This document shows positions 1 to 64,000 of a DNA stretch of 64,000 nucleotides, piece by piece (positions within the stretch are counted from its first letter, which is position 1; the number at the start of each line of letters is the position of its first letter). The position numbers and the translations under genes were made by a program. The notes under the pieces were generated by a model. The model was not told the DNA's origin, did no database searches, and saw only the letters and a program-made list of their open reading frames with translations. Origin of the DNA: a virus; the IMG/VR virus record IMGVR_UViG_3300021178_000012, positions 15,027 to 79,026 of that record. The stretch is one strand, 5' to 3'.

Positions 1-378
1 CGATTGCGCGAGCTGCGAGGTGGCGTTGACCGCACCGGACGCAGCCGAGTTCGGGTCAGACGCCGCCTGTTGCGCCATCTGCGCGGCCGTTGCGGCGGCC
101 TGCGCTACGGCAGCGGTACCCTCGGCGACCGCTGCACTAGGAGATGCGCTAGGTGGCGGAATGGCTGCCCCCTGCGGTGCACTCGGCTGCGCCTGTGCGG
201 GGGTGGGCTTCGAGAAGCCGAGCGGATGCGCCCTGAAGTACGCCGCGATTGCCGATGCGTCGTCCATCGGAGGCGATCCCGGCGGCAGCGCTGCATGCGC
301 CTTTTTCTTCACATAGTACCCGAGACCGAGAACGGCCGTGATCCCGGCAACGATGGCTGCGATGACAGGCTTCTTCAT
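1..378 (-). CDS. Membrane-anchored Ala/Pro-rich protein, paralog of the neighbouring gene; 3' end lies outside the window
   Basis: ATG at 378 overlaps the upstream stop (ATGA) and the frame is open to position 1. MKKPVIAAIVAGITAVLGLGYYVKKK = hydrophobic anchor plus basic patch; shares DDxxAIAAYF[KR]AHP with 375..608. Confidence 0.75.
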   Translation of the reverse strand, partial: MKKPVIAAIVAGITAVLGLGYYVKKKAHAALPPGSPPMDDASAIAAYFRAHPLGFSKPTPAQAQPSAPQGAAIPPPSASPSAAVAEGTAAVAQAAATAAQMAQQAASDPNSAASGAVNATSQLAQS

Positions 379-608
379 GACGACACCCTGGCATTCTCCA
401 TTGCGTTCTGCTTCGCACGGACAGCATCCTCGAGCACGCCTGGAGTGAACGTGAACGGATGCGCCTTGAAGTACGCGGCGATCGCCGCGTTGTCATCTGT
501 CGCCGTGGCGGGCACACCCGGCGCGTGGCGCTTCTTCAGCCAGAGGTACCCAGCGCCCAGGAGCGCGACGACGCCCGCTCCGACGATGAGTGTCGCGTGC
601 CTTTTCAT
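375..608 (-). CDS. Small membrane-anchored protein (putative virion membrane protein)
   Basis: N-terminal TM segment LIVGAGVVALLGAGYLWL followed by KKR; ATGA-coupled to both neighbours. Confidence 0.75.
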   Translation of the reverse strand: MKRHATLIVGAGVVALLGAGYLWLKKRHAPGVPATATDDNAAIAAYFKAHPFTFTPGVLEDAVRAKQNAMENARVSS

Positions 609-2560
609 GGTCCACCTTTTCGTGTGAGCAAAAACGTTCCGAAGCCGATCAGCCCGACGCCGGCCGCGACGAGTCCTCCGAGGAGAGTGACCTTAGGCTT
701 CGGCGGCGCAAGCGTCATAGAGGCTCGCACGGGTACGCTGCCGAACCTTGACAGGAACGGGTTGGCTGAAGCGAGAACGGTCTTCATGGCGCGAATCGGG
801 ACGGTGAACGTCGGCAAAAAAAGCTTCGCTGTTCGCTCCGGAGGAACGTAGCCCGGTTTCGCGCACCCTGCCTGCAACTTGACTGCATCAGGAGCAGACG
901 ATGCCGCGGCCGTATCTTCGTTCTTCTTGTGGATGTCGATGAGCGCGTCGAGTCGCTTCGCGAGCTGATCGACCGAGAGGATCGTTCCGTAGTTGATCGT
1001 CGCCCACCTCCAATTGAAAGGGGCGACCTTTCTCGCGTACGTGAGCGACTCCGAGACGCTCGCGCCAAGGCGACGACGTTGCACGTACGCACACATCGCG
1101 TCTGGCGGAACCATCGGCACGTAGTACGTTCCACCCTTCGCGTTGTTCGGTGGGTTCGCATACTCCTTGAGCGCCTCCGCGAGACCGCCGCCGTTCGCCC
1201 ATTTGTTGTACTGCCCGCTTGCGATTTCTTCACTCGTAAGTGGAGTCGTGCCGGGGATGTCTGCTCCTCCCTTGTCGACGAGCTGAATGTCCGGCATCCG
1301 AATATCTTCGATGCGGTACGGCACCGCAAGCGCGAAGTGGGAAAGGTAGATGCCAGCGTCCTTGCCTGACACTTGCGTCGCCGTGCCGATTGTGATTCCT
1401 GACACCGAAGAAATGGTCGAGGCGGCCTTCTGAATCATGTCGATGCCGGCGGCGACGCCTGCTTGAGAGACGTTCGAGATAGCCGTTCCGATGTCGGGCG
1501 CGTTCTTTACCGCGTTCGCCCCCATCGTCGCGGCATCGCTTGCCGCATTGAACATCGCCGTGACCCCTTGCTGTCCGGCTGCTCCCGAGATACTTGCGCC
1601 GAGCTTGGCTCCTGTCTGTGCAAGGCCTGTTGCAGTATCGACGGTCGTCGACGCCTTCAGCGAAGCGTCGGCCCCCGATGCCGTATCTTGCGCCATCGCT
1701 CCCGCTTGCTGCATTCCTGCGCCGGCCTTAGCCGCATCGGAACCGGGTGGTGCGAAATGCTCAATGAGCCCGCCAGCAATCGAAACGGCTGTCCCGACAG
1801 AACCAATGACACCGAGAACGCCGCCGACGGAGATGCCTCCCGCGGCGGCTGCTGTGACTACCGGGGCAATGATCCCCGACGTTGTAGCTGCCACGGTAAA
1901 ACCACCGCCCGTCGCGCCGAGGATCGCGCCACTTGCTCCGCCGGCAGCGGCCCCGCCAGCAATCGCAGCCGTAGCGCCGCCAGCCACAGCAGCGCCGGCA
2001 GCGGCCCCGCACGTGCATGCGATAGCGATGGCGATCCCGACGCCCGTGAAGATGGCTGCGAGCCAGGGCGGGTGCTCCTTCAGTGGATCCTCCCACACGG
2101 AGTCGCCCATATTCGCCGACCACTCGATGATGAGCCCAGAAAAAAGGAGGTCGTTGTAGGTGCCGAGGTTGAAGTGAGAGATCGACTTGCAGAGACTAAC
2201 AGGAAGGCTTCCCGACGGGGCTCCGTCTGCAATGTCCTCTGGAATGGCGGTATTGCCAGCCCAATCTCCTCCGCCTTCAACCGCGTTGCGTTGCTCCTCG
2301 ATGTAGAACTTCCCGCCCGGATCGGCGAACGTGACTGCACCGAAGCGCCACGGATTCGCACGGTAGGCGTCCTTCGTGGCAGCGTCCTTGATGATCCGCC
2401 CGTGCACGTTACCCGTGTCACTGCCTGAAGCCCCCGGAAGAGACTCCCACTTCATCCCACGGGCAATCCAGTCGTCGCTTGAGTAGATGAGCGGAACGTT
2501 GACCGTGCGGCCATACTGAATGTCGCCGCCGACGACGATCTTTCGCTTGAGGGAGATCAC
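605..2560 (-). CDS. 651-aa putative virion/entry protein with ~100-aa Gly/Ala hydrophobic stretch and C-terminal TM anchor
   Basis: Long ORF coupled to neighbours; central WLAAIFTGVGIAIAIACTCGAAAG...AGGLI segment; C-terminal LLGGLVAAGVGLIGFGTFLLTRK. Confidence 0.7.
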   Translation of the reverse strand: MISLKRKIVVGGDIQYGRTVNVPLIYSSDDWIARGMKWESLPGASGSDTGNVHGRIIKDAATKDAYRANPWRFGAVTFADPGGKFYIEEQRNAVEGGGDWAGNTAIPEDIADGAPSGSLPVSLCKSISHFNLGTYNDLLFSGLIIEWSANMGDSVWEDPLKEHPPWLAAIFTGVGIAIAIACTCGAAAGAAVAGGATAAIAGGAAAGGASGAILGATGGGFTVAATTSGIIAPVVTAAAAGGISVGGVLGVIGSVGTAVSIAGGLIEHFAPPGSDAAKAGAGMQQAGAMAQDTASGADASLKASTTVDTATGLAQTGAKLGASISGAAGQQGVTAMFNAASDAATMGANAVKNAPDIGTAISNVSQAGVAAGIDMIQKAASTISSVSGITIGTATQVSGKDAGIYLSHFALAVPYRIEDIRMPDIQLVDKGGADIPGTTPLTSEEIASGQYNKWANGGGLAEALKEYANPPNNAKGGTYYVPMVPPDAMCAYVQRRRLGASVSESLTYARKVAPFNWRWATINYGTILSVDQLAKRLDALIDIHKKNEDTAAASSAPDAVKLQAGCAKPGYVPPERTAKLFLPTFTVPIRAMKTVLASANPFLSRFGSVPVRASMTLAPPKPKVTLLGGLVAAGVGLIGFGTFLLTRKGGP

Positions 2561-2889
2561 GGCAGCACCCCAAAGAGGAACGCGAAAAGCCCTCGGCGGT
2601 CGCGGCGAGACATTAGTGTGCGCGAGGCGCGGCTTCTGCTGGCGTCGTGCTCACGAACGAGTTTCTCGGCCAACTTGTCGCTCTCCCTCATGCGCTTGAG
2701 GGCAAGCTGCTCGAACTTGTGCGCCGGCGTGCCTTTGTACCAACCACTCCCGGGCCCAACCATCTCGGGCATATGAAGATGGTACCTGTCGCGGAGTTCG
2801 CGAAGCTGATGCAGCTCGGCCGTTGTCAACCATCGGCAGAGGCCGTCTTTTCCTGCGCGCGGGAAGGTCACGACAAGAACCCGAACCAT
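2557..2889 (-). CDS. Hypothetical protein
   Basis: Fills the operon gap; its stop overlaps the start of 605..2560; start uncertain. Confidence 0.5.
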   Translation of the reverse strand: MVRVLVVTFPRAGKDGLCRWLTTAELHQLRELRDRYHLHMPEMVGPGSGWYKGTPAHKFEQLALKRMRESDKLAEKLVREHDASRSRASRTLMSRRDRRGLFAFLFGVLP

Positions 2890-3662
2890 CCGCTGCCGGA
2901 TGCCTTCTTGAGCATCGTCACCTGCGAGTAGTCGATGTGCGTGTTGTGACCCGTCGAGTCGATGTGCATCCCGCCCTTCGACTGAATGAGCGGATTCCCG
3001 TCGACATCGCGACCCGTCGCGTTCTTGTCGTACCAGCCGAAGTTGTACCCGCCCTCGAGCCAGTACTTACCGACGTTCGACACGGGCACCGACCCGCTCC
3101 ACCCCTTCGCCGTGAGCTGCTCGTGCACCTTCTGGTCGTGCTTCTTCGCGAACGCGAGCGAGGCCATCTTCAACGTGTCGGCGCTCGTCGCCACAAGAGT
3201 GACAGGCACAATCTCGAGCGCCTCTCCGGTCTTCGCAGCCTCGTGGATGTGCGCGAAGTCCTTCTCCTCAAGAAGCTCGGCTCCAAGACGCGCGGCGACG
3301 GCCTTCGCGTCATCGTACTTGAGACGCGCGAAAAGACCTGTGCGCGAGTCGGTCAACGGGAGCGCCGTGACCTGCATGCCTTGAAAGTCGACCCAGCCAC
3401 CGGGGTCGGAAAGCACCGCGTACTCTGGCGGCGTAAAATACACGTCCGAGTCGTCGGGCTTACTCTGTACGGTGCTCGGTCCGGTCGACGGTGGAAGCGG
3501 CGTCGAAGCAGGCGTCGCGGCCCTGACTGGTGGCGGAACGGGTCCTGGTCGGGGGGCTGTCGGCGTCGTGGCTGTAGCAGCCTTCGCAGTGCGCGAAAAC
3601 GCAATGAGCCCGGCGATCACAACCGCCGCGCCTACAGCCAGTAAAGCTCCCAACTTGCCCAT
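2868..3662 (-). CDS. Membrane-anchored protein with Pro/Thr linker and conserved-looking C-terminal domain (possible cell-envelope enzyme)
   Basis: MGKLGALLAVGAAVVIAGLIAF anchor, PTAPRPGPVPPP linker, then NVGKYW...YNFGW...PLIQ...H...HIDYSQ. Confidence 0.65.
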   Translation of the reverse strand: MGKLGALLAVGAAVVIAGLIAFSRTAKAATATTPTAPRPGPVPPPVRAATPASTPLPPSTGPSTVQSKPDDSDVYFTPPEYAVLSDPGGWVDFQGMQVTALPLTDSRTGLFARLKYDDAKAVAARLGAELLEEKDFAHIHEAAKTGEALEIVPVTLVATSADTLKMASLAFAKKHDQKVHEQLTAKGWSGSVPVSNVGKYWLEGGYNFGWYDKNATGRDVDGNPLIQSKGGMHIDSTGHNTHIDYSQVTMLKKASGSGWFGFLS

Positions 3663-3696
3663 AGAAGAACACCTACCAAAACGAGACTGCTTGAAA

Positions 3697-4611
3697 TCAG
3701 ACGAAAGACATGTGCCATTGCACGAACCCGTTGACGTTGGTCGTACCCGCCGTAACTTGAACACGCTGCGCGTTGTGATGACCGACGCGCGTCATGAATG
3801 CCGATTGATCCGACGTGCCCGTGAGTTGCACAAGCGTATCGACAGGCACAGCCCCTGGACCAACGACCTTTGCGAGAGATCCGCCTGCGGTCTCCTGAGA
3901 GATCGCGATCGTTGGCGCAACGAACGGTGCGGCGGCGTTGTCGTTGTACGTGAAGGAATGGGCGCCGAGGGGGACCGCGTTGAACGTCCTAGTAGTTGCG
4001 GTCGCGTCCCCGGTGCGCGCGAGTCGAAGAGAGAGCGTCGCATCAGCTTCCAACGGAGACCCTCGACGTACAGCGTGCTCGTGTGAGCGCTGCATCGGAT
4101 GTCCGGCTATGGCCATTGCAATGTCGTACTCGCTCTCGACGAGAAAGTACTCGAAGGTCCAAGAGCCGGGGTATTGCGAGATGACCGAAAGCTTCCCCGG
4201 ATACGGAAGAAGCATCATCCGGTTGCCGACGATGTCGAAGAAGAACTTCATCGTGTCGGTGCTGGTGTTGATCCCATTGATCTTCACCTTGTCCGGGTCG
4301 ACGAGGTCCGAAGACGTCGCGGCGATCTCGTACCGCAGAAACGGGCCTTCGAGCGTGAACCCTGTCCGTGCGCCTGAGAACACCGGATCTGGATCGAGTG
4401 CGTTCTGTGCGGCGGCACCGTACTGCGGCGTGAGACCTGCACCGCCAGCGTTGTCGAATGCCGTGACGTCAAAGCTCCCCGACTTGAGCTTCATGAGGAG
4501 CTTGGAGGGTCGACAGATGTTGGCGATCGTCTGCTCAGCAAGATTGAGCACACACGTCGCCGCACCGGTCTTCGTGACCTTTGCTCCTCCGACTGTGACG
4601 TCTCGTGACAC
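3697..4611 (-). CDS. Beta-rich putative structural protein (second capsid or vertex candidate)
   Basis: 304 aa, alternating hydrophobic pattern, position in the structural operon. Confidence 0.45.
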   Translation of the reverse strand: MSRDVTVGGAKVTKTGAATCVLNLAEQTIANICRPSKLLMKLKSGSFDVTAFDNAGGAGLTPQYGAAAQNALDPDPVFSGARTGFTLEGPFLRYEIAATSSDLVDPDKVKINGINTSTDTMKFFFDIVGNRMMLLPYPGKLSVISQYPGSWTFEYFLVESEYDIAMAIAGHPMQRSHEHAVRRGSPLEADATLSLRLARTGDATATTRTFNAVPLGAHSFTYNDNAAAPFVAPTIAISQETAGGSLAKVVGPGAVPVDTLVQLTGTSDQSAFMTRVGHHNAQRVQVTAGTTNVNGFVQWHMSFV

Positions 4612-4620
4612 GCGATTCCT

Positions 4621-5289
4621 TTAGTGCGGGGCCGGAACGATTTCCGTCTCCGCCGGCAGCTCAGGCAAACGGAACTCGTCCATCTGCGTCAACTTCTCGA
4701 AGAGATGGTTGGCCATCTTTCGATCTTCCTCGTTGAGCTTGGGAAAGGCTCGGTTCACCCGAGCTTGGAGTTGATCCATGAAGTCCTTGGCCTGCCACGC
4801 ATACATAGCTTCTCGGCCGAGCTTGATCCCCTCCTCGATCCACTTGTCCTCACGCTCGCTGTCGAGGTGCGCGATCGTCATGTTGCGCATCTCGTCCTTG
4901 AGACGGTGGTTCTCGTCGCGAATGCGGTCGTAGTCCTTCTCCCGCTCGCACTTGACTTCGCGCTCACGAGCGAGCTCGGTCTGGAGCCGATCGTTCTGAC
5001 TGAGGAGACTGTCAAGCGCCCCAGTCGTTGCTTGCTTCGAAGCCCGCGCCTGGATGAGAAACATGTCGTCATCTCGGTTCGCTGACCTCTTGCCGACGAC
5101 GGTCTCGAAATAGATCGTGTCGTTGTGCCGAAGCTCGTACTTGCCAGGGTTGGCTTCTACGTACTCGGCGTCCACGGGCACCGGCTCCGACGGATCATCT
5201 ATGCAGAAGATGACCCATGTCGGATCGTCGTCGTGTTTTTGTGCCTCGCGAATGAACTTCAGAGGCGCTTGTGTTCGAGGCGGCGGCAT
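4621..5289 (-). CDS. Hypothetical protein with central coiled coil
   Basis: ORF track; charged heptad segment LDSLLSQNDRLQTELARERE...NHRLKDEM. Confidence 0.65.
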   Translation of the reverse strand: MPPPRTQAPLKFIREAQKHDDDPTWVIFCIDDPSEPVPVDAEYVEANPGKYELRHNDTIYFETVVGKRSANRDDDMFLIQARASKQATTGALDSLLSQNDRLQTELAREREVKCEREKDYDRIRDENHRLKDEMRNMTIAHLDSEREDKWIEEGIKLGREAMYAWQAKDFMDQLQARVNRAFPKLNEEDRKMANHLFEKLTQMDEFRLPELPAETEIVPAPH

Positions 5290-5296
5290 GCCGACC

Positions 5297-5644
5297 TCAC
5301 TGCGCGAACTTGTTCACGACGTCGGCAGTTCCCATATTGACGGCACTGCCGACGATGTGAAACACCGTTACGGCCGCAGCGCCGGCTGCCGGGGTCGTCT
5401 TGTTCGTCGCCGTGAAGGCGTTGAGCGTCTGGCCTGCCCACGTGATCGTCCGTCCGCCGCCGCCGTCTTGCGTGACGATGACGTCGATCGAGTGACCTGG
5501 CTTCACGTTGGAAAGCGTGAACGTTGCGTTGCCAGCCGGGAATGTGAACGTGAACACGTTGCCCAGACTCGCATCGATTGCCGCAGTGGCTCCTGTGACA
5601 AGCGCCACGACGCCACGAACCGGAATATCGCCCTTTTGTCCCAT
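5297..5644 (-). CDS. Small beta-rich structural protein (fibre/spike-associated type)
   Basis: ATG at 5644 after purine-rich GAAGGAAGAGGAAG; motif FTLSNVKPG-SIDVIVTQDGGGGRTITW resembles a common phage virion beta-domain. Confidence 0.55.
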   Translation of the reverse strand: MGQKGDIPVRGVVALVTGATAAIDASLGNVFTFTFPAGNATFTLSNVKPGHSIDVIVTQDGGGGRTITWAGQTLNAFTATNKTTPAAGAAAVTVFHIVGSAVNMGTADVVNKFAQ

Positions 5645-5691
5645 GACTTCCTCTTCCTTCTCAGACGGTTTTCGAAACTTTGCCGATGCGC

Positions 5692-6852
5692 TCAGCGTCG
5701 GCGACGCGGAACCGGAACGTTGCACCCTGTCGTGCAACCCTGGAGTTGCGGATCCATCCAGTGCGCTACGGGGAGAGACTCCACCGATCCTTTGAAGGAG
5801 AGATCCTCCGCCGGAACATCGTCGTCACTCCACTGACCAACGACCTCTTGCACCCCGGCGACGAGCGTCGGCGACTTGTCGTCGTCATCCCATCCTGTTT
5901 CCGCAGGGCCGGCGACAGGCGCTGGCGCATGCGAGTGAGGCGCAGGCAGTGGTGCGGCTTCGACTTCGTCGTCGGCCCATCCGTCGCCCACGCTCGATGC
6001 GTCGGGCGCTGCGCTGCTCTTCCCGAGCGCCGCCTTGCACGAGCCGCACGACCCGCCGCAGTGACAAGCACCGCCGTGATCATGACCAGCTGTGTCGGTG
6101 GTATCAGCCACGTCGGTGGGGCCGTCGTAGGAGTTCGCCATCACGTAGCGGTCGGCGAGCACTTCGTAGTCGGGCTCCTGGTCTCGATTGATCGCATCGA
6201 TGATGTACGTGATCGATGACTTCTCTTGACCGGACACTTCCTCGGAGGCGAGTACGTCACGCGGATCCGTCGGCGGGTTCAGCGAAGCCTCCGCAGCGTC
6301 GAGCGCTGCCAGCGCGTAGTTCTTGTGGTTCGCCATGTTCGCGGCGGACAATGCCGAAGCGCTTCCGCTCACAGTCGTGGCCGCCTTCCTCGAGCGGTGC
6401 TCGAGCACGCGAGAAAGATGAGCGAGGCGCTGACCCGCACGCGCCATGTTCGCCATCTCGACCTGCTCTCGGCTGCCGGTCATGTACCCGGTGGCTCGCG
6501 CGTGACGACGCCTCGAAACCTGCGCGCTCTCTTTGCGCTTCGAGTCGGCCTCTCGGAGGGCCTTCACCGTGGGCAGCTCGATGGCCGACGCTCCGACCAC
6601 CGCGGGGTCGCGCGGAAGGTTGCTCGACGTGAGCAACGACGCAGCGCCTTCCATCCCGGCGACGACAGGACCGGCGACGTTCTTGAACGTGTCCTTGCAG
6701 TCGTCGATGATCGTCTGGAGAAAGCAGTCGGCGACGGTGTGCACCGGGATCGACGTGATCTCTTCGACACCCTGAAGGATGAGCTTGCTTCCCTGGTACG
6801 CGACGCCGATGTTTCCGGCAGTCATGAGAGCTGGCAAAAGTGCGGGCAACAT
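5692..6852 (-). CDS. Hypothetical protein with His/Cys cluster and acidic C-terminal tail
   Basis: ATG at 6852 with AAGGAG RBS; HDHGGACHCGGSCGSCK; three W-x-D-D motifs. Confidence 0.65.
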   Translation of the reverse strand: MLPALLPALMTAGNIGVAYQGSKLILQGVEEITSIPVHTVADCFLQTIIDDCKDTFKNVAGPVVAGMEGAASLLTSSNLPRDPAVVGASAIELPTVKALREADSKRKESAQVSRRRHARATGYMTGSREQVEMANMARAGQRLAHLSRVLEHRSRKAATTVSGSASALSAANMANHKNYALAALDAAEASLNPPTDPRDVLASEEVSGQEKSSITYIIDAINRDQEPDYEVLADRYVMANSYDGPTDVADTTDTAGHDHGGACHCGGSCGSCKAALGKSSAAPDASSVGDGWADDEVEAAPLPAPHSHAPAPVAGPAETGWDDDDKSPTLVAGVQEVVGQWSDDDVPAEDLSFKGSVESLPVAHWMDPQLQGCTTGCNVPVPRRRR

Positions 6853-6871
6853 TCGTTTCTCCTTGGACTCC

Positions 6872-7336
6872 TCAGAGTCGCCTGACTCGCATCCACGCGA
6901 TCCCGTCGTAGGTCGGTAGCGGGGGCATCCCGCAGTCGACCGAGGGATCAATCACCGACTTTGGGGTGCCGATCTTCGTCGGCGTTCCACCTGGACCCTC
7001 GATGCCGCACACACAGTGGGCGATGCTCCGACCTGGACGGAGTCCGACGAGCGCTGGCTTGTTCTCGCCGACGAGAAGGTACGCCGCATGAGCACATGCG
7101 ATGTCCTCGCAGTCGAGCGGGATGGGACCGACGGGGTACCTGTCTCGGAGGCCTAGGAAGGTGCTCCAACAGTCGGGCAGTCCGCACGTATCCGGATCTG
7201 GAACGTAGCGGAACCTGCCCGACCGCAGAGCTTGCTGATAGGCGCCGAGGAGTGAGGGACTGGCCTCGAAATCCGATCGGTTTGCCTCCGCGAGCCCACG
7301 AAGACTCGTGAGAGTCTCCCTGACGCGCGAGTCCAT
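6872..7336 (-). CDS. Transglutaminase-like (papain-fold) cysteine protease, putative virion maturation protease
   Basis: Cys-His-Asp triad motifs LDCEDIA, IAHCV, VIDPS in order; directly downstream of the capsid candidate. Confidence 0.7.
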   Translation of the reverse strand: MDSRVRETLTSLRGLAEANRSDFEASPSLLGAYQQALRSGRFRYVPDPDTCGLPDCWSTFLGLRDRYPVGPIPLDCEDIACAHAAYLLVGENKPALVGLRPGRSIAHCVCGIEGPGGTPTKIGTPKSVIDPSVDCGMPPLPTYDGIAWMRVRRL

Positions 7337-7344
7337 GGCTGGGT

Positions 7345-8178
7345 TCAGCCGCCGTAGATCGAGTGGAAACCGACCTGCTTGCGGATGAGGTTCGCCATGT
7401 TCGCCGCACTGTTGACGACCTGCGCCGAGTTCTGGCCACAGGGATCTGTCTGCGACGGGATGAGGAAGCGCGGGTTCAGCGTGATCGCATCACCCGTGCC
7501 GGCGACCGACATGTTGGCGATCGTGCCGGTGACCTGCACCGAGTTGTCGAACACCTGGCCGGTCCACGGCTGGATGTTGAACTTCTGACCGTCGCCACGA
7601 GCGACGAAGCCCATCCAGCCTGTCGCGTTCGCGATCGGCGCGGTAGGCGTCGCCTGCGTCGCGAAGATCTGGTCGAGACCGCCGCACTTGAGGCTGGTGA
7701 AACCGAAGATCTGAGCCTGGTCGTCGCCCGCGAGGAAGGCGAGAAGGCGGTACCACGACGTACCGCCTGAGGGCGTGATCGTGAACGCGAGCGTGGCGCC
7801 GGGGGCGACCGTGGTGCCGTACACGCCGACGAGTAGGTTCGGGCGTCGGAGGTAGTCCGCATCGAGCACACCGAGCTGGCTGTGGATCATCTGCGCGACG
7901 TTGGAGAGATGCGTGATCGCGGCAGCGTGCGACGTCGAAACGCCGTTCTGCACGAGGGCCTGGTTCCCGATGCGAGCCATCGCGGCCTGCGCCACGAACT
8001 TGTTCGGATCGACGGCGGCGCCGACCGCGAAATGCTGGAGCCGAGCGTAGAGCTGGCTGAGGTCCTGCTTGGTGTTGACCTCCAGCGGGATCGGGTCGTC
8101 GTCGGACTGGTAGGCACCGTAGGGTCGGTTGGGCATGTAGCCGCCGACGATGGGACGATTGAACTGGTCTCGCAGCAT
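7345..8178 (-). CDS. Putative major capsid protein, jelly-roll-like
   Basis: Strong RBS (AAGGAG); helical N-terminal arm, then ~135 aa of beta-strand pattern (TLAFTITP, WYRLLAFL, FGFTSLKCGG-DQI, VQVTGTIAN, ITLNPRFLIP); adjacent protease. Fold is inferred. Confidence 0.5.
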   Translation of the reverse strand: MLRDQFNRPIVGGYMPNRPYGAYQSDDDPIPLEVNTKQDLSQLYARLQHFAVGAAVDPNKFVAQAAMARIGNQALVQNGVSTSHAAAITHLSNVAQMIHSQLGVLDADYLRRPNLLVGVYGTTVAPGATLAFTITPSGGTSWYRLLAFLAGDDQAQIFGFTSLKCGGLDQIFATQATPTAPIANATGWMGFVARGDGQKFNIQPWTGQVFDNSVQVTGTIANMSVAGTGDAITLNPRFLIPSQTDPCGQNSAQVVNSAANMANLIRKQVGFHSIYGG

Positions 8179-8218
8179 GAGAAACTCCTTCTTTTCTGTG
8201 TCTGGTGGAGGGCGCCCT

Positions 8219-8593
8219 CTATGGCGGCGACCCTCCCCAAAAAGGTTCGGGCGGAATGCCCTTGTCGGCCGGTTCCTCTCTTGAGCCCGGAAGCTTGAAC
8301 GAGGTCGTGCTCACCCATCGAGTGATGAGCGCGTGGCCTGCGCCGAAGAGAATGGAACGCGAAGACTTGCGACCCTTCCACTTGACCGCAGTGCCGAGGA
8401 GGGCGCCCGCGAGGACGACCCAGTCGGGCTTCAGCGCCTGAACGCCGAAGATGCCCTTTTCCATGTTCTTGGAAGCGAGCGCGACGAGAGCGTGCGTACC
8501 GAACTCGAGGGTTCGAGTGCCGAGATGGCTGAGGTGCTCTTTCCCTTGCGCCTTCGCGAGATGGCCGTTGAACTTTTCGATTCCGAAACCCAT
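8219..8593 (-). CDS. Small protein with hydrophobic segments, first gene of the structural operon
   Basis: ORF track; WVVLAGALLGTAV segment. Confidence 0.6.
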   Translation of the reverse strand: MGFGIEKFNGHLAKAQGKEHLSHLGTRTLEFGTHALVALASKNMEKGIFGVQALKPDWVVLAGALLGTAVKWKGRKSSRSILFGAGHALITRWVSTTSFKLPGSREEPADKGIPPEPFWGGSPP

Positions 8594-8748
8594 TTGAGAG
8601 CCTCCCGGCTGGTTCGTTTGGACGTGCTCAACGATGACAGCGCGTTGGAGTGCTTGACAACGAATTAGAACCGGACGAGACTTGTTTGCATAACGTTATG
8701 GCCATCACGACGTGATGTGGGTCACGTCTTGACGAGTGGAGAGAAAGA
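8594..8748. promoter_or_regulatory. Divergent intergenic promoter region
   Basis: Non-coding gap between divergent operons; contains TTGACA but no well-spaced -10. Confidence 0.35.
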
Positions 8749-9075
8749 GTGCCGACGGACAACTACTTCAAGGCGACCAAGTGGCGTGCGACCGAGACCG
8801 GGTTCGGGCCCGACGACTTCATCGTCTGCTTCAACTCGAGCGACGAGATCGCGACAAGGAACGCGTGGGAGCGTGTCTCGACGTTCGCTTCAAGAAACAG
8901 TCTGCATGTCACAATGTGGAAACGTATCCACCGCACGGGACCGTGGTCAGAGTCGAAGGTGATCGGCGACTCGCCTAAGCCGATGCGCGTGATCTCGCAG
9001 AACGATGCGGAGCGGTTGACGAGAGAGTTCGGTGTCTTCTCCTTGACGCCGAAGGAAGAGGAGAAGCCATCCTAG
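8749..9075 (+). CDS. Hypothetical protein
   Basis: GTG after GGAGAG; coupled to the next ORF. Confidence 0.6.
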   Translation: MPTDNYFKATKWRATETGFGPDDFIVCFNSSDEIATRNAWERVSTFASRNSLHVTMWKRIHRTGPWSESKVIGDSPKPMRVISQNDAERLTREFGVFSLTPKEEEKPS

Positions 9076-9473
9076 TGCCCATCCTCCGCACTTCCGACGG
9101 CAAGGACGTCGAGTGGCCGTGGCCCACCGACGTGAAGACTATCTCGCTGTCGGCGAAGCGACTCGCGGCTCTTCGTTCGAGGAGTGCGGTCGTCCGAATC
9201 ATCGGACATGCAGACCTCTACGATTTTCAGATCGGTAGGCTCTACCCGCACCCGACAAGACGGGATCGCGCCGTTCGCATGCGCAAGATCGCGAAGCGGA
9301 TCATTCACCACAAGATGGAAGACCTCTGCGTTGGCATCGGTGAGGTTCGGATCATGGAGATTTTTTATTCGACCGACGACCCGTCCGTGCTCCGGCACAA
9401 GCTCATGAACGCACCCTACAACGAACGTCGCGCCCTCGACGACATCGAGGCCCTCAAGGAGATGACATGCTGA
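9075..9473 (+). CDS. Hypothetical protein
   Basis: GTG overlaps the upstream stop. Confidence 0.6.
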   Translation: MPILRTSDGKDVEWPWPTDVKTISLSAKRLAALRSRSAVVRIIGHADLYDFQIGRLYPHPTRRDRAVRMRKIAKRIIHHKMEDLCVGIGEVRIMEIFYSTDDPSVLRHKLMNAPYNERRALDDIEALKEMTC

Positions 9474-9820
9474 TCGACGAATCGACAATCGAGTTGAAGA
9501 ACAAGTGGACCGAGCTCTTGGTGGAGTTCATCGACGACGCCACACGGAAGCTCGGCCTCCAAGACGCAGACAAGCCCGAACTCCGCAAGCAAACGTGCGA
9601 GGCGACCCTGAAGCTCTCGATCGTCGCAGCTCGAGCCGAAGGGATTTCGTGGGAGGAAATCCTCGACCTGAAGAAGGACGTGGAACTGATCATCGACCAG
9701 CGGCAGCTCAACCGATCTTTCGCCAAGGTGTCGATGCCAGCGACGAACGGTGCGTCAACGTCGCCTGCAATCAAGGCAGAGGCAGCGGCCAGCAAGACGA
9801 AGAAAGGAAAGAAGGCGTGA
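9467..9820 (+). CDS. Hypothetical helical protein with Lys-rich tail
   Basis: AAGGAG RBS; coupled to neighbours. Confidence 0.65.
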   Translation: MLIDESTIELKNKWTELLVEFIDDATRKLGLQDADKPELRKQTCEATLKLSIVAARAEGISWEEILDLKKDVELIIDQRQLNRSFAKVSMPATNGASTSPAIKAEAAASKTKKGKKA

Positions 9821-10644
9821 CCGACACCAAAGACGCGCCCGGTCTCGACGACTTCGCGCCGCCGACCGAACTCGCACCCACATCGATCAAGGAGATGGCC
9901 GAACGTCGGCGCGAACTCGACGCAGGCAACAATATCGCCTCGCTCCACAAGTACGCGAGGATGGTCGCGCCGGGCCTTCATACGAAGGTCATGCACCTGA
10001 TCGTGTCAGCCGAAGACAAGGTCGACGTCGGCGTCCTGCGGCGCGGCTTTGCCTTCATCCGCGAAAAGGTCGGCGGCTACAAGCAGGTCCTCACCGACCA
10101 GGAACTTCGCAAGGCCCAGCAGATCTACGATCACCTCCTCTCGCTCTTCCACGAGACCGGGGGTCAGCCGGACATTCCGCCGAACGAGGCGCTCTCGATC
10201 GTGCTCGAGTGCTACAACTTCGTGAACAATCTGCTCGAGTCCTACTCGGACAAGAAGGGTGTTCACGCGATCTACGAGATCTATCTGCTCATCGAGCTCG
10301 CCGGCCTCGCACAAATTCAGTACGACAACTGGGGCCAAAGCGCTGGGTACTTCATGCCTTACAAGAAGTGGAAGGACCTCGGGATGCCCAACGTGGCAGG
10401 GGCGATCCCTGCCGGCGCCCCGGTCGTCGCCGCCTCGAAAGAAAACGGTCGTCTCGCCGTCACAGAGGAAGACGCACGTCCCATCGACAAGGGGGGAAAA
10501 GGCAGCGAGGACACCGGAGTCCGACCGGAACAGCTTATGGAACGTCTGCCGAAGATCGATCCGCCCGAAACCTTTCGAGGTGACTACTACGACATCCACG
10601 GCGGAGGGACGCGCGGCGGTTCAGGAGGAAAGGTGCCGACGTGA
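9817..10644 (+). CDS. Hypothetical protein
   Basis: GTGA overlap at 9817; the longer ORF-track start at 9505 overlaps the previous gene. Confidence 0.65.
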   Translation: MTDTKDAPGLDDFAPPTELAPTSIKEMAERRRELDAGNNIASLHKYARMVAPGLHTKVMHLIVSAEDKVDVGVLRRGFAFIREKVGGYKQVLTDQELRKAQQIYDHLLSLFHETGGQPDIPPNEALSIVLECYNFVNNLLESYSDKKGVHAIYEIYLLIELAGLAQIQYDNWGQSAGYFMPYKKWKDLGMPNVAGAIPAGAPVVAASKENGRLAVTEEDARPIDKGGKGSEDTGVRPEQLMERLPKIDPPETFRGDYYDIHGGGTRGGSGGKVPT

Positions 10645-11087
10645 GAAGCGACGAGCACCCTGGCCACCTCGAGACGCGCGCGATCATCGAAATCGCCGAC
10701 AAGTTCGCGCGCACCTACCAGGCGCTCGAGGCGCTTGTCGAGGAGAAGGGCGAGGTGCGCATCGATCGGCCTACCACGGCGTGGACCATTACTTGGAAAG
10801 AAGAAGACGGCGCCCATGTCGTGTCGGCGCCTTCGCTCGCCGGGGCACTCCAGATCGTGCAATCTGTTCTTCGAGGAGATCCTATGCAACCAGAGAAGAT
10901 GACCGTCGGCGGCGCGAAGCTCGGCAAGTGTGTCACGTGTGGCCACCGCGCGCAGCTCACTGCGACAGGGTTCTGCGACGACTGCTGCCCGTCTGGAGAC
11001 TGCCCAGCGCCAGCGGTCGCGACGGCTGGGCCTGAGCCGAGGCCCGCGCAGAAGACGTGGTGGCAACGATTGTGGGGACATTCTTGA
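10641..11087 (+). CDS. Hypothetical protein with Cys-rich zinc-ribbon-like segment
   Basis: GTGA overlap; CVTCGH...FCDDCC. Confidence 0.6.
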   Translation: MRSDEHPGHLETRAIIEIADKFARTYQALEALVEEKGEVRIDRPTTAWTITWKEEDGAHVVSAPSLAGALQIVQSVLRGDPMQPEKMTVGGAKLGKCVTCGHRAQLTATGFCDDCCPSGDCPAPAVATAGPEPRPAQKTWWQRLWGHS

Positions 11088-11347
11088 AGATCAAGGCCTG
11101 GCTCCTCTCTGACGAACTCGTCCTCTACCGAGGCTCGCCCGCAGGGCTGTGGGTCGAGCTCGACGAAGGTGAGGAAGACACAGTGGCCGACCACTTCGTT
11201 CACCAGTACGTCGAGACACAGGAAGGTGACGTCACCTTCGTCTGCACCGAATCAGATGTGTGGCGCGTCGAAACTGTCCTGTGGGGCCTCGGCTATCTCA
11301 CCAAGAAAGTTTCCCGCGAGGAAGCCGTCGCGGAGTACACCAAGTGA
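11057..11347 (+). CDS. Hypothetical protein
   Basis: ORF track; start uncertain. Confidence 0.5.
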   Translation: MVATIVGTFLKIKAWLLSDELVLYRGSPAGLWVELDEGEEDTVADHFVHQYVETQEGDVTFVCTESDVWRVETVLWGLGYLTKKVSREEAVAEYTK

Positions 11348-11622
11348 CCCCTCCCTACGTTTCACCAGAGAAGCGGGCCTACTGCGAATCGCTCGGCGAA
11401 CGGATGGCATCTGTCTGCAAGGAGGAGGTCGCGGACGGAAACCTCACCGGCGAAGAGATCGTCGGCGTCCTTCTCTCGGTCGCCATCAACAGCTTCATCG
11501 ACCAATCGACCGACCTCGACATTCTCGAGACGCTCATCCAGGTCGTTCGAGCGTGCCGCGCAGTCAAAGCAGGTACCACATCCGAGGAGGTGGCCGCTTG
11601 CGACCCGTCGACGGACAACTGA
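11344..11622 (+). CDS. Hypothetical protein
   Basis: GTGA overlap at 11344. Confidence 0.55.
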   Translation: MTPPYVSPEKRAYCESLGERMASVCKEEVADGNLTGEEIVGVLLSVAINSFIDQSTDLDILETLIQVVRACRAVKAGTTSEEVAACDPSTDN

Positions 11623-11852
11623 CCGACGACGAACCACGGGACCCGTTCGACGGCCGCGGTCCGTTCAAGAAGTGGGCAAGCTGGCTCAAGGAGCCGGGTG
11701 AGTTGCAATCGAGCGTGGCGCGGGCCGTCGGCAAGGCCTTCGTCGCAGGCGTACGTGCGCGCACCTTGCAGCTCGATTACGTCGAGGAGCACCTGGTCGT
11801 GACGGTGCCCAAGGCGCTCGTCGAACGCTACCTAGGCAGAAAGATCCCGTGA
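11619..11852 (+). CDS. Hypothetical protein, paralog of 11849..12115
   Basis: GPFKKWASWLKEPG...VPKALVERYL vs GPLEEWLEWFRQPG...LPKAWIEEQF; start codon uncertain (CTG at the overlap). Confidence 0.55.
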   Translation: MTDDEPRDPFDGRGPFKKWASWLKEPGELQSSVARAVGKAFVAGVRARTLQLDYVEEHLVVTVPKALVERYLGRKIP

Positions 11853-12115
11853 GCGGCAGCGACGACGAAGACTCGTACTTCACCAACCCCTTAGCCGACG
11901 ACGGCTTCAACGGTACTGGCCCGCTCGAGGAGTGGCTCGAGTGGTTCCGTCAGCCGGGCTTATTCCAAGCCGGGGCGGCCGAGCTCGTGAAGCACGCCGT
12001 GGCTCTCGGCATTCAAAATGGTGTGATCCGCATCAAGCAGACCGAGGCCGGCGACTTCAATCTCGCGCTCCCGAAGGCTTGGATCGAGGAGCAGTTCGCG
12101 CGGCGGTTTCCTTAA
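11849..12115 (+). CDS. Hypothetical protein, paralog of 11619..11852
   Basis: GTGA overlap; ends convergent on the ncRNA array. Confidence 0.65.
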   Translation: MSGSDDEDSYFTNPLADDGFNGTGPLEEWLEWFRQPGLFQAGAAELVKHAVALGIQNGVIRIKQTEAGDFNLALPKAWIEEQFARRFP

Positions 12116-12120
12116 CCAAA

Positions 12121-12188
12121 GGCGCCTCGGGTAAGTTGGTGTTCGTTGGTAATTTTGCGGTAACCAACGAACGTCGACCCGTGACACC
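12121..12188 (-). ncRNA. Y RNA-like RNA 3 (68 nt)
   Basis: Ends pair (GGUGUC/GGCGCC; CGGGU/ACCCG); bulged-C Ro helix GGU-C-GA/CUU-ACC; perfect 10-bp upper stem GUUCGUUGGU/ACCAACGAAC; followed by UUU; downstream of Ro60. Confidence 0.8.
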
Positions 12189-12190
12189 AG

Positions 12191-12263
12191 TTCCGGTTGA
12201 TGGGCTCGAACCACCGACGAGCGCGTTAACAGCGCGCTGCTCTGCCAACTGAGCTAAACCGGA
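12191..12263 (-). tRNA. tRNA-Asn(GTT), no encoded CCA, atypical discriminator A73
   Basis: TCCGGTT-TA-GCTC AGTTGGCA GAGC-A-GCGCG CTGTTAA CGCGC-TCGTC-GGTGG TTCGAGC CCATC-AACCGGA-A: complete cloverleaf. Confidence 0.88.
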
Positions 12264-12270
12264 ACAAAAA

Positions 12271-12401
12271 GGCGATTAGGTAAGTGGCGCCCGTTGGTAA
12301 AACGACGTCTTTCGACGTACGTGTGTGGGTTTCGAACCACTCGGTCAGCCTTTCGGCCTTCCTTTTTTCCAAGGTTAACCAACGAACATCGACCCAATGC
12401 C
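12271..12401 (-). ncRNA. Y RNA-like RNA 2 (131 nt) with multibranch apical domain
   Basis: GGC/GCC and AUUGGGU/ACCUAAU closing helix; GGU-C-GA/CUU-ACC; GUUCGUUGGU/ACCAACGGGC stem; two GAAA tetraloop hairpins and a UUCGAAA T-loop-like hairpin; UUUUU tail. Confidence 0.8.
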
Positions 12402-12404
12402 TAG

Positions 12405-12523
12405 GGGCAGCGGCGGGGCTCGAACCCGCGACCCAGGGGTAACCTTCGTTCGGCGGCCCGCGAGCGGGCAAGTTAATGAGCGAAGACTTTGTCTCTTGCT
12501 CTGCCAACTGAGCTACGCCACCC
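12405..12523 (-). ncRNA. tRNA-shaped RNA with 62-nt expanded anticodon arm containing a Ro-binding-type helix (tRNA/Y RNA hybrid)
   Basis: Acceptor GGUGGCG/CGCUGCC with G-1:C73; D arm identical to the tRNA-Asn; T arm GCGGG UUCGAGC CCCGC; insert contains CUU-GCCCG-CUCG-CGGGC-C-G. Confidence 0.75.
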
Positions 12524-12526
12524 AGA

Positions 12527-12591
12527 AGCGTCGGATAAGGAGCATCGGAAGGGGTCTACCCAAGAGAACCTTCCGACAACGACCCGACACC
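12527..12591 (-). ncRNA. Y RNA-like RNA 1 (65 nt)
   Basis: Starts 6 nt after the Ro60 stop; GGUGUCGGGU/AUCCGACGCU 10-bp helix; bulged C then G opposite CUU; upper stem GUCGGAAGG/CCUUCCGAU. Confidence 0.75.
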
Positions 12592-12597
12592 AGAACC

Positions 12598-14286
12598 TTA
12601 CGCCTCCTCTCGGTGAATTGCAACACCGCGCACAAAATTGGCGATGACGGCGGGCACGTCGGCGCTCATGCCGACGATGTCGAGCATTCCGGCATCGTTC
12701 GGGTCGGCAATCGTGAACGCCGTCGGAGTCATCGCAAGCACGCAGAGCTTCGCCGCGCGCCCACTCTGCTGCCGATACTCGCGCAGCGCCTGAAACGGGT
12801 GAACGTTGCCATGCCAAGTCTCATTGTCCGTGTAAATAGCAAACGCGTCGACATCGAACTTGTTCTTCGTTGCGTACCGCATCGGCAACGAGCAGTCGGT
12901 GCCGCCCATCGGGAGTCGATCAATCGTCCGGATTACGTCGTCGAGACGCTGCTTCGGCGAGATAGCGATCTCCGTGAAGCCGCAGTCGCCTCCGCCCCAT
13001 CGGCCACCCGGTCCGCCACTCGCCGCGGTGAACCCGAAGCAGTGCCAGTTCTTCTCCGTACGTGCCGTAACCATCGCGAGAGCCGCAGAAGCCTCGTGAC
13101 ACGTGAGCGGCATACCAGCGATCGGCGACGTCATCGACCCGGACACGTCGAGGCCGAGTAGCATGTTCTTGCCCGTCGGCTCCACCGTCTCGAAGGCGAG
13201 GTAAAACGCGGCGTCAAGTGCATCGACGATCTCTCGCTGCGGCTCCCACTTGAGCGAGCCCTTCTCACCGTGCCCTTGCTGGTATGTCTTCAACGCCACG
13301 AGCACGCTCATGGGGTGCACGCGCGCCTTCCTGAGAACGTCACGGTCTGCGAGCTTCTCTGCCGTTCTGCGGGTGGCGTTCGACATCGTCTTGAGCAAAC
13401 CAACCTCGGTCATCTTACCCAGATTCCGAATGAGCGCCGTCATCGGCATGCCCAAGAGCAACGCATCCCACACCTCGACGTGATTCTTCCACTGCGTGGG
13501 CAGCATCTCGTGCGTGAGACCGTGCTCGCGGATGATCGCGCAAATGCGCGACTTGTCATCCGTCTTCTGCGCTTCCTCAAACGCCCAGATGAACGGCGGT
13601 AACGTCTCCACCGCGTCGTACTTCGTAACCTTCTCGCCGCGCTTCACATCGCGCTCGCCGTTCTCGATTGGATTGACGACGTACCGGAAAAGGGCCTCGT
13701 GCTGCGGCGTCGGAGCTTTCGGGTGCGCCAAGCGCAAAAGATCTCGATGACTCCACCCGTCGCGCTGGCGATACTTGACCACCTGATTCGCAAGCTTGTC
13801 CGCCGGCTGCGCCGCGTACCACTTGGCAACTGCGTCGCGCAGCCCTCGCCCGAAGCCCCTAAATACCTGCGTGTCGCGCACGAAGTGAAAGAGGTGGGTG
13901 CCGATTCGGCAGACCTTCGGAAGCGCGTCGAGGGCGGCCTTGCGCGTCTTCGAGTCGGATTCGCTCGCGCACATGGCGAGCGCGAAGATCGCAGCGTCGT
14001 TCTTTGGGGCGAGCCCGCGGTACGACACGTCGACGATACGTGCGACGGTTCGAGCACCGTCCTCGCTAGCACACTCCTGTACGACTCGAGCGTTCTCCAC
14101 CGTGAGCGCCTTCTCGGACGCGTAATAGGTGCCTCCGTCAGCGCCGAGGACGAGGAACCGGTCAAGTCGCGACCACTTGTCGACGGTAAAGACGAATCCG
14201 CCAGCGCCGTTAACCTTCTGGTCGCTGCGCGCCGACTCGACCTGTGGCGTCTTCAAGGTAGAAAAATGCTGTCCGTAATCTGTCAT
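12598..14286 (-). CDS. rsr: Ro60/Rsr RNA-binding protein (TROVE + vWA domains)
   Basis: N-terminal NxAGGFVF...RLxRFLVLG.dGGTYY; KYRQRDGWSHRDLLRLAHP; MPMTALIRNLGKMT; vWA motif LDVSGSM, GGTDC, YTDNETW. AGGAGG RBS. Confidence 0.95.
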   Translation of the reverse strand: MTDYGQHFSTLKTPQVESARSDQKVNGAGGFVFTVDKWSRLDRFLVLGADGGTYYASEKALTVENARVVQECASEDGARTVARIVDVSYRGLAPKNDAAIFALAMCASESDSKTRKAALDALPKVCRIGTHLFHFVRDTQVFRGFGRGLRDAVAKWYAAQPADKLANQVVKYRQRDGWSHRDLLRLAHPKAPTPQHEALFRYVVNPIENGERDVKRGEKVTKYDAVETLPPFIWAFEEAQKTDDKSRICAIIREHGLTHEMLPTQWKNHVEVWDALLLGMPMTALIRNLGKMTEVGLLKTMSNATRRTAEKLADRDVLRKARVHPMSVLVALKTYQQGHGEKGSLKWEPQREIVDALDAAFYLAFETVEPTGKNMLLGLDVSGSMTSPIAGMPLTCHEASAALAMVTARTEKNWHCFGFTAASGGPGGRWGGGDCGFTEIAISPKQRLDDVIRTIDRLPMGGTDCSLPMRYATKNKFDVDAFAIYTDNETWHGNVHPFQALREYRQQSGRAAKLCVLAMTPTAFTIADPNDAGMLDIVGMSADVPAVIANFVRGVAIHREEA

Positions 14287-14367
14287 GGGGTAGACCTCCT
14301 ACGTGTCTCGACTTCGAAGATGAGCGACGAACGTACAACGCGTCACGAATCTGACGCAACGGCGAAA

Positions 14368-14808
14368 TCAGCGACAGCAGCTCCCGCCGAGACACGTGCC
14401 GTCGATCATTCCGTCGAGCTTCGTCGCGCACGGGGCCGTGTCTTTACCGAGGCACACCTGGTCCGTGATGCAGTAGGCGGGCTTCCCCGTCGTGGTCGAC
14501 GTCGCACTCGCACTCGAGCTGGACGAGACCGACGTGGACCCTGCACCCCCGTCGCCGTCCCTCGCGACCGGGCAACTGCACCCCACGAGCAAGAACGTCG
14601 CGAGCGTCGCAAGGACCCTCGCGCATGCTGCGATAGCGTCGTCGCGGGTCATCCTTCGGATAGGGTCCTTCTCGTCGAGCCACGTAGGAGGGTCGCCCGT
14701 GAGGGCGAGCTCACACACAGCTACCTGCTCGTGATCGCCGGCCGAGCCCGCTTGGTCGCGGAGGGTGCGCACTTGCGCGATCGTGATGTTGTCTTTCGTT
14801 GTCGTCAT
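14368..14808 (-). CDS. Hypothetical protein with lipobox-like LLVGC and Cys-rich tail (possibly two fused small ORFs)
   Basis: ORF track; AAGGAAAG RBS. Confidence 0.55.
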   Translation of the reverse strand: MTTTKDNITIAQVRTLRDQAGSAGDHEQVAVCELALTGDPPTWLDEKDPIRRMTRDDAIAACARVLATLATFLLVGCSCPVARDGDGGAGSTSVSSSSSASATSTTTGKPAYCITDQVCLGKDTAPCATKLDGMIDGTCLGGSCCR

Positions 14809-14830
14809 GGTCTTTCCTTCAGTTCAAACA

Positions 14831-14921
14831 CCGAGCGAAGGGCACGTATGATTGTCAAAACCCCTCGGACCATCCTCGGAGTCTCGACCGGTAGTCAAAG
14901 CACACAGTGCCCTTCGCTCGG
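14831..14921. repeat. Perfect 15-bp inverted repeat enclosing a 61-nt structured loop
   Basis: CCGAGCGAAGGGCAC (14831-14845) / GTGCCCTTCGCTCGG (14907-14921). Confidence 0.85.
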
Positions 14922-14942
14922 GGCTCGATAGCCCCGTCGGTC

Positions 14943-15275
14943 TTAGACGAAGTCTGACGCCTTGTTGAGCATTTGTTCTCGGAAAATGATCTTGTCGCCA
15001 AGCCCTCGGATCCTCGCCTTGTCCAAGGCAACCATACGCTTCCACGCGGTCGTGAGTCGCGTCTCCCCGAGCAAGAGAAGTACCCTCATCTGAGGGATCT
15101 CACAGTCACGCGGATCCTCGTGCTCATTTGCGTCGCGCGGCGTGTACGGACCTGCGCGCAGCTCCCTGGACAACCGGCGCACACGGGCTTGCTGGCCTTC
15201 CGTGAGGTCGCCCCACGGAATCTCTTTCCCGCCCAATGCGTCGAGCACGTGTCTATCGTTCTTCGTCATTCGCAT
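14943..15275 (-). CDS. Hypothetical protein
   Basis: ORF track; AAGGGTAGG upstream of ATG. Confidence 0.6.
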   Translation of the reverse strand: MRMTKNDRHVLDALGGKEIPWGDLTEGQQARVRRLSRELRAGPYTPRDANEHEDPRDCEIPQMRVLLLLGETRLTTAWKRMVALDKARIRGLGDKIIFREQMLNKASDFV

Positions 15276-15353
15276 GATCCTACCCTTTCACGAGGCGCAG
15301 CCTCGTCTGTTTCGCCCGTCGTGGCGCCGGTATCCGCTCGAGGGTTTCGTCGC

Positions 15354-15557
15354 TCATGATGCAACCGCCTTTCTCGTTATCGAGCATGTTCTTCGATGCT
15401 GTCCGATGCCGTCGCCGTAGAACCGTCCGCACTCCTTACACACGCCGTCGACCTCAGGCGGCGCAAACCCGCACGCTTCGCAGATGTTGCAGTCGTCGCA
15501 GAAGCGTTTCTTGCCGCATTGCGGACACTCGAACGTCTGATGGGCGATGACTTTCAT
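15354..15557 (-). CDS. Small Cys-rich zinc-finger-like protein
   Basis: CPQC..FCDDC.ICEAC..CKEC; similar Cys pattern in 40038..40256; ATGA-coupled start. Confidence 0.55.
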   Translation of the reverse strand: MKVIAHQTFECPQCGKKRFCDDCNICEACGFAPPEVDGVCKECGRFYGDGIGQHRRTCSITRKAVAS

Positions 15558-16258
15558 GCGGATTGCCATTCCTCGGCTTCATTGACCAACTGATCCCAAC
15601 GAAAGGACGCCTCGCTATTGATCTTCTCGTCGATCCCCCACGCCTCACGCTGAGAATCATAGAGGCCGTATTCCGCGTCGAGCGAGATACCCCGTGCTTC
15701 GACGGTCGTGCAAGCCCAAGGGCCGTCAGGCGGACCCGGAAGCGCTTCCGCCTCGCGTTCGGCCCATTCCCTGCCAGCTGCCGTCGCACCTGCTTCGATC
15801 GCATCGCGCCAACGTGCGACGTCGTCCACGTATTGATCCGTGTCATATTCCACGGAATCAAGGCCTTGCTCTCCGTTCGACGGGTTTTGCGCCCATCCGT
15901 TGTGGATTCGGGCACAACCGCACACGACGCACACCGAAGTGCAGATGACGCCTCCCCCGTGACCGCGCACACCGGGGTTCTCTTTCAGTCCTCCCACGAT
16001 GGCATGCGGCGTTTGCCAGTCGTGCTCGCATCCGCGTTCGCAGGGCGGCTCATCGGGGTCGACTCGAACGTCACCGTTTGCAACGTCGTCCTCATCCGCG
16101 ACGTTGACCGCGTACACGGTGACCCAGATCGTTTTGGTCCGGTCAGGGTAGTTTGCCGAGTCGACGTTGCTCTCCGCTTCGTCGAGCGCATCGTCAGCGG
16201 ATGCCGCCTCAATGGTGTCGTAGGCGCAACCTTCTTCGAGCAATCTATAGGTGGCCAT
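15554..16258 (-). CDS. Acidic hypothetical protein
   Basis: ATG at 16258 after GGAG; CEHDW...CVVCG motif. Confidence 0.6.
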   Translation of the reverse strand: MATYRLLEEGCAYDTIEAASADDALDEAESNVDSANYPDRTKTIWVTVYAVNVADEDDVANGDVRVDPDEPPCERGCEHDWQTPHAIVGGLKENPGVRGHGGGVICTSVCVVCGCARIHNGWAQNPSNGEQGLDSVEYDTDQYVDDVARWRDAIEAGATAAGREWAEREAEALPGPPDGPWACTTVEARGISLDAEYGLYDSQREAWGIDEKINSEASFRWDQLVNEAEEWQSA

Positions 16259-16323
16259 ATGTCTCTCCAACGCCCCAAGGCCCGGGGCTCGAAGCCTACC
16301 GGGCCGGGGTGGAGTTGCCGCGC

Positions 16324-16506
16324 CTAACCGAAAAACATCTCTCGCGTGAATCCGCGGTATTTCTGATAGTGTCTAAACCACGATTCGGGGTCTTCGGGCG
16401 TGTTCCCCTGTCCTCTACAGCCGAACCACGCCCTTGCTGGGCACCCTTGGAAGGTGTGTTCCCAGCAACAACAGCGACAGGGAGCTATCTCGTGCAAAAG
16501 ATCCAC
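16324..16506 (-). CDS. Hypothetical protein
   Basis: ORF track. Confidence 0.4.
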   Translation of the reverse strand: MDLLHEIAPCRCCCWEHTFQGCPARAWFGCRGQGNTPEDPESWFRHYQKYRGFTREMFFG

Positions 16507-16548
16507 GTCCCGCCCAAACAGCTACCGCGATGCGCGGATCCTCGGCAC

Positions 16549-17007
16549 TCACGACGCTTCCGCTTCGTCCGTCTCCTCGTCCGCGTTCTCCCGCCACGCT
16601 TCGATCATGGCGTACGTGATTCGCTGGATCGCACAATACTGGATCGCCTTGATACGGTCCTCCGTGGACGCGTCCGCGGAAACTAGGTCGCTCGCCTCGC
16701 TCTCCGCGTCCGCGTAGATGCCCGAGTTGCACATGTCCGCGGCCCATGCGAAGAGCTTGGACGTGTAGACGTCAACCTGACCGTCCGCGTGCTCGTGCAC
16801 CACGTCCTCGGGATACCGCCCCGAGAAGCGGTCCTCGTCGATCTCGCCGCACGCCGCGCGGCACTCGTCGTAGATCCAGTCATTCGGAAGACTCCCACCG
16901 TGCGCCTCGCGCACCGCGTCTCGGAGCCACTCCGGAGCGGAGTCTTTCAAGCAAACGACCTCGCCGTCGGAGCGCTTGCAGGTCTCGAAACAGTTGTACA
17001 GTTTCAT
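16549..17007 (-). CDS. Ocr (T7 gp0.3)-like acidic DNA-mimic anti-restriction protein
   Basis: VVHEHADGQVDVYTSKLFAW resembles T7 Ocr [20 protein letters not shown]; Asp/Glu-rich; acidic tail ENADEETDEAEAS; early-gene position. Confidence 0.7.
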   Translation of the reverse strand: MKLYNCFETCKRSDGEVVCLKDSAPEWLRDAVREAHGGSLPNDWIYDECRAACGEIDEDRFSGRYPEDVVHEHADGQVDVYTSKLFAWAADMCNSGIYADAESEASDLVSADASTEDRIKAIQYCAIQRITYAMIEAWRENADEETDEAEAS

Positions 17008-17067
17008 AACGCCCGAAGGCCCGGCCCCCAAGAAGGAGGTGCGGGCCGGAACTGGCGGGGAACGGGG

Positions 17068-17364
17068 CTAGGGCGTCCAACCAAGCTCCCCGACACTCGG
17101 AACGATCTCCGGTTCAGGTTGCCAAGAATCTACGATCTCGTGGCGATACTCATTCCGTCGAGCATCGAAAAGATCGTAAGACGGAGCGCGGGAAACATCG
17201 CGGTGGTAACACCAGTTCGTGGTAACGATCGGATTACGTTTCGCGTGGTGTTCAATGGCCCTCAGAGCATTCGCCACGGTCGAGAACGATCCGAGCGAAT
17301 GAGCAACGAAAGCGCGTTGCTGGTAGGAATGCAGCCAGACCACGGGGCGATAGCGACGAATCAC
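17068..17364 (-). CDS. Hypothetical protein
   Basis: Coupled to 17361..17576. Confidence 0.5.
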   Translation of the reverse strand: MIRRYRPVVWLHSYQQRAFVAHSLGSFSTVANALRAIEHHAKRNPIVTTNWCYHRDVSRAPSYDLFDARRNEYRHEIVDSWQPEPEIVPSVGELGWTP

Positions 17365-17576
17365 GATTCTCTCCTTGCACAGTCGGAAGCATGCTCACGG
17401 GCAAGATCCATAGCCTTGCTCCACATCTCTACAGCTTGGTTAGCCTTCTCGGAACCTGGCGATGTAATACAAAGCCTTTCCGCAGCAAAGCGAGCCTTCT
17501 CGCACTCCGCTTGGAGCTTTTGCCCTTCCTTGCAAAGGGCTCGTCGAGAGCAGCGGCGAATCTTCTCTTTTCGCAT
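17361..17576 (-). CDS. Hypothetical protein
   Basis: ORF track. Confidence 0.45.
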   Translation of the reverse strand: MRKEKIRRCSRRALCKEGQKLQAECEKARFAAERLCITSPGSEKANQAVEMWSKAMDLAREHASDCARRES

Positions 17577-17588
17577 CGTGCAAAGGGA

Positions 17589-17814
17589 CCTTGCAGCGCC
17601 CGTGCCACTCGGAAACCCGCGAAGATCCGCGAGCTCCGCGAAGAGCTCTTCGCCCTAAGTGCGAAGGAAAACCCGGGTTTGCTGGCGACTTTCCTTCGCA
17701 CCCCCGTGTTTTCGGGGAAAAACAGGGTGGCACGGTTCCCGCAAGGTAGGGTTTCAAGGGGCTAGATGGCCCTTCGGAAACCTCCCTAGAGGGGGTAGAG
17801 GAAACTAGGAAACC
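17589..17814. promoter_or_regulatory. Divergent control region with nested inverted repeats and GGAAAC direct repeats
   Basis: IR 17589-17608/17727-17746; perfect 11-bp IR 17660-17670/17690-17700; GGAAAC at 17611, 17776, 17800, 17808. Confidence 0.6.
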
Positions 17815-17817
17815 TCG

Positions 17818-20779
17818 ATGTACTACACCAACTGGATCCCCCGCCCGCGCTTCGCTGTGATGTACGGGCTCGACCACGCGACGTCGGACGCGGCACGCAA
17901 CGAAGCCAAGCAAACGCTTCGCGACCATTCCGAGGTTTCCAAGGTCGAGATCACTGACGGCACGATTCGTGTTTACGAGACGATCACGAGGGAGCCATGA
18001 TTACGACGGACGCGACTCTGATTCAAGAATTGAATCCCGGCGACGAAGTATTGATTGACGAAACGGCGTGGACCGTTGTCGAGATCATTCCGCGCGCCAC
18101 CGATTCGTGGCGTCAAGTCAAGCTTCACAGCGCTTCCGACGTAGACTTCGTCACGGGCGGCTGGGGGTGGATGCGTGCCGCAACATTGGGGATCCAGGCA
18201 ACATGAAAACCTCTAACGTCGCTGAGACCGATCTCCCTCCGGACCATCATACGTTCGCGCTCTCACGCGTCCGTATCCGCAAAGACGACCACCCTGCTTT
18301 CGCGGCAATGGTGAAGCTTGCCAAGGAGCTGCCCTTGCGAGACTACGTCAAGGATCTGACCTTCCACGATCGCAACGCGCTTCGCCATGTCCCGCGCGAA
18401 CGTGGATTCGCGTGGATGCTTCGCCCAACGGGCGCGACGCTGTTCTGGCAAGGTGCCAAAGTCGAGGCGGATACCATCGCCAGCGCTTCCGAAGGTGGCG
18501 CGGCGTTTTGGTGGGATGGCGTGTCGCTTACAAAGCGAACACCTGAGCAAGTCAAGGAGCGCCTCGACGCCCCGAGCTTCGACGGAGCAAACGAGATTCT
18601 CAAAAGGTACGGATTGGTGCTTCGCGCCGTGCCGTTGCAGCTAACAGGCACTGGACGGGCACTTCCCGGATTCAAGTGGAGCACGGGTAGCCTGTATGGT
18701 TCACGCGCTTCTCGCGTGGCAAGTGACCTTCGCGACGCGGGTTTCGTTGCTGAGACCGTCGAAACGGATACGAAAGACCTCTACCAGCTGTTAGTGGAGA
18801 TCCCATGAGCACGCTCACGTGGAAAGACCACGGCTATATCTTCACGGCACATTCCAAAGAAGGAATGTGGACCATTGACAAGCGTTACGACTTTCACGTG
18901 ACGCTCATGCTCGACGGCACGACCACAGAGCAAGCCTTCGGATCGTATCCCTCGCTCGCCAAGGCGAAAGCCGGAGCTGAGCGCGACCACTGCAAGATCG
19001 CGCCTCCGTGGGCCGTCTACGTGTACTGTGTCGAAGTACAGGACGAGCAGGGGTGCTATCATTGGAGCCCCGAGCCGTCGGGCGGCTACGTCGTTCGGGA
19101 GAACGGCTACTATCGCGGCGTCGAGCCCGTGAAGCTTTTCCAGCGGCGAAGCGCCGCGGACCGTCTCTCGCACCGTCTCACGTTCGGAGAGGAGTTGGAT
19201 CCGTGAAAGTCATCGTCGACAACATGTGGTTTTGTATCGATTGCACCATGCTAGCCGTCAATGGCGATGCATCGGGCATGAGCGACGAACAGGAGAAGCG
19301 CTCGACGGAAGGCCTTGACGATCTCGGGGCGCACATCGTGCCAGACTTCGACTCGGAAACCGGCGAGGGATACCAGGACTTCGCGCGGCCCGCCCGCGGA
19401 TGCGATTGTTGCGGCTCGGGGCTCGCTGGGACGTTTCATCGCTTTGCGCAACTAGGAGAAGACTCGTGAACCTCGACCAAGAATACCGCCGGCTCCGTGC
19501 CAAAGGTTGGGCCGCTAAGGAAGCCAAGCGCACCGCAAAGGTCAACGTAGCTTTCGCCGCGTACGAAGCGCGAGGGCTCGTGAAGATCGAAGCGGAGCCG
19601 GATGAGTGCGCATTCATCGAAGACGTTATGGGCGACTATTCCGACCTCGACGAAGACCAGCGCCAAGAATATCGAGCGGACGATTACAAAACCGCCTACC
19701 GGGAGGGGATATGGGTCTACTTCACGTCCTACCGCGTCTCGGAAAACGCGGCGTGGCAAGTAGCGGACAGCATCGGGGCGTGCGTCGGACGTCTTGACGA
19801 TTCGTACGGCGAGGACCTCAGAAAGGGGGCACTCGACGCCCTTGACGCCGCGTTCGCGGCGGAAGCGGAAGCCTTGCAGGAACGCGGTACATACGCAGCG
19901 GGAGGAATGTAATGATTGCCGCCAAGCTTCAAGACTTCGAAGGGCGCCTGTACGTCGTTTGGGACAACGTCAGCGAACTGCACCCGGTCATCACTCGAAT
20001 GTGGTGGCCCGTCGAGCAGTCCGCGGGATGCGCGTATAACGCCAACCGTCCGTCGAGCGGTGATATTGCCGTGAATCAGCACGACGGCCGATGGGTCACA
20101 CATCGGGAATCGCCTACAATCTCTAGGACGGGCTCCGTCTACGTCGACGGCAAAAAGCAGGCTGAGCGCGTCGAGACTATCAATGTCCCATGCCCGAAGG
20201 TCCGCGCCGGCGTCGAAACCCGCTGGTACCAAGGGGAGTGGCAAAAGCTCCTCAAGAAAGGATGGGTGCCAGCGTGAAAACCTACGCACAAGCCAAGCTC
20301 GACATGCTCGCCTACCTCAAGTCGAAGGGTTGGGCCGTCTCGGGCGCATTAAAGATTCCCCATGCGACCTCGCCGGATGGCGATCTTCGGTTGTGGTTCA
20401 AGCCGCAAGCGGTGTACTTCACTGAAAGCGGCCCGCGGGACTTGAACCGTCACCAGTTCGGCAACGCACGGACCGCGTACTGGCCCGGCGAATCGCAGTA
20501 CGACACACGCGCGATGACCGGCGAAGAAGCCGTGGCGCGCATTTTGGGGGGATTCGGGAGGACGGCGTGAAACGCCTAGCCCGAGGCTTCCGCCGAGGTC
20601 ACGACGACTCGCTTGCGTGCAAACACCGCGACGTCTCGTGCTGCCCTGAGTGCGCCAAGGCCCACGAAGAGATCGTGAACGTCTGCGGCCAGCATTATTG
20701 GGTGCCGGATGCCGCGGAACGAAAGGCGCTCATTGCCGAAATGGACGCCTTCGTCGCCGGTCAAACGAGGCTCGTGTGA
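17818..20779 (+). other. Run of small coupled early-type hypothetical CDSs: 17818-18000, 17997-18206, 18203-18808, 18805-19206, 19203-19469, 19466-19912, 19912-20277, 20274-20570, 20567-20779
   Basis: Each starts in an ATGA/GTGA overlap with the previous stop; typical phage early-gene tiling. Confidence 0.7.
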
Positions 20780-21291
20780 CCTGGTTACTCTCTTCCTCAT
20801 CGGACCGCCGAGCGCTTGACGTCGTGGACGGGCACGGCCTTTGCGAAGGTCTCGGTCCGCACTACTCGCGACGGACGCCCGGATCCAACACGTTCACCGG
20901 GGTAGGCCGCGAGGTCGTTCTCGTGCACGGCACGGGACTAGCGGTATGGGCTTGCGTCTACCAGCGCACTCCGTCAGCGAAAGGAAGCGGAGGGAGCCGC
21001 GGACGCGTCGGAGTCGCCGATCCGAAACCTCGATACCTGTGGCGAAACATGCTCTTTCGGAACGAAGGCGCTGACCTCTCGTCTGACCTGATTCGAGAGG
21101 CGACCGAGCGAACCTACGAAGAATGGATCGAGCGCTATGGTGCCCTTCCCGAGGAGCGCCTGCGCACCGAGATCGGCGTAAAGGAGATTCGCTCGAGTAA
21201 TCCTGGCTTCTGTTACATCGCTGCGGGCTGGGAGCCGGGACCAACTGTGCGAGGGAAACGCTTTCTGTACGCGCCTGAGAGGAATCAATGA
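20776..21291 (+). CDS. Mom-like/GNAT-fold putative DNA-modifying protein
   Basis: HYSRR...LVL...WRNMLFRNEG...SSDLIREA...SNPGFCYIAAGW motif series. Confidence 0.5.
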   Translation: MTWLLSSSSDRRALDVVDGHGLCEGLGPHYSRRTPGSNTFTGVGREVVLVHGTGLAVWACVYQRTPSAKGSGGSRGRVGVADPKPRYLWRNMLFRNEGADLSSDLIREATERTYEEWIERYGALPEERLRTEIGVKEIRSSNPGFCYIAAGWEPGPTVRGKRFLYAPERNQ

Positions 21292-22858
21292 CCAATCGAC
21301 AAGATTTTCTCGAGCGCGTTCTCGACCGCCAAATAAAGGATCTTCGCGCCGAACTCGCCCGCGTCGAAGCCGAACGCGATGCCCTCCTCGCCGAGGCCTT
21401 CGCCTTTTCTGAGAAGGTCCGCGAGCTCACGGACGCTCTGGACGCCGCGCGCGGGACTGTAGGGAAGCCGTGAAAGGACCGAAGGAGTTGTTAGGAAAAC
21501 GAGTCTTGTTCAACGGCGAAGAATGGCTCGTGTGGCGAATCGAAAACAGCCGCGCAACGCTTCTTTTATGCAAGCGCGGACGCATAGAGCGCTATGTCGA
21601 TCTTTCAGATCTCGCTGATGCTGTTCTTACGGAGGGATCCCCATGAAATGCTCCTGTTGCGGCAACCCATGCCGCGTTCGAACCAAGGCCGTCATCGTCG
21701 GGAAGGGCACCGGGCTCGTGTGCGCCACGTGCGTCAGTGCCGGTCTCACGGTCGTAGCGCCGAAAGCCGTCGCGAAGTGCGCGTGCGGCAAGGCCGCGAC
21801 CGTGTGCGGCGCGTGCGCGGACAAGCGCGCGAAGCGGCCCGACGACTTTCGGAAGAAGCTCGCGGCGCACTTGAGGAAGCTGGCGAAGGCGTACGCCGGA
21901 TCTTCGTTGAACGTGATGGGACAACTCATCCCCGACGATCGCGCCGCGGGGCTTCTTCAGGCCGCTGACCTCGTGGAAGGGTGGAATCCGTGAGCGACGC
22001 GCACCGATTGCTCTCCTCAAACGATCCCGATCCTACGGTGCCGGCCCCCGGTCAACGTTGGCAGGCCCGAGGGGACGTGTATCGCGGCAATGGCGGTGGG
22101 GAGGTGGCCAAGATCTGCTTCATCGATACGGGCGTTGTCCACTTCAGGCCCGACCGTACGTTTTACGTTCTCATCGAAAACCTCGTAACGCATTGGTGGT
22201 GCGTCGATCATCTGCCGCTTTATGCCCTCATGGTCTATGGTCGCCCGGTCAAGACGTGGCGCGAGATGTGTCTCGCACTGATCGATTCTCTTCCGAAGGA
22301 GGGGCCGTGAAAACGACCGATCAAGTGCACCGCGAGCAAGCGGAACACTGCGAGCCGGAGCTGCTCGAGCATGCCGTCCGACACGCTCGAGGAGGACCAC
22401 CCCGACATCTTTAGCGGCGGCGCCTCCGACAAGATGTGGGCGGCGTACGATACTGAGGTATCGCAGTACGGCGGCCGTGACGTGTGGACCGGCGAATGGC
22501 CCGGCACGGCCGAATGCCGCGAGTACGGCCTTTGGTCGCGATGGGTCGGCAGCACATGGCCCGAGCCAGGCGGGCGGTGGGTCAAGTGCGCAGCAACCGA
22601 CGAGGGCGCCGGCCCGAACCTCAATGCGCTCAATGCGTGGGGTGGGTTCGTGTGGGATCGCACTGCGCGAAAGTGGAGAAAGCCGTGAAGATCGTCCTCT
22701 ATACCGCCGACGAGAAGGTCAAGGTGGAGACCTACTCCCGCTCGATCCCGCAAAAGGGCCACACGGTGGCCATCGCCGGCAAGACCTACGAGATCATGCA
22801 GGTCCGTTGGGTCAACGGCGCCAAGACGTTCAGCCAGGTAGAGATACTCATTCGATAA
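21288..22858 (+). other. Small hypothetical CDSs: 21288-21473, 21470-21646, 21643-21993 (Cys-rich), 21990-22310, 22371-22688, 22685-22858
   Basis: Coupled overlaps and ORF track. Confidence 0.6.
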
Positions 22859-22867
22859 GGAGAACGC

Positions 22868-23752
22868 ATGAGCAACCGAAAAGAAACGTACGGATTCGAA
22901 GGGCAGTTCGCGGGCGGAGACAAGTACCCGGAGGACCTCGTCATCGTCGGAATCGATTGCCCCGTCGAGGACTTTCCGGAGCTCTCCGACGACCGTATCA
23001 ACGACCCGTTGGATCCGGAGATGGTCCAATCGGTCAGGGATCACGGGGTGCGCATCCCGATCGAGATCCGCCGTCTCCGGGGCGATACCCGCAACTTCGT
23101 CAGCTACGGACGTCACCGCGTGAGGTGGGCGCGCGAGGTGAACAAAAACCTCAAAGGCAAGATGCGTATCTTAGTCCCCTGCCTGATCGCGGAGGTGGGC
23201 TCCGATCCGCTCACGGCAGCAATCATCGAGAACGCGCGGAAGAAGGCCCTCACGCCGCTCCAGTGCGCGAGGCTTGCCCAGCGCATGCGCGAGCGAAAGC
23301 GCCCCGAGCGGGAGATCGCCTCGGCGTTCGGTGTGAGCACGGCAACCCTCGCGGGGTGGGCCAAGCTCACCGACGCTGGCGACGAAGCGCTCAATGCAGT
23401 CGAAGCCGGCGACGTGACAACCGAGGCCGCGAAGGCCATTGCCGAGGTCGCTCCGCCGAAGCGAGCTGCGGCCATCGCAGCCGCGAAGGGTAAGAAGGGT
23501 ACGAAGGCCGTCGAGGCGGTGAAGCGCGTCGCTCGAGGGGAAACCGAGCCCGAGGAGCGCGGTCCGCTCAGCCGGGCGAAGGTCCGCGCCGTGTGCGAAG
23601 CCCTTGCGCCGACGAAGGACGACGACGTGGATCCGGAATCGCCAGAGGAGCTCGCGCATCGCCTGATGCGCATCGTTACCGGCGACGGAACGGCTGCGTT
23701 GCTCAAGGCGTGGCCGAACGTGGCGAGGGCCGTGAGGGAGGCGTTGCGATGA
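22868..23752 (+). CDS. ParB/Spo0J-like protein (ParB N-domain + HTH)
   Basis: MVQSVRDHGVRIPIEIRR..FVSYGRHRVRWA; IIENARKKALTP; EIASAFGVSTATL; AGGAG RBS. Confidence 0.8.
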   Translation: MSNRKETYGFEGQFAGGDKYPEDLVIVGIDCPVEDFPELSDDRINDPLDPEMVQSVRDHGVRIPIEIRRLRGDTRNFVSYGRHRVRWAREVNKNLKGKMRILVPCLIAEVGSDPLTAAIIENARKKALTPLQCARLAQRMRERKRPEREIASAFGVSTATLAGWAKLTDAGDEALNAVEAGDVTTEAAKAIAEVAPPKRAAAIAAAKGKKGTKAVEAVKRVARGETEPEERGPLSRAKVRAVCEALAPTKDDDVDPESPEELAHRLMRIVTGDGTAALLKAWPNVARAVREALR

Positions 23753-24186
23753 AAACAAAAAAACCTAAGGCTCATCGGCCATCACCGGGTGCCTTCATCA
23801 AGTCGCTGCCGTTGTCCGTCGAACCGGAAGCGGTCATCAGTCAGGGTCGCAGAGAAGGCTTCGAGATCACACGACAGCAGGTCGGCGTCGTGCGTCACCA
23901 TATGCGCAAGCGCGCGGTGATGAACTTGCCGAAGAAAGCGAAGGTCCCGCCGTCGACTCTGCCGAAGCTCGAATCACCTCCCGGGTTCACCGACTTGCAA
24001 AAGCGGCTCGACAGACTCTCGCAATCGCGCCCGTTCTTTACTCCGTTCGCTGGAGGTTTAGCGACCGCGTTCTCGTTAAGCGGCGACCACGAGGTTCAGT
24101 TCCTCCAGGCAGCTGCGAACATCGGGCTTGATAGAGCCTGCGCGCTCATCGAGGAAGCGCGACGTCGGATCGTGGGTACAAAATGA
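23749..24186 (+). CDS. Hypothetical basic protein
   Basis: ATGA overlap. Confidence 0.6.
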   Translation: MKTKKPKAHRPSPGAFIKSLPLSVEPEAVISQGRREGFEITRQQVGVVRHHMRKRAVMNLPKKAKVPPSTLPKLESPPGFTDLQKRLDRLSQSRPFFTPFAGGLATAFSLSGDHEVQFLQAAANIGLDRACALIEEARRRIVGTK

Positions 24187-24349
24187 GTGACCTACAATGC
24201 GCCGATGAGCGTCTTCTCGGCGACGAACCAAGCGTTCGTGGAACCGGCATCTACGTCCGCGCATCGGGCATCGTGAGAGGGTGCGCTGCGCCCGACCGAA
24301 GGGGCACGAAGGTCGGTGCCGGGACGGGGGCGGGTGGGAGTTCTAGCGC

Positions 24350-24379
24350 TTGACTTCGGCGTGATCCTGGTCGTATAAA
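24350..24379 (+). promoter_or_regulatory. Sigma70-type promoter candidate
   Basis: TTGACT-N18-TATAAA in an intergenic gap upstream of 24432. Confidence 0.55.
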
Positions 24380-24431
24380 AGCGAAACGCCCGCTCAACTC
24401 TCGCGGAGGAGCAGGCGTCAATGGAGTCTTG

Positions 24432-24848
24432 ATGACGAGAAAGATCGTATTCGACGTCGTTCCTGAAGGCAAGCCCGCTCGTAAGCCGACGCCTGCTTCG
24501 GTTCCTATCGTAACGCCTCCAGTGGAGCCGAAGGAGCCGAAGGAGCCGAAAGGCCCGATAGTTCACCCAAGGGACCCCAACTCGAACAAGTCGAAGCGCC
24601 GAGCTGCGTGGGCCGCGAAGCACAGCCCCCGGCCGTACGACGACCCCGGCGAGACGCTCTGGATCGGCGAGCGCCACGAGAACGTGCGTGTGCGGCTCTT
24701 CCAACACACGAAGCGGCGCTTCCTTGAGCTGCGCATCGAGCGACTGATCGATGGCGAATGGTGCTGGACGCAGAAGGGGTGCTCGATTCAGCAGAACGAG
24801 ATCGACGCGGTGGTGAGCGGCTTCCAGGCGGCGAAGGGGGCGATGTGA
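24432..24848 (+). CDS. PC4/p15-like ssDNA-binding protein
   Basis: VRVRLFQHTKRRFLELRI...WCWTQKGCSI matches the PC4 pattern. Confidence 0.7.
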   Translation: MTRKIVFDVVPEGKPARKPTPASVPIVTPPVEPKEPKEPKGPIVHPRDPNSNKSKRRAAWAAKHSPRPYDDPGETLWIGERHENVRVRLFQHTKRRFLELRIERLIDGEWCWTQKGCSIQQNEIDAVVSGFQAAKGAM

Positions 24849-25516
24849 CGCAGACTCACGAAGAGCGGACAATCTCCGCGCTTCACTCGGTGACATCGAG
24901 CGAGTGGTTCTCGCCGGAGCCCATCTGCAACGCCGCTCGAGAAGCCATGGGTGGCGAGATCGACCTCGACCCCGCGTCTTGCTCGGTAGCGAATCGTCTC
25001 GTGAAGGCGAAGAAGTTCTACTCACTCAAGAACGGTCAGGACGGACTACGACTGCCGTGGCGTGGTCGCGTCTTCCACAACCCACCGTCACCACCTCGAG
25101 AATGGTGGGGAAAAGCCATGGTGGAGCGTGACACGGAGGCAGAGTTACGCTCGGTTTCAGAACGACGATTCCAACTTTGCTACGTCGCGTACAGCGTAGA
25201 GAGCCTCCAGCAGGCGCAAGGTTGGTCGGTCTCCATGATGGGGTTTCCCTTCTGCATTCCGAAGGGTCGAGTCCGTTATATGTGTACGGCCGCCGACGCC
25301 ATTGCTGCTCTAGTGCGAAAGCAGGCCAAGAGGAAGCTATCGAGCACAGAGGCCCGCCGAATGGCGCAACTTGCCGGGATGCCGGCTGACGAGATCGTGC
25401 AAGGCGACTCGCCTACGCATTCTAGCGCCATTGTGGCCGTTGGGATCGAGCTTTCAAAATTCACCAAGGCATTCCGATCCATCGGCGAATGCGTCGGAGG
25501 TTCCGACAATGGCTAG
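24845..25516 (+). CDS. Phage Dam-family N6-adenine methyltransferase-like protein (motif IV reads NPPS)
   Basis: SEWFSP...IDLDPASC..AN...FYS...DGLRLPWRGRVFHNPP. Confidence 0.75.
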   Translation: MTQTHEERTISALHSVTSSEWFSPEPICNAAREAMGGEIDLDPASCSVANRLVKAKKFYSLKNGQDGLRLPWRGRVFHNPPSPPREWWGKAMVERDTEAELRSVSERRFQLCYVAYSVESLQQAQGWSVSMMGFPFCIPKGRVRYMCTAADAIAALVRKQAKRKLSSTEARRMAQLAGMPADEIVQGDSPTHSSAIVAVGIELSKFTKAFRSIGECVGGSDNG

Positions 25517-25787
25517 CAAAAAAAACCTCAAGTGCGAGCGCTGCGAAAAGCTCTGCACGGCTCGTCTGCCGGATCCGCTCGTCGAGGTGGACCGCTTCGA
25601 CGGCTTCGGCAAGCTGGTAGGCAAGTCGGCGCAACTCATATGCCTGAAGTGTGTCGACAAGGCTCGGAAACTCGCCGGCTACAAGCCGCCGCCGACGAAG
25701 CAGGCCATCAAAAGGGCCGATGCAGCGAAGAACCTTTTGGTGTTTGGAGGCGCCTATAATGAGCGCAGCGCGAAGGGGGCAAAGTAA
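25509..25787 (+). CDS. Small Cys-containing hypothetical protein
   Basis: CERC..C...CLKC. Confidence 0.55.
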   Translation: MASKKNLKCERCEKLCTARLPDPLVEVDRFDGFGKLVGKSAQLICLKCVDKARKLAGYKPPPTKQAIKRADAAKNLLVFGGAYNERSAKGAK

Positions 25788-26648
25788 ATGGGCTACATGC
25801 ATATCAATAATCTCTACAAGGACCAGCGGATCCTTCTTTTTCGCGAATGCTACGCGCTCGAAAAGATCCACGGTACGTCAGCGCACCTATCGTGGAATCA
25901 AGGCACGCTCACGTTCTCACCCGGAGGTGAGAGCCAGAGCCGATTCGTCAAGGCCGTCGATCACGTGGGCCTCATACCAGCGTTCGAGAAGATGGGTCAC
26001 CCGTCCGTCACTGTCTACGGTGAAGCGTACGGTGGAAGCCAGCAGAAGCAGGCGTGGCGGTACGGATCGTCGCTGAAGTTCGTCGCCTTCGACGTGAAGG
26101 TTGGCGACGTATGGCTCGCAGTCCCGCAAGCGGTACAACTCGTGACGGAACAACTCACACTAGAGTTCGTACACTTCGTCAAGGTGGCAACCGATCTTGC
26201 GGCGTTAGATGCCGAGCGTGACGCCCCGTCTGAGCAGGCTCGGCGCAACGGCATCGAAGGGAGCAAACCGCGCGAAGGTGTCGTCTTGCGTCCGCTCATC
26301 GAGGTGCGCTTCAATGACGACGAGCGGGTCATCGCAAAGCACAAGCGAGCCGAGGAGCGCGAGACGGTGACACCTCGCGAAGTGGTCGACCCGGAGAAGA
26401 TGAAGATTCTATCGGACGCCGAAGCCATCGCCTTCGAATGGGTGACTCCGACGCGGCTTCAGCATGTTCTCGATAAGATCGGCGATGTGGACATGCGTCG
26501 CATGCGAGACGTGATCTCGGCGATGACGGATGATGTGTTGCGCGAGGGTGCCGGAGAGATCGTTGACAGCCGAGAGGCGCGCGCAGCGATCGGTAAGAAG
26601 ACGGCCCAGATCTTCAAGTCATACCTGGAAGCAGCGTTGCGAACATGA
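25788..26648 (+). CDS. ATP-dependent RNA ligase, Rnl2 family
   Basis: Nucleotidyltransferase motifs I EKIHGTS, III YGEAYG, IIIa FVAFDV, IV EGVVLRP, V IAKHK, plus C-terminal helical domain. Confidence 0.85.
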   Translation: MGYMHINNLYKDQRILLFRECYALEKIHGTSAHLSWNQGTLTFSPGGESQSRFVKAVDHVGLIPAFEKMGHPSVTVYGEAYGGSQQKQAWRYGSSLKFVAFDVKVGDVWLAVPQAVQLVTEQLTLEFVHFVKVATDLAALDAERDAPSEQARRNGIEGSKPREGVVLRPLIEVRFNDDERVIAKHKRAEERETVTPREVVDPEKMKILSDAEAIAFEWVTPTRLQHVLDKIGDVDMRRMRDVISAMTDDVLREGAGEIVDSREARAAIGKKTAQIFKSYLEAALRT

Positions 26649-27293
26649 AGACTACCATCGAACGCGCCATCCTTGCGGCCCGCGCTGTGGCCGCAACCGA
26701 CGAAGCGAAGCGCGTTGCCAGGACTTCACGAGGCCGACATGGCGTATGGAGCGCCAGCGACGAGAAGGCGCTTCGACAGGGTCGCGTGCGGACAGAGTAC
26801 GGCGACATCCGCCTGCCTGTAGAAGCGGCAGAGAAGTGGTTCCGTGATTGGGGGAAGCCGTGACCGCGAAGGACCTGTATCCGCATGTGTCGCAGCCGAC
26901 CGGGGCGGTTGAGACATGGCGGTTCAAGTGCAAGCACATGGGCACGGTCTACGATGCCGAGGCAAGGAACTGGTTCGATGCGCGAGCCATTGCGTGCGTG
27001 GCGATCGGGTGCGAACCACGCGCGGCGGAACTGGTGGGCACGGTGGCGGAGCTTATGGGGAGGATGGGGGAATGAGCGCGGTCCACATCTACACCACACC
27101 TTCGCAACCCGCCACGAGGTTCGTGTTTGATGCGTGGTCCCACGGTCCGGTTGTAACGGAGTATAGCCCACGCAAACTGATCCAATGCTGGAATTGCAAG
27201 CGCCGCCGATGGGCTAAGAACCTCATTGCGAAGCCATATTACGACTGCACGCAGTTCTTTTGTCTTGAGCGGTGCAAGTGGAGGTCGCGGTGA
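26645..27293 (+). other. Three small hypothetical CDSs: 26645-26863, 26860-27075, 27072-27293
   Basis: Coupled overlaps. Confidence 0.6.
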
Positions 27294-28081
27294 TCCACAC
27301 CGAGCAGTCGATCATGTCGCTCATCCGGAAGAAGTTCTCCGGGAGCGCCTACGTCGTCCTGTCACAGGTACGCAACCAAACGGGGTACGGCCCGCGCACG
27401 CGTACCGCAGACGCCATCGTCATGTCGCTGTGGCCGTCACGTGGGCTCACGCTATCCGGCTTCGAGATCAAGCGTTCAAGAAGCGATTGGAAGGCGGAGC
27501 TCGACCAGCCCGAAAAGGCTGAGGAGATCAGCAGGTTCTGCGACTTCTGGAACGTGGCCGCAGCCCCTGGCGTCGTGGAACTCGGGGAGCTTCCGCCAAC
27601 ATGGGGGCTCTACGTCGTCCAAGAAAAAAGAGAGGAACTGAGGCTGACCCGCGAGGCGGTCATGTCGAAAGAGGTGCAACCGATCACGCGCGGGTTCCTG
27701 GGCGCTCTTCTACGGGCGGCGACGTCGAACACGGTCCCGAAGAGCGAGGTGGACAAGACGATTTGCGATGCGGTTGATCTCGAAGTCGAGAACCGCATGA
27801 GGCGTCAGTCGGTCGACTACACGGCAGAATCGTTCAAGAGGTCGCTCGACTCGGCGTTGAAGCGTATTCAGGACTTCGAAGAGGCTTCAGGCGTCCACAT
27901 CGACGAGTACAACAGCGGACGCATCGGCAAGGCTGTAGCCGGCGTCCTCGGGCGCAGACCGCTGTATGTCGCTGACGCGCTCGAGTCCAATTCTCTGTCC
28001 CTTCAGAAGGCTGCGCAACTCGTCGCCGACGGAGTTCGAGAGCTTCGAGCACTCGAGCAAGGACTGGAGGAGTCGGCATGA
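27290..28081 (+). CDS. MmcB-like PD-(D/E)XK nuclease-fold protein
   Basis: RTADAIVMSLWPSRG..GFEIKRSRSDWKAEL..PEKAE...FCDFW. Confidence 0.7.
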   Translation: MIHTEQSIMSLIRKKFSGSAYVVLSQVRNQTGYGPRTRTADAIVMSLWPSRGLTLSGFEIKRSRSDWKAELDQPEKAEEISRFCDFWNVAAAPGVVELGELPPTWGLYVVQEKREELRLTREAVMSKEVQPITRGFLGALLRAATSNTVPKSEVDKTICDAVDLEVENRMRRQSVDYTAESFKRSLDSALKRIQDFEEASGVHIDEYNSGRIGKAVAGVLGRRPLYVADALESNSLSLQKAAQLVADGVRELRALEQGLEESA

Positions 28082-28449
28082 ACAAAGTTCTCGCCATCAC
28101 AGGCTCCCGCCACTGGACATGCCACCTCACGATCGAGGCATGGCTTCGCACCGTGCCGAAGGGCGTGCACGTCATCCACGGCGCGTGCCCAGATGGCGCC
28201 GACGCCATCGCTGACGAGGTGGCGCAGAGCCTTGGGTTCAAGGTGGTGCGGTTCCCCGTGGAAGAGCAGGACGGCCGCTGGCCTTCAGCGGGACCCATGC
28301 GCAACGAGCGCATGCTCAGGATAGGACGGCCAGGTCGGGTGTGGGCTTTCAGGGCGGGTGGCAAGTCGTCGGGAACCGACGATTGCGTGAGACGGGCCCT
28401 AGCCCGTCGGATCGCGTGCACGACGATTCCGGAGGGGTCGAGGCCGTGA
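28078..28449 (+). CDS. SLOG-family (DUF2493/YspA-like) protein
   Basis: ITGSRHW, VIHGACPDGADAIA, AGPMRNERML, SGTDDC. Confidence 0.8.
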   Translation: MNKVLAITGSRHWTCHLTIEAWLRTVPKGVHVIHGACPDGADAIADEVAQSLGFKVVRFPVEEQDGRWPSAGPMRNERMLRIGRPGRVWAFRAGGKSSGTDDCVRRALARRIACTTIPEGSRP

Positions 28450-28694
28450 CGGGCGAGGTTCTGAAGGAGCGGCTGATGCGGCGTGGTCTTCTCCAGCAGG
28501 TGGAGAAGATCGCGATTGTTCATGCGACGACTATTCACGAGATCGCGTCGTCGAGCCGAATGGCTCACGTAGCCCGAGCCCGTCACGAAACGATGCGTCT
28601 TCTGCGAGCAAAAGGGCTCAGCTACCCGGCAATCGGTCTCATTATGGACAGAGATCACACCACTGTCATGGCCGCATTAAGGAGGAAACTGTGA
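28446..28694 (+). CDS. DnaA C-terminal-like HTH protein
   Basis: ARARHETMRLLRAKGLSYPAIGLIMDRDHTTVMAA. Confidence 0.8.
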   Translation: MTGEVLKERLMRRGLLQQVEKIAIVHATTIHEIASSSRMAHVARARHETMRLLRAKGLSYPAIGLIMDRDHTTVMAALRRKL

Positions 28695-29197
28695 GCGGAT
28701 CGGTCTACTTCATTCGCGCATCGGAAACCGGCCCGATCAAAATAGGATTTACGTCAGGAAACCCTCACGATCGGTCAGCGTCGTTACAGACAGGAAATCA
28801 TGAGAAGCTTGTAATTGTGGCGGTTATTTTTGATGTACTCCCATCAAGGGAGCGTGAACTGCATGAACGGTTTTCCAAGTATAGGCGCCACGGAGAATGG
28901 TTTGATCCTGGCCCAGAACTTGTTGCCTTTATCGATGGCGTCATGGCAGGAGACCCAAAATGTAGGCAGAACTTCTGGCCAGACAATCATTACGAAATTT
29001 CACACGACGAAATGGAAGAAATATTGGCCGAGGTAGTTTCACGTCGCGAATACAAGATCGCTTCGGAAGAACTGACCTCAGATCTGTCTGAGGGCAATGA
29101 CCCAACAGACTCGATAGAGGAAGGTCTCCAAGACAGTCTGGATAAGTATTCACTTGAGCTTGAGCAGCAGGATGTTGACCATCGGAAGGCCAACTAA
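28691..29197 (+). CDS. GIY-YIG (T5orf172/MUG113-like) endonuclease
   Basis: VYFIRASETGPIKIGFTS..R..LQTG..ERELHERF...GEWF; visibly more AT-rich than flanks. Confidence 0.8.
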   Translation: MSGSVYFIRASETGPIKIGFTSGNPHDRSASLQTGNHEKLVIVAVIFDVLPSRERELHERFSKYRRHGEWFDPGPELVAFIDGVMAGDPKCRQNFWPDNHYEISHDEMEEILAEVVSRREYKIASEELTSDLSEGNDPTDSIEEGLQDSLDKYSLELEQQDVDHRKAN

Positions 29198-30202
29198 ATG
29201 GCTGGCCGCATCCGCACCATCAAGCCCGAGGTCCTCGAAGACGAGGAAGCCTGCGCGCTCACCGACACGGCCTGGAGGCTCTGGGTCGGCAGTTGGGTGC
29301 TCGCGGACGACCACGGCCGCTTCAGGGCGGCTGCGCGCTTCCTTGCGTCGAATATCTGGCAAGACACCGGCCGGATGGGCGACGTCGACAAGGCGTTGGT
29401 CGAGCTCGCCCACAAGGGGTTCATCCGAAGGTACAAGGTAGGTGGGCAGGTATATGCCCAGATCAAAGAGAAGGGCTGGAAGACTCACCAGAAGATACAC
29501 AATCCGGGCCAACCTCGTGTTCCTGTCCCGACCGATGACTGCTTCATCGACGGAGAGCGACTCTCAGGACGCGTTGCGGATCTGAACTTCAACAAAAACG
29601 ATGACTTAGAAGAAGTTTCTCGTGATGTCTCAGAGGTTCTCGAGCTTCCTCCGAGAAATTACGAGGACCTCGAAGTCTCTCAACCTTCCCCTTCCCTCGC
29701 GCGTACGCGCGCGCTACGTAGCGCGAGACCTCCGACCTCCGACCTCCGACCTCCGACCTCCGACCAACAAACAAAGGGTCAAGAAGCCACGGAGGTCGAC
29801 CAGGACCCAGGCTCACCTGCCACCGCCGTCTTCAACGCCTACATCGAAGGGTGGAGACGACACGTCGGCAAGGGAGCCGAGCCTAAGCTCACCGACGCCC
29901 GTCGCCGTCTTGTTAGGACCAGGCTGAAGGAGGGCCACTCCATGGAGACGCTCAAGAGCGCCGCCTCCGGCCTATGGGTCTCGACCTTCCACGTCGAGAA
30001 CGGTCACACATCATTCGACCTGGCCATGCGCGACTCCAAGCATGTGGAGATGTTCTCTACGGTGAAGCAAAAGCCAACCGGATCTAGAGCTCCATGGCTT
30101 CCACCGGTTCAGCCTGGCGGCAACTCCACCGCCAAACATGTGACCGGCGAGAATCCGGATCTAACCCGTCTCGACAAGGACACCGATGAACGACCTTTCT
30201 GA
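29198..30202 (+). CDS. Phage replication initiator (lambda O-like organisation)
   Basis: MAGRIRTIKPE N-terminus; low-complexity linker; C-terminal LTDARRRLVRTRL...SFD; upstream of a DnaC-like ATPase. Confidence 0.75.
   Translation: MAGRIRTIKPEVLEDEEACALTDTAWRLWVGSWVLADDHGRFRAAARFLASNIWQDTGRMGDVDKALVELAHKGFIRRYKVGGQVYAQIKEKGWKTHQKIHNPGQPRVPVPTDDCFIDGERLSGRVADLNFNKNDDLEEVSRDVSEVLELPPRNYEDLEVSQPSPSLARTRALRSARPPTSDLRPPTSDQQTKGQEATEVDQDPGSPATAVFNAYIEGWRRHVGKGAEPKLTDARRRLVRTRLKEGHSMETLKSAASGLWVSTFHVENGHTSFDLAMRDSKHVEMFSTVKQKPTGSRAPWLPPVQPGGNSTAKHVTGENPDLTRLDKDTDERPF
29699..29765. repeat. Candidate origin: two adjacent palindromes followed by 5.5 tandem GACCTCC heptamers
   Basis: GCGCGTACGCGC (29699-29710), CGCGCTACGTAGCGCG (29710-29725), (GACCTCC)x5+GACC (29727-29765). 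Confidence 0.7.
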
Positions 30203-30887
30203 AACCGAAGCACATACTCCTGGTCTCACCGGCCTTCTTGGACGCAGAGGTCCGTTCACATGTCGCTGCGGGGCAGCGGTAGGACATCCTGGTGCTTGCG
30301 ACGCGTGCTCTGCCGAGTGGGACCGACAAGCCTTCGAGAAAACGATGCGTCCAGCTCGGGAATCGATTCCGCCGCATTTCCAATGGGCAAAATTCGGAAA
30401 CGAGCTTCTGTTGAAGCGGTGTGGACCCAAATCGATTCGAGCGGTCCTGGACCTCCCTAAACCGCTTGGTATCGGAACGGTGTTCGTGGGTCCGAAGAAC
30501 AGCGGCAAGACATCGCTTGCGTGCGCCGTCCTTCGACGACTTCACGACTGGGCTCGACATGATCGTCCATTCTCTGAAGTGGAGCATGCCCGACGTGCGT
30601 ACTTCGTGTCGGCTCCGGAGCTTATTGAAGCCGCCAATAGATGGGCGGCTGACGAAGATAGAGACGCTGGTCTTCTTCGCCGGGCTCGAAACGCGAGCCT
30701 GCTTGTACTCGACAACGTGGAACCCGGAAAGCTATCTGATCCGGTTGGCAGAATAGTCATGGGCCGCCATAACGCAGATCGCCCAACCATCATTACGACC
30801 TGGATGACCGAATCTGAGGCCGAGTCTTCTTACGGAGGCGGATGGGCACGTCGTGCGTACGACGCGGTTGTGGAGATGGGCTCATGA
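30186..30887 (+). CDS. DnaC/IstB-like helicase-loader ATPase
   Basis: Walker A GPKNSGKT, Walker B LLVLDN, PTIITT; N-terminal Cys motif. Confidence 0.8.
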   Translation: MNDLSETEAHTPGLTGLLGRRGPFTCRCGAAVGHPGACDACSAEWDRQAFEKTMRPARESIPPHFQWAKFGNELLLKRCGPKSIRAVLDLPKPLGIGTVFVGPKNSGKTSLACAVLRRLHDWARHDRPFSEVEHARRAYFVSAPELIEAANRWAADEDRDAGLLRRARNASLLVLDNVEPGKLSDPVGRIVMGRHNADRPTIITTWMTESEAESSYGGGWARRAYDAVVEMGS

Positions 30888-31129
30888 TCGACGACGACCG
30901 AGACCCGTACTGGCCATCACAGGAGGCGCAGCGTATTTCTATGGCTGCCGGCGCTCGAGGGATCCTTGCGAGACTAGGTCCGGCGCCGACCCAATCGAAG
31001 GACACCGCATATCGAGAGCACTTGATGAAACGTCAGTGCACGTGTCCTGTGTGCGTCAGGTTTTCGGATCTTTGCAAGACCTCTTCTTGCGAGGAAGCGA
31101 TTCAAGAGATACTGAGAGGACTCAAGTGA
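30884..31129 (+). CDS. Hypothetical protein
   Basis: Coupled overlaps. Confidence 0.55.
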   Translation: MIDDDRDPYWPSQEAQRISMAAGARGILARLGPAPTQSKDTAYREHLMKRQCTCPVCVRFSDLCKTSSCEEAIQEILRGLK

Positions 31130-32544
31130 CCGACGAACGAGAGTGGAGCGCGTACCAGCAAGCAATCTTCCGCGACGTGGCTGAAGGCGTCGGTCACACG
31201 GTCGTGGTCGCGAGAGCCGGAAGCGGCAAGACGTCGACCATTATGAAGGCGCTCACCTTCGTTCCACCTGGACTCTCAGCCTTCATGGCTGCGTTCAACA
31301 AATCGATCGCCGATGAGTTGAGGGGCCGTGCTCCGCGAAGCGTCTACGTATCCACGCTTCATTCGTTCGGACTCAAGGCATGCGTTAGCGCCTTTGGTCG
31401 TCTTCAGGTAGACAGCCGTCGTGTCGACGTCTTCTGCGATGAGATTCGCGGGACAGCGTTCGGGACCGTTCCGATTAAGAGATCGCTTGCGAAGTGCGTG
31501 TCGCTCGCCAAGGGGTGCCTAGCAACGACGCCAGAAGAGATCGACTGCATCATCGACAGATTCCAACTCGATACCGGGACAACCGCAAAAGAACGGGATG
31601 AGTTCATCGTCGACGTTCTCGAGATCATGGCGATGTGCAAGAAGGTCGACGGCTCGATCGACTTTGATGACATGGTCTGGCTGCCTGTGGTCCACGACCT
31701 GAAGACGTTGCAGTTCGACCGTGTCTTCATTGACGAGACGCAGGATCTGAACCCGAACCAGATTTCTCTCGCTCTCAAGGCCGTCAAAACGACCGGACGA
31801 ATATGCGCCGTGGGCGACGACAGGCAGGCCATCTACGGATTCCGTGGAGCTGACGAGAACGCGGTTCAGAACGTCATCGATCGCCTCGACGCTCACGTGC
31901 TGCCTCTATCGGTAACCTACCGGTGCGCGAAGTCTATTACTGCGGAGGCGAGGACCATCGTTCCAGACATCGAATGGGCCCCCAACGCCGAAGAGGGTCA
32001 AGTCTTCAGGTACGTACCGGCTCAACTAATGCTGAACGAAGCCACGCCGGGCGACTTCGTCCTGTCGAGAGCCAACTCGCCGCTTATCTCGATCTGTATG
32101 TACTTCCTGAAAGCGGGGCGTCGCGCAAACATCCAGGGCCGGGACATCGGCGCTTCGCTTGCGTCGTTCGTGAAGCGATCGAAGTGTTGCGACGTGTCGG
32201 AATTTATCGCCTACGTTGTCGAATGGCGAACGGAGGAATGTAAGCGGCTCGTCCTGAAAAACAGGGACACGACGACCGCGGACGACAGAGCCGAGACGCT
32301 TTTCGCTCTTTGCGAAGGAGCCAGGACGGTTCAGGAGGTTCTTGACCGAATTGAGAACCTGTTTTCTGATGACGGCGGGGAGAAGATTGTTCTGTCGTCG
32401 ACGCACAAGGCGAAGGGCCTCGAGAGGGACCGGGTGTTCGTTCTTGAATCGACGTACCGGAAACGGCCCAGTGTCGAGGAAGACAACCTGTACTACGTGG
32501 CCGTCACGAGGGCGCGTAGGTCGCTCTTTTTGGTGGCCTCATGA
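31126..32544 (+). CDS. UvrD/Rep-like superfamily 1 helicase
   Basis: ARAGSGKT, AFNKSIA, FIDETQD, VGDDRQAIYGFRGA, TYRC, STHKAKGLE, LYYVAVTRAR. Confidence 0.92.
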   Translation: MTDEREWSAYQQAIFRDVAEGVGHTVVVARAGSGKTSTIMKALTFVPPGLSAFMAAFNKSIADELRGRAPRSVYVSTLHSFGLKACVSAFGRLQVDSRRVDVFCDEIRGTAFGTVPIKRSLAKCVSLAKGCLATTPEEIDCIIDRFQLDTGTTAKERDEFIVDVLEIMAMCKKVDGSIDFDDMVWLPVVHDLKTLQFDRVFIDETQDLNPNQISLALKAVKTTGRICAVGDDRQAIYGFRGADENAVQNVIDRLDAHVLPLSVTYRCAKSITAEARTIVPDIEWAPNAEEGQVFRYVPAQLMLNEATPGDFVLSRANSPLISICMYFLKAGRRANIQGRDIGASLASFVKRSKCCDVSEFIAYVVEWRTEECKRLVLKNRDTTTADDRAETLFALCEGARTVQEVLDRIENLFSDDGGEKIVLSSTHKAKGLERDRVFVLESTYRKRPSVEEDNLYYVAVTRARRSLFLVAS

Positions 32545-34307
32545 CTCCCCCGCTCACCAAGGCGCAGCGCGCCGCCCTGGCCCGGTGCCTCGACGAGCCA
32601 GGCAAGGTCCCGTTCAATGTGGCGGTGTGCCTCGTGCCGACAGGCCTCCTTGAGCAGCATGACGTGCTGGCGGGGACCTACCGAACAACGCAGGTGGGCA
32701 GAGCAGAACTGGAGAAGAGCAGATGAAGACCCACCGTGAGGACGACATTATCGCGGCGCTCAATAGGTGCGGCGCCTTTCTTGACCGCGGCAGGTTCGTT
32801 GAGGAACTTCGTGCTGCCAGGCTCGACCGGCTCATTCGTGAGAACCAAGCGAAGCAGAAGGCGGAACTCGCCCAAATCAAAAAGCCGCTTGATGGCTCTG
32901 CAACTGCATGGGCCATTCATATGGCCGCACAAGCTGAATTGACCAAACTGTTCGCCGAGAACGACCGGCTCAGCATGGAGCTTTTCGGATGAGCGGCGCC
33001 GGCATCGCAAAGAAGCCGCCGATTCGCTGGTGCTGGGTGTGCTCACGTAAGTTGCACGCCAACTTCCACCGCGTCGTCCGTGGGCCCGATGGGCACGATC
33101 ACGTCGTGCATGCGCAGTGTGCTGAGGAAGAGCGTCTCGAGATCGTGGACGACGGAAGGAAGAAGCTGTGAGCCTCAGCTATCGAGAGGTGTCGCCCGGC
33201 GTGATCGCGCGTCGTGACGAGTGCACGGACTGCGGCGGCACAGGCCGAGACGATCGCAACCAACCTATGGGATACTGCCATTACTGCGATGATGGCATCG
33301 TAGAGACGTACGAGACGCAGTGCTCGTACTGCGGCGAGTATTGGTGTCAGTGCGACGACGAACAGGAGGCATACCCGTGAATTACGACGACGATGAGGAA
33401 ATGGGCGGACTGAATTGCCACGTCAGCACCAAAGAGGAAGGGACCACCGTCTCGGCCACGGCTGACATTACCCACGTGCGTGAGCACGTGATCGATCAGG
33501 CCATCAGGCGCGCCGTCAAGGCTGAGATCGAGAAGAGAGTTGCCTCGCATGTCGACGAGATCGCCAAGGAGGAGATTCGAGCCCGACTCGCACCGCGTAT
33601 CGAAAAAATCCTCGACGACGGGTGGCCGATGTTTTCCAACTATGGCCAGCCGTGTGGCACCAAAAGGCTCCCGGAGATGATCGCGGACTGGATCAAGGGG
33701 TCGGACGGTTACCAGCGCACCAACATGCAGGGCCTCATCGCGGAGGCCATCCGTAAGCAGCTCGAGAAACCGTTTGCTGACGAGATCGAGGCGGCCAAGA
33801 AGAGGTTCCGTCAGCAGTGCGATGAACTCCTCGGCGGGCAGATCGCGCAGGGCCTTCGTTCGGCCTTTGGGTTGCGATGACCGCCGTAGACGAGCCGCTC
33901 AGCGAGATCTGTCAGCAGCTCCATATGAGCGGGAACGGTTCCTCCGACCTCATGTTCGCCGACGAGCGTGAAGCGATGGTCGCCTATCTACTGAAACGGA
34001 TCGCCGACTGGAAGCTGTCGGACCCGGCGTCAGACGCGTACGACAACGCCGTCAAGGCATTGTTGCGAGCAACAATTGCTGAAGAACCGTACGCGCAGAG
34101 GTGTTCGCGATGAGAGCGTGGCGATCCCCGTCAGAGGAGCGCGAATGCGCCGCCGAGTACATCCACACGTGGGCGATGGCGCTCAAGGGACGCGGATGGT
34201 CCGGCGAGCAGGTCGCCGACAAGATGTTCGACCTGGCGCGAGACATCCGGAACGGAGCAGCGGTTACTGACTCGGTTGTGGCCGAGAGATTGGGGAAGAT
34301 GAGATGA
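32541..34307 (+). other. Small hypothetical CDSs: 32541-32726, 32723-32992, 32989-33171, 33168-33380, 33377-33880, 33877-34113, 34110-34307
   Basis: Continuous ATGA/GTGA tiling. Confidence 0.65.
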
Positions 34308-35044
34308 GAGTCAACGTGTACGCAGAAGAGATGACCGAGCGCGTCGAGATCATCTCGAAGACTATCGACGGTCACGAGTTCACCGGGCTACGGATCTACC
34401 TGGAGCTTCCGGCGTCCCTGCCGAAAGACGTGTACCTCGCGGGCCCAACGCCAGCGGTCAACAGCGCTTACGCGGAGCCTCCCACTGAGACCACGCGGAA
34501 CGTCCAGGGACCGTTCATGCACCGGCCTGGCGACGACGACTCGTCTGCCGTCACGTTCTGGGGCAAGCGCGACCTGCGCGCGGTGCTCCGGAAGATGCTC
34601 GCGCAGCTCGATACGCATTACGGACCTGGCACGCAGAAGAAGGTCGTTTACATCGCACATGCGCTAGGCGCCGGTCCGGACCGCGAGTCAAACCGCGCCA
34701 AGGCCTCACGCTGGGTGGCATGGGCCGCAGAGACGCAGGGTGTCGCACCGGTAGCAGATTGGATCATCCTCTCTGGGCAATGGGACGAGTCTCACCGTGA
34801 CTTCACCGGGCTACGGATCTACCTGGAGCTTCCGGCGTCGATCGATGTAGCTCTCGTCGCTCGCTGCGACGAGGTATGGCTCTGTGGCGGGCGCGTGTCG
34901 CCGGGGATGACCGTCGAGGGGAAAGAAGCGAAGCGGCTCGGTAAGCCGGTCTTCGACCTGAGCGACCTTGGGTCCGAGCCGCCAACCGGTCTCGGGCCTA
35001 ACGAGATGCTAGTCATGACGACAGAATGGGAGGTGCCGCAATGA
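34304..35044 (+). CDS. Two-domain protein; C-terminal domain resembles DUF4406/nucleoside 2-deoxyribosyltransferase-like fold
   Basis: VVYIAHAL...LVARCDEVWLCGGRVSPGM..E...GKPV; contains an internal 38-bp exact repeat. Confidence 0.6.
   Translation: MRVNVYAEEMTERVEIISKTIDGHEFTGLRIYLELPASLPKDVYLAGPTPAVNSAYAEPPTETTRNVQGPFMHRPGDDDSSAVTFWGKRDLRAVLRKMLAQLDTHYGPGTQKKVVYIAHALGAGPDRESNRAKASRWVAWAAETQGVAPVADWIILSGQWDESHRDFTGLRIYLELPASIDVALVARCDEVWLCGGRVSPGMTVEGKEAKRLGKPVFDLSDLGSEPPTGLGPNEMLVMTTEWEVPQ
34379..34839 (+). repeat. Exact 38-bp direct repeat within one gene (34379-34416 and 34802-34839)
   Basis: TTCACCGGGCTACGGATCTACCTGGAGCTTCCGGCGTC twice, both read in frame as FTGLRIYLELPAS. Confidence 0.95.
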
Positions 35045-35256
35045 TCGCCACCATCGACGCCGACGAGTTGGCCTCCCTGCGCGAGGAACTGAAACGCCTC
35101 ACCGACCGCGAGACGGAGCTGCTCGAGAAGAACAGTGAGCTCCGGTTCGAGCTTCAGTCGATGCGTTCCATCTCGGTCTTCATGCGCGACCTCGAGAAGC
35201 ATCTCGCCGAAGGACTCGAGCAATGCATCACCGAGTGCGCGAAGGGGCGGCCGTGA
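35041..35256 (+). CDS. Small coiled-coil protein
   Basis: Coupled ORF. Confidence 0.55.
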   Translation: MIATIDADELASLREELKRLTDRETELLEKNSELRFELQSMRSISVFMRDLEKHLAEGLEQCITECAKGRP

Positions 35257-35828
35257 GTATCCTGGCCGACTCCGCAATCCGCGCCGCGATAGACCGAGGC
35301 GACATCGTCATCGACCCCATGGCGCCGTGGGCGATCGGCTCGAACAGCGTCGACCTGCATCTGTCTAGGCACCTCGCGACGATCGAATGCGACGACCACA
35401 TCACTGGCACGCTGACGACCGAGCGCGAACAGAAGCTCCACCACTTCGACATCGACGACTGCTTCGAGTTGCTTCCTGGCACGCTATACCTTGGCTCGAC
35501 GGTCGAGTGGACGAGTTCGGGCCCGTATGTACCTGTACTCGAAGGAACAAGCGGAGCTGCACGCCTCGGAATATCGGTGCATTGCACGGCCGGCGTCGGG
35601 GATCTTGGATTCGTCGGGGCATGGACATTAGAGATTACGGTGGTAGAGCCGGTCATCGTTTTCGGCGGTGAGCCAATCGCACAACTGCTCTTCCATATTG
35701 TGCAGGGCAAGGTAGAGCATCCGTACGACAAGAAAGTAGGCGGAAGCGGTTACGGCGCCAACCGCGACCCACGCCCGCAGGCTTCGCGCATGTGGCGGAA
35801 GCGCCGATGGCCGGAGCCGTCACGATGA
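35253..35828 (+). CDS. dcd: dCTP deaminase
   Basis: ILADSAI, NSVDLHL, LEGTSGAARLGISVHCTAG.GD.GF.G..TLEI, IAQLLF. Confidence 0.85.
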   Translation: MSILADSAIRAAIDRGDIVIDPMAPWAIGSNSVDLHLSRHLATIECDDHITGTLTTEREQKLHHFDIDDCFELLPGTLYLGSTVEWTSSGPYVPVLEGTSGAARLGISVHCTAGVGDLGFVGAWTLEITVVEPVIVFGGEPIAQLLFHIVQGKVEHPYDKKVGGSGYGANRDPRPQASRMWRKRRWPEPSR

Positions 35829-36034
35829 CCTACGCCTCCTGCCCCGAGCAATGCGGCGGCTGCTCCCGCTGCCGTCCTGAGTTGGGGGACCACTGCGAGG
35901 CGCACGGCCCCGGCTATTCGCCGGACCCGCTGTGCTGCGAGGCCTGCCTCGGCATTGTGGGCCCGACCCCCGCTCTCCGTCTCTCTCTACGAGAGACGCA
36001 GAATGAGGAAGGATCAGACAAATGCCCGTTCTAG
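35825..36034 (+). CDS. Small Cys-rich protein
   Basis: Coupled ORF. Confidence 0.45.
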   Translation: MTYASCPEQCGGCSRCRPELGDHCEAHGPGYSPDPLCCEACLGIVGPTPALRLSLRETQNEEGSDKCPF

Positions 36035-36633
36035 CAAACCTGATCGGCGAAACGTTTGGTAGACTAACGGTTGTCTCTCTTGCCGGGAAAGAGAGAGGCG
36101 CATGGCTGTGGTTATGCTTTTGCGAATGCGGCAAGTACACAACGAGTGAGACGCGTGTCTTGAGGTATGGTCGAAAAAGATCTTGCGGATGTCTTCACTC
36201 CGAATCTTCAAGAGAAAACGTCAAGAAGACCAAAATCGACCCCTGGCATACACATGGTATGACCAAGACCCCGACGTATCGTATTTGGGGTGGCATGATT
36301 GCTCGCGCCACTGGATCTGGCGGTATAGTTGGACGTGAGTGGTACAAGAACGTCACCGTCTGCGAACGGTGGCGTAAGTTCGAGAACTTCTTGACTGACA
36401 TGGGCGAAAGGCCGCCTGGGCTGAGTATCGAGAGAATTGACAACTATAGGGGTTACAGTCCGGACAATTGTCGTTGGGCAACGCCGGCAGAACAGGCTCT
36501 CAATCGGAGGAAGCGCCGATCTAGCCAAGAAGTGAGAGAGGCTCGGGCTCGCATCGAAGAAATGATCCAATCCGGTGAGCTGAAGCCAATCTCTAGGACA
36601 ATAGGTCGGCCACGAAAGGTGAGACATTCATGA
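36022..36633 (+). CDS. Free-standing HNH-type homing endonuclease
   Basis: GETFGRLTV, WLCFCECG, HGMTKTPTY..W..M, VCERW..FENFL.DMGERP, SIERIDN..GYSPDNCRWAT..EQ.NRR. Confidence 0.85.
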   Translation: MPVLANLIGETFGRLTVVSLAGKERGAWLWLCFCECGKYTTSETRVLRYGRKRSCGCLHSESSRENVKKTKIDPWHTHGMTKTPTYRIWGGMIARATGSGGIVGREWYKNVTVCERWRKFENFLTDMGERPPGLSIERIDNYRGYSPDNCRWATPAEQALNRRKRRSSQEVREARARIEEMIQSGELKPISRTIGRPRKVRHS

Positions 36634-38831
36634 CCTTAACTGTGGACGATGTCTCAGAGCCGCTTCGTCTTTCGTTTACCGAAACGAAGAATCAGACGCT
36701 ATTTTTGGTTGATCTAAGTGCGGTATTTTGGCACGCATGGCACGCCACCAACAAGGAGTCGGCTCCCGACGAAGCGGCCGAGGCAACCATCTCTCGTATC
36801 CATCGGTGGGCGGAGGACTACCCGTGCATCGGGATCTGCTGCGACGATCCGAACGGCAACTGGAGGTACGAGCTGTACCCCGAGTACAAGGCGACTCGGA
36901 AGGCGAAGCCGCCAGGCGCAAAGGAGCAACTCGCACGCACCATCGAAGTCCTGACGCGTGAGGGGTTCCCGGTGTGGATGGCGACGAATCACGAGGGCGA
37001 CGACGTGATTGCGAGCGCAGCCACGACGGCAGCGGAGAAGCGGAAGGTCGACGTCATAATTTGCGGAGCGGACAAGGACCTTGCCGCCCTGATCTGTGAT
37101 CGCGTTTCAATGCTCAACGAGCGCACAGGCCTCCTGATGCGTGAGGCTGATGTGCGGGCGAAGTTCGGCGTGCGACCCAGCCAGATTGGGGACTGGCTCG
37201 CCATTGTGGGCGATACGTCCGACAATATCCCAGGCGTCCCAGGAATCGGCGAAAAAGGAGCGGCGAATCTGCTGACGCGGTTCTGGTCGCTCACCCAGGT
37301 GGTTGCGGCAGCGAAAGATCCTGGCGTTGACCTAAGCGCGTCAGTGCGGTCGCATAAGCAAGCGAAGCGGTCGCTCATCGATAGCGAGGAGCGGCTGAAA
37401 CTGACGCGTCAACTTGTGTCGCTGAGGTACAACCTGCCTATTCCGATCGATGAGGCACTATCTAGGACGCGCGTGGTGAAGGTGGAGCCGACCGAGCCGG
37501 CGAATGATGCGGAGATGGAGGATGCGCCACACGTATGTCCGGGATGCAGCGCGGTGGCGGAGCCGTGTGCGCCAGGATGTCCGGATGAACTGCGCCGTCG
37601 CGAGGAGCAGGATGCATACGACACGGGACCGCAGGATGGAGGCGACGGCGACAACTACCCTGAGCGATGCCTGGCGTCGGCCAGCGATGTTGCCGAAGAG
37701 CCGCCGCCGCTAAAGTCCATCGCACCTACCGAGGAGCAGAAAGCCAGGTTCGATAATGCGCTCAAGAGACTTGTGGAGGAGCAGAGACCAATGACAACGA
37801 CGACTAACGGAACAGCAGCACAGGCGCCAGCACGCAAGGTACGCAACGCAGTCGTGAAGGGTGCGCCGAAGCAACCGCACGCGTTCATCCTCACTGGACG
37901 AAGTGGCATCGGGAAGACGTTCCTAGCGTCCACCATTCCGAAATGTTTTTTCGAGTCCATCGAGCAGGGCCTTGAGGGTGCATCGAAGGCTCACGTCGAC
38001 GACATTGCTAGGTTCGCGAATCGACCGACCAGGTACGGCGACCTGATCGCGGACATGCAGGACTTTCGCGAAAACTATGCCAAACAAGATGGGTTCCGAC
38101 ACTTCGTGACTGATGGGCTCACCGGCATAGAACGGCTCGTCAATAAGCAGGCCTGCGACAGCGAGAACGTGTCAAGCATGGGCGGCAAGGAGTTCAGTCA
38201 GGTATGGCTGGCTGCGGTCCCGCTGTGGCAGCGCGTCCAAGACGAACTCGACCTCATCCGAGCGGCCGGCGTTCACGTATGGGTCATCGCTCACTCTTCG
38301 GAAGTGACCGAGACCATCGGCGAGACCGGAGAGACTTGGACGAAGTACGACCTGCAACTTCAGGGCAACGGCAAGGCTCTCGCTGCTCTCCGCAATATGT
38401 GGCGAGCTTGGTCCGATCATTGCTTATTCGTAGATTGGGACGCCAAGGTCACGATCGCCAAGAGCAAGAAATCAGTGGCCAGCTACAAGGCGCGCATCCT
38501 GCGTACGCGCGAGACACCGCAGCACTACGCAAAGAACCGCGCCAACCTGCCGCCCATTCTGCCGGCAACGTGGGTCGACCTCGAGCGAGCGATGCGGGCT
38601 GGTGCCGCTGGAGGAGGCCCGGCACCGGACTTAAAGCTCCGGCAGGACATCGAGACGCTTCTGCCTCAGGTGCCGGACGACGGTGATCGTGAGGGTCTCA
38701 TTGCGGAGACGAAGGCGGCAAAGAACGGGGCCATACTGTCGGCGATTCTCTCCAGAGTGCAGGGACTCATTGCGGCAGCGCGTGATGAGGATGCGCCGGA
38801 AGAGACGCAGAGCGAGGAGGTTTCGACATGA
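36630..38831 (+). CDS. Fusion of 5'-3' exonuclease (Pol I N-terminal/FEN) and Sak4-like AAA ATPase annealase
   Basis: LVDLS, RYELYPEYKATR, EGDDVIA, ADKDL, GDTSDNIPGVPGIGEKGA; then GRSGIGKT, FVTDGLT, HVWVIAH. Possible internal start at 37791 (GGAGGAG RBS). Confidence 0.85.
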   Translation: MTLTVDDVSEPLRLSFTETKNQTLFLVDLSAVFWHAWHATNKESAPDEAAEATISRIHRWAEDYPCIGICCDDPNGNWRYELYPEYKATRKAKPPGAKEQLARTIEVLTREGFPVWMATNHEGDDVIASAATTAAEKRKVDVIICGADKDLAALICDRVSMLNERTGLLMREADVRAKFGVRPSQIGDWLAIVGDTSDNIPGVPGIGEKGAANLLTRFWSLTQVVAAAKDPGVDLSASVRSHKQAKRSLIDSEERLKLTRQLVSLRYNLPIPIDEALSRTRVVKVEPTEPANDAEMEDAPHVCPGCSAVAEPCAPGCPDELRRREEQDAYDTGPQDGGDGDNYPERCLASASDVAEEPPPLKSIAPTEEQKARFDNALKRLVEEQRPMTTTTNGTAAQAPARKVRNAVVKGAPKQPHAFILTGRSGIGKTFLASTIPKCFFESIEQGLEGASKAHVDDIARFANRPTRYGDLIADMQDFRENYAKQDGFRHFVTDGLTGIERLVNKQACDSENVSSMGGKEFSQVWLAAVPLWQRVQDELDLIRAAGVHVWVIAHSSEVTETIGETGETWTKYDLQLQGNGKALAALRNMWRAWSDHCLFVDWDAKVTIAKSKKSVASYKARILRTRETPQHYAKNRANLPPILPATWVDLERAMRAGAAGGGPAPDLKLRQDIETLLPQVPDDGDREGLIAETKAAKNGAILSAILSRVQGLIAAARDEDAPEETQSEEVST

Positions 38832-39328
38832 ACGGACTAAATAAAGTATTGCTGTACGGGAACCTAACCGCCGATGGCGATCTCCGATACACCCAGGCTG
38901 GCCAGGCTGTTCTCAACTTCCGAATGGCCACGAACGAGACCTATCTTGACAAGAACCGGGAGCGTCAGGAACGAGTTGACTATCATGCCTGCGTTTGCTG
39001 GGGGAAGCGCGGAGAGGCCCTCGCGAAGATCCTGGTGAAGGGCTCCACGATCTTCGTCGAAGGCTCTCTGCGCACGTCGAGCTACGACGACAAGGAAGGC
39101 GTCAAGCGCTACAAGACCGAGGTCAACGTGATCAACGTGGTTCTCGCCGGAGGGAAGAGACTTGGCGGCGATTCCGCTGAGCATGAGCGGCGGAACTATG
39201 GCACATCCGGCGGTGGATCGGTCAAGCATACGACGACGCCTGAAAAGGAAGACGACGAGTTCGGTGGCGGCGACGATAACGGAGACATCCCGTTCATTAC
39301 ATCGGAACCGAACCGGTTCGGTCTGTAA
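38828..39328 (+). CDS. ssb: Single-stranded DNA-binding protein
   Basis: NKVLLYGNLTAD..LRYT..GQAV.NF..AT, VEGSLRTSSYDDKEGVKRYKTEV, acidic tail DDNGDIPF. Confidence 0.95.
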   Translation: MNGLNKVLLYGNLTADGDLRYTQAGQAVLNFRMATNETYLDKNRERQERVDYHACVCWGKRGEALAKILVKGSTIFVEGSLRTSSYDDKEGVKRYKTEVNVINVVLAGGKRLGGDSAEHERRNYGTSGGGSVKHTTTPEKEDDEFGGGDDNGDIPFITSEPNRFGL

Positions 39329-39333
39329 GATCG

Positions 39334-40256
39334 ATGGCCGAGAACCCATACCTCCTTGAAGCGCTCTGCACGCACGAGGTGCTCCGGCGCCTCGGGTTCA
39401 AGGCCGCGGACATCTTCTTCGCTGCGAGCGTGCCGCTCGTTGAAGCGCCTGAATCGCACAAGCACCTCCTCGGCTCGGTGCAGATGAGCGTAGTACTCCG
39501 TACGCAGTGCCGCGAGTTCACGATCACGATCGGCTTCTTCATGGACGTCAAGGACCGCGAGGCGATCTTCGCCGAGTGGACGTCGCTCGTGGAGCGCTTC
39601 AACCGCGAAGAGGGTGGCAAGGACAAGTGGGAGGATATCTACGCCGCAAGTGAGGCGCTGAGGAATGCGCCGGGCATCGCACTGCGGCTCATCGAGCGAG
39701 GCTTCGTTTTACCGAAGGCGATGAACTAGGAGAACGTGATGAAGAAGAACGGACCGAAGGTAGTGACAGGGCTATTCGAAGCAGCGGGGCTCGAGGACAC
39801 GATAAAGACCCAAATGCAGGAGGCCGCTGCGACAGTGGAAGCTTTCGCCAAGCTTCCGATCGTAGCCGATCGCATCCGGGAGTATCGCCGCGACATCTTC
39901 GCCGCGCATGCAATGGCGGCACTGATCATTGCTTCGAAAGGCAATCGCGAAGTCGCAGCCATTGCTGATGATGCCTTCACCTTTGCTGACGCGATGTTCG
40001 AGTCTAGCGAGAACGCCGTACTCAGGGCCATCGAACGATGAGGGTCATCCGACACCAGACCGCCCCATGCCCCGCCTGTCACGCGCAGCGCTTCTGCGAC
40101 GACTGCGGCATCTGCGACGCGTGCAAGTTCGCTCCGCCGCTCGTCGACCTGCCGCACTCTCCTCCGCCAGCCCCCGCGCTTCGGTGCGATGAATGTGGCC
40201 ACGCCGTGCTACATGCGCGGACTTGCTCGGTCACGCTGGCGACGTTGCGATCTTGA
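39334..40256 (+). other. Hypothetical CDSs 39334-39729, 39736-40041, 40038-40256 (Cys-rich)
   Basis: ORF track. Confidence 0.6.
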
Positions 40257-40280
40257 CAACGTATACTTCTCGTATACTAT
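40253..40280 (+). promoter_or_regulatory. Promoter with tandem CGTATACT operator-like sites
   Basis: TTGACA (40253-40258), TACTAT (40275-40280); CGTATACT at 40260 and 40271. Confidence 0.6.
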
Positions 40281-40289
40281 AGGGGACAC

Positions 40290-40460
40290 ATGCCGAGGGA
40301 CAACGTGATCCACCTCCGACTCGACGACGCGGAGAAAGAGCGCTTCAGACGCGTGGCCGAGCACCACGAACTTGAGGTGGCGCAGGTCATTCGCAAAGTC
40401 CTGCGCGAGGAGGAAGAGCGCCTCGGGCTCGGGCCGAAGAAGGGACGGGTGAAGCCGTGA
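40290..40460 (+). CDS. Ribbon-helix-helix DNA-binding protein
   Basis: MPRDNVIHLRLDDAEKERFRRVAEHHELEVAQVIRKVL; below the ORF-track cut-off; AGGGGA RBS. Confidence 0.65.
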   Translation: MPRDNVIHLRLDDAEKERFRRVAEHHELEVAQVIRKVLREEEERLGLGPKKGRVKP

Positions 40461-40967
40461 GGAAGCTCGAAGAACACGCAATGGATAAGAACGGGCCGGC
40501 GCTCTATCTCCTGCCCGTGTGCCGACGTTGCGGTCACTCGGTGTGCCCATGCTGCCTGGTTTGGTGCGACCGTCTCGTGAGCGGCGAAGAGTCCGACGAT
40601 GAAATGTGCTGCGACGGTGAGTGCGACCTTCACGAAGGCGAAGCGGTTGAGCGGATCGCGGCGTTCGATGCGGAGGCGCTTTATGGATAGTTGCAACTGC
40701 GACTCATGCCTCTTGCGCCGAGCCTTGGCGCGGGCGCGCGAGGAGAACCGCGAGCTTCGGGCGCGAGTCGCCGAACTTGAAGACGAAGCGAAGACGTTGT
40801 CGAAAGCCGTCTTGGACGGACACGGCATCCCGTGTCTCCTCTGCGGCGAGGATTGCAACGCACTCGTCGGCAATCCTGGAAGATGGCCGATTGGGTTTTG
40901 TTACCGAAGCGAGCCAGGCGTCGTGAAGTATCATTGCACAACGTGCGTCGAAAAGAGGATGTCGTGA
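40457..40967 (+). other. Two Cys-rich hypothetical CDSs: 40457-40690, 40683-40967
   Basis: Coupled ORFs. Confidence 0.55.
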
Positions 40968-42952
40968 ACGACTACGAAACCGCCCTTGCTGCGCTACGTG
41001 ACGCCGCTGATGGTAAGACCCATCAAACATATATTTCAATTCGCAAGTATCTCACCGCCCTCCCCGCCGAGCAGGAGCGCGTCCGCGGGCTCGAGGCCGA
41101 AGCCGCCTTGTGGCGGGCCGTCGTTGCGACCGAGACGGAGGACGAGGGGGAACGGCTAGCGTCCGCATACCAAGCGGGTACCTCGACGCTCACGTCAGAG
41201 CAACGTCGATCGGGATGCCTTCAGTGCCTCACGTCGAGCAAGGTGGGGCTGCTCGCCGTCCGCCGCGCCGTCATTGCGCGGGCGACGACGGATGCGGCAC
41301 TCGATGCGCACGACGAGGTGATGAAGCCGCCGCCGTTCGTTCCCGGCACGTACATGGTGTCGGGTGACTCGATGGGCGCGGCGAGACGAGCACGGGCCAG
41401 AGCTGGCATCCTCGCCGCCCATGCCGCGAAGGCTGAGGAGTTAGACCACAAGGCCGAAGCTCGAAAGGAGCGCTGGTTAGAGCGTAACGAGGAACTGTGT
41501 CGAGAGCGCGACGCCCTCCGCGCCCGCGTCGCCACGCTGGAGGGCGAACTTACGGAGGCGCGCGGGCAGCTCGAAAGGCAACACGAGCTTTCCGCCGTCA
41601 GCGACAAGATGCTTCTGCTTGCTAAGGACATCTCTGTCGCCCAATCCGCCGAGCTCGAAGCGCTGCGCACCAAGGCGCGCAACTACGACGAGCTTGGCGC
41701 GGACTTCGACAAGATGGCTCTGGCTCTCGCGGAGCAGACGTCGGAGGTGCAAGCGCTGCGACGGGTGGCGGAGGCCGCGCGACAGTTCGCCGATGCGACG
41801 AGCATCCGCCCAGACAGGCAGGAGCTCTACGAAGCCCTTGCTGCTCTCCCTTCGGATGACCGGATCGGTATCGCCGTCTATCAAAAGGAGATGTGGTGTC
41901 GCAACTGCGGTCATCCGCTTGTCCTCAGCAACTACCGCATCGCTGACGGGTGCCCTTGCAATTCGAAGAGAGGCGTCAATCATGGACTCGTCCCAACGTT
42001 GACGTGTACTTGCGTCAAGTGCGACCCGGAGCAAACGGGCTCAACACGTCACGCTATTCCTGGCGTCGACGCCTGCCGCTGCCACGCCATCATCGGCACG
42101 GACCCCACGCGGCACTTCAAGGAGTGCCCGAAGCGCGCCGAGTACCCGAAGGCGTCCACCGAGCCGTGTGCGGCGTGCGGCGGGACGGGGCGCGCCGTGG
42201 CGCTGCTTCCGTGGGATGACGAGGATCAAGCCCTTGCGGAGGGACGCAATCCGTCGGCCGAGCCCCCGCTCGCCCCGGTGCCGCGTGGGCATTGCGGGCG
42301 GTGCGATAAATGTGAGGCGCTCATCAGTGGCGGCCATCATCCGGATTGTGGGGAACGGGATCCGAAGTTCTGGCCGGTAAGTCACTGCCCAGGCTGCGGC
42401 GCGCCTTACGAGACCGGAGACGCCTTTCGGAGTCTCGTCGCCAAAGCTGGCAAACCGCCGCACTCAATGATGGCAGCTGCGACCGGGCCCCTCGGGGTCG
42501 CCCCCGCGGACGAGGACCCGCAACGCATCGAGATCGGTCGCATACCGCCTGGCGTCACCGTGAGCGGGCCGCGCGTTGCGCCCGCGGACGATGACCCGTG
42601 TCCGCACGCCGGTTACGCATTGCCAAGCCAGTGGGAGCAGTGGCTTGGCCGCGAGAACGAGCGGCGAAAGGCGGAGACCGCGGCGATGGCTGAGCGCGTA
42701 CAGGCAATCTGGGAACTGCTCCGACAGACGATGAACCGGCTCGATGGGCTTGACCATCCGAAGACGGGCGCGCTGGACCGACTCACCGCGCTCGAGGCGC
42801 CGGCGCCGTTCGCGTTGCCTGTTTGGTGTTCGGACGCGGCGCTTGAGGCGATGCGCGCCGGAAGCACGACGAGCCCAGGCCAAGCATGCGAATTGCTCGC
42901 CGCACTCGTAGACGTGGTGACGAAGCTCGCGGCGGGACGAGGTGTGAAGTGA
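40964..42952 (+). CDS. Large mosaic hypothetical protein (coiled coils and several Cys-rich modules)
   Basis: GTGA start at 40964; open for 662 codons. Confidence 0.6.
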   Translation: MNDYETALAALRDAADGKTHQTYISIRKYLTALPAEQERVRGLEAEAALWRAVVATETEDEGERLASAYQAGTSTLTSEQRRSGCLQCLTSSKVGLLAVRRAVIARATTDAALDAHDEVMKPPPFVPGTYMVSGDSMGAARRARARAGILAAHAAKAEELDHKAEARKERWLERNEELCRERDALRARVATLEGELTEARGQLERQHELSAVSDKMLLLAKDISVAQSAELEALRTKARNYDELGADFDKMALALAEQTSEVQALRRVAEAARQFADATSIRPDRQELYEALAALPSDDRIGIAVYQKEMWCRNCGHPLVLSNYRIADGCPCNSKRGVNHGLVPTLTCTCVKCDPEQTGSTRHAIPGVDACRCHAIIGTDPTRHFKECPKRAEYPKASTEPCAACGGTGRAVALLPWDDEDQALAEGRNPSAEPPLAPVPRGHCGRCDKCEALISGGHHPDCGERDPKFWPVSHCPGCGAPYETGDAFRSLVAKAGKPPHSMMAAATGPLGVAPADEDPQRIEIGRIPPGVTVSGPRVAPADDDPCPHAGYALPSQWEQWLGRENERRKAETAAMAERVQAIWELLRQTMNRLDGLDHPKTGALDRLTALEAPAPFALPVWCSDAALEAMRAGSTTSPGQACELLAALVDVVTKLAAGRGVK

Positions 42953-45160
42953 AAGACGAACCTGGACCGATGATCGCGACCGTGGAGGGCATCATCGTCC
43001 TCCGGTGCATGTGCGGCGGGCAGAGATGTCACCACTGCGGGCATATCGCGCACGGCATGTGCTCTAGCCGAGTCCCTCAATGCCCGAAGTGCGGGTGCCC
43101 GCTGGAGATGCCGTTGAACGCCGAGGAGCCGATCCGATGACCACGTACCTCATCCTCCAGCACGACCTCGCATGGGCCCCCGGCACCATCGACTTCGCCG
43201 CCGCCCGCCGGTACACGCTCGAAGAGGCCGAGGACTTCCGTTCGCGCGAGGACCCGCGCTGCGCGATCTTCCCGCTCGGGTTCGCTATCGATTGGTACGA
43301 AGAGGTCGTTGTGGCGCGGACGAGGAGGGATGCGTTGCTCGCGGAGGCGAAGGTGGTCGGAGAGGTGTTGTTCGCGGCGATTCGGGGGGTGGAGGGATGA
43401 TGCGCACATTCATCGAAGCGCTCGACAAGATGCAGGACGTCGAAGCGAAGGCTGAGGTGCTCGCGCGTCAGTCGAGCAAGGCTCGGCGCGATCTGCTCGT
43501 CCTGAAGGAAGCGTACGCGCTCTATTGCGATGATGAACTCGAAAACAAGACGCTGGCGAGGAAGTCGGCCTTCGAGAAGGATCCGCCGTGAACGCCGAGT
43601 ATCGCAGCAAGCTACGCCTGTTCGATGCCTTCGGCATGGAGGTGCCGCCAGGGGAACTCACGAAGGTGCTCGACGCGCTCGAAGCCGTCGAGGCGCTTGC
43701 GCGCAAGGTGGTCCACGATCTTCGCGACCTCGAAGACCCGAGCCAAAACGATCCGTCCGAGGCCGAGTTCGTCGCCCACGTGGAAGCCCTGGAGGCGGCC
43801 TTGGCCGTCGGTAGGTCGTGAAACCGTACAAGTGCGTTTTCTCTGGTTGTACGGGCGGCTGCCACGTTTGTTCTGCTGTTCGCGAGCAGACCGCAAATGC
43901 ATCTTTTCACGCGATGGCGAAGCGTGTTCTGCGTCTAAGGGACCTGGATCCCGAGGCGCGACAGATCGTCGAATGGGCAATGAACTTCACGAGACCTAGA
44001 TTCGACGTGAAGAAGGGTCAGTGGCTTCGGTGACCTACGCCAAGACCACCACGATCTCCGTCGAGAAGACACGCGTCGAACTCGACCGTCTGCTTTCGAA
44101 GCATGGCGCGACGCAGCGGCTCGTGGGCGTCGACGACGCTCGCGGTATTGCCTTCGCCGGCTTCTCGCTCGCTGGGCGTCAGGTGAAGGTACGCGTTCCG
44201 CTGCCTACGAATGCCGATAGAGGAACCGAGAGGCAACTCGAGCAGCGCCAACGCTCCCGGTGGCGTGCCCTTCTCCTGCTCACGAAGGCGAAGCTTGAGG
44301 CGGTGGAGATGGGCGCGTCCACGATTGAGCGCGAGTTCCTCGCCGACATATCGATGCCTGACGGCCGCTCGGTGCACGACACGCTCGCCGAGTCCCTCGA
44401 GAAGGCCTACCTCACCGGCACGATGCGGCCGTTGCTGGGGAGCGGAACGTGACCCCCGCCCGCCGACAGGCCTTCGCCGAGGCCATCGAAGGGGCCCTTA
44501 CCGCTTGGATCGCCCTCCGCGCCCACCCGCGCCTCGCGCCGTACGAATCCCTCCCCGATCTCGAAGCGATCCCGTGCGGCCTCTGTGGAACGAGCACGAC
44601 CGGGTACGCTCACGCGCACTGGCTCAAGGACGACCCGTGGCTCTGCGAACGATGCGCCCGGGGCGAGCTCGCGCCTGCGGAGTTTGCGAAGTACATGGAT
44701 GAGACCGGAGGGCACCCGTGAAGTGCAAGGGCCGGGGACCGGATCGTAAGCCGCGCGGTCGTCGCTATGCCGAGTTCGTCGGCGCGTGGTTGACCAGGGC
44801 ACAGTTGGATGGACTGAACCGGATCCTCAGCGATAGGGAGAACGTGCGCATGTCGGATGTGTTGCGGGAAGCGGTGGATACGTATCTGAAGGAGAAGGGA
44901 GGATCGTGATGGGCGTGCGATGGAACATGATCGGGCTTCGGGTTCCGCCCGAGCTTGAGGCGGAGATCACGTCGGTACGAGATGAGTTGCGCTCAGCGAA
45001 TGCGCGAAGCGTCGGCGGACGCGGCGGCATCAGCACGGCCGCCACGGTGCGGCTTCTCGTATCCATCGCGCTGTCGTGCGACAGGAGCGCATTACGCGAG
45101 AAGCTGCGCGAACGGCCTCGCAAGGACGGCGGGATACGAAAGGGCTTGGTGCCGCGATGA
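42949..45160 (+). other. Small CDSs: 42949-43140, 43137-43400, 43397-43591, 43588-43821, 43818-44033, 44030-44452 (conserved-looking phage protein), 44449-44721, 44718-44909 (RHH-like), 44906-45160 (RHH-like)
   Basis: Continuous tiling; RMSDVLREAV and LRVPPEL...TAATVRLL patterns. Confidence 0.6.
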
Positions 45161-46056
45161 GCGACAACGACGGACCCTACAGCGACGAGGCTGGCGAGAA
45201 CTCCCCGTGGAATCCTCCGAAGGGCGCAATGACTGGCGAGGAGAAGATCGATCACCCCAAGCACTACAACTCGCTCGGCGCGCAATGCTCGAAGTGCGGG
45301 CATCCGATCGAGTGCATCGACGTCACGCGGCACATGTCGTTCAACCTCGGGAACGTCGTGAAATATTGTTGGCGCGAGTCGTTCAAGAACGGCATCGAAG
45401 ACCTGCGCAAGGGCGCCTGGTACCTCGCGGACGAAATCAAGAAGCGCACGCCGTCGCCCATCGAGCAGGCGAAGAACGCGTGGAAGGATTGGACCAAGGA
45501 GGATCGGGCGACGGAGTTGGCGGCGGCGGCGCCGAAGAGCGCAATCGCAGAGGCTTGGGACAAGTCGGAAGATCTTGTAGCGAAGGCTCTCGGTGTTCCG
45601 GGTAAGAACGGAGGCCGCCGCGCAGCGCTTATCTGGTTTCATCAAGCCATGCGTCAGCCCATCCCCTCCACCCCTCAGGTACCGAGCGACGACCGCGTGC
45701 GCCTCCGAGCGCGGCTCATGGCCGAGGAGTTCGTCGAGACGCTGCGGGCGATGTTTCAAAAGGGCCATTGGGCGCTCGCTCAACTAGAGGAGACGTTGAC
45801 TCTGATCGATGAGAAGGTTCCCGTCGAAGTCGACCTTCCCGCGCTCGCCGACGGTCTCGCGGACCAGAAGGTCGTCCTCGAAGGCACCGACCTCGAGTTC
45901 GGGCTCCCGGGCAACGAACTATTCGCTGAGGTGATGCGGGCAAACATGGCGAAAGTGGGCGGAGGGTTCCGTGAGGACGGGAAGGTACAAAAGCCAAAAG
46001 GATGGGTTGGCCCGGACATCGAGGGCGTGTTGCGAAGGGCGGGGTGGAAGCCGTGA
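45157..46056 (+). CDS. DUF3310 domain fused to MazG-like NTP pyrophosphohydrolase
   Basis: IDHPKHYN..IECID..FNLGNVVKYCWR..KNGIEDLRKGAWYL; then LMAEEFVE..LADGLAD..EVMRANMAK..DGKVQKPKGW. Confidence 0.8.
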   Translation: MSDNDGPYSDEAGENSPWNPPKGAMTGEEKIDHPKHYNSLGAQCSKCGHPIECIDVTRHMSFNLGNVVKYCWRESFKNGIEDLRKGAWYLADEIKKRTPSPIEQAKNAWKDWTKEDRATELAAAAPKSAIAEAWDKSEDLVAKALGVPGKNGGRRAALIWFHQAMRQPIPSTPQVPSDDRVRLRARLMAEEFVETLRAMFQKGHWALAQLEETLTLIDEKVPVEVDLPALADGLADQKVVLEGTDLEFGLPGNELFAEVMRANMAKVGGGFREDGKVQKPKGWVGPDIEGVLRRAGWKP

Positions 46057-48143
46057 GAACCGTCATGATCGGAATGCAGTCGGGCACCAAGCTCTTGGCG
46101 GAGCTGGCCGCCTATGCTTCGGTGGTTCTCGAGAAGGACACTCACATCTTCGAGTTCACTGTATCGAAGGACGTCGCCGAGAGCTTCAATCTCGTGAGCG
46201 CAAAGATCGGCGAGCAGAAGCTTCTCGTTGGTCCGGTCCCCATGACGGTGTTTCTCCGCGAAGAGAAGACCGATCTCGAACGGCGCGCGGACGAGGTAGA
46301 GGCGCTGCTTGATGAGATGGACTTGCCGACCGATGGCGGATCCGACTCACCTCTCGTGGCACTCCTGAACGCCCTGCCGGAGCTGCTCGCGCTCATTCCG
46401 CGCAGGATCGAGCCGCCGCCGTTTTCGTACTTCGTGCCGGCGAGGACGCCCATCGTTTTCGAGGTCGAGAACACCACGAGCGAGCCGAAGGTGTTTCGGT
46501 GCGCCTTCGTCGGGCAGGAGATGCCGTGAAACCCATAGCCCGTACCGTCATGGTCAAGAAGGTCCTCCGCGCCACTCAGTCGCCTACGAACAGTGAGCGC
46601 TGGTGCTGCGATCTCGAGTGCGGGCATGAGGTATGGGTCACCAGGCAACGCAGGCCGAAGGAAGCGGGCTGCGGCGAGTGCGTGCGGAAGAAGGAGGAAA
46701 CGTGAGCGACGAAGAAGTCTGTACCGTATGCCATGAAAGCACGGCCTCTCACGAAATAGCCATCTCGTGTCAGAAGACGGTCAAGAAGAAGGAGACGTAC
46801 TCGTACGAGTACAACAAGCCATCCTTCTCGGCCTACTACCTCGTGTGCATGGAATGTGCTGGAAAAATACTCGACGTGAAAATCGACGTGAACCTCACAC
46901 GTCGCTCGAGGAAGCCGTGACCGATACCAAATGGGCCGTGAACGAAGAGTGGCTGAACCGCCTGGCCGTGGCGCTCGGCGAGACCGGGCCGTACGACCCG
47001 GAGACGTTGCCTGAGAAGGCGGAGGCGCTGCGGAACGCGGTACGTCGGATGAATGATCTGCCAGTGCTTTCAACGATCGCCCCGCTGAACGATTGGCGCG
47101 AAGGCAGAGAGTGGAAAGGTGGCGTCGAAGAGATCGTGAGGATTCGTAAGGGTCTCGCGTATTGCATTGATTCGATAGGAATCTTGACGGCACACAAGGA
47201 AAAAATATGAAGCGTCCGTATATCCCGCCAACGGTCGCGCCCGTCGGCCACCTGCACATGATGCAGAACGCGTTCGCGAACGTCGTCTCGTTGCTCCTGA
47301 CCGGGCGGGGCGTCCCGACGGGCTGCTCCTGCGGGCGGTTCGAGTGCCCAACGCTCAAGGCGATCCATTCCTTGGTGAAGGAAGGTACGGAGCGGCTCAG
47401 TGAACAGGCGCGACGGCCCGAACGTCGGGAGATGAACTGATGGACAAGCAGGAGCTTTGGGCGTGGAACGAGGAGTTGAAGACCGAGAACGCGCGTCTCA
47501 AGAACGACCTTACCGCCGCCGTCGACAAACGGCTGACCGAATGTCGAAGACAATTGGCTGCATGCTTCAAGCTCCTAACATCCGACGACCAACTTGCGTC
47601 GTGGTCGGCGTTGCTTGTGATGGTCGAGATCGCTGTGAAGGCCAAGGAGAAGGCCGATCCTACGGACTACGAAGTGCTATCGAACGCAGAACGTCTCGGG
47701 CTAGGCGGATTGGCGCAGAGGCTCGCCGATCTAGAGTCGGAATTTGTCACCGCTGGCGAATACGCTGCCGCACTAGAGAATCGGATCGCCGCGCTCGAAT
47801 CCTGGCGTGGACAGGTGCTTCAGAGGCTTCTAGGAAGAAAGCCGTGAAGAAGGACGCGATAGTTCTCGTTACAGGCGCCGATGCGCGACTGTTTGACGCC
47901 GCGCTCAAGGATACGCGCCCCCGGGTTCGCGATGCGTTTTGGGACATCGCCGCGCCGCTCGCAATCGCGCTCATGTGCCTGTTCGACTTCATCAAAGGAC
48001 ATCACGTGTACGATGTGATTCTTGGCACGGCCAATCTTGTGCTCGTGCTGGTCTATGCGGCGCGACATCTGTCGCATTGGTGGCAGTACAAGAAGGCTCG
48101 TGCGATCGTAGATAGGTTTTTGAGGGAGACCGGGCAGTCGTGA
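46053..48143 (+). other. Hypothetical CDSs: 46053-46529, 46526-46705, 46702-46920, 46917-47210, 47207-47440, 47440-47847, 47844-48143 (membrane)
   Basis: Continuous tiling. Confidence 0.6.
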
Positions 48144-48916
48144 AGTTTTTCCTCGGCACGCATCAGCCGCATTGGCTTCACGACGAACGGTTCGTGGGTG
48201 TGCCGTTATTCATCTCCCGTCGTCGTCTTGCGACGTACAAGACTCTCCCAGTTGCGGAGACAAGATTTGCTCTCGACTCTGGAGGCTTCACTGAGCTTCA
48301 AATGTACGGGCGTTGGACATTGTCCGCGAGCCAGTACGCGGAGGAGGTTGGACGGTTCGTTCGGTTTTATGGAAGAAAACTGTGCTGGGTAGCCCCGCAA
48401 GATTGGATGTGCGAACCGCTCGTCATCTCGGGAGGCAATGCATCACGAGGCATCGTCTTCAAGGGTACGCGACTCAACGTGGAGGAGCACCAGCGTCGAA
48501 CCGTTCGCAACTTCATCGAGTTACGTCGGCTTCTTGGAGGACGTGTGATCCCAGTCCTTCAAGGATGGAAGCTCGCTGACTATTGGAGATGCCAGGAGAT
48601 CTACAAGCAGGCCGGCGTCGATCTCGAGGACTGTGAGACGGTTGGCGTAGGCTCGGTTTGCAGACGTCAGTCGACCAATGATGCGACGCAGATCATGTCG
48701 ACGCTCGCGGTGGATGGGCTTCGCTTGCATGGTTTTGGATTCAAGAAGGGAGGCCTCAAGAACTGCCACAGTTTCATGGTGAGCGCCGACTCGACCGCTT
48801 GGAGCGACACAGCCAAGGGCGGCGGCGTTCACGTGCTCGCGACCGACAAATGGCGAGAGTGGCACGAGCTGATCGGGAATCGGACATGGGAAGAGTTGAG
48901 GAGGGCGGGGTTATGA
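48140..48916 (+). CDS. tRNA-guanine transglycosylase-like (DpdA-like) base-exchange enzyme
   Basis: FALDSGGFTEL, APQDWMCEP, IPVLQGW, VGVGSVCRRQ, LHGFGFK, SADSTAWS. Confidence 0.75.
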   Translation: MKFFLGTHQPHWLHDERFVGVPLFISRRRLATYKTLPVAETRFALDSGGFTELQMYGRWTLSASQYAEEVGRFVRFYGRKLCWVAPQDWMCEPLVISGGNASRGIVFKGTRLNVEEHQRRTVRNFIELRRLLGGRVIPVLQGWKLADYWRCQEIYKQAGVDLEDCETVGVGSVCRRQSTNDATQIMSTLAVDGLRLHGFGFKKGGLKNCHSFMVSADSTAWSDTAKGGGVHVLATDKWREWHELIGNRTWEELRRAGL

Positions 48917-49206
48917 CCGCCTACGTCGACAAGCTTCTCGTCCACCCGACGAGTATCCGCTGCTTCAAGGCCGGCTCGTGTCACCTCGAAGCCGACACGC
49001 TCGAGGAGCTGCACGCGTTCGCTGCGCGGCTCGGGCTCCGACGCGCGTGGTTCCAGGAGCACAACATGGGCGACCACTACGACCTGACGCCGTCGAAGCG
49101 CGAGCTCGCCGTGAAGCTCGGTGCGGTCGAACAGAACCGGCAGGAGGCCTCGGCGCGGCGTCGGAAGAACCCGAGGCATCCGTTTCATCGGGCGGAGGAA
49201 CAGTGA
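48913..49206 (+). CDS. DUF4031 family protein
   Basis: AYVD..SCHLEADTLEELHAFAARLGLRRAWFQ..HYDLTPSKR.LA..LGAVE. Confidence 0.8.
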   Translation: MTAYVDKLLVHPTSIRCFKAGSCHLEADTLEELHAFAARLGLRRAWFQEHNMGDHYDLTPSKRELAVKLGAVEQNRQEASARRRKNPRHPFHRAEEQ

Positions 49207-49883
49207 AGCCGTTGCGCCCATTCTTCTCGTTCTTCGGCGGGAAATGGACCCTCGCGCCAAGGTACCCTGCCCCGGCGCATCGGACGCTCATCGAACCTTT
49301 CGCGGGCTCCGCTGGGTATGCGACCCGTTACGCGCACCACGACGTCGTCCTCGTCGAACGTGAGCCGATCGTCGCGGCTCTCTGGCGCTGGCTCATTTCC
49401 GTTAGCGTCGACGAAGTGATGAGGCTTCCGCTCGATCCGGAAAAGCGCTTCAACCTCGCGCCGGAGCCTCGATCGCTGATCGGTTTCTGGTGTGGACGCG
49501 GACGAACACAGCCCGCGAACACGACGACGAGCGCATGGCTGCTCTCGGGGAAGTGGCCGTCGTCGTTCTGGGGCTCGTACGCGCGTCAACGCATTGCAGA
49601 CCAGGTACCGCGCATCCGGCACTGGAGACTTATCGAGGGTGACTATAGCGATGCACCCGACGTCGAGGCGACATGGTTCGTCGACCCCCCATATATCGGA
49701 AGTCGACACTACCGAGCTTCCGTGGGCGATTACGATCGTCTCGCTCAGTGGTCGCAGAGCCGCCGCGGACAGGTGATCGTTTGCGAACAGAAAGGCGCGA
49801 CGTGGCTCCCGTTCGTTCACTTCCGAGACGCGAAGAGCATCAACCGTGGGATCAATACCGAAGTTGTGTGGAGTCGGTCGTGA
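49203..49883 (+). CDS. DNA adenine methyltransferase (D12 class)
   Basis: FFGGK..LIEPFAGSA (motif I) and WFVDPPY (motif IV). Confidence 0.85.
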   Translation: MKPLRPFFSFFGGKWTLAPRYPAPAHRTLIEPFAGSAGYATRYAHHDVVLVEREPIVAALWRWLISVSVDEVMRLPLDPEKRFNLAPEPRSLIGFWCGRGRTQPANTTTSAWLLSGKWPSSFWGSYARQRIADQVPRIRHWRLIEGDYSDAPDVEATWFVDPPYIGSRHYRASVGDYDRLAQWSQSRRGQVIVCEQKGATWLPFVHFRDAKSINRGINTEVVWSRS

Positions 49884-50995
49884 GAACCGACAACCCCTAT
49901 GACATCTGCCGACGCATCAAGCGGCACCACGAGAAGAATGGCTACCCGTTGAAGCGCATCGAACTCCCTTGCGACGATGCGTTCGTCGACAAGCTCGTGA
50001 AGAACGGCGTCATCGAGCTTCACGCGCTGTACGAAGGCGGACCGCAGGTCTGTGTGATGCTCACGGACAAAGGTCTACGGATGGCGAAGGAGGGGCGGTG
50101 AGTCTGCTTACGCTGAATGAGAAGGCCGGCTTGATGTCGGCCTCGATTGTGGCCGTGCCCGACGGCGCAATGGAGTGGCTGCTTCACGAAGTGGGTCACT
50201 GGGTTGCTGCTTCTCCGAACGAACGGAAGCAAATCAATTATGGGCTCTCATCAAGCGAGACCGGTCATGACGGTGATCGCGAGTGGCAGGCCTGGGCATT
50301 TGAAGAGATCGTGATGGCGCCGTTCGGCCCAGCGCGCGACTTCGCCGCTCCTACGCAGCGTGATGGCGCAGGCTTCTCAAAAATTGGCCCTATTCCAATG
50401 TTCGTGATGCGTCATGCCGAGCAGCGAATCACAGACTTGGGCATTGATCTTGAGCCGTGGTGCCAAGTATACGGCGACTGGATTCAATGGGGTAAGTCGC
50501 TCGGACTAGGTCGTGCTCCGTGGGATGTAGACCGATGAGCGACAAGAACGACAAATGGACCGAAGCGATCGACGCCGCTCACCCCCTGAGTAGCGGCTCG
50601 CACGAGCAATGGGCCATCGCAATGGAGATGGTCGGCAACCGGCACAGCAAGGGTGCCCTCGTCGAGCTCGTGAACTGGCTCTTGGTTCGCGACCGAGCTT
50701 GCAGTCTGTGCCGGTTCAATCCTCGTTCCGAGTTGTGCGACTTCTGTAAGAGGTCGATGTGAACCCCTACCGCTTCGCACTCGCGCGCCCTGAGGCCGCA
50801 CGGAGGACTCTGCGCGGGCGGCTCCGTCGCCTTCGACGCCGGCTCGTCGTGTGGTGGTACCGGAAGAAGGCGTATTGCCCTGCGTGCAGGCAGCGAGGGT
50901 GCCGCGCGCACTACAACCTGCGCCTTCGTGAGCAGGTGATTGCGACCGCCGCGCATTCGGTGAGTTGGATGTTCACCAAGGGTAGGGAACGATGA
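49880..50995 (+). other. Hypothetical CDSs: 49880-50101, 50098-50538 (contains HEVGH, HExxH-like), 50535-50762, 50759-50995
   Basis: Continuous tiling. Confidence 0.6.
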
Positions 50996-51864
50996 AATAT
51001 AAATTCCGAGATGTCCGCTTCCGAGCAGACTCGCTTGAACGCATCGAGCAGTGCAACGAGATCATCGCCGACTACCAGGCCCAAGGTCTCCGCCTCACGC
51101 TCAGGCAGCTCTACTACCAGCTCGTCGCGAGGAATGTGATTTCGAACACGGAGAAGAGCTACAAGAACCTGTCGACGCTGGTGAGCGATGCGCGGCTCGC
51201 AGGCAAGATGGATTGGAACGCGATCGAGGACCGTGTCCGTGTCCCGCGGATGACGTCCGAGTGGGGATCCGTAGCTGAGCTCGTGGAGACGGCGCTCGAC
51301 GCCTACCGGCGACCTAGATGGGCAGGGCAGCGTGACTACGTCGAGTTGTGGGTCGAGAAGGACGCGCTCGCCGGTGTGCTTCTCCCCATTGCGCGAAAGC
51401 ACCATATCGTCCTTATGGTGAATCGAGGCTACTCAAGCCAGTCGGCCATGTACGAGAGCGCCTTGCGGTTCGCTGACAGGCGACCGTTCATTGAAAGGCA
51501 CCTGCTCTATCTCGGCGACCACGATCCGTCCGGCGAGGACATGGTGCGAGACATCCGAGATCGGCTTCTGATGTTCGGACAACGCGTCGACGTGAAGAAG
51601 GTCGCGCTCACGATGTCGCAGATTCGCAAGTACAAGCCACCTCCCAACCCGGCCAAGGTGTCGGATCCACGCGCGAAGGCGTACATCGAGGAGCACGGCG
51701 ATGAGTCGTGGGAGGTCGACGCGCTTCCGCCAGAGGTGCTGACGCGCATCATTGAGAAGGAAATCGCGAAGCTCGTCGACGTCGAGAAGATGGCCGAGGT
51801 GATCGAGGAAGAAGAGCGGGACAAGGTCGAGCTTCGGCGCCTCGTCGACGCCGCGGGGCTGTAA
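50992..51864 (+). CDS. Spo11/Topo VI-A-like winged-helix + TOPRIM protein
   Basis: LTLRQLYYQL, VELWVEKDAL, RGYSS, YLGDHDPSGEDM, ALT..QI..Y, WEVDAL. Confidence 0.75.
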   Translation: MKYKFRDVRFRADSLERIEQCNEIIADYQAQGLRLTLRQLYYQLVARNVISNTEKSYKNLSTLVSDARLAGKMDWNAIEDRVRVPRMTSEWGSVAELVETALDAYRRPRWAGQRDYVELWVEKDALAGVLLPIARKHHIVLMVNRGYSSQSAMYESALRFADRRPFIERHLLYLGDHDPSGEDMVRDIRDRLLMFGQRVDVKKVALTMSQIRKYKPPPNPAKVSDPRAKAYIEEHGDESWEVDALPPEVLTRIIEKEIAKLVDVEKMAEVIEEEERDKVELRRLVDAAGL

Positions 51865-52123
51865 AACAAGGCGAAAGGCAAAATTCCTCAATGATTTCGC
51901 ACACTTACAGTACTTTATCGACCACCAAACATACGGTACGGTAATGCTTGTCATCGTCGAAGGACGTGTTAGGTTGGGTGGGTCCTCGCAGCGAGACGGT
52001 TCAGCCCAAGGCCGTGGAACCCCGCCCTTCGAAAGGCGTCCAGCAACCTGGCACGGAGTGAAACGGTTGGACTGTCTCGCTGCGAGGACTGTCGTCGCTG
52101 AAGAAGCGGTTCGGGAGGACATC

Positions 52124-52342
52124 ATGAAGATTTGGCGACTGGGGCGCTTGCCTGGGTGCGAGGGCGACTGGGATTCGTACGAAGGCTTCGTCATCCGGGC
52201 GGCCTCAGGCAAGGCAGCAAGGGCGCTTGCGGTGACGAGGTCGCGTGAGTCGGAGTGGGCCGATCGGACGAAGACGTCGTGCGAGGTGATCAGGTCCGAT
52301 GGCGCCGCGGACGTTTTGTTCGAGGACTTCAGGGCGGGATGA
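52124..52342 (+). CDS. Hypothetical protein
   Basis: GGAGG RBS before ATG 52124. Confidence 0.6.
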   Translation: MKIWRLGRLPGCEGDWDSYEGFVIRAASGKAARALAVTRSRESEWADRTKTSCEVIRSDGAADVLFEDFRAG

Positions 52343-52917
52343 GCATGCACCAGAGCATCGTGAAGGAGCTCGGCTCCGTAGGGTTCCCTGTGTTCATAGG
52401 CGAGCGCGTCTACATGCGGCGGTTCACCAAGAACGACGGCTTGCCGCTGGACCTAGCGCGGTGGCAACCCACGGTGGATGCGATGCTGCGCGACGTAGAT
52501 GCGACCGGTCCTGTCTTCATCATGATCGATCAGGCCGAAGTGCGCGCAGGCGCTTCGCATCGTCGCCCTGGCGTTCACGTCGACGGCTATTGGCTCGAGG
52601 AACTCGGGCGACACGGAGGTGGTCACCACGGCAAGGCAAGCGGCGACGGTTGGGACGTCTTCGATCCATCCGACGACGAAGCGATCGTGCTTGCGAGCGA
52701 CGTTCAAGGCTGCGTTGCCTACGTCGGCCCGTGGTCGGGCGAGGTAGGTCACGGCGGCGCGTGTGACGATGTTGATTTTCGCGGGACAGAGCGCGTCCTC
52801 ATGAATCCGCGAACGGTGTACGCCGGCAACGTGGCCATGCTGCACGAGTCGTTGCCCGTGCGAGAAACAACGCGACGCACGCTCGTGCGGCTCAACGTTC
52901 CTGGGTGGTCGCCGTGA
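52339..52917 (+). CDS. Putative 2OG-Fe(II) dioxygenase-like protein
   Basis: HRRPGVHVDG (HxD), LHESLP (distal His), RTLVRL. Confidence 0.55.
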   Translation: MSMHQSIVKELGSVGFPVFIGERVYMRRFTKNDGLPLDLARWQPTVDAMLRDVDATGPVFIMIDQAEVRAGASHRRPGVHVDGYWLEELGRHGGGHHGKASGDGWDVFDPSDDEAIVLASDVQGCVAYVGPWSGEVGHGGACDDVDFRGTERVLMNPRTVYAGNVAMLHESLPVRETTRRTLVRLNVPGWSP

Positions 52918-53269
52918 CCGCGATCCTTCCGCCGTCTCCGGACGATGACGAGGACCGACGCGAGGCCCTCGGGTGCACGTATCTCGTCGGCGTCGTTCTC
53001 GCCGCGCTGGTGCTTTTGGTGCTGCTCGCCGAGATGGCGGTGCGGCGATGAGGATGGGCACGATCTATGTTCGCCCGGACAGGGTTGGAGGTCAGCTGAC
53101 CGGGAGGTTTCGCATCGATCTGGAGTCGCATCTTGGCGACGGCGAAACAGTCGCGCTGCGTCTCCACGAGAAGGAGGAATACGTCCTTCGCCGAGCGAGG
53201 CTCATTCAGGAAGCGCTCAACGATGGGCTGCCTGCCGGTTTCTCTTACGTCTTGGACGGCGAGTCGTGA
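52914..53269 (+). other. Two small CDSs: 52914-53051 (TM segment), 53048-53269
   Basis: Coupled overlaps. Confidence 0.55.
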
Positions 53270-54405
53270 CCAAGCTCGTCCAAGTCCCGAAGGAGACGCT
53301 GCGCGCGAAGCGCAGTCTCCGAGAGATGGCAGAAGCCGTGGGAGAACTGCCGACGTCTCTTCTCGCGGGGTCATTCGAAGCCCCCGCCCCGCTCGTACGC
53401 GTTCAAACCCCGACATCCAACATCCAGGTCTCGAAGTCAGGCGCCTCGATCTACCTCGACTCACTCACCGAGGGCGCGTCCCGGGAATCGGGGCGCTCCG
53501 CTCTCAGGCGAATCGTCGTTGCCCTTGCCGAAATAGGGGTGGAAAAGGAGGTCATCGAGCAGAACCGTAGCCGATTGAACGAACTCATTTTCAAGATCCC
53601 ATGGCACACGCTCGATCGAGCCCTCGTCGCAAAGATCCGCGCGCATCTCCAGGAGACTTGCGCCCCTGCGTCTGCGAACCACTACCTTTCCTGTTTGCGC
53701 GGCGCACTGAAGGCGTGCGCGGACGCCGGGCAGATGACCTACGAGGCGATGCACCGTGCGCTCTCCGGAGCGAAGCGCGTGAAGGGCTCAAGGACGAAGG
53801 CCGGTCGAGCACTCGATCCTGAGGAGGTGCAGAAGCTCTTCGCGCAGTGCGAGAACTCGGCGATCGGCAAGCGCGACGCTGCGATGCTCACGCTCCTCTG
53901 CGCCTGCGGCATGCGTGTCTCTGAAGTTGCAACGGTGAAGTTCAAGGCCTTGAAGGACGACGGCTGGTTCTCCTTCGTGGGCAAGGCCAACAAGGAACGC
54001 GAGATGTGGCTCTCGGGACCGCCGTTCGAGCACATGAAGGCATGGGTCAAGGTCCGTGGCACTGATCCCGGCTTGGTCATCCTCGCGTGCGACGGGAAGA
54101 ACGAGCGCGGCCTCACGCGCATAGGCATCTACTTCCGCGTCGTCGAACTCGCGAAGCGCGCAGGCATCGAGCACATCTCGCCGCACGACCTTCGAAGGAC
54201 TTTTTTCACTGACATCCTCGACAGGGAACGTGAACACGGAGGCGTCGATCCGTTCGTCGTCGCCGAGCTCGGCGGTCACGACGACGTAAAGACGACCATG
54301 CTCTACAACCGGATCAAGCAGGTGAAGAAGAAAGAGGCGATGGTGAAGTTCCACGCGTCGATCGGTAAGGTGATGAAGACGGGGAAGGCGGCGAAGAAGC
54401 GATGA
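53266..54405 (+). CDS. Tyrosine recombinase/integrase
   Basis: RDAAMLTLL..GMRVSE, GKANKER, ISPHDLRRTF, LGGHDDVKTTMLY: full R-K-H-R-H-Y set. Confidence 0.92.
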   Translation: MTKLVQVPKETLRAKRSLREMAEAVGELPTSLLAGSFEAPAPLVRVQTPTSNIQVSKSGASIYLDSLTEGASRESGRSALRRIVVALAEIGVEKEVIEQNRSRLNELIFKIPWHTLDRALVAKIRAHLQETCAPASANHYLSCLRGALKACADAGQMTYEAMHRALSGAKRVKGSRTKAGRALDPEEVQKLFAQCENSAIGKRDAAMLTLLCACGMRVSEVATVKFKALKDDGWFSFVGKANKEREMWLSGPPFEHMKAWVKVRGTDPGLVILACDGKNERGLTRIGIYFRVVELAKRAGIEHISPHDLRRTFFTDILDREREHGGVDPFVVAELGGHDDVKTTMLYNRIKQVKKKEAMVKFHASIGKVMKTGKAAKKR

Positions 54406-54833
54406 GCGACGACTACTTTGCCATTTACGTGGAGCCGCCGAACATTCCGCACATCCCGGTCGTGTACGTTCTCCGAGACGAGAAATGGATCAAGATCGGT
54501 AAGACAGCCAGTTGGCTTCCCAGGTGGGGCATGTATGTCGCCCACAATCCGAGCATCCGATTCATTGCTGCATGGCAGGAAAGATTCGGCGATGAGTGCC
54601 GAACCTTGTTCGAAGCCGGGCGCATCGTGGACAACGTCGGCAAGGCTAGAGGCTCTCGCGATCTCGAGTGGTTTCCGGCAGTCCCAGCTCTTGTTGAATG
54701 GGCGCAGGCAAAGGCTGACTTGCACGGCAACTGGTGGGACGCCTGGAATCAAGCGAAGCAGAGAGAGGCTCACGAGAACTTCCTCAAAGACGTCTTCAAG
54801 AACATGACGGTGGGCGAGGAAACGAAGAAGTAA
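54402..54833 (+). CDS. GIY-YIG-like protein
   Basis: VVYVLRDEKWIKIGKT..R, LEWF. Confidence 0.55.
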   Translation: MSDDYFAIYVEPPNIPHIPVVYVLRDEKWIKIGKTASWLPRWGMYVAHNPSIRFIAAWQERFGDECRTLFEAGRIVDNVGKARGSRDLEWFPAVPALVEWAQAKADLHGNWWDAWNQAKQREAHENFLKDVFKNMTVGEETKK

Positions 54834-54877
54834 CGTATACATATCCCCTTGACCTAGCCTAGTCGAGGACGTATACC
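54834..54877 (+). promoter_or_regulatory. Sigma70-type promoter flanked by CGTATAC sites
   Basis: TTGACC (54849-54854)-N17-TATACC (54872-54877); CGTATAC at 54834 and 54870. Confidence 0.7.
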
Positions 54878-54883
54878 TTTGCC

Positions 54884-55045
54884 GTGACCAAGAAAACCAA
54901 GGCGGTCCATGCGACCAAGGTCGTTACCTTCCGCACGTCGGAACGTGAGTACAGAGAGTACGAAGCAGCGGCGAAGAAGGGGAAGGTGACCGTGAGCGCG
55001 TGGGTGAGGTCGCGCCTAGCGCGCGGTCGTAAGGCGGATCGATGA
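54884..55045 (+). CDS. Ribbon-helix-helix/Arc-like protein, probably leaderless
   Basis: KVVTFRTSEREYREYEAAAKKGKVTVSAWVRSRL; GTG lies 7 nt after the -10; no RBS. Confidence 0.65.
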   Translation: MTKKTKAVHATKVVTFRTSEREYREYEAAAKKGKVTVSAWVRSRLARGRKADR

Positions 55046-55451
55046 ACCAAGCCATGCTGTTGGCGTTGGGCGGAGCAGTCGGCTTGACCATATTGGTGCT
55101 CAACAGGTTTCTGTCGAAGCGCGAGACGGCCGAGGACGTTGTTCACCGCGTCGTCGTTGGCGCGATCGAGCATGCGGTCGCCGAGGCGAGTTCGCGCTGG
55201 GCGGACTGGGAGTTCGCGCGATGAGCGAATCAAGATTCTTCAAGTGCGACACGTGCCCAGCTCAAGTGGTGGGCAAGGACGCCGACAACTGGCTGTACGT
55301 GACCGTGAGTCAACTTGGCGTCGACTACGGAGAAGACAACGTGGGTCTGTTCGGCGAGGCGAAGCTGCACCTCTGCGTGGCTTGCAGCGAGAAGCCCATC
55401 GCTCCGAAGAAGTTGCGAGATGACTTCTTCGCGAAGGGACGTGGGCGATGA
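55042..55451 (+). other. Two small CDSs: 55042-55224, 55221-55451
   Basis: Coupled overlaps. Confidence 0.55.
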
Positions 55452-56029
55452 GCATGACCGGAGAAGGCGTGCCTGGCGACTGCGCGGGTGAAGGATGGAT
55501 CGCGACGTCGTGCGGCGGCTCGCCGGAGCGCTGCCCGGGGTGCAAGTCGTGTGTGGAGAACGGGGAGATGCTCGCCGCCGCGCCCTCTTCGCCTCTTCGA
55601 GGTGACTTGGAAGTGGCCGGCCTTGTGGGCTCAGCAATGGCACAGGCGGCCAAAGCGCTCGACATCGCGATCCGTCTTGGGCGCGCGGAGAAGGAGATCG
55701 AGCAGCTCAAGGAGGCGAACGCGTGGCTGTTGAAACAGTTGAACGCGAAGGAGCCGTGGGTCTCGGTGAATCGAGACTCGGCCAAAGAGCAGGCGGCGCT
55801 CGCGCGTCCTGCACTTGAACTAGACTGGTCGGTCCACGCCCATGATGTCATCCAGCGGATGTTCCATCCCGGCAATGTTCCATACCATCCAACCGTCGCC
55901 GACCTCGTCTCCATTCCGCCGGTCGAATGGCTGAAGGTCCCGCGCTGCGGGATGCTCGTCCTTCGCGAGATGGACAAGATGTTCAAGGAACTCGGCGTCG
56001 AGTGGCCAGGGGAGTGGCCGAGGCGATGA
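55448..56029 (+). CDS. Protein with C-terminal RNA polymerase alpha-CTD-like domain (copy 1)
   Basis: LELDWSVHA..TVADLV..EWLKVPRCGMLVLREMDKMFKELGV aligns by eye to alpha-CTD [37 protein letters not shown]. Confidence 0.7.
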   Translation: MSMTGEGVPGDCAGEGWIATSCGGSPERCPGCKSCVENGEMLAAAPSSPLRGDLEVAGLVGSAMAQAAKALDIAIRLGRAEKEIEQLKEANAWLLKQLNAKEPWVSVNRDSAKEQAALARPALELDWSVHAHDVIQRMFHPGNVPYHPTVADLVSIPPVEWLKVPRCGMLVLREMDKMFKELGVEWPGEWPRR

Positions 56030-56271
56030 GACTTCTCAAGGACCTCGTAGAGTATTACGAGAACGTCAAAGCCGGCGCTGATCCCATCGAAGCGTTGCAC
56101 GGGCATCTTTGCGGGCCGAAGTGCCTGCACTGGTCGTCCATGACCAGGGAGCGCCGCGCGACGCTTCTGAAGGCGCCCTGGAACAGGGACGAGGATCCTT
56201 CGACGATCGATGACGAGACGCTCGAAGAGATGTTCCGACGGATGGATCGGCGTGATGGAGGTGAACGATGA
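56026..56271 (+). CDS. Hypothetical protein
   Basis: Coupled ORF; absent from the second repeat unit. Confidence 0.55.
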   Translation: MRLLKDLVEYYENVKAGADPIEALHGHLCGPKCLHWSSMTRERRATLLKAPWNRDEDPSTIDDETLEEMFRRMDRRDGGER

Positions 56272-56938
56272 CCGACGAAGAACGAGAAGCGAAGTTCATC
56301 GCTGCGTGGAATCTCGTTGGACCGCGTGAGCGACGTCGGTTCGTCGAGCGCCTTCTCTGGCGGCGGAAGATGCCCTACGCGATGCAAACGAAGTGGCGCG
56401 GGCTCCTCCGTCTGCTCAAGAAGAGCGAACGTGTCGAGCGCGAGGATGTGCGCGAGGCTCACCGGCATCGACTCGAGCGACACGAGCTGAAGAAGATCGT
56501 GCGCGAGCTCGGCGCCCTACGTGAGCGAGCGCAGAGCGCCTCCGTGGACCATACGTCTGGCATGGGTGAGATCGTCGACGCGATAGGTCAGTTCGTGTTG
56601 GCATTTGCGGGAGCAGCGTCATGAGCAAGTGCCACTTCTGCGACCAAGAGGCCAGCTCGAACAAGGAGCAGGTCGGCACCTGCGACGCGTGCTGGGAGAA
56701 GTACAGGCCGCGCCCGGGAACGCCGCCGAAGAACTGGAAGAAGGGCTGCCAGGCCTCCGCGAGCAAGACCTTCGGCGACTGGTCGATGGATCGGTGCGGC
56801 AAGGAGCCCACGCGACCGACGACGTTCGGTCCGATGTGCGACGAGTGCTGGGCGCACCTCCGCGAGACGACGCGCAAGGGCGAGAACCTCCTCGGGATGA
56901 TGCAGGGCTACCCGAAGAAAGCGAAGGATGAGTCGTGA
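56268..56938 (+). repeat. 671-bp two-gene unit, copy 1 (CDS 56268-56624 and Cys-rich CDS 56621-56938)
   Basis: Colinear with 57653-58323, no indels, scattered substitutions. Confidence 0.92.
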
Positions 56939-57156
56939 CCCCCGATCAAATAGCCATGCTCCAACCGGACGTTCTGACGGTCGGCGAGCTGATCGACGCC
57001 CTCGCGAAGTACCCGCGAAGTTCCCATGTCGTGGCGAGCTGGGAAGGCATCTACCGTCGCATCGGGGTGGTCGAGTCGGAGAACGGAGTCGTCGACATCG
57101 ACGCTGACGCGGGGTGTCCGTTCGAGGCAGCGGACGAAGACGGAGAAGACGAATGA
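56935..57156 (+). CDS. Small acidic hypothetical protein
   Basis: LTVGELIDALAKYP pattern; coupled. Confidence 0.55.
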   Translation: MTPDQIAMLQPDVLTVGELIDALAKYPRSSHVVASWEGIYRRIGVVESENGVVDIDADAGCPFEAADEDGEDE

Positions 57157-57656
57157 ACGGACCTAAGCAACCATACGTGGGCGTGGCGATGTACGGCGTC
57201 GCACCGACCTACGATCCAGTACCGATCCCCGATGCTCAGCCACTATTGCCGTGGTCGCCTCTGATGCCGCTCCCCACGACGCCGGCCGAAGCGCTCGACA
57301 TCGCCATCCGCCTCGGGCGCGCCGAGAAGGAGATCGAGCAACTGAAGGCGACGAACGCAGCGCTCGTCGAGGAGAACGCGAGGCTCAAGGCGCAGATCGA
57401 ACCGAAGAACGATCCTACGGATCTTGAGCGTCGCGCGCTCAGACTCGAGTGGTCCGTTCGCACGGAGAAGGTGATCCGGGCAAAGTTCGGGATCTCTGTG
57501 GCGGAAGATGATTCACCGACCATCGCCGACCTCGTCGCCATCCCGCCGGCCGAATGGCTGAAGGTCCCGCGTTGCGGGATGCTCGTCCTTCGCGAGATGG
57601 ACAAGATGTTCAAGGAGCTTGGCGTTGAGTGGCCAGGGGAGTGGCCGAGAAAATGA
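57153..57656 (+). CDS. Protein with C-terminal RNA polymerase alpha-CTD-like domain (copy 2)
   Basis: LEWSVRT..TIADLV..EWLKVPRCG..; shares ALDIAIRLGRAEKEIEQLK with copy 1. Confidence 0.72.
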   Translation: MNGPKQPYVGVAMYGVAPTYDPVPIPDAQPLLPWSPLMPLPTTPAEALDIAIRLGRAEKEIEQLKATNAALVEENARLKAQIEPKNDPTDLERRALRLEWSVRTEKVIRAKFGISVAEDDSPTIADLVAIPPAEWLKVPRCGMLVLREMDKMFKELGVEWPGEWPRK

Positions 57657-58323
57657 CCGACGAAGAACGAGAAGCGAAGTTCATCTCCGAATGGAACCTC
57701 GTTGGACCGCGTGAGCGACGTCGGTTCGTCGAGCGCCTTCTCTGGCGGCGGAAGACGCCCTACGCGATGCAAACGAAGTGGCGCGGGCTCCTCCGCCTGC
57801 TCAAGAAGAGTGAGCGCATCGAGCGCGAGGACGTGCGCGAGGCTCACCGGCATCGACTCGAGCGACACGAGCTGAAGAAGATTGTGCGCGAACTCGGCGC
57901 CCTACGTGAGCGAACGCAGAGCGCCTCCGTGGACCATGCGTCTGGCGTAGGTGAGATTGTCGACGCGATAGGTCAGTTCGTGTTGGCATTTGCGGGAGCA
58001 ACGTCATGAGCAAGTGCCGCTACTGCGACCAAGACGAGAGTACGAACAAGGATCAGTTTGGCCTCTGCGACGCGTGCTGGGAGAAGTACAAGCCGTGCCC
58101 TGGGACACCACCGAAGAACTGGAAGAAGGGCTGCCAGGCATCGGCGAGCAAGACCTTCGGCGATTGGTCGATGGACCGATGCGGTAAGGAGCCGACGCGA
58201 CCGACGACATTCGGACCGATGTGCGACGAGTGCTGGACGCACCTTCGTGAGACGACGCGCAAGGGCGAGAACATCCTCGGGATGATGCAGGGCTACCCGA
58301 AGAAAGCGAAGGAGGAGTCGTGA
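57653..58323 (+). repeat. 671-bp two-gene unit, copy 2 (CDS 57653-58009 and 58006-58323)
   Basis: Offset 1385 bp from copy 1. Confidence 0.92.
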
Positions 58324-59389
58324 CGAACATTTCAGACGCAGAGTTGCAGCGCTTGAGAGAGGCTAAAAATGAGGACGAGTGGAACGATGTCTGCTCCGAC
58401 ATCAAGAGAGCACATGACGGCTACCCGTCCGATTGGTGGGCCAAGGTCAAGCTGTCGGGACTCATGCAGCAAGTTGCTGACGGCTGGGGTCGGCCCGAAG
58501 GCGCGGAGTTGAGGATTCGAAGAGGTTGAAGTGAGACCCGTCTTCGAAGACATTCTCGATGCGTTCAATGACCTTGAGCCCCGCGGCCGGTTCACGACGT
58601 CGGTCACGTACTGGCAGGACGGCACGATGCAGCTCATCACCCACTCCGTGGCGCGCGATGCGGGGTACAAGATCGAGGCGTACACCGCCGGCACGATCTC
58701 CGACCGCACGATGCGCCGGCACCTTCGGAAGCTCGAAGCGTGCGCGTTCACGTACAAGAGGGGTCCCGTGTTCCCGAGCACGACGCGGAAGTGGGCGGCG
58801 CGGGGTGTCTTGCAGATGCTTCGGTGGGCGGGAGAGGGCGAAGCGGCGGATGAGATTCTCGAGAAGCTCGAGGCGGCCGGGGTTCGTTTGACGAAGGAGG
58901 AGTGATGGGTCGCATGGTCGGCTACCGCTACGGTTTCGATTCCGACATCGAGTTCGACGAATCTGCGATGGAGCGCATCCTCGTTCGCGCCACGAAGCTC
59001 GGCATCGTCACCGAGTACGACACAGGTCGCGGGCGGGTTGTATGGTTCAACGGACGTCCCGGCGCCGCGTTGCGGGCGGTCCGCGACCAAGTCCAAGCGC
59101 TTATTGCAAAGGGGAAATGATGACCGCCACAGCCCGCAGCGAATGGGGCGTCTGGTACACCAACGGCGAGATGTCGTTCGGTTGGCTCGCACGCGAAGGC
59201 GGCAACGGCCGTACGCACACGATCGAGGTCGATACGAAGGAAGAGGCCGAAGAGATCGCTCGTCTCAATTCGTGCGACGGCGATGAGCACGTCTACGGCG
59301 CGGTGTCGTTCTTTCGTCTTGACAGCAAGGACGCCATGGAAGCCCTGCGCCAGAAAGCGCGAGCGCGGCAGCGAGCGAGGTGGGCGTGA
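58320..59389 (+). other. Hypothetical CDSs: 58320-58529, 58531-58905, 58905-59120, 59117-59389
   Basis: Tiling and RBSs. Confidence 0.6.
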
Positions 59390-59649
59390 CCCCGCGCGAC
59401 GTCCGCCTCATCCGCACGACGTTCGGCTTCTCGACCGAGACCCTCGCGCGAGCGATGGGCGTTTCGGGGTTCACGGTCATGCGCTGGGAGAAGGGTTCGA
59501 ACCCGCCGACGGGGCTTTCGCTCGAGGTTCTCGACGCGTTCTTCCTCGTGGCGCAGAAGGCGAAGTCGGCGAAGCAGAAAAAGATTCTCGGCTCGAGGAT
59601 CCGTCTCGGCGTGGGTAGGTTGATTTACGAGGAGTTGGTGAGACAGTGA
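59386..59649 (+). CDS. XRE-family HTH regulator
   Basis: IRTTFGFSTETLARAMGVSGFTVMRWEKG..PP. Confidence 0.8.
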   Translation: MTPRDVRLIRTTFGFSTETLARAMGVSGFTVMRWEKGSNPPTGLSLEVLDAFFLVAQKAKSAKQKKILGSRIRLGVGRLIYEELVRQ

Positions 59650-62600
59650 AAACGATCTTCCAGGCTACCTACGGACTCGACGTCGCGGATCGCGGATACG
59701 TCGACGGACCAAAGGGTCGACCGATCTCGAAGGCTGCGCTCGACGCTGAGGTGAGCACCGCACCGCTGTTTTTCACTCTGGAGTACCCGTTCGGTGAGAA
59801 GTTCCACGGCGTCGTCGAGATCGGCGAGCGAGAGCCTCGCATCACGCTTCGGATGATCATCCGAGATGTGCGTCGAGGTTTCCGCGAGATGTACCGCGGC
59901 TCAAAGGCCGCAAGCATTCCAGGGATGCGGAACAAGCGCGTCGTCGGCCGGTACGGCGAGGCCTTCCATGTCATTGGCGATCTCGTCATCGAGCGGATTC
60001 GCTTGCATGGCACGAGGCTCCACGTGGACATCGGATCATGACCACCGACCTCGAGAAAGAGTACGGCGACGCGCTCGTAGCGGCGCACGACCAGCGCATC
60101 AACGACGCGAAACGAATCGCCGAGCTCGAAGCAGCGCTCATCGAAGCGTGCGACGGGTGGGCGACCTGGCGCCAAGCGCCGCGCATCGAGGAACTGCGGG
60201 CGTTGGCGCGGGGCGGACGATGACCGCACGTAAGTGCCGCAAGTACAGGCTTCGTCCGGGCGAGTTCGCCGACGGCGAACGATACACGCGAGCCATGCGC
60301 GAAGCGCTCACGTGCTGGCGTTGCCGGTGCTGGATGTTCGTGATGGAGATCGCTTGGAGGCTCGGTCTGTGAACCCACTCTCCGTCCTCCGCGAGCTCGT
60401 CGCCGCCCTCGAGGCCACGAACAAGTGCCGACACTGCGTGCCCACGAAGGACGCCCCGTGCGGCGAGCACGCGGCGCAGGTTGCGAAGGCCCTCGCGCGG
60501 GCCAAGGATCTCGTCAAGGACGATGCGAAAGGGAAACCATCATGATCCGAATGCGGTTCTTCGCTAGAGCAAGCTTTGAGCGCGAGTGCTTCCCAGCGTT
60601 TCTCGCGGAACGCCGCGCCGCCGGCTTCCGAACGAAGCTCGGGCAATGGCCCTGTCCAAAATGGAGACCGTCGTGATCCTCACCCCCATCCAGGAAGCCT
60701 TCCTCATCGCCGTCGTCGACCGCCCCGTGCTCGGCAAGGGTGTCCTCACTGGGCAGGATGCGATGGCCGCGAGTCACCTCAGGGTGATGGGCCTCGTGCG
60801 CATCGACGTCGCGCCGAAGTGGTCGATGCCCATGGCCTTCCCTACGAAGTGGGGCTGTGCGTGGGTCAGCGAGAAGTACCTGGGGCATCCGCCTGTGGGA
60901 GAAGATGAAAGAAGACGTGCCGGCGTACCGTGTACCGTTCCCGAGAGAAGAGCCGAAGGAGAGAAGGAAGCCGATGAACAACAACTGGTTTTAGCATGGA
61001 GAAGTTGTCGTGACCGATCAGAGCCTCATCTGCATCGACATCCGCGACGTGCTCCCGCGTGAGGTGCGCATCCACGAGCTCACGCCGCCGAAGAAGGCCT
61101 TCCATCCGGTGCACCTCACCGTGAGCGACGCGGTTCAGGAGGCCTTCAAGGTCAGCGCAGTGGAGATCGGCGAACGCGAGTTCCACGCGACGCTCGTCTC
61201 GCCCGGGGCATATCGTCTCCAACCGAAGGACTACGACAATGTGGACGACGTCGTCATCGGGCCTGGCGTGAGTGCGAGGATCATGGTGGAGAACCGCACC
61301 AACGAGAAGCGCCGGTTCATCGGCATCCTGACGGGGAGGGCGCTGTGAACGACCGCGTGTGGGCCGTCACGTTCCGCGGCACTGAGTGGGTCGAGCGCGC
61401 GCGATCCGGTTGCGTCGTAAGCAACACCGACCCAAGGCGCGCTGCGGAGTTCACACGCGAAGAGGCCGAAGAGGCCGAAGCGGTCGTAGCGCTCGCCGAG
61501 GCGAACGGCCTGCCCGGACGCACCATCGTGAAGCACCCGATGTCACACGCAGGTGTGGATACCGAGGCGGCCGTGACCCCGCCGCTTCAGGTCGGTGAAC
61601 GCGTGCACGTCGCGCGCTGGGGCGAGGGCATCGTCGAATCAGTAGGAAGCGGTACGGTCAACGTGCGCTTCCGGGACGGGCGCGTGGGTCGGTTCGCGGC
61701 CTTCGCGGAGCACGTGAAGCGGGTGGAGCCTAAGCGGCAGTCGACGACGGTCTGGAGGCCTTGATGATCATCGAACACACGTACACGTTGAGGCGAGCAT
61801 GAACCCTTTCAGAATACCTTGGCGTGAGGAATTACAAAACACGCCTGATTGCGTCCAGTTAGCTGCCGCATTTCTAGGCATATGGGCCATCGCGCTTCTC
61901 GGTCTGGTCATATGGTCGTTTTACAGAACGCCGAACCAGCCTGGTCTTCCGATCAAGACCGGTGCTGAACATTGTTCCGACGTCTGCCACGGTCGAATGA
62001 AGTCATACAGCGCCAGCGAGTACAAGTGCGAATGTCAGGACAATTGGCCATGAGCGAACCGAACCCCATGTGTACCTGCGAACTCGAACCCGCCTTCGGC
62101 GTGTGCCCCGACGGCGAAGAGCCGCGTCCGTGGATCGTCATAGACGCGGAGGGCGAGGAGATCGCAGTGTGCCGAGAGGAGCGGTTCGCGGCGCTCATCG
62201 CAAATTCGCTGGACAATGTCACCGTCGACGACGGGCCGTTAGACGGCGACGGGTGGGGAGGAAATATACGCGCCTGCCTCGTTCATCCAAGGAAGCCATG
62301 ATCGTTCCCATCATCTCCAAGCGGTTCTTTCGATGCACGACCGACGGGTGCGAAGGCGACTTCAGCATCGACCACGTGCTCACTGAGAAGAACCTGGGTG
62401 CCAAGTTCAAATGGTTCTGTGACGAATGCGGCTGCTACATGCATTTCGTCGTCGACCAAGACGCTCAGACGATCGACGTCATCGATCGGCAGATCGATGG
62501 AAAACCGATCACCGTCACGCTCGAACTCGAGACGAAGGACGGGCATCGACTCCTCTTCCGCGTGTACGATTGGGCGCACAAGTACAACGTCGGCCCCGAC

Positions 62601-63019
62601 GGCGAGAGTACGTTGGTCCACGACAAGAGGTACTACTACGAGCAGCACACCTGCCCGACGAACTGGTTCCGTGACGTTGCCGAGATCGTCGAGATCTCTG
62701 CCGACGGGTTCGAGGACCGCGCCCCGCACGGCTTCGCGAGGTTCGTCGACATCGAGCCAGGATGGCACTGTAAGAAGGATGAGGACTGCTGATGCTGTCC
62801 AAGTACCGACCAAGGTCAGAGTTGCCGAGCCACATGAGGCAGCGTCTCGAAAGAGAGCGTGAGAAACGCCTCGATCGAATTGCGAAGGCCTCGTTAACCG
62901 CGACGTCGCGCTGCAAGATGTGCCGGGCTCCTCGGTGCGAAGAGACCGAGCGCGAACGCTGCCCTTTCTACCCGGAAGGGCTTCCGTGCTTTCTCTTCGT
63001 TCTACACGAGTGGCGCTAG
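59646..63019 (+). other. Hypothetical CDSs: 59646-60041, 60038-60223, 60220-60372, 60369-60545, 60542-60676, ~60661-61062, 61010-61348, 61345-61764, 61799-62053 (TM), 62050-62301, 62298-62792, 62792-63019
   Basis: Tiling and ORF track; boundaries in 60542-61062 are uncertain. Confidence 0.55.
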
Positions 63020-63651
63020 CGTTTCTTTTTCTCCGCAGCGAGTTCGGCCGCGTATCGTTTCTGCCAGCGCTGCCAGTAGTCGTAGAGCTGCTTGCTCCCT
63101 TCCTGCCCGGCCTTCGACGAGCACATGCCCCCGGCGTACTGCGAGAACGCGAGGTCTTTCCCCATGCCGAGGCATGCGGACTGTGAGTCATGAAGCAGTT
63201 CGAGACCGTACGAGAAGCATGCGCGTCGGTCGTCGAAGAGCTTCTGGCCGGCCGCGGCGTCCTTCGCCCAGATCTGCATCGAACAGTAGGCGCGTCCCCC
63301 GTCGCACGTTCCCGGTCGGCACGGGCCCTTGTCTGTATCGATGGCGAAGCCGCTCTCGTGCTCCGCGACAGCGAGGATGAGGAGCGCGTCGGTCGCGTTT
63401 CCCTTGGCAGCCCACGCCGCGTCCTCGGCTATCTCGTGCAGGCGCTCGTGGAACTCCTCGTCGGTCTCCGTGACGCCCTCGGGCGGCGGAGCCACGTGGA
63501 CGGTCAGGAGGATGGCGTAGAGGCGGTCGGCAAGCGTGGGCGGGGTCTTCTCGGCACACGCCTGGCACGTCCCGCAGGTCGACGCTCCGACGAACAGGGC
63601 GAAGGCGAGGAACGCAAGGAAGTCGAGGTAGAGACGCTTCTCGAGGGTCAT
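63016..63651 (-). CDS. Signal-anchored lysozyme-like/lytic transglycosylase (possible endolysin)
   Basis: N-terminal TM FLAFLAFALFVGA; catalytic-type LAVAEHESGF; G.AYCSMQI; YAGG.C. Confidence 0.6.
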   Translation of the reverse strand: MTLEKRLYLDFLAFLAFALFVGASTCGTCQACAEKTPPTLADRLYAILLTVHVAPPPEGVTETDEEFHERLHEIAEDAAWAAKGNATDALLILAVAEHESGFAIDTDKGPCRPGTCDGGRAYCSMQIWAKDAAAGQKLFDDRRACFSYGLELLHDSQSACLGMGKDLAFSQYAGGMCSSKAGQEGSKQLYDYWQRWQKRYAAELAAEKKKR

Positions 63652-63743
63652 CGCAGCACCCCGAGGAGGCAGGCAGCAAAACCGACGACCGTGCCAGCGA
63701 CGTCTCGACTTTCAAGGCGTCGAGCTGCCTTTGCGGTCAACAT
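63648..63743 (-). CDS. 31-aa hydrophobic peptide upstream of the lysozyme-like gene
   Basis: MLTAKAARRLESRDVAGTVVGFAACLLGVLR; ATGA-coupled. Confidence 0.35.
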   Translation of the reverse strand: MLTAKAARRLESRDVAGTVVGFAACLLGVLR

Positions 63744-63844
63744 GAGACCCTCTTTACCACGACCCAGGTTTGTGTGTATGAATGGAAAAGCCCCGCGACG
63801 CTTGATCTCGTCCGGGGCATGGCAGGCCGTGGAGGGCCTACAAC

Positions 63845-64000
63845 ATGAAGGTGTACCAGTACGGGCTCAGGCCTGCGACCGAAAACGCAGCAGTCGTTGC
63901 TGAGCAGATGTGGCTCGCGCATCGCTACCGAAACACGCTCGTAGAGATCGAGCGAGGTCGTCGTGCGGCGGTTCGTCGCCTTTGCGAAGCCTCGGATGAA
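63845..64000 (+). CDS. N-terminus of a probable Cas12m (type V-U1/V-M)/TnpB-related protein, truncated by the window end
   Basis: MKVYQYGLRPATENAAVVAEQMWLAHRYRNTLVEIERGRR matches the YG-L-P...EQ..L...Y.N.LVEIE start pattern recalled for V-U1 proteins; GGAGGG RBS. RuvC not visible. Confidence 0.55.
   Translation, partial: MKVYQYGLRPATENAAVVAEQMWLAHRYRNTLVEIERGRRAAVRRLCEASDE

Follow-up and report, generated by a model that had tools for sequence, protein, structure and literature searches.

The 64,000-nucleotide stretch of an uncultured soil virus analysed here (hereafter the window) contains the first genes of a virion operon. The virus belongs to a lineage of large, temperate soil viruses that has not been described before, and its particle is probably not that of a tailed phage. 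The shell would probably consist of jelly-roll protein and enclose a membrane, with the DNA condensed by protein in the core. We moderately favor a tailless, membrane-containing virus closer in its working to SPV1 (no motor, nucleoprotein core) than to PRD1, where "tailless" is drawn from missing genes and "membrane-containing" from counts of transmembrane (TM) segments, both on incomplete records.

The source record was 83.6 kb long, linear and without end repeats (CheckV completeness 49%), and records of the lineage spanned 64-84 kb. As every record of the lineage is a fragment, a second structural region could sit in unsequenced DNA. The late operon (about 21 kb) began directly at the divergent early/late switch and ran gap-free on the minus strand from position 8593 through 605 to base 1; this promoter-proximal third lies in the window and the remainder to its left (Table 1). 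The lineage was rare: a set of 1.8 billion proteins contained 19 representatives, tblastn of the 277-, 304- and 298-aa proteins against 50,697 phage records gave no match, and no further locus was found in IMG/VR. This bears out the suggestion of an earlier note on this DNA that the lineage might be undescribed. The integrase reported in that note was detected on the genome, its O-like initiator matched phrog_16167 (1.6e-29), and its description of the virion operon held overall, with two corrections concerning the hydrophobicity of the first gene and a tail-fibre-like gene. A soil RNA library from a separate study displayed 100%-identical contigs at 6717-8609 (the 124-, 277- and 154-aa genes plus the beginning of the gene that follows, with 8195-8609 spanning the 124-aa gene) and 418-568, and none elsewhere in positions 1-10000, a weak hint of operon expression.

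Table 1. Late-operon features of the window, in order of transcription
Feature	Position	Strand	Basis
124-aa first late gene, weakly hydrophobic	8219..8593	-	GGGAGG ribosome-binding site; position conserved in relatives
277-aa candidate major capsid protein	7345..8178	-	fold, GC3, ribosome-binding site
154-aa transglutaminase-like (papain-fold) Cys-His-Asp protein	6872..7336	-	invariant triad, Pfam matches in family
Acidic low-complexity 419-aa ORF, likely 386 aa from ATG 6852	5692..6951	-	AAGGAG before ATG 6852
Free-standing receptor-binding-protein anchor domain, 146 aa, likely 115 aa from ATG 5644	5297..5737	-	phrog_5596, 1e-6
222-aa charged coiled-coil protein	4621..5289	-	34 K+R, 47 D+E; weak L003 homologue
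304-aa conserved protein without TM segment, beta-rich-looking sequence	3697..4611	-	homologues in relatives
Membrane-anchored 298-aa ORF, likely 264 aa from ATG 3662	2868..3764	-	N-terminal TM, Pro-rich linker, conserved C-terminal domain
110-aa basic protein	2557..2889	-	22 K+R in 110 residues; no Pfam/PHROG family match
651-aa protein, long Gly/Ala-rich middle	605..2560	-	TM at 167-185, 230-248, 626-644
N-terminal part of 183-aa protein (N-terminal TM anchor, Ala/Pro-rich tail)	1..378	-	operon runs on leftward

The 277-aa protein was the best capsid candidate of the operon. Its ATG was preceded by AAGGAG at 7 nt, and the GC3 of its gene (0.87) was the top value among operon genes, exceeded in the window by one short ORF only; in six of six modules examined, this gene displayed the highest GC3 or came within 0.03 of it. 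An AlphaFold2 monomer model based on 23 sequences (pLDDT 77.4, pTM 0.56) gave an acidic disordered N-terminus, a helical domain (residues 37-110), a conserved RRPN motif (111-114) and a jelly-roll-type beta-sandwich (113-245), with a DPCG motif and a basic C-terminal helix beyond it. The strongly initiated, beta-rich protein of the earlier note was recovered, and a jelly-roll-type rather than HK97 fold was predicted. No HK97-fold chain was among the structural matches listed. These matches were weak (Z at most 6) and all jelly-rolls (Z 4.4-6.0), including coats of HHIV-2 (6h82_b, Z 5.1 over 117 residues), luteoviruses (Z 5.3) and satellite viruses, chain 6h9c_Z of HCIV-1 (Z 4.4) and one barrel of PRD1 P3 (Z 4.5); the SPV1 capsid chains (6oj0, Z 4.8-5.0 over 115-119 residues) were among the tied top neighbors. 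The best match was a non-viral GOLD domain (Z 6.0), and no Foldseek match of the model against the PDB reached E 1e-3.

A tailless particle with another shell protein is unlikely: the 304-aa protein would then form a compact double jelly-roll capsid as in PM2, and the 277-aa protein would serve as penton or scaffold, or be an abundant protein associated with the membrane or the core. Compact double jelly-roll capsid proteins are of a similar size to the 304-aa protein, its family was kept in most relatives examined (L003, L007, L008 and L013, besides five database proteins), and the 277-aa sandwich, of about 130 residues, is of the small kind seen in pentons. However, the GC3 of the 304-aa gene was ordinary (0.71 here, 0.63 in L003) while the 277-aa gene ranked first or close to first in all modules; in the distant clade, the corresponding position had no clear homologue of the 304-aa protein, and searches of Pfam, PHROGs, PDB sequences and phage records gave no match to it.

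Next to the candidate capsid gene, the 154-aa protein harbored Cys76, His107, Asp130 and a CGxPxCW motif, all invariant in six homologues, and members of its family matched PF24656 (8.6e-5), PF01841 (7.6e-4) and DUF553. The Cys-His-Asp protease proposed earlier is accordingly kept as a transglutaminase-like protein, possibly a maturation protease or cross-linker. The accompanying statement, that in several virus groups the capsid gene neighbors a transglutaminase-like protease gene, had no counterpart in the literature searched: the term was absent from the papers listed on jelly-roll and membrane-containing viruses.

The ten window operon ORFs gave no Pfam match above family cut-offs and a single PHROG match, of the 146-aa ORF to a family of unknown function. 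Homologues of this ORF in relatives carried PF26209, and its anchor domain was also N-terminal in 327-, 468- and 214-aa proteins left of the window. The 124-aa protein shared 43% identity with its L003 homologue; its best 19-residue hydropathy was 1.38, giving no clear TM segment, so that the small hydrophobic first gene of the earlier note is small and first but weakly hydrophobic. Two charged proteins are candidates for assembly functions: the 419-aa ORF (57 D+E against 40 K+R, 28% identity to a 425-aa gene of L003, no family match in Pfam or PHROGs) as scaffold or internal protein, and the 222-aa protein, for which Pfam gave a sub-threshold leucine-zipper match alone, as scaffold or connector. 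The 298-aa ORF, with homologues in L003, L007 and L008, displayed its TM segment at 38-56 (long-ORF numbering, hydropathy 2.59), and the 651-aa protein, without family match in Pfam or PHROGs, is a candidate large virion membrane protein.

Hallmark genes of tailed phages were searched with Pfam on all ORFs of at least 350 aa and with Pfam and PHROGs on nearly every late gene; none of them matched a family of head, portal, terminase, tube, sheath or baseplate proteins. A six-frame search of the whole 83.6-kb record with PF03237, PF03354, PF05065, PF04860 and PF01580 also returned nothing, and a tail-tube family was likewise missing from the record. The earlier note's statement that HK97 capsid, portal, terminase and tail genes are missing therefore extends for the first three from the window to the 83.6 kb and to the late operons of two related clades, while a gene of tail-fibre type (L001:6267-7250; phrog_863, E 8.6e-34) lies 7.8 kb to the left of the window. 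The A32/FtsK-like packaging ATPase expected left of the window was absent. No FtsK family was found in the window or the record, the late operon encoded no P-loop protein, and the genuine P-loop proteins of the record were a DnaC-like protein, UvrD and AAA_24, all in the replication region. By motif and HMM searches, a packaging motor appears to be absent, and the late operon lacks the A32/FtsK-type ATPase that is a hallmark of Varidnaviria-type viruses. The overall interpretation of the earlier note stands for the jelly-roll sandwich and the lack of terminase, portal and HK97 genes, but not for the ATPase.

The late gene order, including the basic protein described below and the lack of a P-loop, recurred in two other clades. 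The operon extended over about 26.5 kb in a 71-kb contig, from the capsid-like gene to an Amidase_2 endolysin, and over about 24.4 kb, read through the endolysin gene, in a 64-kb NCBI contig of a distant clade, whose capsid-like protein shared 21% identity with the 277-aa protein. Both operons lacked P-loop proteins and matches to families of head or tail proteins.

These data bear on the possibility, which we consider unlikely, that the lineage is a highly divergent tailed phage whose operon encodes tail, baseplate, fibre and entry functions, with head and packaging genes in the unsequenced remainder. The low completeness of the record would allow it, and the receptor-binding-protein cassette left of the window is of a multi-protein kind typical of tailed phages, one member bearing the tail-fibre-like Gly-rich domain that PHROGs files under tail-fibre families. 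SLT domains occur in tail proteins too (phrog_196, baseplate hub, matched at 1e-8), and tailed-phage fibres and decoration proteins can contain jelly-roll sandwiches. The lineage further resembles Caudoviricetes in its integrase, O-like initiator, UvrD, exonuclease, AAA_24 and Ro60 with Y RNAs, and in the endolysins of both relatives. It differs from them in that no HK97 capsid, portal, terminase or, fibre aside, tail gene was detected in the 83.6 kb or the two relatives' late operons, and in its top-expressed late protein (expression read from codon bias), a predicted jelly-roll. Against a tailed particle, the three clades gave no match to tube, sheath, tape-measure or baseplate families, no unassigned P-loop protein was found in the 83.6 kb here or in about 40 kb read from each of two relatives, and an operon running from the early/late switch to the endolysin (both relatives) leaves no usual place for head genes. 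Eleven membrane-anchored late proteins would also be unusual for a tail module.

TM anchors were found in 11 of about 28 late proteins of the genome, three in the window (the 298-aa, 651-aa and 1-378 ORFs) and eight just left of it, in agreement with the many anchored proteins reported earlier; relatives displayed about 13 (71-kb contig) and 11 of 40 (distant clade). Two membrane-anchored wall hydrolases were encoded left of the window. There too, a very basic 256-aa protein (L001:7893-8663; K 20%, R 12%, H 7%, D+E 2%, GC3 0.84) had a homologue in the 71-kb relative (K+R 33%) and an analogue at the same position in the distant clade (K+R 30%). An enveloped, pleomorphic or filamentous nucleoprotein virion without icosahedral shell would also fit the numerous membrane proteins, the conserved basic protein and the undetected packaging motor. 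In it, DNA would be coated by the basic protein, the envelope would consist of the membrane proteins, and the 277-aa protein would act as matrix or spike; the matches of this last protein to capsid proteins were no better than those to cellular jelly-rolls. We regard such a virion as quite unlikely, since a single, very highly expressed jelly-roll protein encoded next to a protease-like gene and acidic, scaffold-like proteins usually marks the assembly of a shell, and we know of no enveloped pleomorphic bacterial virus with a genome above about 15 kb.

The very basic protein in place of an ATPase suggests a motorless particle of the SPV1 type. The shell proteins of SPV1 (Portogloboviridae) are single jelly-rolls, and to our knowledge SPV1 has no packaging ATPase. 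Its likeness to the lineage lies in capsid chains that are structural neighbors of the 277-aa sandwich, and in the lineage's late operon without P-loop but with the basic protein. SPV1, however, is an archaeal virus with a circular genome of about 20 kb that presumably does not lyse its host, while the lineage (at least 64-84 kb, soil) encodes peptidoglycan hydrolases and an integrase. No sequence similarity was found between them, and the Z scores are too low for common descent to be claimed.

Other tailless viruses were compared. Vertical single-beta-barrel viruses have two adjacent capsid genes beside an A32-type packaging ATPase and genomes of 17-31 kb; the Thermus phage IN93 is temperate. 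The 277-aa protein aligns with their HHIV-2 and HCIV-1 chains at the Z scores given above, but no ATPase was found in the lineage and its second candidate, of 304 aa, is encoded four genes away, without profile similarity to the 277-aa family. HHIV-2, HCIV-1, SH1, P23-77 and IN93 are membrane-containing icosahedral viruses with shells of single-barrel proteins (PMC6414509; PMC6356626). Tectiviridae and Corticoviridae (PRD1, PM2) have an internal membrane, and PRD1 packages DNA with the ATPase P9 via a unique vertex (PMC6356626). Apart from the weak alignment of one P3 barrel, the lineage departs from PRD1 and PM2 in having no detected ATPase, an O/DnaC-type replicon and a jelly-roll candidate of one sandwich. 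Membranes of the PRD1/PM2 type hold many small virus-encoded proteins, with spikes at the vertices; the PRD1 virion carries the lytic transglycosylase P7, genomes of these families measure 10-15 kb, and PRD1 replication is protein-primed. The largest cultured tailless bacterial dsDNA virus known to us is SSIP-1 (about 44 kb), and the genome of the lineage is about twice as large. SSIP-1 is an orphan phage; its virion contains a membrane and capsid proteins of two types, and its genome hardly matches GenBank (PMC6356626).

For the favored tailless, SPV1-like particle, the 277-aa protein, judged by codon bias to have the highest expression among the late proteins, would form the shell by its jelly-roll domain; its acidic and helical N-terminal 110 residues could serve as a built-in scaffold. 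The 154-aa enzyme may cut off this scaffold near the RRPN motif or cross-link subunits, with the acidic 386-aa and coiled-coil 222-aa proteins as putative scaffold or internal proteins and the 304-aa protein as candidate second shell or vertex component. About 11 anchored proteins would fill the virion membrane, among them an SLT transglycosylase and a CHAP-like peptidase that may open the cell wall. The DNA would be condensed by the histone-like, very basic 256-aa protein rather than pumped by a motor, and four or five receptor-binding proteins sharing the N-terminal anchor domain (also present as the free 115-aa protein) may sit at the vertices. If true, a jelly-roll shell over a membrane would be unusual for a bacterial virus so large (at least 84 kb).

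The late (virion) operon of this soil virus formed a gap-free series of genes on the (-) strand, which started just downstream of a 155-bp divergent intergenic region, reached window base 1 and extended leftward for another 12.7 kb, to contig ~2331 (locus L001, left of the window in the same record). The IMG/VR record, of which the window covers bases 15,027-79,026, is linear, with a length of 83,579 bp and a GC content of ~61%, displayed neither direct nor inverted end repeats, and was estimated by CheckV to be 49% complete. Two soil metagenomes contained DNA of the virus, one of them probably being the source sample and the other containing a variant strain. Starts refined on ribosome-binding sites gave genes of 124, 277, 154, 386, 115, 222, 304, 264, 110 and 651 aa for the promoter-proximal part of the operon, followed by a 183-aa gene of which only the first part lies inside the window (table). 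None of the ten proteins of this part matched a Pfam family above cut-off, and the sole PHROG match among them was that of a 146-aa ORF to a family of unknown function. Hydrophobic membrane anchors were found in 11 of the ~28 late proteins. The earlier note had described an operon opening with a small hydrophobic gene, a beta-rich protein and a Cys-His-Asp protease, followed by many anchored proteins and lacking tail genes; this description was correct overall, but the first gene is just weakly hydrophobic and a fibre-like gene exists, outside the window. In the variant strain from the second soil sample, 13 + 10 additional bases were carried at window 8282-8284, within the 3' end of the gene for the 124-aa protein, whose C-terminal tail is therefore strain-dependent.

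Features of the late operon and associated genes (unprefixed coordinates, window; L001, locus left of the window; L015, 71-kb relative; L019, 64-kb NCBI contig of a distant clade)
Feature	Coordinates	Strand	Remarks
Promoter-proximal part of late operon	8593-605	-	
277-aa capsid candidate	7345-8178	-	
154-aa enzyme	6872-7336	-	
115-aa free anchor domain	5297-5644	-	early in operon
304-aa second shell candidate	3697-4611	-	
183-aa protein			N-terminal anchor; first in order left of window
SLT transglycosylase			TM-anchored; PF01464 5e-4; phrog_196 1e-8
219-aa protein			TM-anchored; weak CHAP match, E 0.03
Proteins of 427, 213, 149, 177, 118 and 172 aa			anchored; after 219-aa protein
160-aa protein			acidic, coiled-coil; after anchored proteins
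256-aa protein	L001:7893-8663	-	very basic, histone-like; K 20%, R 12%, H 7%, D+E 2%; GC3 0.84
Two small ORFs	L001:7290-7717		basic; after 256-aa protein
Receptor-binding-type cassette	L001:2331-7250		last group of late operon
327-aa cassette protein			Gly-rich; phrog_863 8.6e-34; PF21722
468-aa cassette protein			Gly-rich
379-aa cassette protein			beta-helix-like N-terminus
214-aa and ~239-aa cassette proteins			
Dual-specificity-phosphatase-like protein; small protein with lipoprotein-type signal peptide	L001:851-1324; L001:286-711	-	beyond cassette; phosphatase-like protein matches PF00782 at 1.9e-5, under family cut-off
First two divergent early-side genes	8979-9470; 9505-10644	+	
706-aa coiled-coil protein	40832-42952	+	replication region
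Basic protein of 71-kb relative	L015:8525-9268		
Three SLT-like paralogues of 71-kb relative	L015:5282-7212		232, 366 and 277 aa
Basic protein of 64-kb contig	L019:5778-6491		

An N-terminal domain of ~90 residues was common to the 327-, 468- and 214-aa proteins of the receptor-binding-type cassette, and the same anchor domain stood alone in the 115-aa gene; relatives harbored one to three such free copies each (PF26209, weak). The first two genes on the early side were kept beside the late operon in three related loci (L003, L007 and L013). No family matched them; they may act as regulators of the late genes or belong to the virion genes themselves.

The layout was conserved in the contigs that harbored a capsid-like gene, with a conserved gene pair on the divergent side, accompanied in two contigs by an integrase. 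On the late side, the capsid-like gene was preceded by a gene of 110-184 aa and followed by those for a 130-158-aa enzyme and a 317-536-aa protein. Further along came anchor-domain genes (PF26209), a gene for a coiled-coil protein, members of the 304-aa and 264-aa families and the SLT gene. The late operon of the 71-kb relative, whose capsid-like protein is 58% identical, covered ~26.5 kb and had an Amidase_2 endolysin gene and two small ones at its end; that of the 64-kb NCBI contig (21% identical) covered ~24.4 kb, M15 endolysin included. Each of these two operons encoded 11-13 anchored proteins, and P-loop proteins, head families and tail families were missing from both. A very basic protein was encoded at the matching relative position in both (K+R 33% in the 71-kb and 30% in the 64-kb contig), the former detectably homologous to the 256-aa protein and the latter an analogue. 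Three SLT-like paralogues were present in the late operon of the 71-kb relative, versus one in this genome.

The 277-aa capsid candidate is preceded by the ribosome-binding site AAGGAG, 7 nt 5' of its ATG. Its GC3 (0.87) was the highest among the operon genes and was exceeded in the window by one short ORF; in every module, the capsid-like gene displayed the highest GC3 or a value within 0.03 of it. Members of this rare family formed 10 clusters in a set of 5.8 billion proteins and had 19 representatives in one of 1.8 billion; none of the 23 members harbored a Pfam domain. No match was obtained in phage records (blastn and tblastn), elsewhere in IMG/VR or, with two queries, in GTDB species genomes; JGI metagenomes yielded a single 1.6-kb contig as relative, and a third homology search with a wider profile added no new sequences.

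The AlphaFold2 model built on 9 close sequences was unusable (pLDDT 56), and that built on 23 sequences (down to 20% identity) reached a pLDDT of 77.4, with 85-94 in the core. This second model displayed an acidic disordered N-terminus, helices at residues 37-110 (one of them 29 residues long), a single beta-sandwich at 113-245 and a C-terminal helix, the sandwich being bracketed by the invariant or near-invariant motifs RRPN (111-114) and DPCG (245-248). Foldseek gave no match against the PDB at E <=1e-3, and BFVD yielded one borderline row (E 9e-4), an uncultured virus's 130-aa protein that is uncharacterised. PDB sequences gave chance-level rows alone with family profiles of the 277-, 304- and 154-aa proteins, and feature and structure look-ups of the 277- and 304-aa proteins in the ESM Atlas just sub-threshold, unrelated ones. 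With an exhaustive structural aligner, Z was at most 6.0 and every row spanning residues 112-248 was a jelly-roll-type sandwich, among them non-viral GOLD, CUB, subtilase C- and enterotoxin C-domains. Viral coats were tied with these non-viral jelly-rolls (luteoviruses, Z 5.3; satellite viruses, 4.7-5.0), and the single barrels of the mavirus and PRD1 capsid proteins gave Z 4.5-4.6. No HK97 chain was found among the structural matches listed. Because all rows over the sandwich were of this type, the predicted fold class of the 277-aa protein is jelly-roll-like and not HK97, with matches that are weak and name no specific relative. A jelly-roll-type sandwich, as foreseen in the earlier note, was predicted by AlphaFold2, with weak, non-specific matches from the aligner.

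In the 154-aa protein, C76, H107, D130 and the motif CGxPxCW were invariant in six homologues, and the Cys-His-Asp order lay within a recognisable core, as in transglutaminase-like, papain-fold enzymes. Individual members of the family matched PF24656 (8.6e-5), PF01841 (7.6e-4) and DUF553, while the copy of this virus stayed under the Pfam threshold. The invariant triad and these matches to transglutaminase-like families support the prediction of a papain-fold thiol enzyme. The 304-aa protein gave no sequence or profile match, and profile-profile comparison revealed no relation between its family and that of the 277-aa protein. That the shell is formed by a protein other than the 277-aa candidate, with its high GC3, appears rather unlikely.

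A third study's soil RNA library contained seven contigs with 100% identity to the window, six over 6717-8609 and one over 418-568. The six spanned the first three genes (124, 277 and 154 aa) and reached into the start of the fourth, and one of them stopped 16 nt 5' of the operon's first start codon. Within 1-10000, positions 669-6680 and 8685-10000 were uncovered, which, these being contigs, says nothing on transcription there. These contigs, which cannot rank genes and may stem from DNA carry-over, give a weak hint of late-gene expression.

Pfam searches on every ORF of at least 350 aa, and Pfam and PHROG searches on nearly every late gene, retrieved no capsid, portal, terminase, tube, sheath, tape-measure or baseplate family. 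Tail-related matches among nearly all late genes and ten large genes of a relative were limited to the Gly-rich fibre, SLT and receptor-binding anchor domains. Six-frame searches of the whole 83.6-kb record, with control genomes that matched, gave no match to TerL (PF03237, PF03354), portal (PF04860), HK97 capsid (PF05065) or FtsK (PF01580) in this incomplete record. The absence of a terminase from the full record, on which the earlier note had made its reading depend, therefore held over the 83.6 kb of a record that is not closed. The packaging ATPase that it expected left of the window was absent: PF01580 had no match, and neither the late operon nor any of five related loci, two of them late operons read past the endolysin, encoded a plausible P-loop NTPase. 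The only genuine P-loop proteins in a motif scan were three replication proteins; no unassigned Walker A protein of at least 250 aa was found in the 83.6 kb or in two relatives' late operons, and the few Walker A-like strings sat in a basic protein, in a fibre-like one and in ORFs that are short or lie in a non-coding frame. The 706-aa ORF was considered as a hidden terminase on account of a 'GKT' string and was rejected, as a Cys-rich coiled coil with no P-loop context and no PDB or Pfam match; it contains many Cys-x-x-Cys pairs.

The remaining genome was phage-like, encoding Ro60 with Y RNAs, UvrD, a tyrosine integrase, an O-like initiator (phrog_16167, 1.6e-29) with a Walker A protein next after it, and a fusion of a 5'-3' exonuclease with AAA_24. 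A divergent tailed phage (Caudoviricetes) with its head genes in unsequenced DNA would agree with these genes and with the incompleteness of the record; given late operons of two relatives free of head and tail families, we consider it quite unlikely. A type IV secretion or conjugation operon, suggested by the SLT and the many TM proteins, was rejected because no VirB4- or VirD4-type ATPase was encoded, fibre-like proteins were present and the relatives harbored an endolysin.

The conserved set comprised one jelly-roll protein as the dominant member, a thiol enzyme, a histone-like protein, proteins of acidic or coiled-coil type, a receptor-binding cassette, an endolysin and many anchored proteins, two of which are wall hydrolases; it contained no NTPase. 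Among known plans, a tailless particle that combines a nucleoprotein core with a membrane and a protein shell probably fits this set best. PRD1-type viruses (Bamfordvirae) carry an FtsK/HerA (A32-type) ATPase in the morphogenetic module, unlike this late operon. Since PRD1 depends on the ATPase P9 (PMC6356626), its plan fits less well. Viruses of the P23-77/HHIV-2 type possess two adjoining single-barrel capsid genes and a packaging ATPase, whereas here the neighbour of the 277-aa gene encodes the Cys-His-Asp enzyme and not a second barrel protein, and the 304-aa gene is four genes away. As to a capsid fold like that of VP16/VP17 or VP4/VP7, the HHIV-2 chain 6h82_b (Z 5.1, rmsd 4.4, 117 residues) and the HCIV-1 chain 6h9c_Z (Z 4.4) were tied with non-viral jelly-rolls in alignments to the 277-aa model, and the SPV1 6oj0 chains (Z 4.8-5.0, rmsd 3.7-3.9, 115-119 residues) did no better than a GOLD domain or plant-virus coats. 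The particle of SPV1 (Portogloboviridae) has a lipid layer and a coiled nucleoprotein core in addition to its shell (PMC8459092). SPV1 is not known to carry a packaging ATPase. Here, a conserved, very basic late protein is encoded in three clades and no P-loop was found in their late operons, consistent with a putative nucleoprotein core; SPV1 may be the nearest functional analogue. On these features, the virus cannot be placed in the SPV1, PRD1 or single-barrel groups. A non-icosahedral particle, to which a basic nucleoprotein component could also belong, is unlikely beside the jelly-roll-like capsid candidate.

More tentatively, and with real doubt, these genomes could represent a new lineage at family to realm level of large (64-84 kb or more) temperate soil viruses, which would combine a jelly-roll shell and a membrane with a genome condensed by the histone-like protein and no packaging NTPase, the helical scaffold of the capsid protein being removed or cross-linked by the transglutaminase-like enzyme. 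Cultured tailless dsDNA bacterial viruses have genomes of ~10-44 kb, and none is known to do without a packaging ATPase. If viruses of 64-84 kb or more do build a motorless particle from a basic core protein, a membrane and a jelly-roll shell, the known size range would be roughly doubled, condensation of DNA in the style of SPV1 or adenoviruses would occur in bacterial viruses, and the capsid proteins would form a new family, unrecognised by any reference library. A rich array of accessory genes, among them Ro60 with Y RNAs and candidates for anti-defence, would then be carried on a particle type of unexplored cargo capacity. Tools that rely on hallmark genes (CheckV-type completeness, capsid and terminase markers) misjudge such genomes, and soil viromes may therefore hold more of them than are now counted.

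What the first reader, a model, noticed from the sequence alone, without database searches (positions are those of the whole stretch)
12121..14286. Virus-encoded Ro60 followed by a gap-free array of Y RNAs punctuated by tRNA-shaped units
Seen: after the Ro60 stop, the minus strand carries five structured RNAs spaced only ~3-7 nt apart: Y1 (12527-12591), tRNA-like (12405-12523), Y2 (12271-12401), tRNA-Asn (12191-12263), Y3 (12121-12188). All three Y-like RNAs pair their ends and show the same bulged-C helix (GGU-C-G / CUU-A[C/U]C); Y2 and Y3 share GGGUCGAYGUUCGUUGGUUA. Established: Ro60/Rsr binds Y RNAs through a bulged-C helix, bacterial Y RNA genes lie beside rsr, and some phages carry rsr plus a Y RNA. 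Inference: this is one polycistronic precursor in which the tRNA folds recruit RNase P and 3'-processing nucleases to cut out three different Y RNAs (tRNA punctuation), giving one Ro60 several interchangeable RNA adaptors. I do not recognise this alternating architecture from described loci.
Basis: partly seen in the sequence, partly recalled or inferred. Interest (0 to 1): 0.92.

Follow-up and report, generated by a model that had tools for sequence, protein, structure and literature searches.

The report
Phage Ro60 with four-Y-RNA array
A phage-like element carries a true Ro60 gene followed, with almost no gaps, by four RNAs that share the Ro60-binding helix plus one real tRNA; one of the four is a complete tRNA shape whose anticodon loop is replaced by that helix, a layout of Y RNA that I could not find described but that also occurs beside Ro60 genes in many bacteria.

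Summary
On the minus strand, a TROVE+vWA Ro60 gene (12598-14286) is followed by five close-packed RNAs with spacers of 2-6 nt: Y1, a tRNA-shaped unit, Y2, tRNA-Asn(GUU) and Y3.

- **A fourth Ro60 ligand.** The "tRNA-like" unit is more than punctuation. It has a canonical acceptor, D arm, 5-bp anticodon stem and T arm. In place of the anticodon loop it carries a tetraloop-capped, bulged-C Ro helix. This is a circular permutation of YrlA, which I call tY.
- **Motif specificity.** The 5'-strand motif occurs exactly 4 times in the window, against 0.09 expected.
- **Spread of tY.** A covariance model finds tY on the Ro60 strand in all 4 closest relatives. It also finds it in at least 24 of 80 viral and 42 of 80 cellular Ro60 loci, with strong covariation.
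- **Link to rsr.** In three whole myxobacterial genomes, all 6 long hits lie at rsr. There rsr sits inside giant tRNA arrays.
- **tRNA punctuation.** This is plausible here, because the spacers are tiny, no promoter is predicted and C74 is conserved. It is not general: about 74% of 235 linear Y candidates have no tRNA-type neighbour within 100 nt.

I rate it a new variant of a known kind. This scan has already noted related Ro60-like/RNA arrays on other DNA.

The parts
12598..14286 (-). Ro60/Rsr gene (562 aa; TROVE ring plus vWA domain with the DxSxS MIDAS motif)
   Evidence: Pfam PF25045 at 2.8e-61 and PF05731 at 8.6e-51. D380, S382 and S384 are invariant across 25 homologues. The nearest relatives are uncultured phage-like contigs at 64-75% identity, then Sorangium and Polyangiaceae at about 60%.
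12527..12591 (-). Y1: linear Y RNA. The terminal helix is formed by its 5' and 3' ends, followed by the bulged-C Ro helix, a second helix and a small apical hairpin.
   Evidence: Fold energy -28.3 kcal/mol, z -2.5. Motif match at 12567-12585. The strands GGGUCG and CUUAUCC pair, and the second helix covaries with those of relatives.
12404..12523 (-). tY: a tRNA-topology Y RNA. It has a 7-bp acceptor stem (plus a G-1:C73 pair), a D arm, a 5-position anticodon stem (3 standard pairs in the window's copy), a 5-nt variable loop and a T arm. The anticodon loop is replaced by the Ro module.
   Evidence: Rfam tRNA at 37.2 bits with a 54-nt insert. Model R1 scores it 117 bits. Homologues exist in L008-L011 and in more than 60 further loci. 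Covariation is shown. There is no U33 and no 7-nt loop, so it is not a decoding tRNA.
12441..12488 (-). Capped Ro-binding module inside tY. The order is second-helix strand, CUUGCCCG, CUCG tetraloop, CGGGC-C-G with the bulged C, then the return strand of the second helix ending in GGUU.
   Evidence: Read directly. Motif match at 12441-12459. Relatives cap the same helix with GNRA or UUCG tetraloops. Of 108 long units, 75 fold this way without constraints, with 72 distinct second-helix sequences.
12270..12402 (-). Y2: linear Y RNA. Its internal module holds a GAAA-capped hairpin, a T-arm-like hairpin (GUGG/UUCGAAAC/CCAC) and one further hairpin.
   Evidence: Fold energy -49.1 kcal/mol, z -2.9, with 0 of 200 shuffles as stable. 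Motif match at 12377-12395. L010:4624-4722 has the same design, with a canonical T arm.
12191..12263 (-). tRNA-Asn (anticodon GUU), the only ordinary tRNA in the whole 83.6-kb record
   Evidence: ARAGORN. Rfam tRNA at 62.6 bits. The whole record holds only this tRNA and tY as tRNA-type genes.
12121..12188 (-). Y3: minimal linear Y RNA, consisting of little more than the terminal helix, the Ro helix and a 12-nt loop
   Evidence: Rfam RF01656 at 43.5 bits, above its gathering score of 38, E 1.9e-7. Fold z -4.5. Motif match at 12162-12180. A convergent ORF ends at 12115.

Best explanation
This is a compact Ro60-Y RNA operon carried by a phage-like element whose host is probably in the Polyangia (Myxococcota).

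**Transcription and products.** One transcript probably runs from the Ro60 gene through about 480 nt that encode four RNAs, each carrying the same Ro60-binding bulged-C helix on a different body:
- Y1, a simple hairpin;
- tY, a full tRNA body;
- Y2, which carries a T-arm-like hairpin;
- Y3, minimal.

The array also holds one real tRNA-Asn.

**What tY is.** In tY the 5' and 3' ends form a normal acceptor stem, and the Ro helix sits, capped by a tetraloop, where the anticodon loop would be. This is the circular permutation of YrlA, whose ends lie in the Ro helix and whose acceptor stem is capped.

**Processing (inferred).** RNase P and the tRNA 3'-end machinery cut at tY and at tRNA-Asn. That would create the 3' end of Y1, both ends of Y2 and the 5' end of Y3. 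Other nucleases, or exonuclease trimming that stops at Ro60-protected helices, must make the 5' end of Y1 and the 3' end of Y3.

**Function (inferred from Deinococcus, Salmonella and Thermus phage phiLo).** Each RNA docks on the outer surface of the Ro60 ring and lends it a different partner-binding module, for example for host PNPase or for tRNA-binding enzymes. This would redirect RNA decay or repair during infection.

**Shown:** gene and RNA identities, conservation, covariation and exclusive linkage to rsr.
**Inferred:** co-transcription, cleavage sites, Ro60 binding and function.
For: **Identity of the parts**
- Ro60 domains.
- Four copies of the 5'-strand motif against 0.09 expected, all on the Ro60 strand.
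- The same motif occurs in 109 of the 171 fetched loci, nearly always on the Ro60 strand.
- Y3 passes the Rfam stem-bulge RNA gathering score.
- The Ro helices resemble the metazoan consensus on both strands.

**The tY class**
- All four closest relatives (Ro60 64-75% identical) have a 500-660-nt gene-free gap after Ro60.
- Those gaps are filled with linear Y and tY units: lin-tY-lin-tY in L011 and lin-tY-lin-tY-tY in L009.
- Model R1 finds 44 long units in viral loci and 64 in cellular loci.
- On the viral alignment, 96.4% of cells are paired against 64% in shuffles. 26 of 28 pairs change on both sides. The covariation score is 0.69, against 0.16 in shuffles and about 0.1 when partners are slid.
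- 75 of 108 inserts fold without constraints into the capped helix plus an enclosing helix, with 72 different sequences.
- In Sorangium, Minicystis and Chondromyces whole genomes (12-16 Mb), all 6 long hits lie in the rsr locus. The other hits are ordinary 75-77-nt tRNAs.

**Processing**
- Spacers are 2-6 nt.
- No promoter or terminator is predicted inside the array.
- tY keeps the canonical tRNA core (U8, A14, G18G19, UUCGA in the T loop, a 5-nt variable loop).
- C74 is kept in about 80% of tY units, against about 95% of neighbouring tRNAs.
- tY units directly abut real tRNAs in many arrays.
- M. smegmatis YrlA is cut by RNase P and receives CCA in vivo, and its Y RNAs come from one precursor (PMC4201824).
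- Phage phiLo Ro60 binds two phage-encoded Y-like RNAs and host PNPase (PMC12135203).
Against: - There are no expression, end-mapping or binding data for any of these RNAs.
- The proposed tY fold is not the thermodynamic optimum for the window's copy: -32.7 kcal/mol against an MFE of -48.9. The MFE also misses the cloverleaf of the real tRNA-Asn.
- The window's tY anticodon stem has 2 A-C mismatches in 5 positions.
- The covariation was counted on alignments fitted to my own model, so it leans towards that structure.
- The window's Ro helices lack the CGAA of the published GNCGAA motif, although relatives have it.
- tRNA punctuation is dispensable elsewhere. L008 and L010 have adjacent linear Y RNAs. 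About 74% of 235 linear Y candidates have no tRNA-type unit within 100 nt (a regex-based detection in which the tRNA-type list is incomplete).
- Encoded CCA is rarer in tY (9-12%) than in neighbouring tRNAs (about 38%).
- The promoter scan covers only sigma-70-type consensus sites.
- No capsid or terminase was found, so viral identity rests on the IMG/VR classification and on replication and recombination genes.
Confidence: 0.72

Rival explanations
1. The RNAs are real Ro60 partners, but the tRNA-type units play no part in releasing them. Ends would be made by RNase E-type cuts and by exonuclease trimming up to Ro60-protected helices. tRNA-Asn would be a hitchhiker captured with the cassette from a host tRNA array.
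For: - Y1 has no tRNA upstream of it.
- Adjacent linear Y RNAs occur in L008 and L010.
- There are long tandem linear-Y arrays without tRNAs, for example L020, and 175 of 235 candidates have no tRNA-type unit within 100 nt.
- Salmonella YrlA and YrlB are released from an mRNA that contains no tRNAs (own knowledge of Chen et al. 2013, as cited in PMC4201824).
- Cellular rsr genes sit in tRNA arrays, so a tRNA is easily co-captured.
Against: - The two tRNA-type units would still be cut by RNase P and the 3'-end enzymes in any cell, which necessarily severs the flanking Y RNAs.
- Spacers of only 2-3 nt, with 'CU' after both units, look selected.
- Lin-tY alternation recurs in L009 and L011.
- tRNA-Asn is the only tRNA in the record.
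Confidence: 0.2
2. The array serves mainly as a counter-defence or RNA-repair device. The tRNA-shaped and T-arm-bearing RNAs would act as decoys or guides for host tRNA-targeting nucleases, or for the phage RNA ligase, with Ro60 as chaperone. This differs from the PNPase-tethering adaptor model.
For: - An RNA ligase (PF09414) is encoded at 25788-26648 in the same element.
- rsr is linked to rtcBA RNA repair in Salmonella (PMC7790460, listed).
- rsr is embedded in tRNA arrays in many genomes.
- TROVE genes sit in 20 of 29 archaeal tRNA clusters (PMC6333295).
Against: - tY has no anticodon loop, the usual target of anticodon nucleases.
- The ligase gene is 13 kb away on the other strand.
- No direct evidence exists.
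- This reading is compatible with the structural reading rather than exclusive of it.
Confidence: 0.12
3. The 119-nt unit is a tRNA gene with an intron or insertion, or a decaying pseudo-tRNA, and its likeness to the Ro helix is coincidental.
For: Rfam calls it a tRNA with an insert. Its anticodon stem is imperfect in the window.
Against: - The insert carries the exact array motif.
- It is conserved with compensatory changes and stable tetraloops across more than 100 units.
- No anticodon-loop residues such as U33 remain.
- Long units occur only at rsr in three whole genomes.
- Bacterial tRNA introns are group I introns of 200 nt or more (own knowledge).
Confidence: 0.02
4. The region is protein-coding (ORFs 12226-12507 and 12473-12817 on the minus strand), or the units are separately transcribed genes.
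For: ORFs of 93 and 114 aa are listed mechanically.
Against: - This is a high-GC genome with many spurious ORFs.
- Gene callers left the equivalent gap empty in 4 of 4 relatives.
- Conservation is at the level of RNA structure.
- Spacers of 2-6 nt leave no room for promoters.
Confidence: 0.03

Closest known systems
YrlA-type bacterial and phage Y RNAs with Rsr (Rfam RF02553; Chen et al. 2014, PMC4201824)
   Same: - Encoded next to Ro60 on the same strand.
- A Ro-binding helix joined to a tRNA mimic with D and T arms.
- Several Y RNAs per locus, processed from one precursor.
- M. smegmatis YrlA is cut by RNase P and receives CCA.
   Different: - YrlA runs Ro 5' strand, T arm, capped acceptor, D arm, Ro 3' strand. 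tY runs acceptor 5' strand, D arm, capped Ro helix, T arm, acceptor 3' strand, which is a circular permutation.
- RF02553 scores only 18 bits here, against a gathering score of 69.
- Both strands of the Ro helix are conserved here. In YrlA only the 5' strand is recognisable.
Deinococcus radiodurans Yrn1
   Same: Both strands of the Ro helix are retained. It has a T arm, and its D to T order matches that of a tRNA (PMC4201824). Y2 resembles it in having a linear Ro helix with an internal T-arm-like hairpin.
   Different: In Yrn1 the Ro helix occupies the acceptor position and an anticodon-like arm is kept. In tY the acceptor stem is real and the Ro helix occupies the anticodon position.
Metazoan Y RNAs and nematode stem-bulge RNAs (Rfam RF00019, RF01656)
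   Same: A terminal helix, a bulged-C helix of the GGUCCGA type opposite CUUGACC, and a following GUUAUC-like stretch. Y3 passes the RF01656 gathering score.
   Different: - The metazoan RNAs are made by Pol III in eukaryotes and are not arrayed behind Ro60.
- They have no tRNA-like module.
- RF00019 gave no hit here.
Thermus phage phiLo Ro60 with Yrl1 and Yrl2 (PMC12135203)
   Same: A phage-encoded Ro60 with more than one phage-encoded Y-like RNA beside the gene. Binding to the RNAs and complexes with host PNPase have been shown.
   Different: - phiLo has two RNAs, both upstream of the gene.
- No tRNA-topology unit and no interleaved tRNA are reported.
tRNA-punctuated processing (mitochondrial polycistrons; MALAT1-mascRNA; gammaherpesvirus tRNA-miRNA units)
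   Same: tRNA folds inside a longer transcript direct RNase P and RNase Z cuts, which liberate the neighbouring RNAs (own knowledge).
   Different: Here the link is only inferred from spacing, and one of the 'punctuation marks' is itself a functional Ro60 ligand.
TROVE genes inside tRNA gene clusters (archaea; Morgado and Vicente 2019, PMC6333295)
   Same: A Ro60-family gene embedded in dense tRNA arrays, as seen here in 73 of 80 cellular loci.
   Different: That paper reports the gene association only. It does not describe Y RNAs or tRNA-shaped Ro-helix RNAs.

Membership tests
Ro60/Rsr protein | TROVE (HEAT-repeat ring) domain followed by a vWA domain | tested here: met
   PF05731 at 8.6e-51 and PF25045 at 2.8e-61, both far above their cut-offs.
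Ro60/Rsr protein | MIDAS DxSxS motif in the vWA domain | tested here: met
   D380, S382 and S384 are invariant in the 25-sequence alignment that includes the window's protein.
Y RNA (general) | The 5' and 3' ends pair, and next to them lies a conserved helix with a bulged C | tested here: met
   Y1, Y2 and Y3 meet this. The motif occurs 4 times against 0.09 expected. Relatives covary. tY has the helix but not the end-pairing, because its helix is capped.
Y RNA (general) | Bound by Ro60 | not testable with these tools
   Genomic linkage only: same strand, adjacent to the gene, and exclusive to rsr loci in three whole genomes.
Y RNA (general) | Match to a curated Y-type covariance model | tested here: inconclusive
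   Y3 passes RF01656 (43.5 bits against 38). Y1, Y2 and tY match no Y-type Rfam model, and RF00019 gave no hit.
YrlA (RF02553) | Score at or above the gathering threshold, with T arm, capped acceptor stem and D arm in that order between the Ro strands | tested here: not met
   The best score is 18 bits against 69, on a forced alignment. tY has the inverse connectivity.
tRNA (decoding) | Cloverleaf core with conserved D-loop and T-loop residues | tested here: met
   tRNA-Asn scores 62.6 bits. tY scores 37.2 bits, above the gathering score of 29.
tRNA (decoding) | A 7-nt anticodon loop with U33 and an anticodon | tested here: not met
   This is met for tRNA-Asn (GUU). tY does not meet it: a 54-nt insert replaces the loop and U33 is absent. 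tY is therefore not filed as a tRNA.
tRNA-punctuated polycistron | Same-strand units contiguous with tRNA folds, with no room for internal promoters | tested here: met
   Spacers of 3, 2, 6 and 2 nt. No promoter-like or terminator-like site is predicted in the array.
tRNA-punctuated polycistron | Mature ends of the neighbouring RNAs coincide with RNase P and 3'-processing sites | not testable with these tools
   No RNA data are available. Indirect support for tRNA-type processing: C74 is kept in about 80% of tY units. Against it as a general rule: most linear Y candidates lack a tRNA-type neighbour.

The most novel reading that the evidence does not exclude
tY RNAs are matured like tRNAs to a free CCA end and are perhaps even aminoacylated. 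They would then serve as tRNA-shaped handles that carry Ro60 onto tRNA-binding machinery such as RNase P, the CCA-adding enzyme, EF-Tu and the ribosome, or RNA-repair ligases. On this reading the embedding of rsr in tRNA arrays across Polyangia, Verrucomicrobiota and phages reflects a dedicated Ro60-based tRNA surveillance or repair system, which this phage has miniaturised for use during infection.
Probability: 0.12. Interest if true: 0.85.

Novelty: new variant of a known kind. Interest (0 to 1): 0.62.

Why it matters
Ro60 and Y RNAs are conserved from bacteria to humans and are a major autoantigen, yet the purpose of the variable Y RNA modules remains largely open.

- **One gene, four bodies.** This locus shows a single Ro60 gene served by four RNAs that share the binding helix but have different bodies.
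- **A third wiring.** It reveals a third way to join a tRNA body to the Ro helix, with an open acceptor end and a capped Ro helix. This wiring is widespread but absent from Rfam and from the papers I could search.
- **Consequences of the open end.** Because tY keeps a real acceptor end, it should enter the tRNA maturation pathway. That makes the long-standing question of why bacterial Y RNAs mimic tRNA directly testable.
- **Experimental access.** Cultured Sorangium, Chondromyces and Minicystis strains carry tY, and the isolated Gordonia phage Cashline has a weaker tY-like unit.
- **A possible wider role.** The embedding of rsr in giant tRNA arrays hints at a broader link between Ro60 and tRNA metabolism.

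Tried and rejected
1. **tRNA-His mimicry through G-1:C73.** All five closest tY units have G-1:C73. Across the family, though, the -1:73 positions pair about as often in ordinary neighbouring tRNAs (56-79%) as in tY (81-84%). I dropped this idea.
2. **The GCCGAAAG stretch in Y2 as the published GNCGAA Ro motif.** It is the GAAA tetraloop of a hairpin that L010 also has, not the Ro site. The real Ro strand is GGGUCG.
3. **An intron-containing or pseudo-tRNA.** Rejected; see the rival explanations.
4. **Protein-coding ORFs in the array.** Rejected.
5. **Exact 20-mer search of IMG/VR.** The sequence shared by Y2 and Y3 gave 0 hits. Blastn against GenBank phages matched only the Ro60 ORF.
6. **Origin of tRNA-Asn.** An alignment with tRNA-Asn genes from myxobacterial rsr loci was uninformative.
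7. **MFE folding of tY and tRNA-Asn.** It does not return cloverleaves, so it is neither usable nor decisive for tRNA-type RNAs.
8. **Capsid and terminase Pfam searches of the record.** No hits.
9. **Supplementary tables of Chen et al. 2014 and two reviews (PMC10870794, PMC6047535).** These were not held. I could not check whether Sorangium-type loci were listed there.
10. **The 2026 preprint on three families of tRNA mimics.** It concerns unrelated RNAs.


Full report
**What is in the window.** On the minus strand, 12598-14286 encodes a 562-aa protein with the two Ro60 domains: TROVE at 8.6e-51 and vWA_Ro60 at 2.8e-61. The MIDAS residues are invariant among homologues.

The 480 nt between its stop codon and the end of a convergent ORF at 12115 hold five units:
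- Y1, 12527-12591;
- a 119-nt tRNA-like unit, 12405-12523;
- Y2, 12270-12402;
- tRNA-Asn(GUU), 12191-12263;
- Y3, 12121-12188.

The spacers are 3, 2, 6 and 2 nt. Y3 passes the gathering score of Rfam RF01656, the nematode stem-bulge RNAs that are Y RNA homologues (43.5 bits against 38). Y1, Y2 and Y3 fold with paired ends, at z-scores of -2.5, -2.9 and -4.5.

The record is an IMG/VR virus contig of 83.6 kb, estimated half complete. It carries integrase, replication initiator, helicase, exonuclease/Sak4, RNA ligase, DpdA and nucleotide-metabolism genes. I found no capsid or terminase match. tY and tRNA-Asn are the only tRNA-type genes in the whole record.

**The point this finding missed.** The 54-nt "insert" of the tRNA-like unit is itself a Ro-binding helix written in permuted order. 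The 3'-strand motif (CUUGCCCG) comes first, then a CUCG tetraloop, then the 5'-strand motif (CGGGC-C-G, with the bulged C). A second helix encloses all of this, and the module ends in GGUU.

The pattern GGGYCG-NN-G-N6-GGTT therefore occurs four times in the window, not three. All four copies lie in the array on the Ro60 strand. The expected count is 0.09, and 0 of 100 shuffles reached 4.

The rest of the unit is a canonical class I tRNA body:
- a 7-bp acceptor stem;
- U8, A14 and G18G19;
- a 5-bp anticodon stem;
- a 5-nt variable loop;
- a UUCGA T loop.

I call this unit tY. I had reached it independently.

**Relatives.** The closest Ro60 proteins (64-75% identity) come from uncultured phage-like contigs. 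The next group, at about 60%, is Sorangium and Polyangiaceae. This suggests, but does not prove, a myxobacterial host.

All four closest loci have a 500-660-nt gene-free gap after Ro60. Those gaps are filled with the same two kinds of unit:

| Locus | Order of units |
|---|---|
| L011 | lin, tY, lin, tY |
| L009 | lin, tY, lin, tY, tY |
| L008 | lin, lin, tY, tY, tY |
| L010 | lin, a D-arm-less tRNA-like unit carrying an unpermuted Y helix, lin, tY |

In these tY units the capped helix ends in GNRA or UUCG tetraloops of varying stem length. The second helix has a different sequence in every copy but always pairs.

**A family-level test.** I built covariance model R1 from five tY units. I searched it against 80 viral and 80 cellular Ro60 loci gathered with a Ro60 alignment.
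- Full-length matches of 110-170 nt occur in at least 24 viral and 42 cellular loci, almost always on the Ro60 strand.
- The cellular loci span Sorangium, Polyangium, Minicystis, Chondromyces, Kofleriaceae, Haliangiales, Verrucomicrobiota, Armatimonadota, a Brocadia and a Chloroflexi genome.
- On the viral alignment, 96.4% of cells pair against 64% in shuffles. 26 of 28 pairs change on both sides. The covariation score is 0.69, against 0.16 shuffled and about 0.1 with slid partners. The capped Ro helix is 93% paired.
- Caveat: that alignment was fitted to my model.
- Independently of the model, 75 of 108 inserts fold without constraints into the capped helix plus an enclosing helix, with 72 distinct helix sequences.
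- In three complete or draft myxobacterial genomes of 12-16 Mb, all six long hits lie within the rsr locus. Every other hit is a 75-77-nt tRNA (only the top 150 candidates per genome were scored).
- The exact 5'-strand motif is present in 109 of the 171 fetched loci.

**Context in cells.** ARAGORN finds 780 tRNAs in 73 of the 80 cellular loci. In Polyangia, rsr sits in the middle of arrays of 20-30 tRNA genes, with tY units interleaved. In L093, for example, the order is tY, tY, Asp, tY, Arg, tY, Asp, Trp, Ala and onward, with some spacers of 0-7 nt. The window's array is therefore a miniature of a widespread cellular arrangement, not a viral invention. A link between TROVE genes and tRNA clusters has been reported for archaea, without any RNA analysis (PMC6333295).

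**How it probably works.** Co-transcription with Ro60 is inferred from three things:
- shared orientation;
- spacers too short for promoters;
- the absence of predicted promoters or terminators in the array (that scan covers sigma-70-type sites only).

tY and tRNA-Asn have everything RNase P and the 3'-end enzymes recognise. C74 is kept in about 80% of tY units, against about 95% of neighbouring tRNAs and a background near 30%. Encoded CCA is rarer in tY (9-12%) than in those tRNAs (about 38%).

Cuts at these two units would create the 3' end of Y1, both ends of Y2 and the 5' end of Y3. There is precedent in M. smegmatis, where YrlA is cut by RNase P and receives CCA in vivo, and YrlA and YrlB come from one precursor (PMC4201824).

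Function is inferred from known systems. Y RNAs tether Ro60 to PNPase in Deinococcus and Salmonella. Phage phiLo Ro60 binds two phage-encoded Y-like RNAs and host PNPase (PMC12135203).

**Limits of the tRNA-punctuation idea.**
- Y1's 5' end has only the Ro60 stop codon upstream, and Y3's 3' end has no tRNA after it.
- L008 and L010 have linear Y RNAs directly adjacent to one another.
- A regex-plus-pairing survey found 235 linear Y candidates in 82 loci. Only 34 abut a tRNA-type unit within 10 nt, and 175 have none within 100 nt. L020, for instance, has about 11 tandem linear Y RNAs. That detector is crude and its list of tRNA-type units is incomplete.

tRNA-type processing is therefore a plausible local contributor, not the general release mechanism.

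**Weak points.**
- No RNA or binding data exist.
- The proposed tY fold is 16 kcal/mol above the MFE for the window's copy. MFE folding also misfolds the real tRNA-Asn.
- The window's anticodon stem has two A-C mismatches.
- The window's Ro strands read CGUU, CGAU, CGAC and CGCC, where relatives have the published CGAA.

**Comparison with what is known.** Chen et al. 2014 describe two wirings:
- YrlA, with its ends in the Ro helix and the order T arm, capped acceptor, D arm;
- Yrn1, with the Ro helix at the acceptor position and D to T order.

tY is a third wiring, with a real open acceptor end and a capped Ro helix at the anticodon position. RF02553 does not recognise it (18 bits against 69).

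Among held papers, a search for YrlA, three term searches combining Y RNA, Ro60, Rsr or TROVE with phage, tRNA or tRNA-array terms, and a 2026 preprint on tRNA mimics did not turn up this form. Two reviews and the 2014 supplement were not available.

This scan has repeatedly noted arrays of handle-bearing, sometimes tRNA-shaped RNAs beside divergent Ro60-like (DUF2828-type) genes in other phages. The case here differs in having a bona fide Ro60 and the canonical, metazoan-like helix.

**Verdict.** This is a new variant of a known kind, of solid but not exceptional interest.

Noticed in passing
L093, L097-L113, L129, L145, L161 (cellular Ro60 loci): In Sorangium, Polyangium, Minicystis, Chondromyces, Kofleriaceae and Haliangiales, rsr lies inside giant same-strand tRNA arrays. 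There are 780 tRNAs in 73 of 80 loci, within flanks of 2.5 kb. tY units are interleaved among them and are often followed by tRNA-Asp.
   Followed up: partly
window 25788-26648 (+): An RNA ligase gene (PF09414, 1.1e-11; phrog_548) lies in the same element as Ro60. This is a possible RNA-repair context.
   Followed up: no
window 48140-48916 (+), 35223-35828 (+), 45076-46056 (+): DpdA (PF23859, 1.7e-58; the 7-deazaguanine DNA-modification family), a dCTP deaminase and a gene combining a PRA-PH (MazG-like) pyrophosphohydrolase domain with DUF3310. The element probably modifies its DNA.
   Followed up: no
L010:4494-4632: A D-arm-less tRNA-like unit. An 8-bp acceptor-type stem and a canonical T arm enclose a linear, unpermuted Y helix. 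This is yet another wiring of the same parts, and the MFE fold agrees.
   Followed up: partly
L020:180-2269 (IMG/VR contig upstream of its Ro60): About 11 tandem linear Y RNA candidates precede one Ro60 gene with no tRNAs between them. Published loci have 2-4 Y RNAs.
   Followed up: no
L006:4071-4272 (-), Gordonia phage Cashline, upstream of gene 37 (Ro-like): A weaker tY-like unit (R1 at 26 bits) with a short acceptor stem, in an isolated and cultivable actinophage. No RNA is annotated there.
   Followed up: partly
L004:2012-2074 (+): A Pistol ribozyme match (RF02679, 60.8 bits against a gathering score of 34.5) about 1 kb upstream of a viral Ro60 gene. The flanks also hold three linear Y RNAs and a YrlA-like hit of 35 bits.
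   Followed up: no
window 12189-12190 and 12403-12404 (-): In the window, both tRNA-type units are followed by the same dinucleotide, CU (C74 U75), directly before the next Y RNA's terminal helix. C74 is kept in about 80% of tY units family-wide.
   Followed up: partly

What the first reader, a model, noticed from the sequence alone, without database searches (positions are those of the whole stretch)
12405..12523. tRNA with a Ro-binding helix grafted into its anticodon arm: a circular permutation of YrlA
Seen: normal acceptor, D and T arms, but the anticodon arm is 62 nt instead of 17. It folds as GUCUUCG/CGAAGGU, then AACUU-GCCCG-[CUCG]-CGGGC-C-GCCGAACG. This mirrors neighbouring Y3 (AACUU-ACCCG / CGGGU-C-GA) with a compensatory U-A to C-G pair, and GCCGAACG fits the GNCGAAN(0-1)G Y RNA motif. 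Established: YrlA keeps D, T and a loop-closed acceptor stem and has free ends on the Ro stem, which replaces the anticodon arm. Inference: here the topology is inverted (free acceptor ends, Ro helix capped by a tetraloop), so it could be an evolutionary intermediate between tRNA and YrlA, or an adaptor that tethers Ro60 to tRNA-handling enzymes. G-1:C73 is the tRNA-His identity pair, so it might even be aminoacylated.
Basis: partly seen in the sequence, partly recalled or inferred. Interest (0 to 1): 0.9.

Follow-up and report, generated by a model that had tools for sequence, protein, structure and literature searches.

The report
tRNA-shaped Y RNA beside phage Ro60
Next to a phage's Ro60 (Rsr) gene lies a small RNA gene built like a normal tRNA whose anticodon arm is replaced by the hairpin that Ro60 proteins recognise. 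It belongs to a large, apparently undescribed family found beside Ro60 genes in many phages and at least seven bacterial phyla, with the reverse layout of the known bacterial Y RNA, YrlA.

Summary
Window 12404-12523 (minus strand) has a tRNA acceptor stem, D arm and T arm, with a roughly 60-nt arm where the anticodon arm should be. That arm is a 9-bp stem, an asymmetric internal loop, and a short hairpin reading UUGCCCG/CGGGC-C-G with a bulged C. This is the Ro60-binding helix of Y RNAs, closed by a CUCG loop.

It is not a one-off. A covariance model built only from other sequences scores it 81.6 bits (E about 3e-22). One hundred members were aligned from phage and bacterial rsr loci. All lie on the rsr strand within 2.4 kb, and compensatory changes occur in the acceptor (7/7 pairs), the long stem (9/9) and the Ro hairpin (4/4). 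In five whole bacterial genomes, every long hit lies at rsr. Rfam 15 calls these elements only "tRNA", and I found no paper describing the layout.

The most likely function is an Rsr-bound Y RNA with tRNA topology, matured like a tRNA. Ro60 binding, processing and expression are all untested, because no RNA data were available. The tRNA-His/aminoacylation idea is weak. G-1:C73 is simply the family's usual eighth acceptor pair.

Earlier notes of this scan reported the same design on other DNA.

The parts
12598..14286 (-). rsr, a Ro60 ortholog of 562 aa
   Evidence: Pfam TROVE (E 8.6e-51) and vWA_Ro60 (E 2.8e-61). It is 47-50% identical to the 'Ro-like RNA binding protein' of Gordonia and Mycobacterium phages.
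12527..12597 (-). Y1, a small Y RNA-like hairpin with paired ends and a GGGU-C-G box
   Evidence: Fold z = -2.42.
12404..12523 (-). The finding: a tRNA-topology Y RNA (whole element, including G-1 and discriminator C12405)
   Evidence: Rfam tRNA 37.2 bits. Family model R1 81.6 bits, E 3e-22. Matches 32 of 33 conserved columns.
12516..12523 (-). Acceptor 5' strand GGUGGCG, preceded by G-1
   Evidence: Pairs with 12406-12412. G12523 pairs with C12405.
12498..12513 (-). D arm (GCUC AGUUGGCA GAGC), with A14 and G18G19
   Evidence: Nineteen nt are identical to the neighbouring tRNA-Asn.
12478..12486 (-). P2 5' strand, UCUUCGCUC
   Evidence: Pairs with 12443-12451, 8 of 9 standard pairs. In the family, 9 of 9 P2 pairs covary.
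12472..12477 (-). 5' side of the asymmetric internal loop (AUUAAC)
   Evidence: The family loop is 5 nt in 74% and 6 nt in 17% of members.
12453..12471 (-). Ro box hairpin: UU-GCCCG, CUCG loop, CGGGC, bulged C12455, G12454 (pairs with U12470), C12453
   Evidence: GGGC-C-G is at least 95% conserved in 100 members. P3 is 99.8% paired with compensatory G-C/A-U changes. The same box occurs in Y1-Y3.
12443..12451 (-). P2 3' strand, GAACGAAGG
12438..12442 (-). UUACC, the family's invariant UUAYC junction motif
   Evidence: GGTTAYC is invariant in MAFFT alignment A2. Its first U is 100% conserved in A5.
12413..12429 (-). T arm, GCGGG UUCGAGC CCCGC
12405..12412 (-). Acceptor 3' strand CGCUGCC plus discriminator C. 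No CCA is encoded.
12266..12402 (-). Y2, a larger Y RNA-like element with a GGGU-C-GA box, a T-arm-like hairpin and a U5 tail
   Evidence: Fold z = -3.0.
12191..12263 (-). tRNA-Asn (GUU)
   Evidence: ARAGORN and Rfam 62.6 bits.
12121..12188 (-). Y3, a small Y RNA with CGGGU-C-GA / AACUU-ACCCG
   Evidence: Matches the nematode stem-bulge (Y RNA homologue) model RF01656 at 43.5 bits, above its gathering score of 38. Fold z = -3.94.

Best explanation
The element is a non-coding Y RNA, a partner RNA of the phage's Ro60 ortholog Rsr, built on an unpermuted tRNA scaffold.

Shown:
- It has a tRNA acceptor stem, D arm and T arm with the elbow nucleotides intact.
- Its anticodon arm is replaced by a 9-bp stem, an internal loop and a loop-capped helix with a bulged C (GGGC-C-G opposite UUGCCC).
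- It belongs to a family strictly linked to rsr and on the same strand.

Inferred:
- It is co-transcribed with rsr and the neighbouring Y RNAs.
- RNase P and a 3' tRNA-processing route (RNase Z or exonucleases, then the CCA-adding enzyme) cut it out. This would also define the ends of Y1 and Y2, which lie only 3-5 nt away.
- Rsr binds the bulged-C hairpin as Ro60 binds the conserved Y RNA helix.
- The L-shaped tRNA body then acts as the effector module, either recruiting a tRNA-recognising enzyme to Rsr or gating its cavity, as proposed for YrlA.

In layout it is YrlA with the ends moved. The acceptor stem is open and the Ro helix is closed, instead of the reverse.
For: - tRNA scaffold: Rfam tRNA 37.2 bits, with a 54-nt insert.
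- Membership: model R1, built from 19 other sequences, scores the element 81.6 bits, E 3e-22. It matches 32 of 33 conserved columns.
- Structure in 100 members: 94.2% of cells are paired, against 73.0% in shuffles (0 of 500 reach the observed value) and 30-54% when partners are slid. Compensatory changes occur in acceptor 7/7, P2 9/9, P3 4/4 and T 4/5 pairs.
- Independent of the model, MAFFT plus RNAalifold recovers the acceptor, D and T stems with compensatory changes. In that alignment, 56 of 64 sequences have at least 9 of 10 P2 and P3 pairs.
- Linkage to rsr: 130 of 132 ARAGORN intron-type calls, and all 100 model hits, are on the rsr strand, 52-2425 nt away. In five bacterial genomes (27.7 Mb), all 12 long hits sit at rsr and every other hit is an ordinary 72-76-nt tRNA.
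- Ro box: GGGC-C-G is at least 95% conserved. It equals the GG(U/G)CCG(A) core that Chen et al. relate to the GGUCCGA contacted by X. laevis Ro60. The same box is present in Y1-Y3 of this window.
- Precedents: M. smegmatis YrlA is Rsr-bound, cut by RNase P and receives CCA. Related phages L008 and L009 show the same alternation of small Y RNAs and tRNA-shaped units.
- CCA is encoded in 14 of 100 members, far above chance.
Against: - There is no direct evidence of transcription, processing or Rsr binding. No RNA run was listed.
- For this particular sequence the energy model prefers other folds. The family fold is -36.7 kcal/mol against an MFE of -48.9; the whole element has z = -0.76 and the insert z = +0.24.
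- The base after the box is C here, giving a C.U mismatch where 58% of members have a U-A or U.G pair.
- Whether Ro60 tolerates a helix of only 5 bp capped by a tetraloop in place of free ends is not known.
- The A5 alignment is fitted to the model, which inflates the pair counts somewhat.
Confidence: 0.75

Rival explanations
1. It acts only as a processing punctuation mark or tRNA decoy. On this view the tRNA body exists to direct RNase P and RNase Z cleavage that releases Y1 and Y2, or to soak up tRNA-targeting nucleases. The Ro-like hairpin would not be a functional Rsr site in this copy.
For: - The spacing to the neighbouring RNAs is 3-5 nt, and tRNA-Asn plays the same positional role between Y2 and Y3.
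- This copy has a C.U mismatch next to the box.
- The phage also carries three conventional Y RNAs that could serve Rsr.
Against: - The Ro box is the most conserved part of the insert across 100 members.
- This copy keeps every one of those bases.
- Many bacterial loci have only tRNA-shaped units with nothing to punctuate (43 loci with a single unit).
Confidence: 0.1
2. It is a chargeable or decoding tRNA variant, for example one charged by HisRS through G-1:C73, that delivers an amino acid or enters the ribosome.
For: - It has G-1:C73 and an intact acceptor/T minihelix.
- From general knowledge, HisRS relies heavily on G-1:C73.
- Some members encode CCA.
Against: - This copy has no anticodon stem-loop.
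- The -1:73 pair covaries (G-C 39, U-A 19, U.G 7), so His identity is not conserved.
- An 8-bp acceptor with a 5-bp T stem is atypical for elongator tRNAs.
- No CCA is encoded here.
Confidence: 0.05
3. It is a tRNA gene interrupted by an intron or insertion that is removed to restore a normal tRNA, or it is a decaying tRNA/Y RNA recombinant pseudogene.
For:
- Its D arm is identical over 19 nt to the adjacent tRNA-Asn.
Against: - The 'insert' is conserved, covaries, and carries invariant motifs in at least seven phyla and in phages.
- Removing it leaves no 7-nt anticodon loop.
- No bacterial splicing system is known for a 54-nt non-group-I insert.
- The element matches 32 of 33 conserved columns, which argues against decay.
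Confidence: 0.03
4. The true RNA is a permuted, YrlA-type molecule formed across neighbouring units: the T arm and acceptor 3' strand of one unit with the acceptor 5' strand and D arm of the next.
For: - In bacterial tandem arrays, adjacent units often share acceptor sequences. Cross-unit complementarity is at least 6 of 7 in 22 of 32 adjacent pairs.
- In mycobacteriophage Flabslab the Rfam YrlA hit spans the junction of two R1 hits.
Against: - In this window the neighbours are self-closed hairpins with no D or T partner.
- Within-unit pairing (6.85 of 7 acceptor pairs, 7.85 of 9 P2 pairs) exceeds cross-unit pairing (5.6 and 6.7).
- Cross-unit complementarity in phage arrays is only 2-4 of 7.
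- The P3 loops are mostly 4-8 nt, leaving no room for transcript ends.
Confidence: 0.03

Closest known systems
YrlA (Y RNA-like A; Rfam RF02553; S. Typhimurium, M. smegmatis, mycobacteriophages; Chen et al. 2014 PMC4201824; Wang et al. 2018 bioRxiv 10.1101/312249)
   Same: - It is encoded next to rsr on the same strand.
- It has conserved tRNA-like D and T arms.
- The Ro-binding stem occupies the anticodon-arm position.
- The module order along that stem is the same: stem, 5-nt loop, UU-G, box stem.
- M. smegmatis YrlA even acquires a free CCA acceptor end after RNase P cleavage.
   Different: - The topology is the reverse. YrlA runs Ro 5' strand, T arm, loop-closed acceptor, D arm, Ro 3' strand, with its ends in the Ro stem.
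- Here the order is acceptor 5' strand, D arm, loop-closed Ro arm, T arm, acceptor 3' strand.
- The RF02553 score is 18 bits, against a gathering score of 69.
- The box has a bulged C like animal Y RNAs, whereas the Salmonella YrlA consensus pairs without one.
Metazoan Y RNAs and nematode stem-bulge RNAs (RF01656)
   Same: - The Ro60 site is a helix with a single bulged C followed by G.U and A-U pairs: GG(U/G)C-C-GA opposite UUG(A/G)CC.
- The neighbouring Y3 passes the sbRNA model's gathering score.
   Different: - In those RNAs the helix is formed by the RNA's own 5' and 3' ends. Here it is an internal hairpin capped by a tetraloop.
- The effector part is a complete tRNA body.
D. radiodurans Yrn1
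   Same: It is an Rsr-bound Y RNA with tRNA-like T (and partly D) features, and its effector module tethers Rsr to another enzyme (PNPase).
   Different: In Yrn1 the Ro stem takes the place of the acceptor stem and an anticodon-like hairpin is retained. Here the acceptor stem is real and the Ro arm sits at the anticodon position.
Circularly permuted tRNA genes (Cyanidioschyzon merolae) and two-piece/permuted tmRNA
   Same: These are precedents showing that tRNA-shaped RNAs exist in both permuted and unpermuted gene orders.
   Different: Those RNAs are matured into ordinary tRNA or tmRNA function. Neither has any Ro module.

Membership tests
tRNA (RF00005) | Score at or above the Rfam gathering threshold, with a 7-bp acceptor stem, D arm and T arm with a GTTCRA loop | tested here: met
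   37.2 bits against a gathering score of 29. The stems are listed.
tRNA (RF00005) | Anticodon stem (5 bp) with a 7-nt loop presenting an anticodon | tested here: not met
   A 54-nt insertion replaces it. Standard ARAGORN makes no call. The family alignment finds no P4 hairpin in this copy.
YrlA (RF02553) | Score at or above the Rfam gathering threshold (69 bits) | tested here: not met
   18.0 bits, E 2.6, and the match spans Y1 plus half of the element.
YrlA (RF02553) | Permuted order: 5' end in the Ro stem, then T arm, loop-closed acceptor, D arm, and 3' end in the Ro stem | tested here: not met
   The order here is acceptor 5' strand, D arm, Ro hairpin, T arm, acceptor 3' strand. The acceptor pairs covary between the two ends.
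YrlA (RF02553) | Encoded within 4 kb of rsr on the same strand (criterion of Chen et al. 2014) | tested here: met
   It lies 75 nt downstream of the rsr stop codon, on the same strand.
YrlA (RF02553) | GNCGAAN0-1G motif | tested here: inconclusive
   The literal match GCCGAACG is at 12454-12447, but it lies mostly in the P2 3' strand. The family-aligned box reads GCCGC here, against GCCGA in 58% of members.
Y RNA (functional class) | Bound by Ro60/Rsr in vivo | not testable with these tools
   No RNA or RIP data are available.
Y RNA (functional class) | Conserved helix with a bulged C and the GGNCCG core | tested here: met
   CGGGC-C-G opposite UUGCCCG, at least 95% conserved in the family.
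rsr-linked tRNA-topology Y RNAs (family defined here by model R1) | R1 score above ordinary tRNAs (which reach at most about 61 bits), length over 105 nt, UUAYC junction, P2 and P3 with a bulged C, and rsr on the same strand | tested here: met
   81.6 bits, 119 nt, UUACC at 12442-12438, pairs as, and rsr adjacent.

The most novel reading that the evidence does not exclude
The unpermuted, tRNA-topology form is the ancestral and, in many phyla, the main bacterial or phage Y RNA. On this reading:
- YrlA arose from tandem arrays of such units, combining the T arm of one unit with the D arm of the next. This would give a concrete origin for the 'dimeric tRNA' model.
- Some published YrlA predictions without mapped ends, such as those with 'longer acceptor stems', are mis-parsed tandem units.
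- The free, 8-bp, CCA-ended acceptor arm is used functionally. It could couple Rsr to a tRNA-end enzyme (CCA-adding enzyme, RNase P/Z, a synthetase or RtcB-type repair), making Ro RNPs part of tRNA surveillance or of phage counter-defence against tRNA nucleases.
Probability: 0.2. Interest if true: 0.85.

Novelty: new variant of a known kind. Interest (0 to 1): 0.7.

Why it matters
Bacterial Y RNAs are known from a handful of experimentally studied cases, and the only curated model, YrlA, has a permuted tRNA-like domain with no free acceptor end.

- A second, widespread layout with a genuine open acceptor stem would enlarge the known Ro60 partner repertoire. It occurs in phages and in Myxococcota, Verrucomicrobiota, Gemmatimonadota, Armatimonadota, Chloroflexota, Planctomycetota and Actinomycetota MAGs by record title.
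- It may explain why YrlA was hard to find in some phyla. Chen et al. noted few hits in delta-proteobacteria and cyanobacteria.
- It gives the proposed tRNA origin of Y RNAs a living example of the unpermuted state.
- It makes the question 'which tRNA enzyme does the Y RNA bring to Ro60?' testable with a molecule that has real tRNA ends.
- For genome annotation, these genes are currently missed or called tRNA pseudogenes or intron-containing tRNAs.

Tried and rejected
- DNA similarity to deposited phages found only the tRNA-Asn-like part and no homologue of the element.
- A single-protein search of viral contigs gave only 3 loci. A profile search was needed.
- MAFFT plus RNAalifold on 64 sequences recovered the tRNA stems but not P2, because of one-column register slips. 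I solved this with a register-consistent seed and a covariance model.
- Thermodynamic folding of the window element alone does not recover the family fold.
- Expression: no RNA run holds the stretch.
- Reviews by Sim & Wolin 2018 and Sim et al. 2020, and the supplements of Chen 2014, are not held. I therefore could not check whether any supplementary YrlA prediction overlaps this family.
- The promoter/terminator scan was uninformative.
- The encoded CCA does not simply follow host convention. Only 2 of 12 sampled tRNA genes in one host genome encode CCA.
- Rejected readings: an intron-containing tRNA, a pseudogene, and a cross-unit permuted reading (see the rival explanations).

Full report
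**1. What is at the coordinates**

The window is part of an 83.6-kb IMG/VR viral contig. ORF 12598-14286 (minus strand) is a full-length Ro60/Rsr ortholog. It has TROVE (E 8.6e-51) and vWA_Ro60 (E 2.8e-61) domains, and it is 47-50% identical to the 'Ro-like RNA binding proteins' of Gordonia and Mycobacterium phages.

Directly downstream on the same strand lie five structured RNAs, separated by only a few bases:
- Y1, 12527-12597.
- The finding, 12404-12523.
- Y2, 12266-12402.
- tRNA-Asn, 12191-12263.
- Y3, 12121-12188. It passes the gathering score of the nematode stem-bulge (Y RNA homologue) model at 43.5 bits against 38.

Y1, Y2 and Y3 fold clearly better than shuffled sequence, with z = -2.4, -3.0 and -3.9. 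Each pairs its ends through a GGGU-C-G(A/U) / (A)CUU-A(C/U)CC helix with a bulged C.

**2. The observation**

Rfam's tRNA model matches 12522-12405 at 37.2 bits (gathering score 29), with 54 nt in place of the anticodon loop. Standard ARAGORN does not call it. ARAGORN with introns allowed does.

The acceptor stem (7 bp), D arm and T arm are regular. The elbow and core nucleotides are in place (U8, A14, G18G19, the GUUCGA T loop, and G15 with C48).

The family alignment extends the outer stem to 9 positions: UCUUCGCUC with GAACGAAGG, with one C.A mismatch. It places the Ro-type helix as UU-GCCCG / CGGGC-[C]-G, capped by CUCG.

Energy-based folding does not single out this fold for this G+C-rich sequence:
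- The whole element has z = -0.76 and the insert z = +0.24.
- The family fold is -36.7 kcal/mol against an MFE of -48.9.

The case for the structure therefore rests on comparison with relatives.

**3. Relatives**

A profile of four Rsr proteins (A1) retrieved 80 viral and 80 bacterial rsr loci.

ARAGORN with introns allowed gave 132 'intron tRNA' calls of about 110-190 nt in 80 of the 167 loci held. Of these, 130 were on the rsr strand. Ninety-two share the motifs ...CUUGCCCG-loop-CGGGCCGA...GGUUAYC. In a plain MAFFT alignment of 64 of them, GGGCCG and GGTTAYC are invariant or nearly so.

RNAalifold on that alignment recovers the acceptor, D and T stems, with many double-sided changes. In the same alignment, 56 of 64 sequences have at least 9 of 10 standard pairs in P2 and P3 once one-column register slips are allowed.

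I built covariance model R1 from 19 register-consistent sequences, not including the window.
- It scores the window element 81.6 bits, E about 3e-22.
- Ordinary tRNAs reach about 61 bits at most.
- At E no greater than 1e-15 it finds 100 members in the 69 sources given to that search (68 of them with a hit), aligned as A5.

**4. Structure support**

| Measure | Observed | Control |
|---|---|---|
| Cells forming standard pairs | 94.2% | 73.0% in column shuffles (0 of 500 reach it) |
| Same, with 3' partners slid by 1-3 columns | (as above) | 30-54% |

Compensatory (both-sided) changes by helix:

| Helix | Pairs with compensatory changes |
|---|---|
| Acceptor | 7 of 7 |
| D stem | 3 of 4 |
| P2 | 9 of 9 |
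| P3 | 4 of 4 (99.8% paired) |
| T stem | 4 of 5 |

- The pair next to the bulge is G-C in 94 members and A-U in 5.
- The position opposite invariant G213 is U in 65 members and C in 33, and it is never unpaired.
- The alignment is fitted to the model, which favours the structure somewhat. The slide control and the MAFFT-based result argue that the signal is real.
- Independent thermodynamic support exists at family level. In 54 of 100 members the unconstrained MFE contains both P2 and P3, and in 86 it contains P3.

Because the acceptor pairs connect the two ends of each unit and covary, the topology is that of a tRNA and not that of YrlA.

**5. Family anatomy**

- The acceptor stem is 7 bp, plus an eighth -1:73 pair in 70 of 100 members (G-C 39, U-A 19, U.G 7). 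The next position outward, -2:74, pairs at chance level (39 of 100).
- The D arm follows, then a variable joiner of 3-23 nt that sometimes holds a GNRA hairpin.
- P2 is 9 bp.
- The internal loop has 5 nt on the 5' side in 74% of members, against 1 nt on the 3' side.
- Next come U-A and U.G (or C-G) pairs, the bulged C, P3 (4-6 bp) and a loop.
- The junction motif UUAYC is invariant.
- In about 60% of members there is a 3-4-bp hairpin with a 7-nt loop of anticodon-loop style (YU-NNN-RA), with varied triplets.
- The T arm and the acceptor 3' strand complete the unit.
- CCA is encoded in 14 of 100 members. In one host genome only 2 of 12 sampled ordinary tRNA genes encode it.

The window copy lacks the anticodon-like hairpin, as do about 10% of members. 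Only in that sense does the Ro arm 'replace' the anticodon arm. In most members it is an extra arm between the D arm and a short anticodon-like arm.

The window copy matches 32 of the 33 columns that are at least 90% conserved in the other members, so it is not a decayed copy.

**6. Linkage to rsr**

- All 100 members are on the rsr strand. Sixty-two lie upstream and 38 downstream, 52-2425 nt away. There are one to three per locus.
- In five bacterial genomes searched whole (27.7 Mb), all 12 hits longer than 105 nt lie in the rsr locus. Every other hit is a 72-76-nt tRNA.
- The window's own contig has only this one copy.
- The two closest phage relatives by Rsr (L008 at 64% and L009 at 55% identity) have the same alternation of small end-paired Y RNAs and tRNA-shaped units downstream of rsr.

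**7. Permuted or unpermuted?**

YrlA's consensus order is Ro 5' strand, T arm, loop-closed acceptor, D arm, Ro 3' strand (PMC4201824; bioRxiv 10.1101/312249). Tandem units could in principle be read that way across unit borders.

Cross-unit complementarity is indeed raised in bacterial arrays, because neighbouring units are paralogues:

| Comparison | Acceptor pairs (of 7) | P2 pairs (of 9) |
|---|---|---|
| Within a unit | 6.85 | 7.85 |
| Between adjacent units | 5.6 | 6.7 |
| Between units of different loci | 4.2 | 5.4 |

- Phage arrays show only 2-4 of 7 acceptor pairs across units.
- In this window the neighbours are closed hairpins.
- The unpermuted reading is therefore the right one here.
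- In mycobacteriophage Flabslab the Rfam YrlA hit does straddle two weak R1 hits. This shows how one layout can be derived from the other.

**8. Mechanism**

Shown: a tRNA-shaped scaffold, a conserved and covarying Ro-type bulged helix, and strict linkage to rsr.

Inferred:
- It is co-transcribed with rsr.
- It is excised by the tRNA 5' and 3' processing enzymes, which would also trim Y1 and Y2.
- Rsr binds at the bulged-C hairpin.
- The tRNA body acts as the effector or gating module.

Precedents are Rsr-bound M. smegmatis YrlA, which RNase P cleaves in vivo and in vitro and which receives CCA, and the general tether model of Y RNAs.

The -1:73 pair covaries, so it looks like a structural eighth pair, and this copy has neither an anticodon loop nor an encoded CCA.

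**9. Known or new**

Rfam 15 assigns the members tested only to RF00005 (tRNA). None reaches the YrlA threshold.

Full-text searches found no description of an unpermuted, tRNA-topology Y RNA:
- Chen 2014 and Wang 2018 describe only the permuted form. They discuss an origin from dimeric tRNA transcripts, and the possibility that some YrlAs might be processed to look more like tRNAs.
- The 2025 Thermus phage Ro60 paper describes simple CGAA-motif RNAs.
- The 2026 tRNA-mimic preprint does not cover Ro partners.
- Two reviews and the supplements of Chen 2014 were not available, so a passing mention cannot be excluded.

Earlier notes of this scan reported the same design on other DNA (e1-3076673, e1-4760074, e1-1940638, e1-2307157). 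These are unchecked AI notes. I re-derived the family independently here.

**10. Verdict**

- The element is a bona fide member of a widespread rsr-linked family that is a new variant (unpermuted) of the tRNA-like Y RNA kind.
- Function as an Rsr ligand is likely but untested.

Noticed in passing
A5 alignment; window 12523 and 12405: Seventy of 100 family members have an eighth acceptor pair (-1:73), with G-C/U-A covariation. This gives an 8-bp acceptor plus 5-bp T stem, as in bacterial tRNA-Sec and, for the G-1:C73 pair, tRNA-His. It might set the RNase P cleavage site or keep the RNA away from EF-Tu.
   Followed up: partly
L099, L144, L143, L150, L165, L121 (bacterial tandem arrays): Adjacent units in one locus often have identical or near-identical acceptor stems while their P2 and D sequences differ. 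Cross-unit acceptor complementarity is at least 6 of 7 in 22 of 32 adjacent pairs, against 17% for units of different loci. This could reflect concerted evolution, a shared identity element, or alternative cross-unit pairing.
   Followed up: partly
A5 columns 231-274 (for example L162:2097-2219, L123:6303-6431): Sixty of 100 members keep a 3-4-bp hairpin with a 7-nt loop of anticodon-loop style (YU-NNN-RA). The triplets are varied (GUU, GAU, AGG, GCA, AUU and others). It is unclear whether this is vestigial or functional mimicry.
   Followed up: partly
L002:2158-2442 (Mycobacterium phage Flabslab, upstream of rsr): The Rfam YrlA hit (2235-2312) spans the junction of two weak hits of the unpermuted model. 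The first supplies the T arm. The second supplies the D arm plus a complete Ro hairpin. This looks like a hybrid or transitional arrangement between the two layouts.
   Followed up: partly
L006:1512-1574 (IMG/VR contig, about 0.9 kb upstream of rsr): A pistol ribozyme matches at 60.8 bits, against a gathering score of 34.5, in a viral rsr neighbourhood.
   Followed up: no
L099, L123, L141, L142, L144, L145, L148, L149, L155 (Myxococcota and Gemmatimonadota MAG contigs): Here rsr sits inside arrays of 10-19 ordinary tRNA genes on the same strand, with the tRNA-shaped Y RNAs interspersed among them. These may be mobile tRNA-array islands or prophages.
   Followed up: no
window 12266-12402 (Y2): This larger Y RNA has a Ro box, a T-arm-like hairpin (GUGG UUCGAAA CCCAC), no D arm and a U5 tail. 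[quoted passage not shown]
   Followed up: no
L143, L147, L150, L165, L097, L101, L140 (Armatimonadota-type loci): The first unit of each array encodes an 8-bp acceptor followed by A and then CCA. Only 2 of 12 sampled ordinary tRNA genes of one of these genomes encode CCA.
   Followed up: partly
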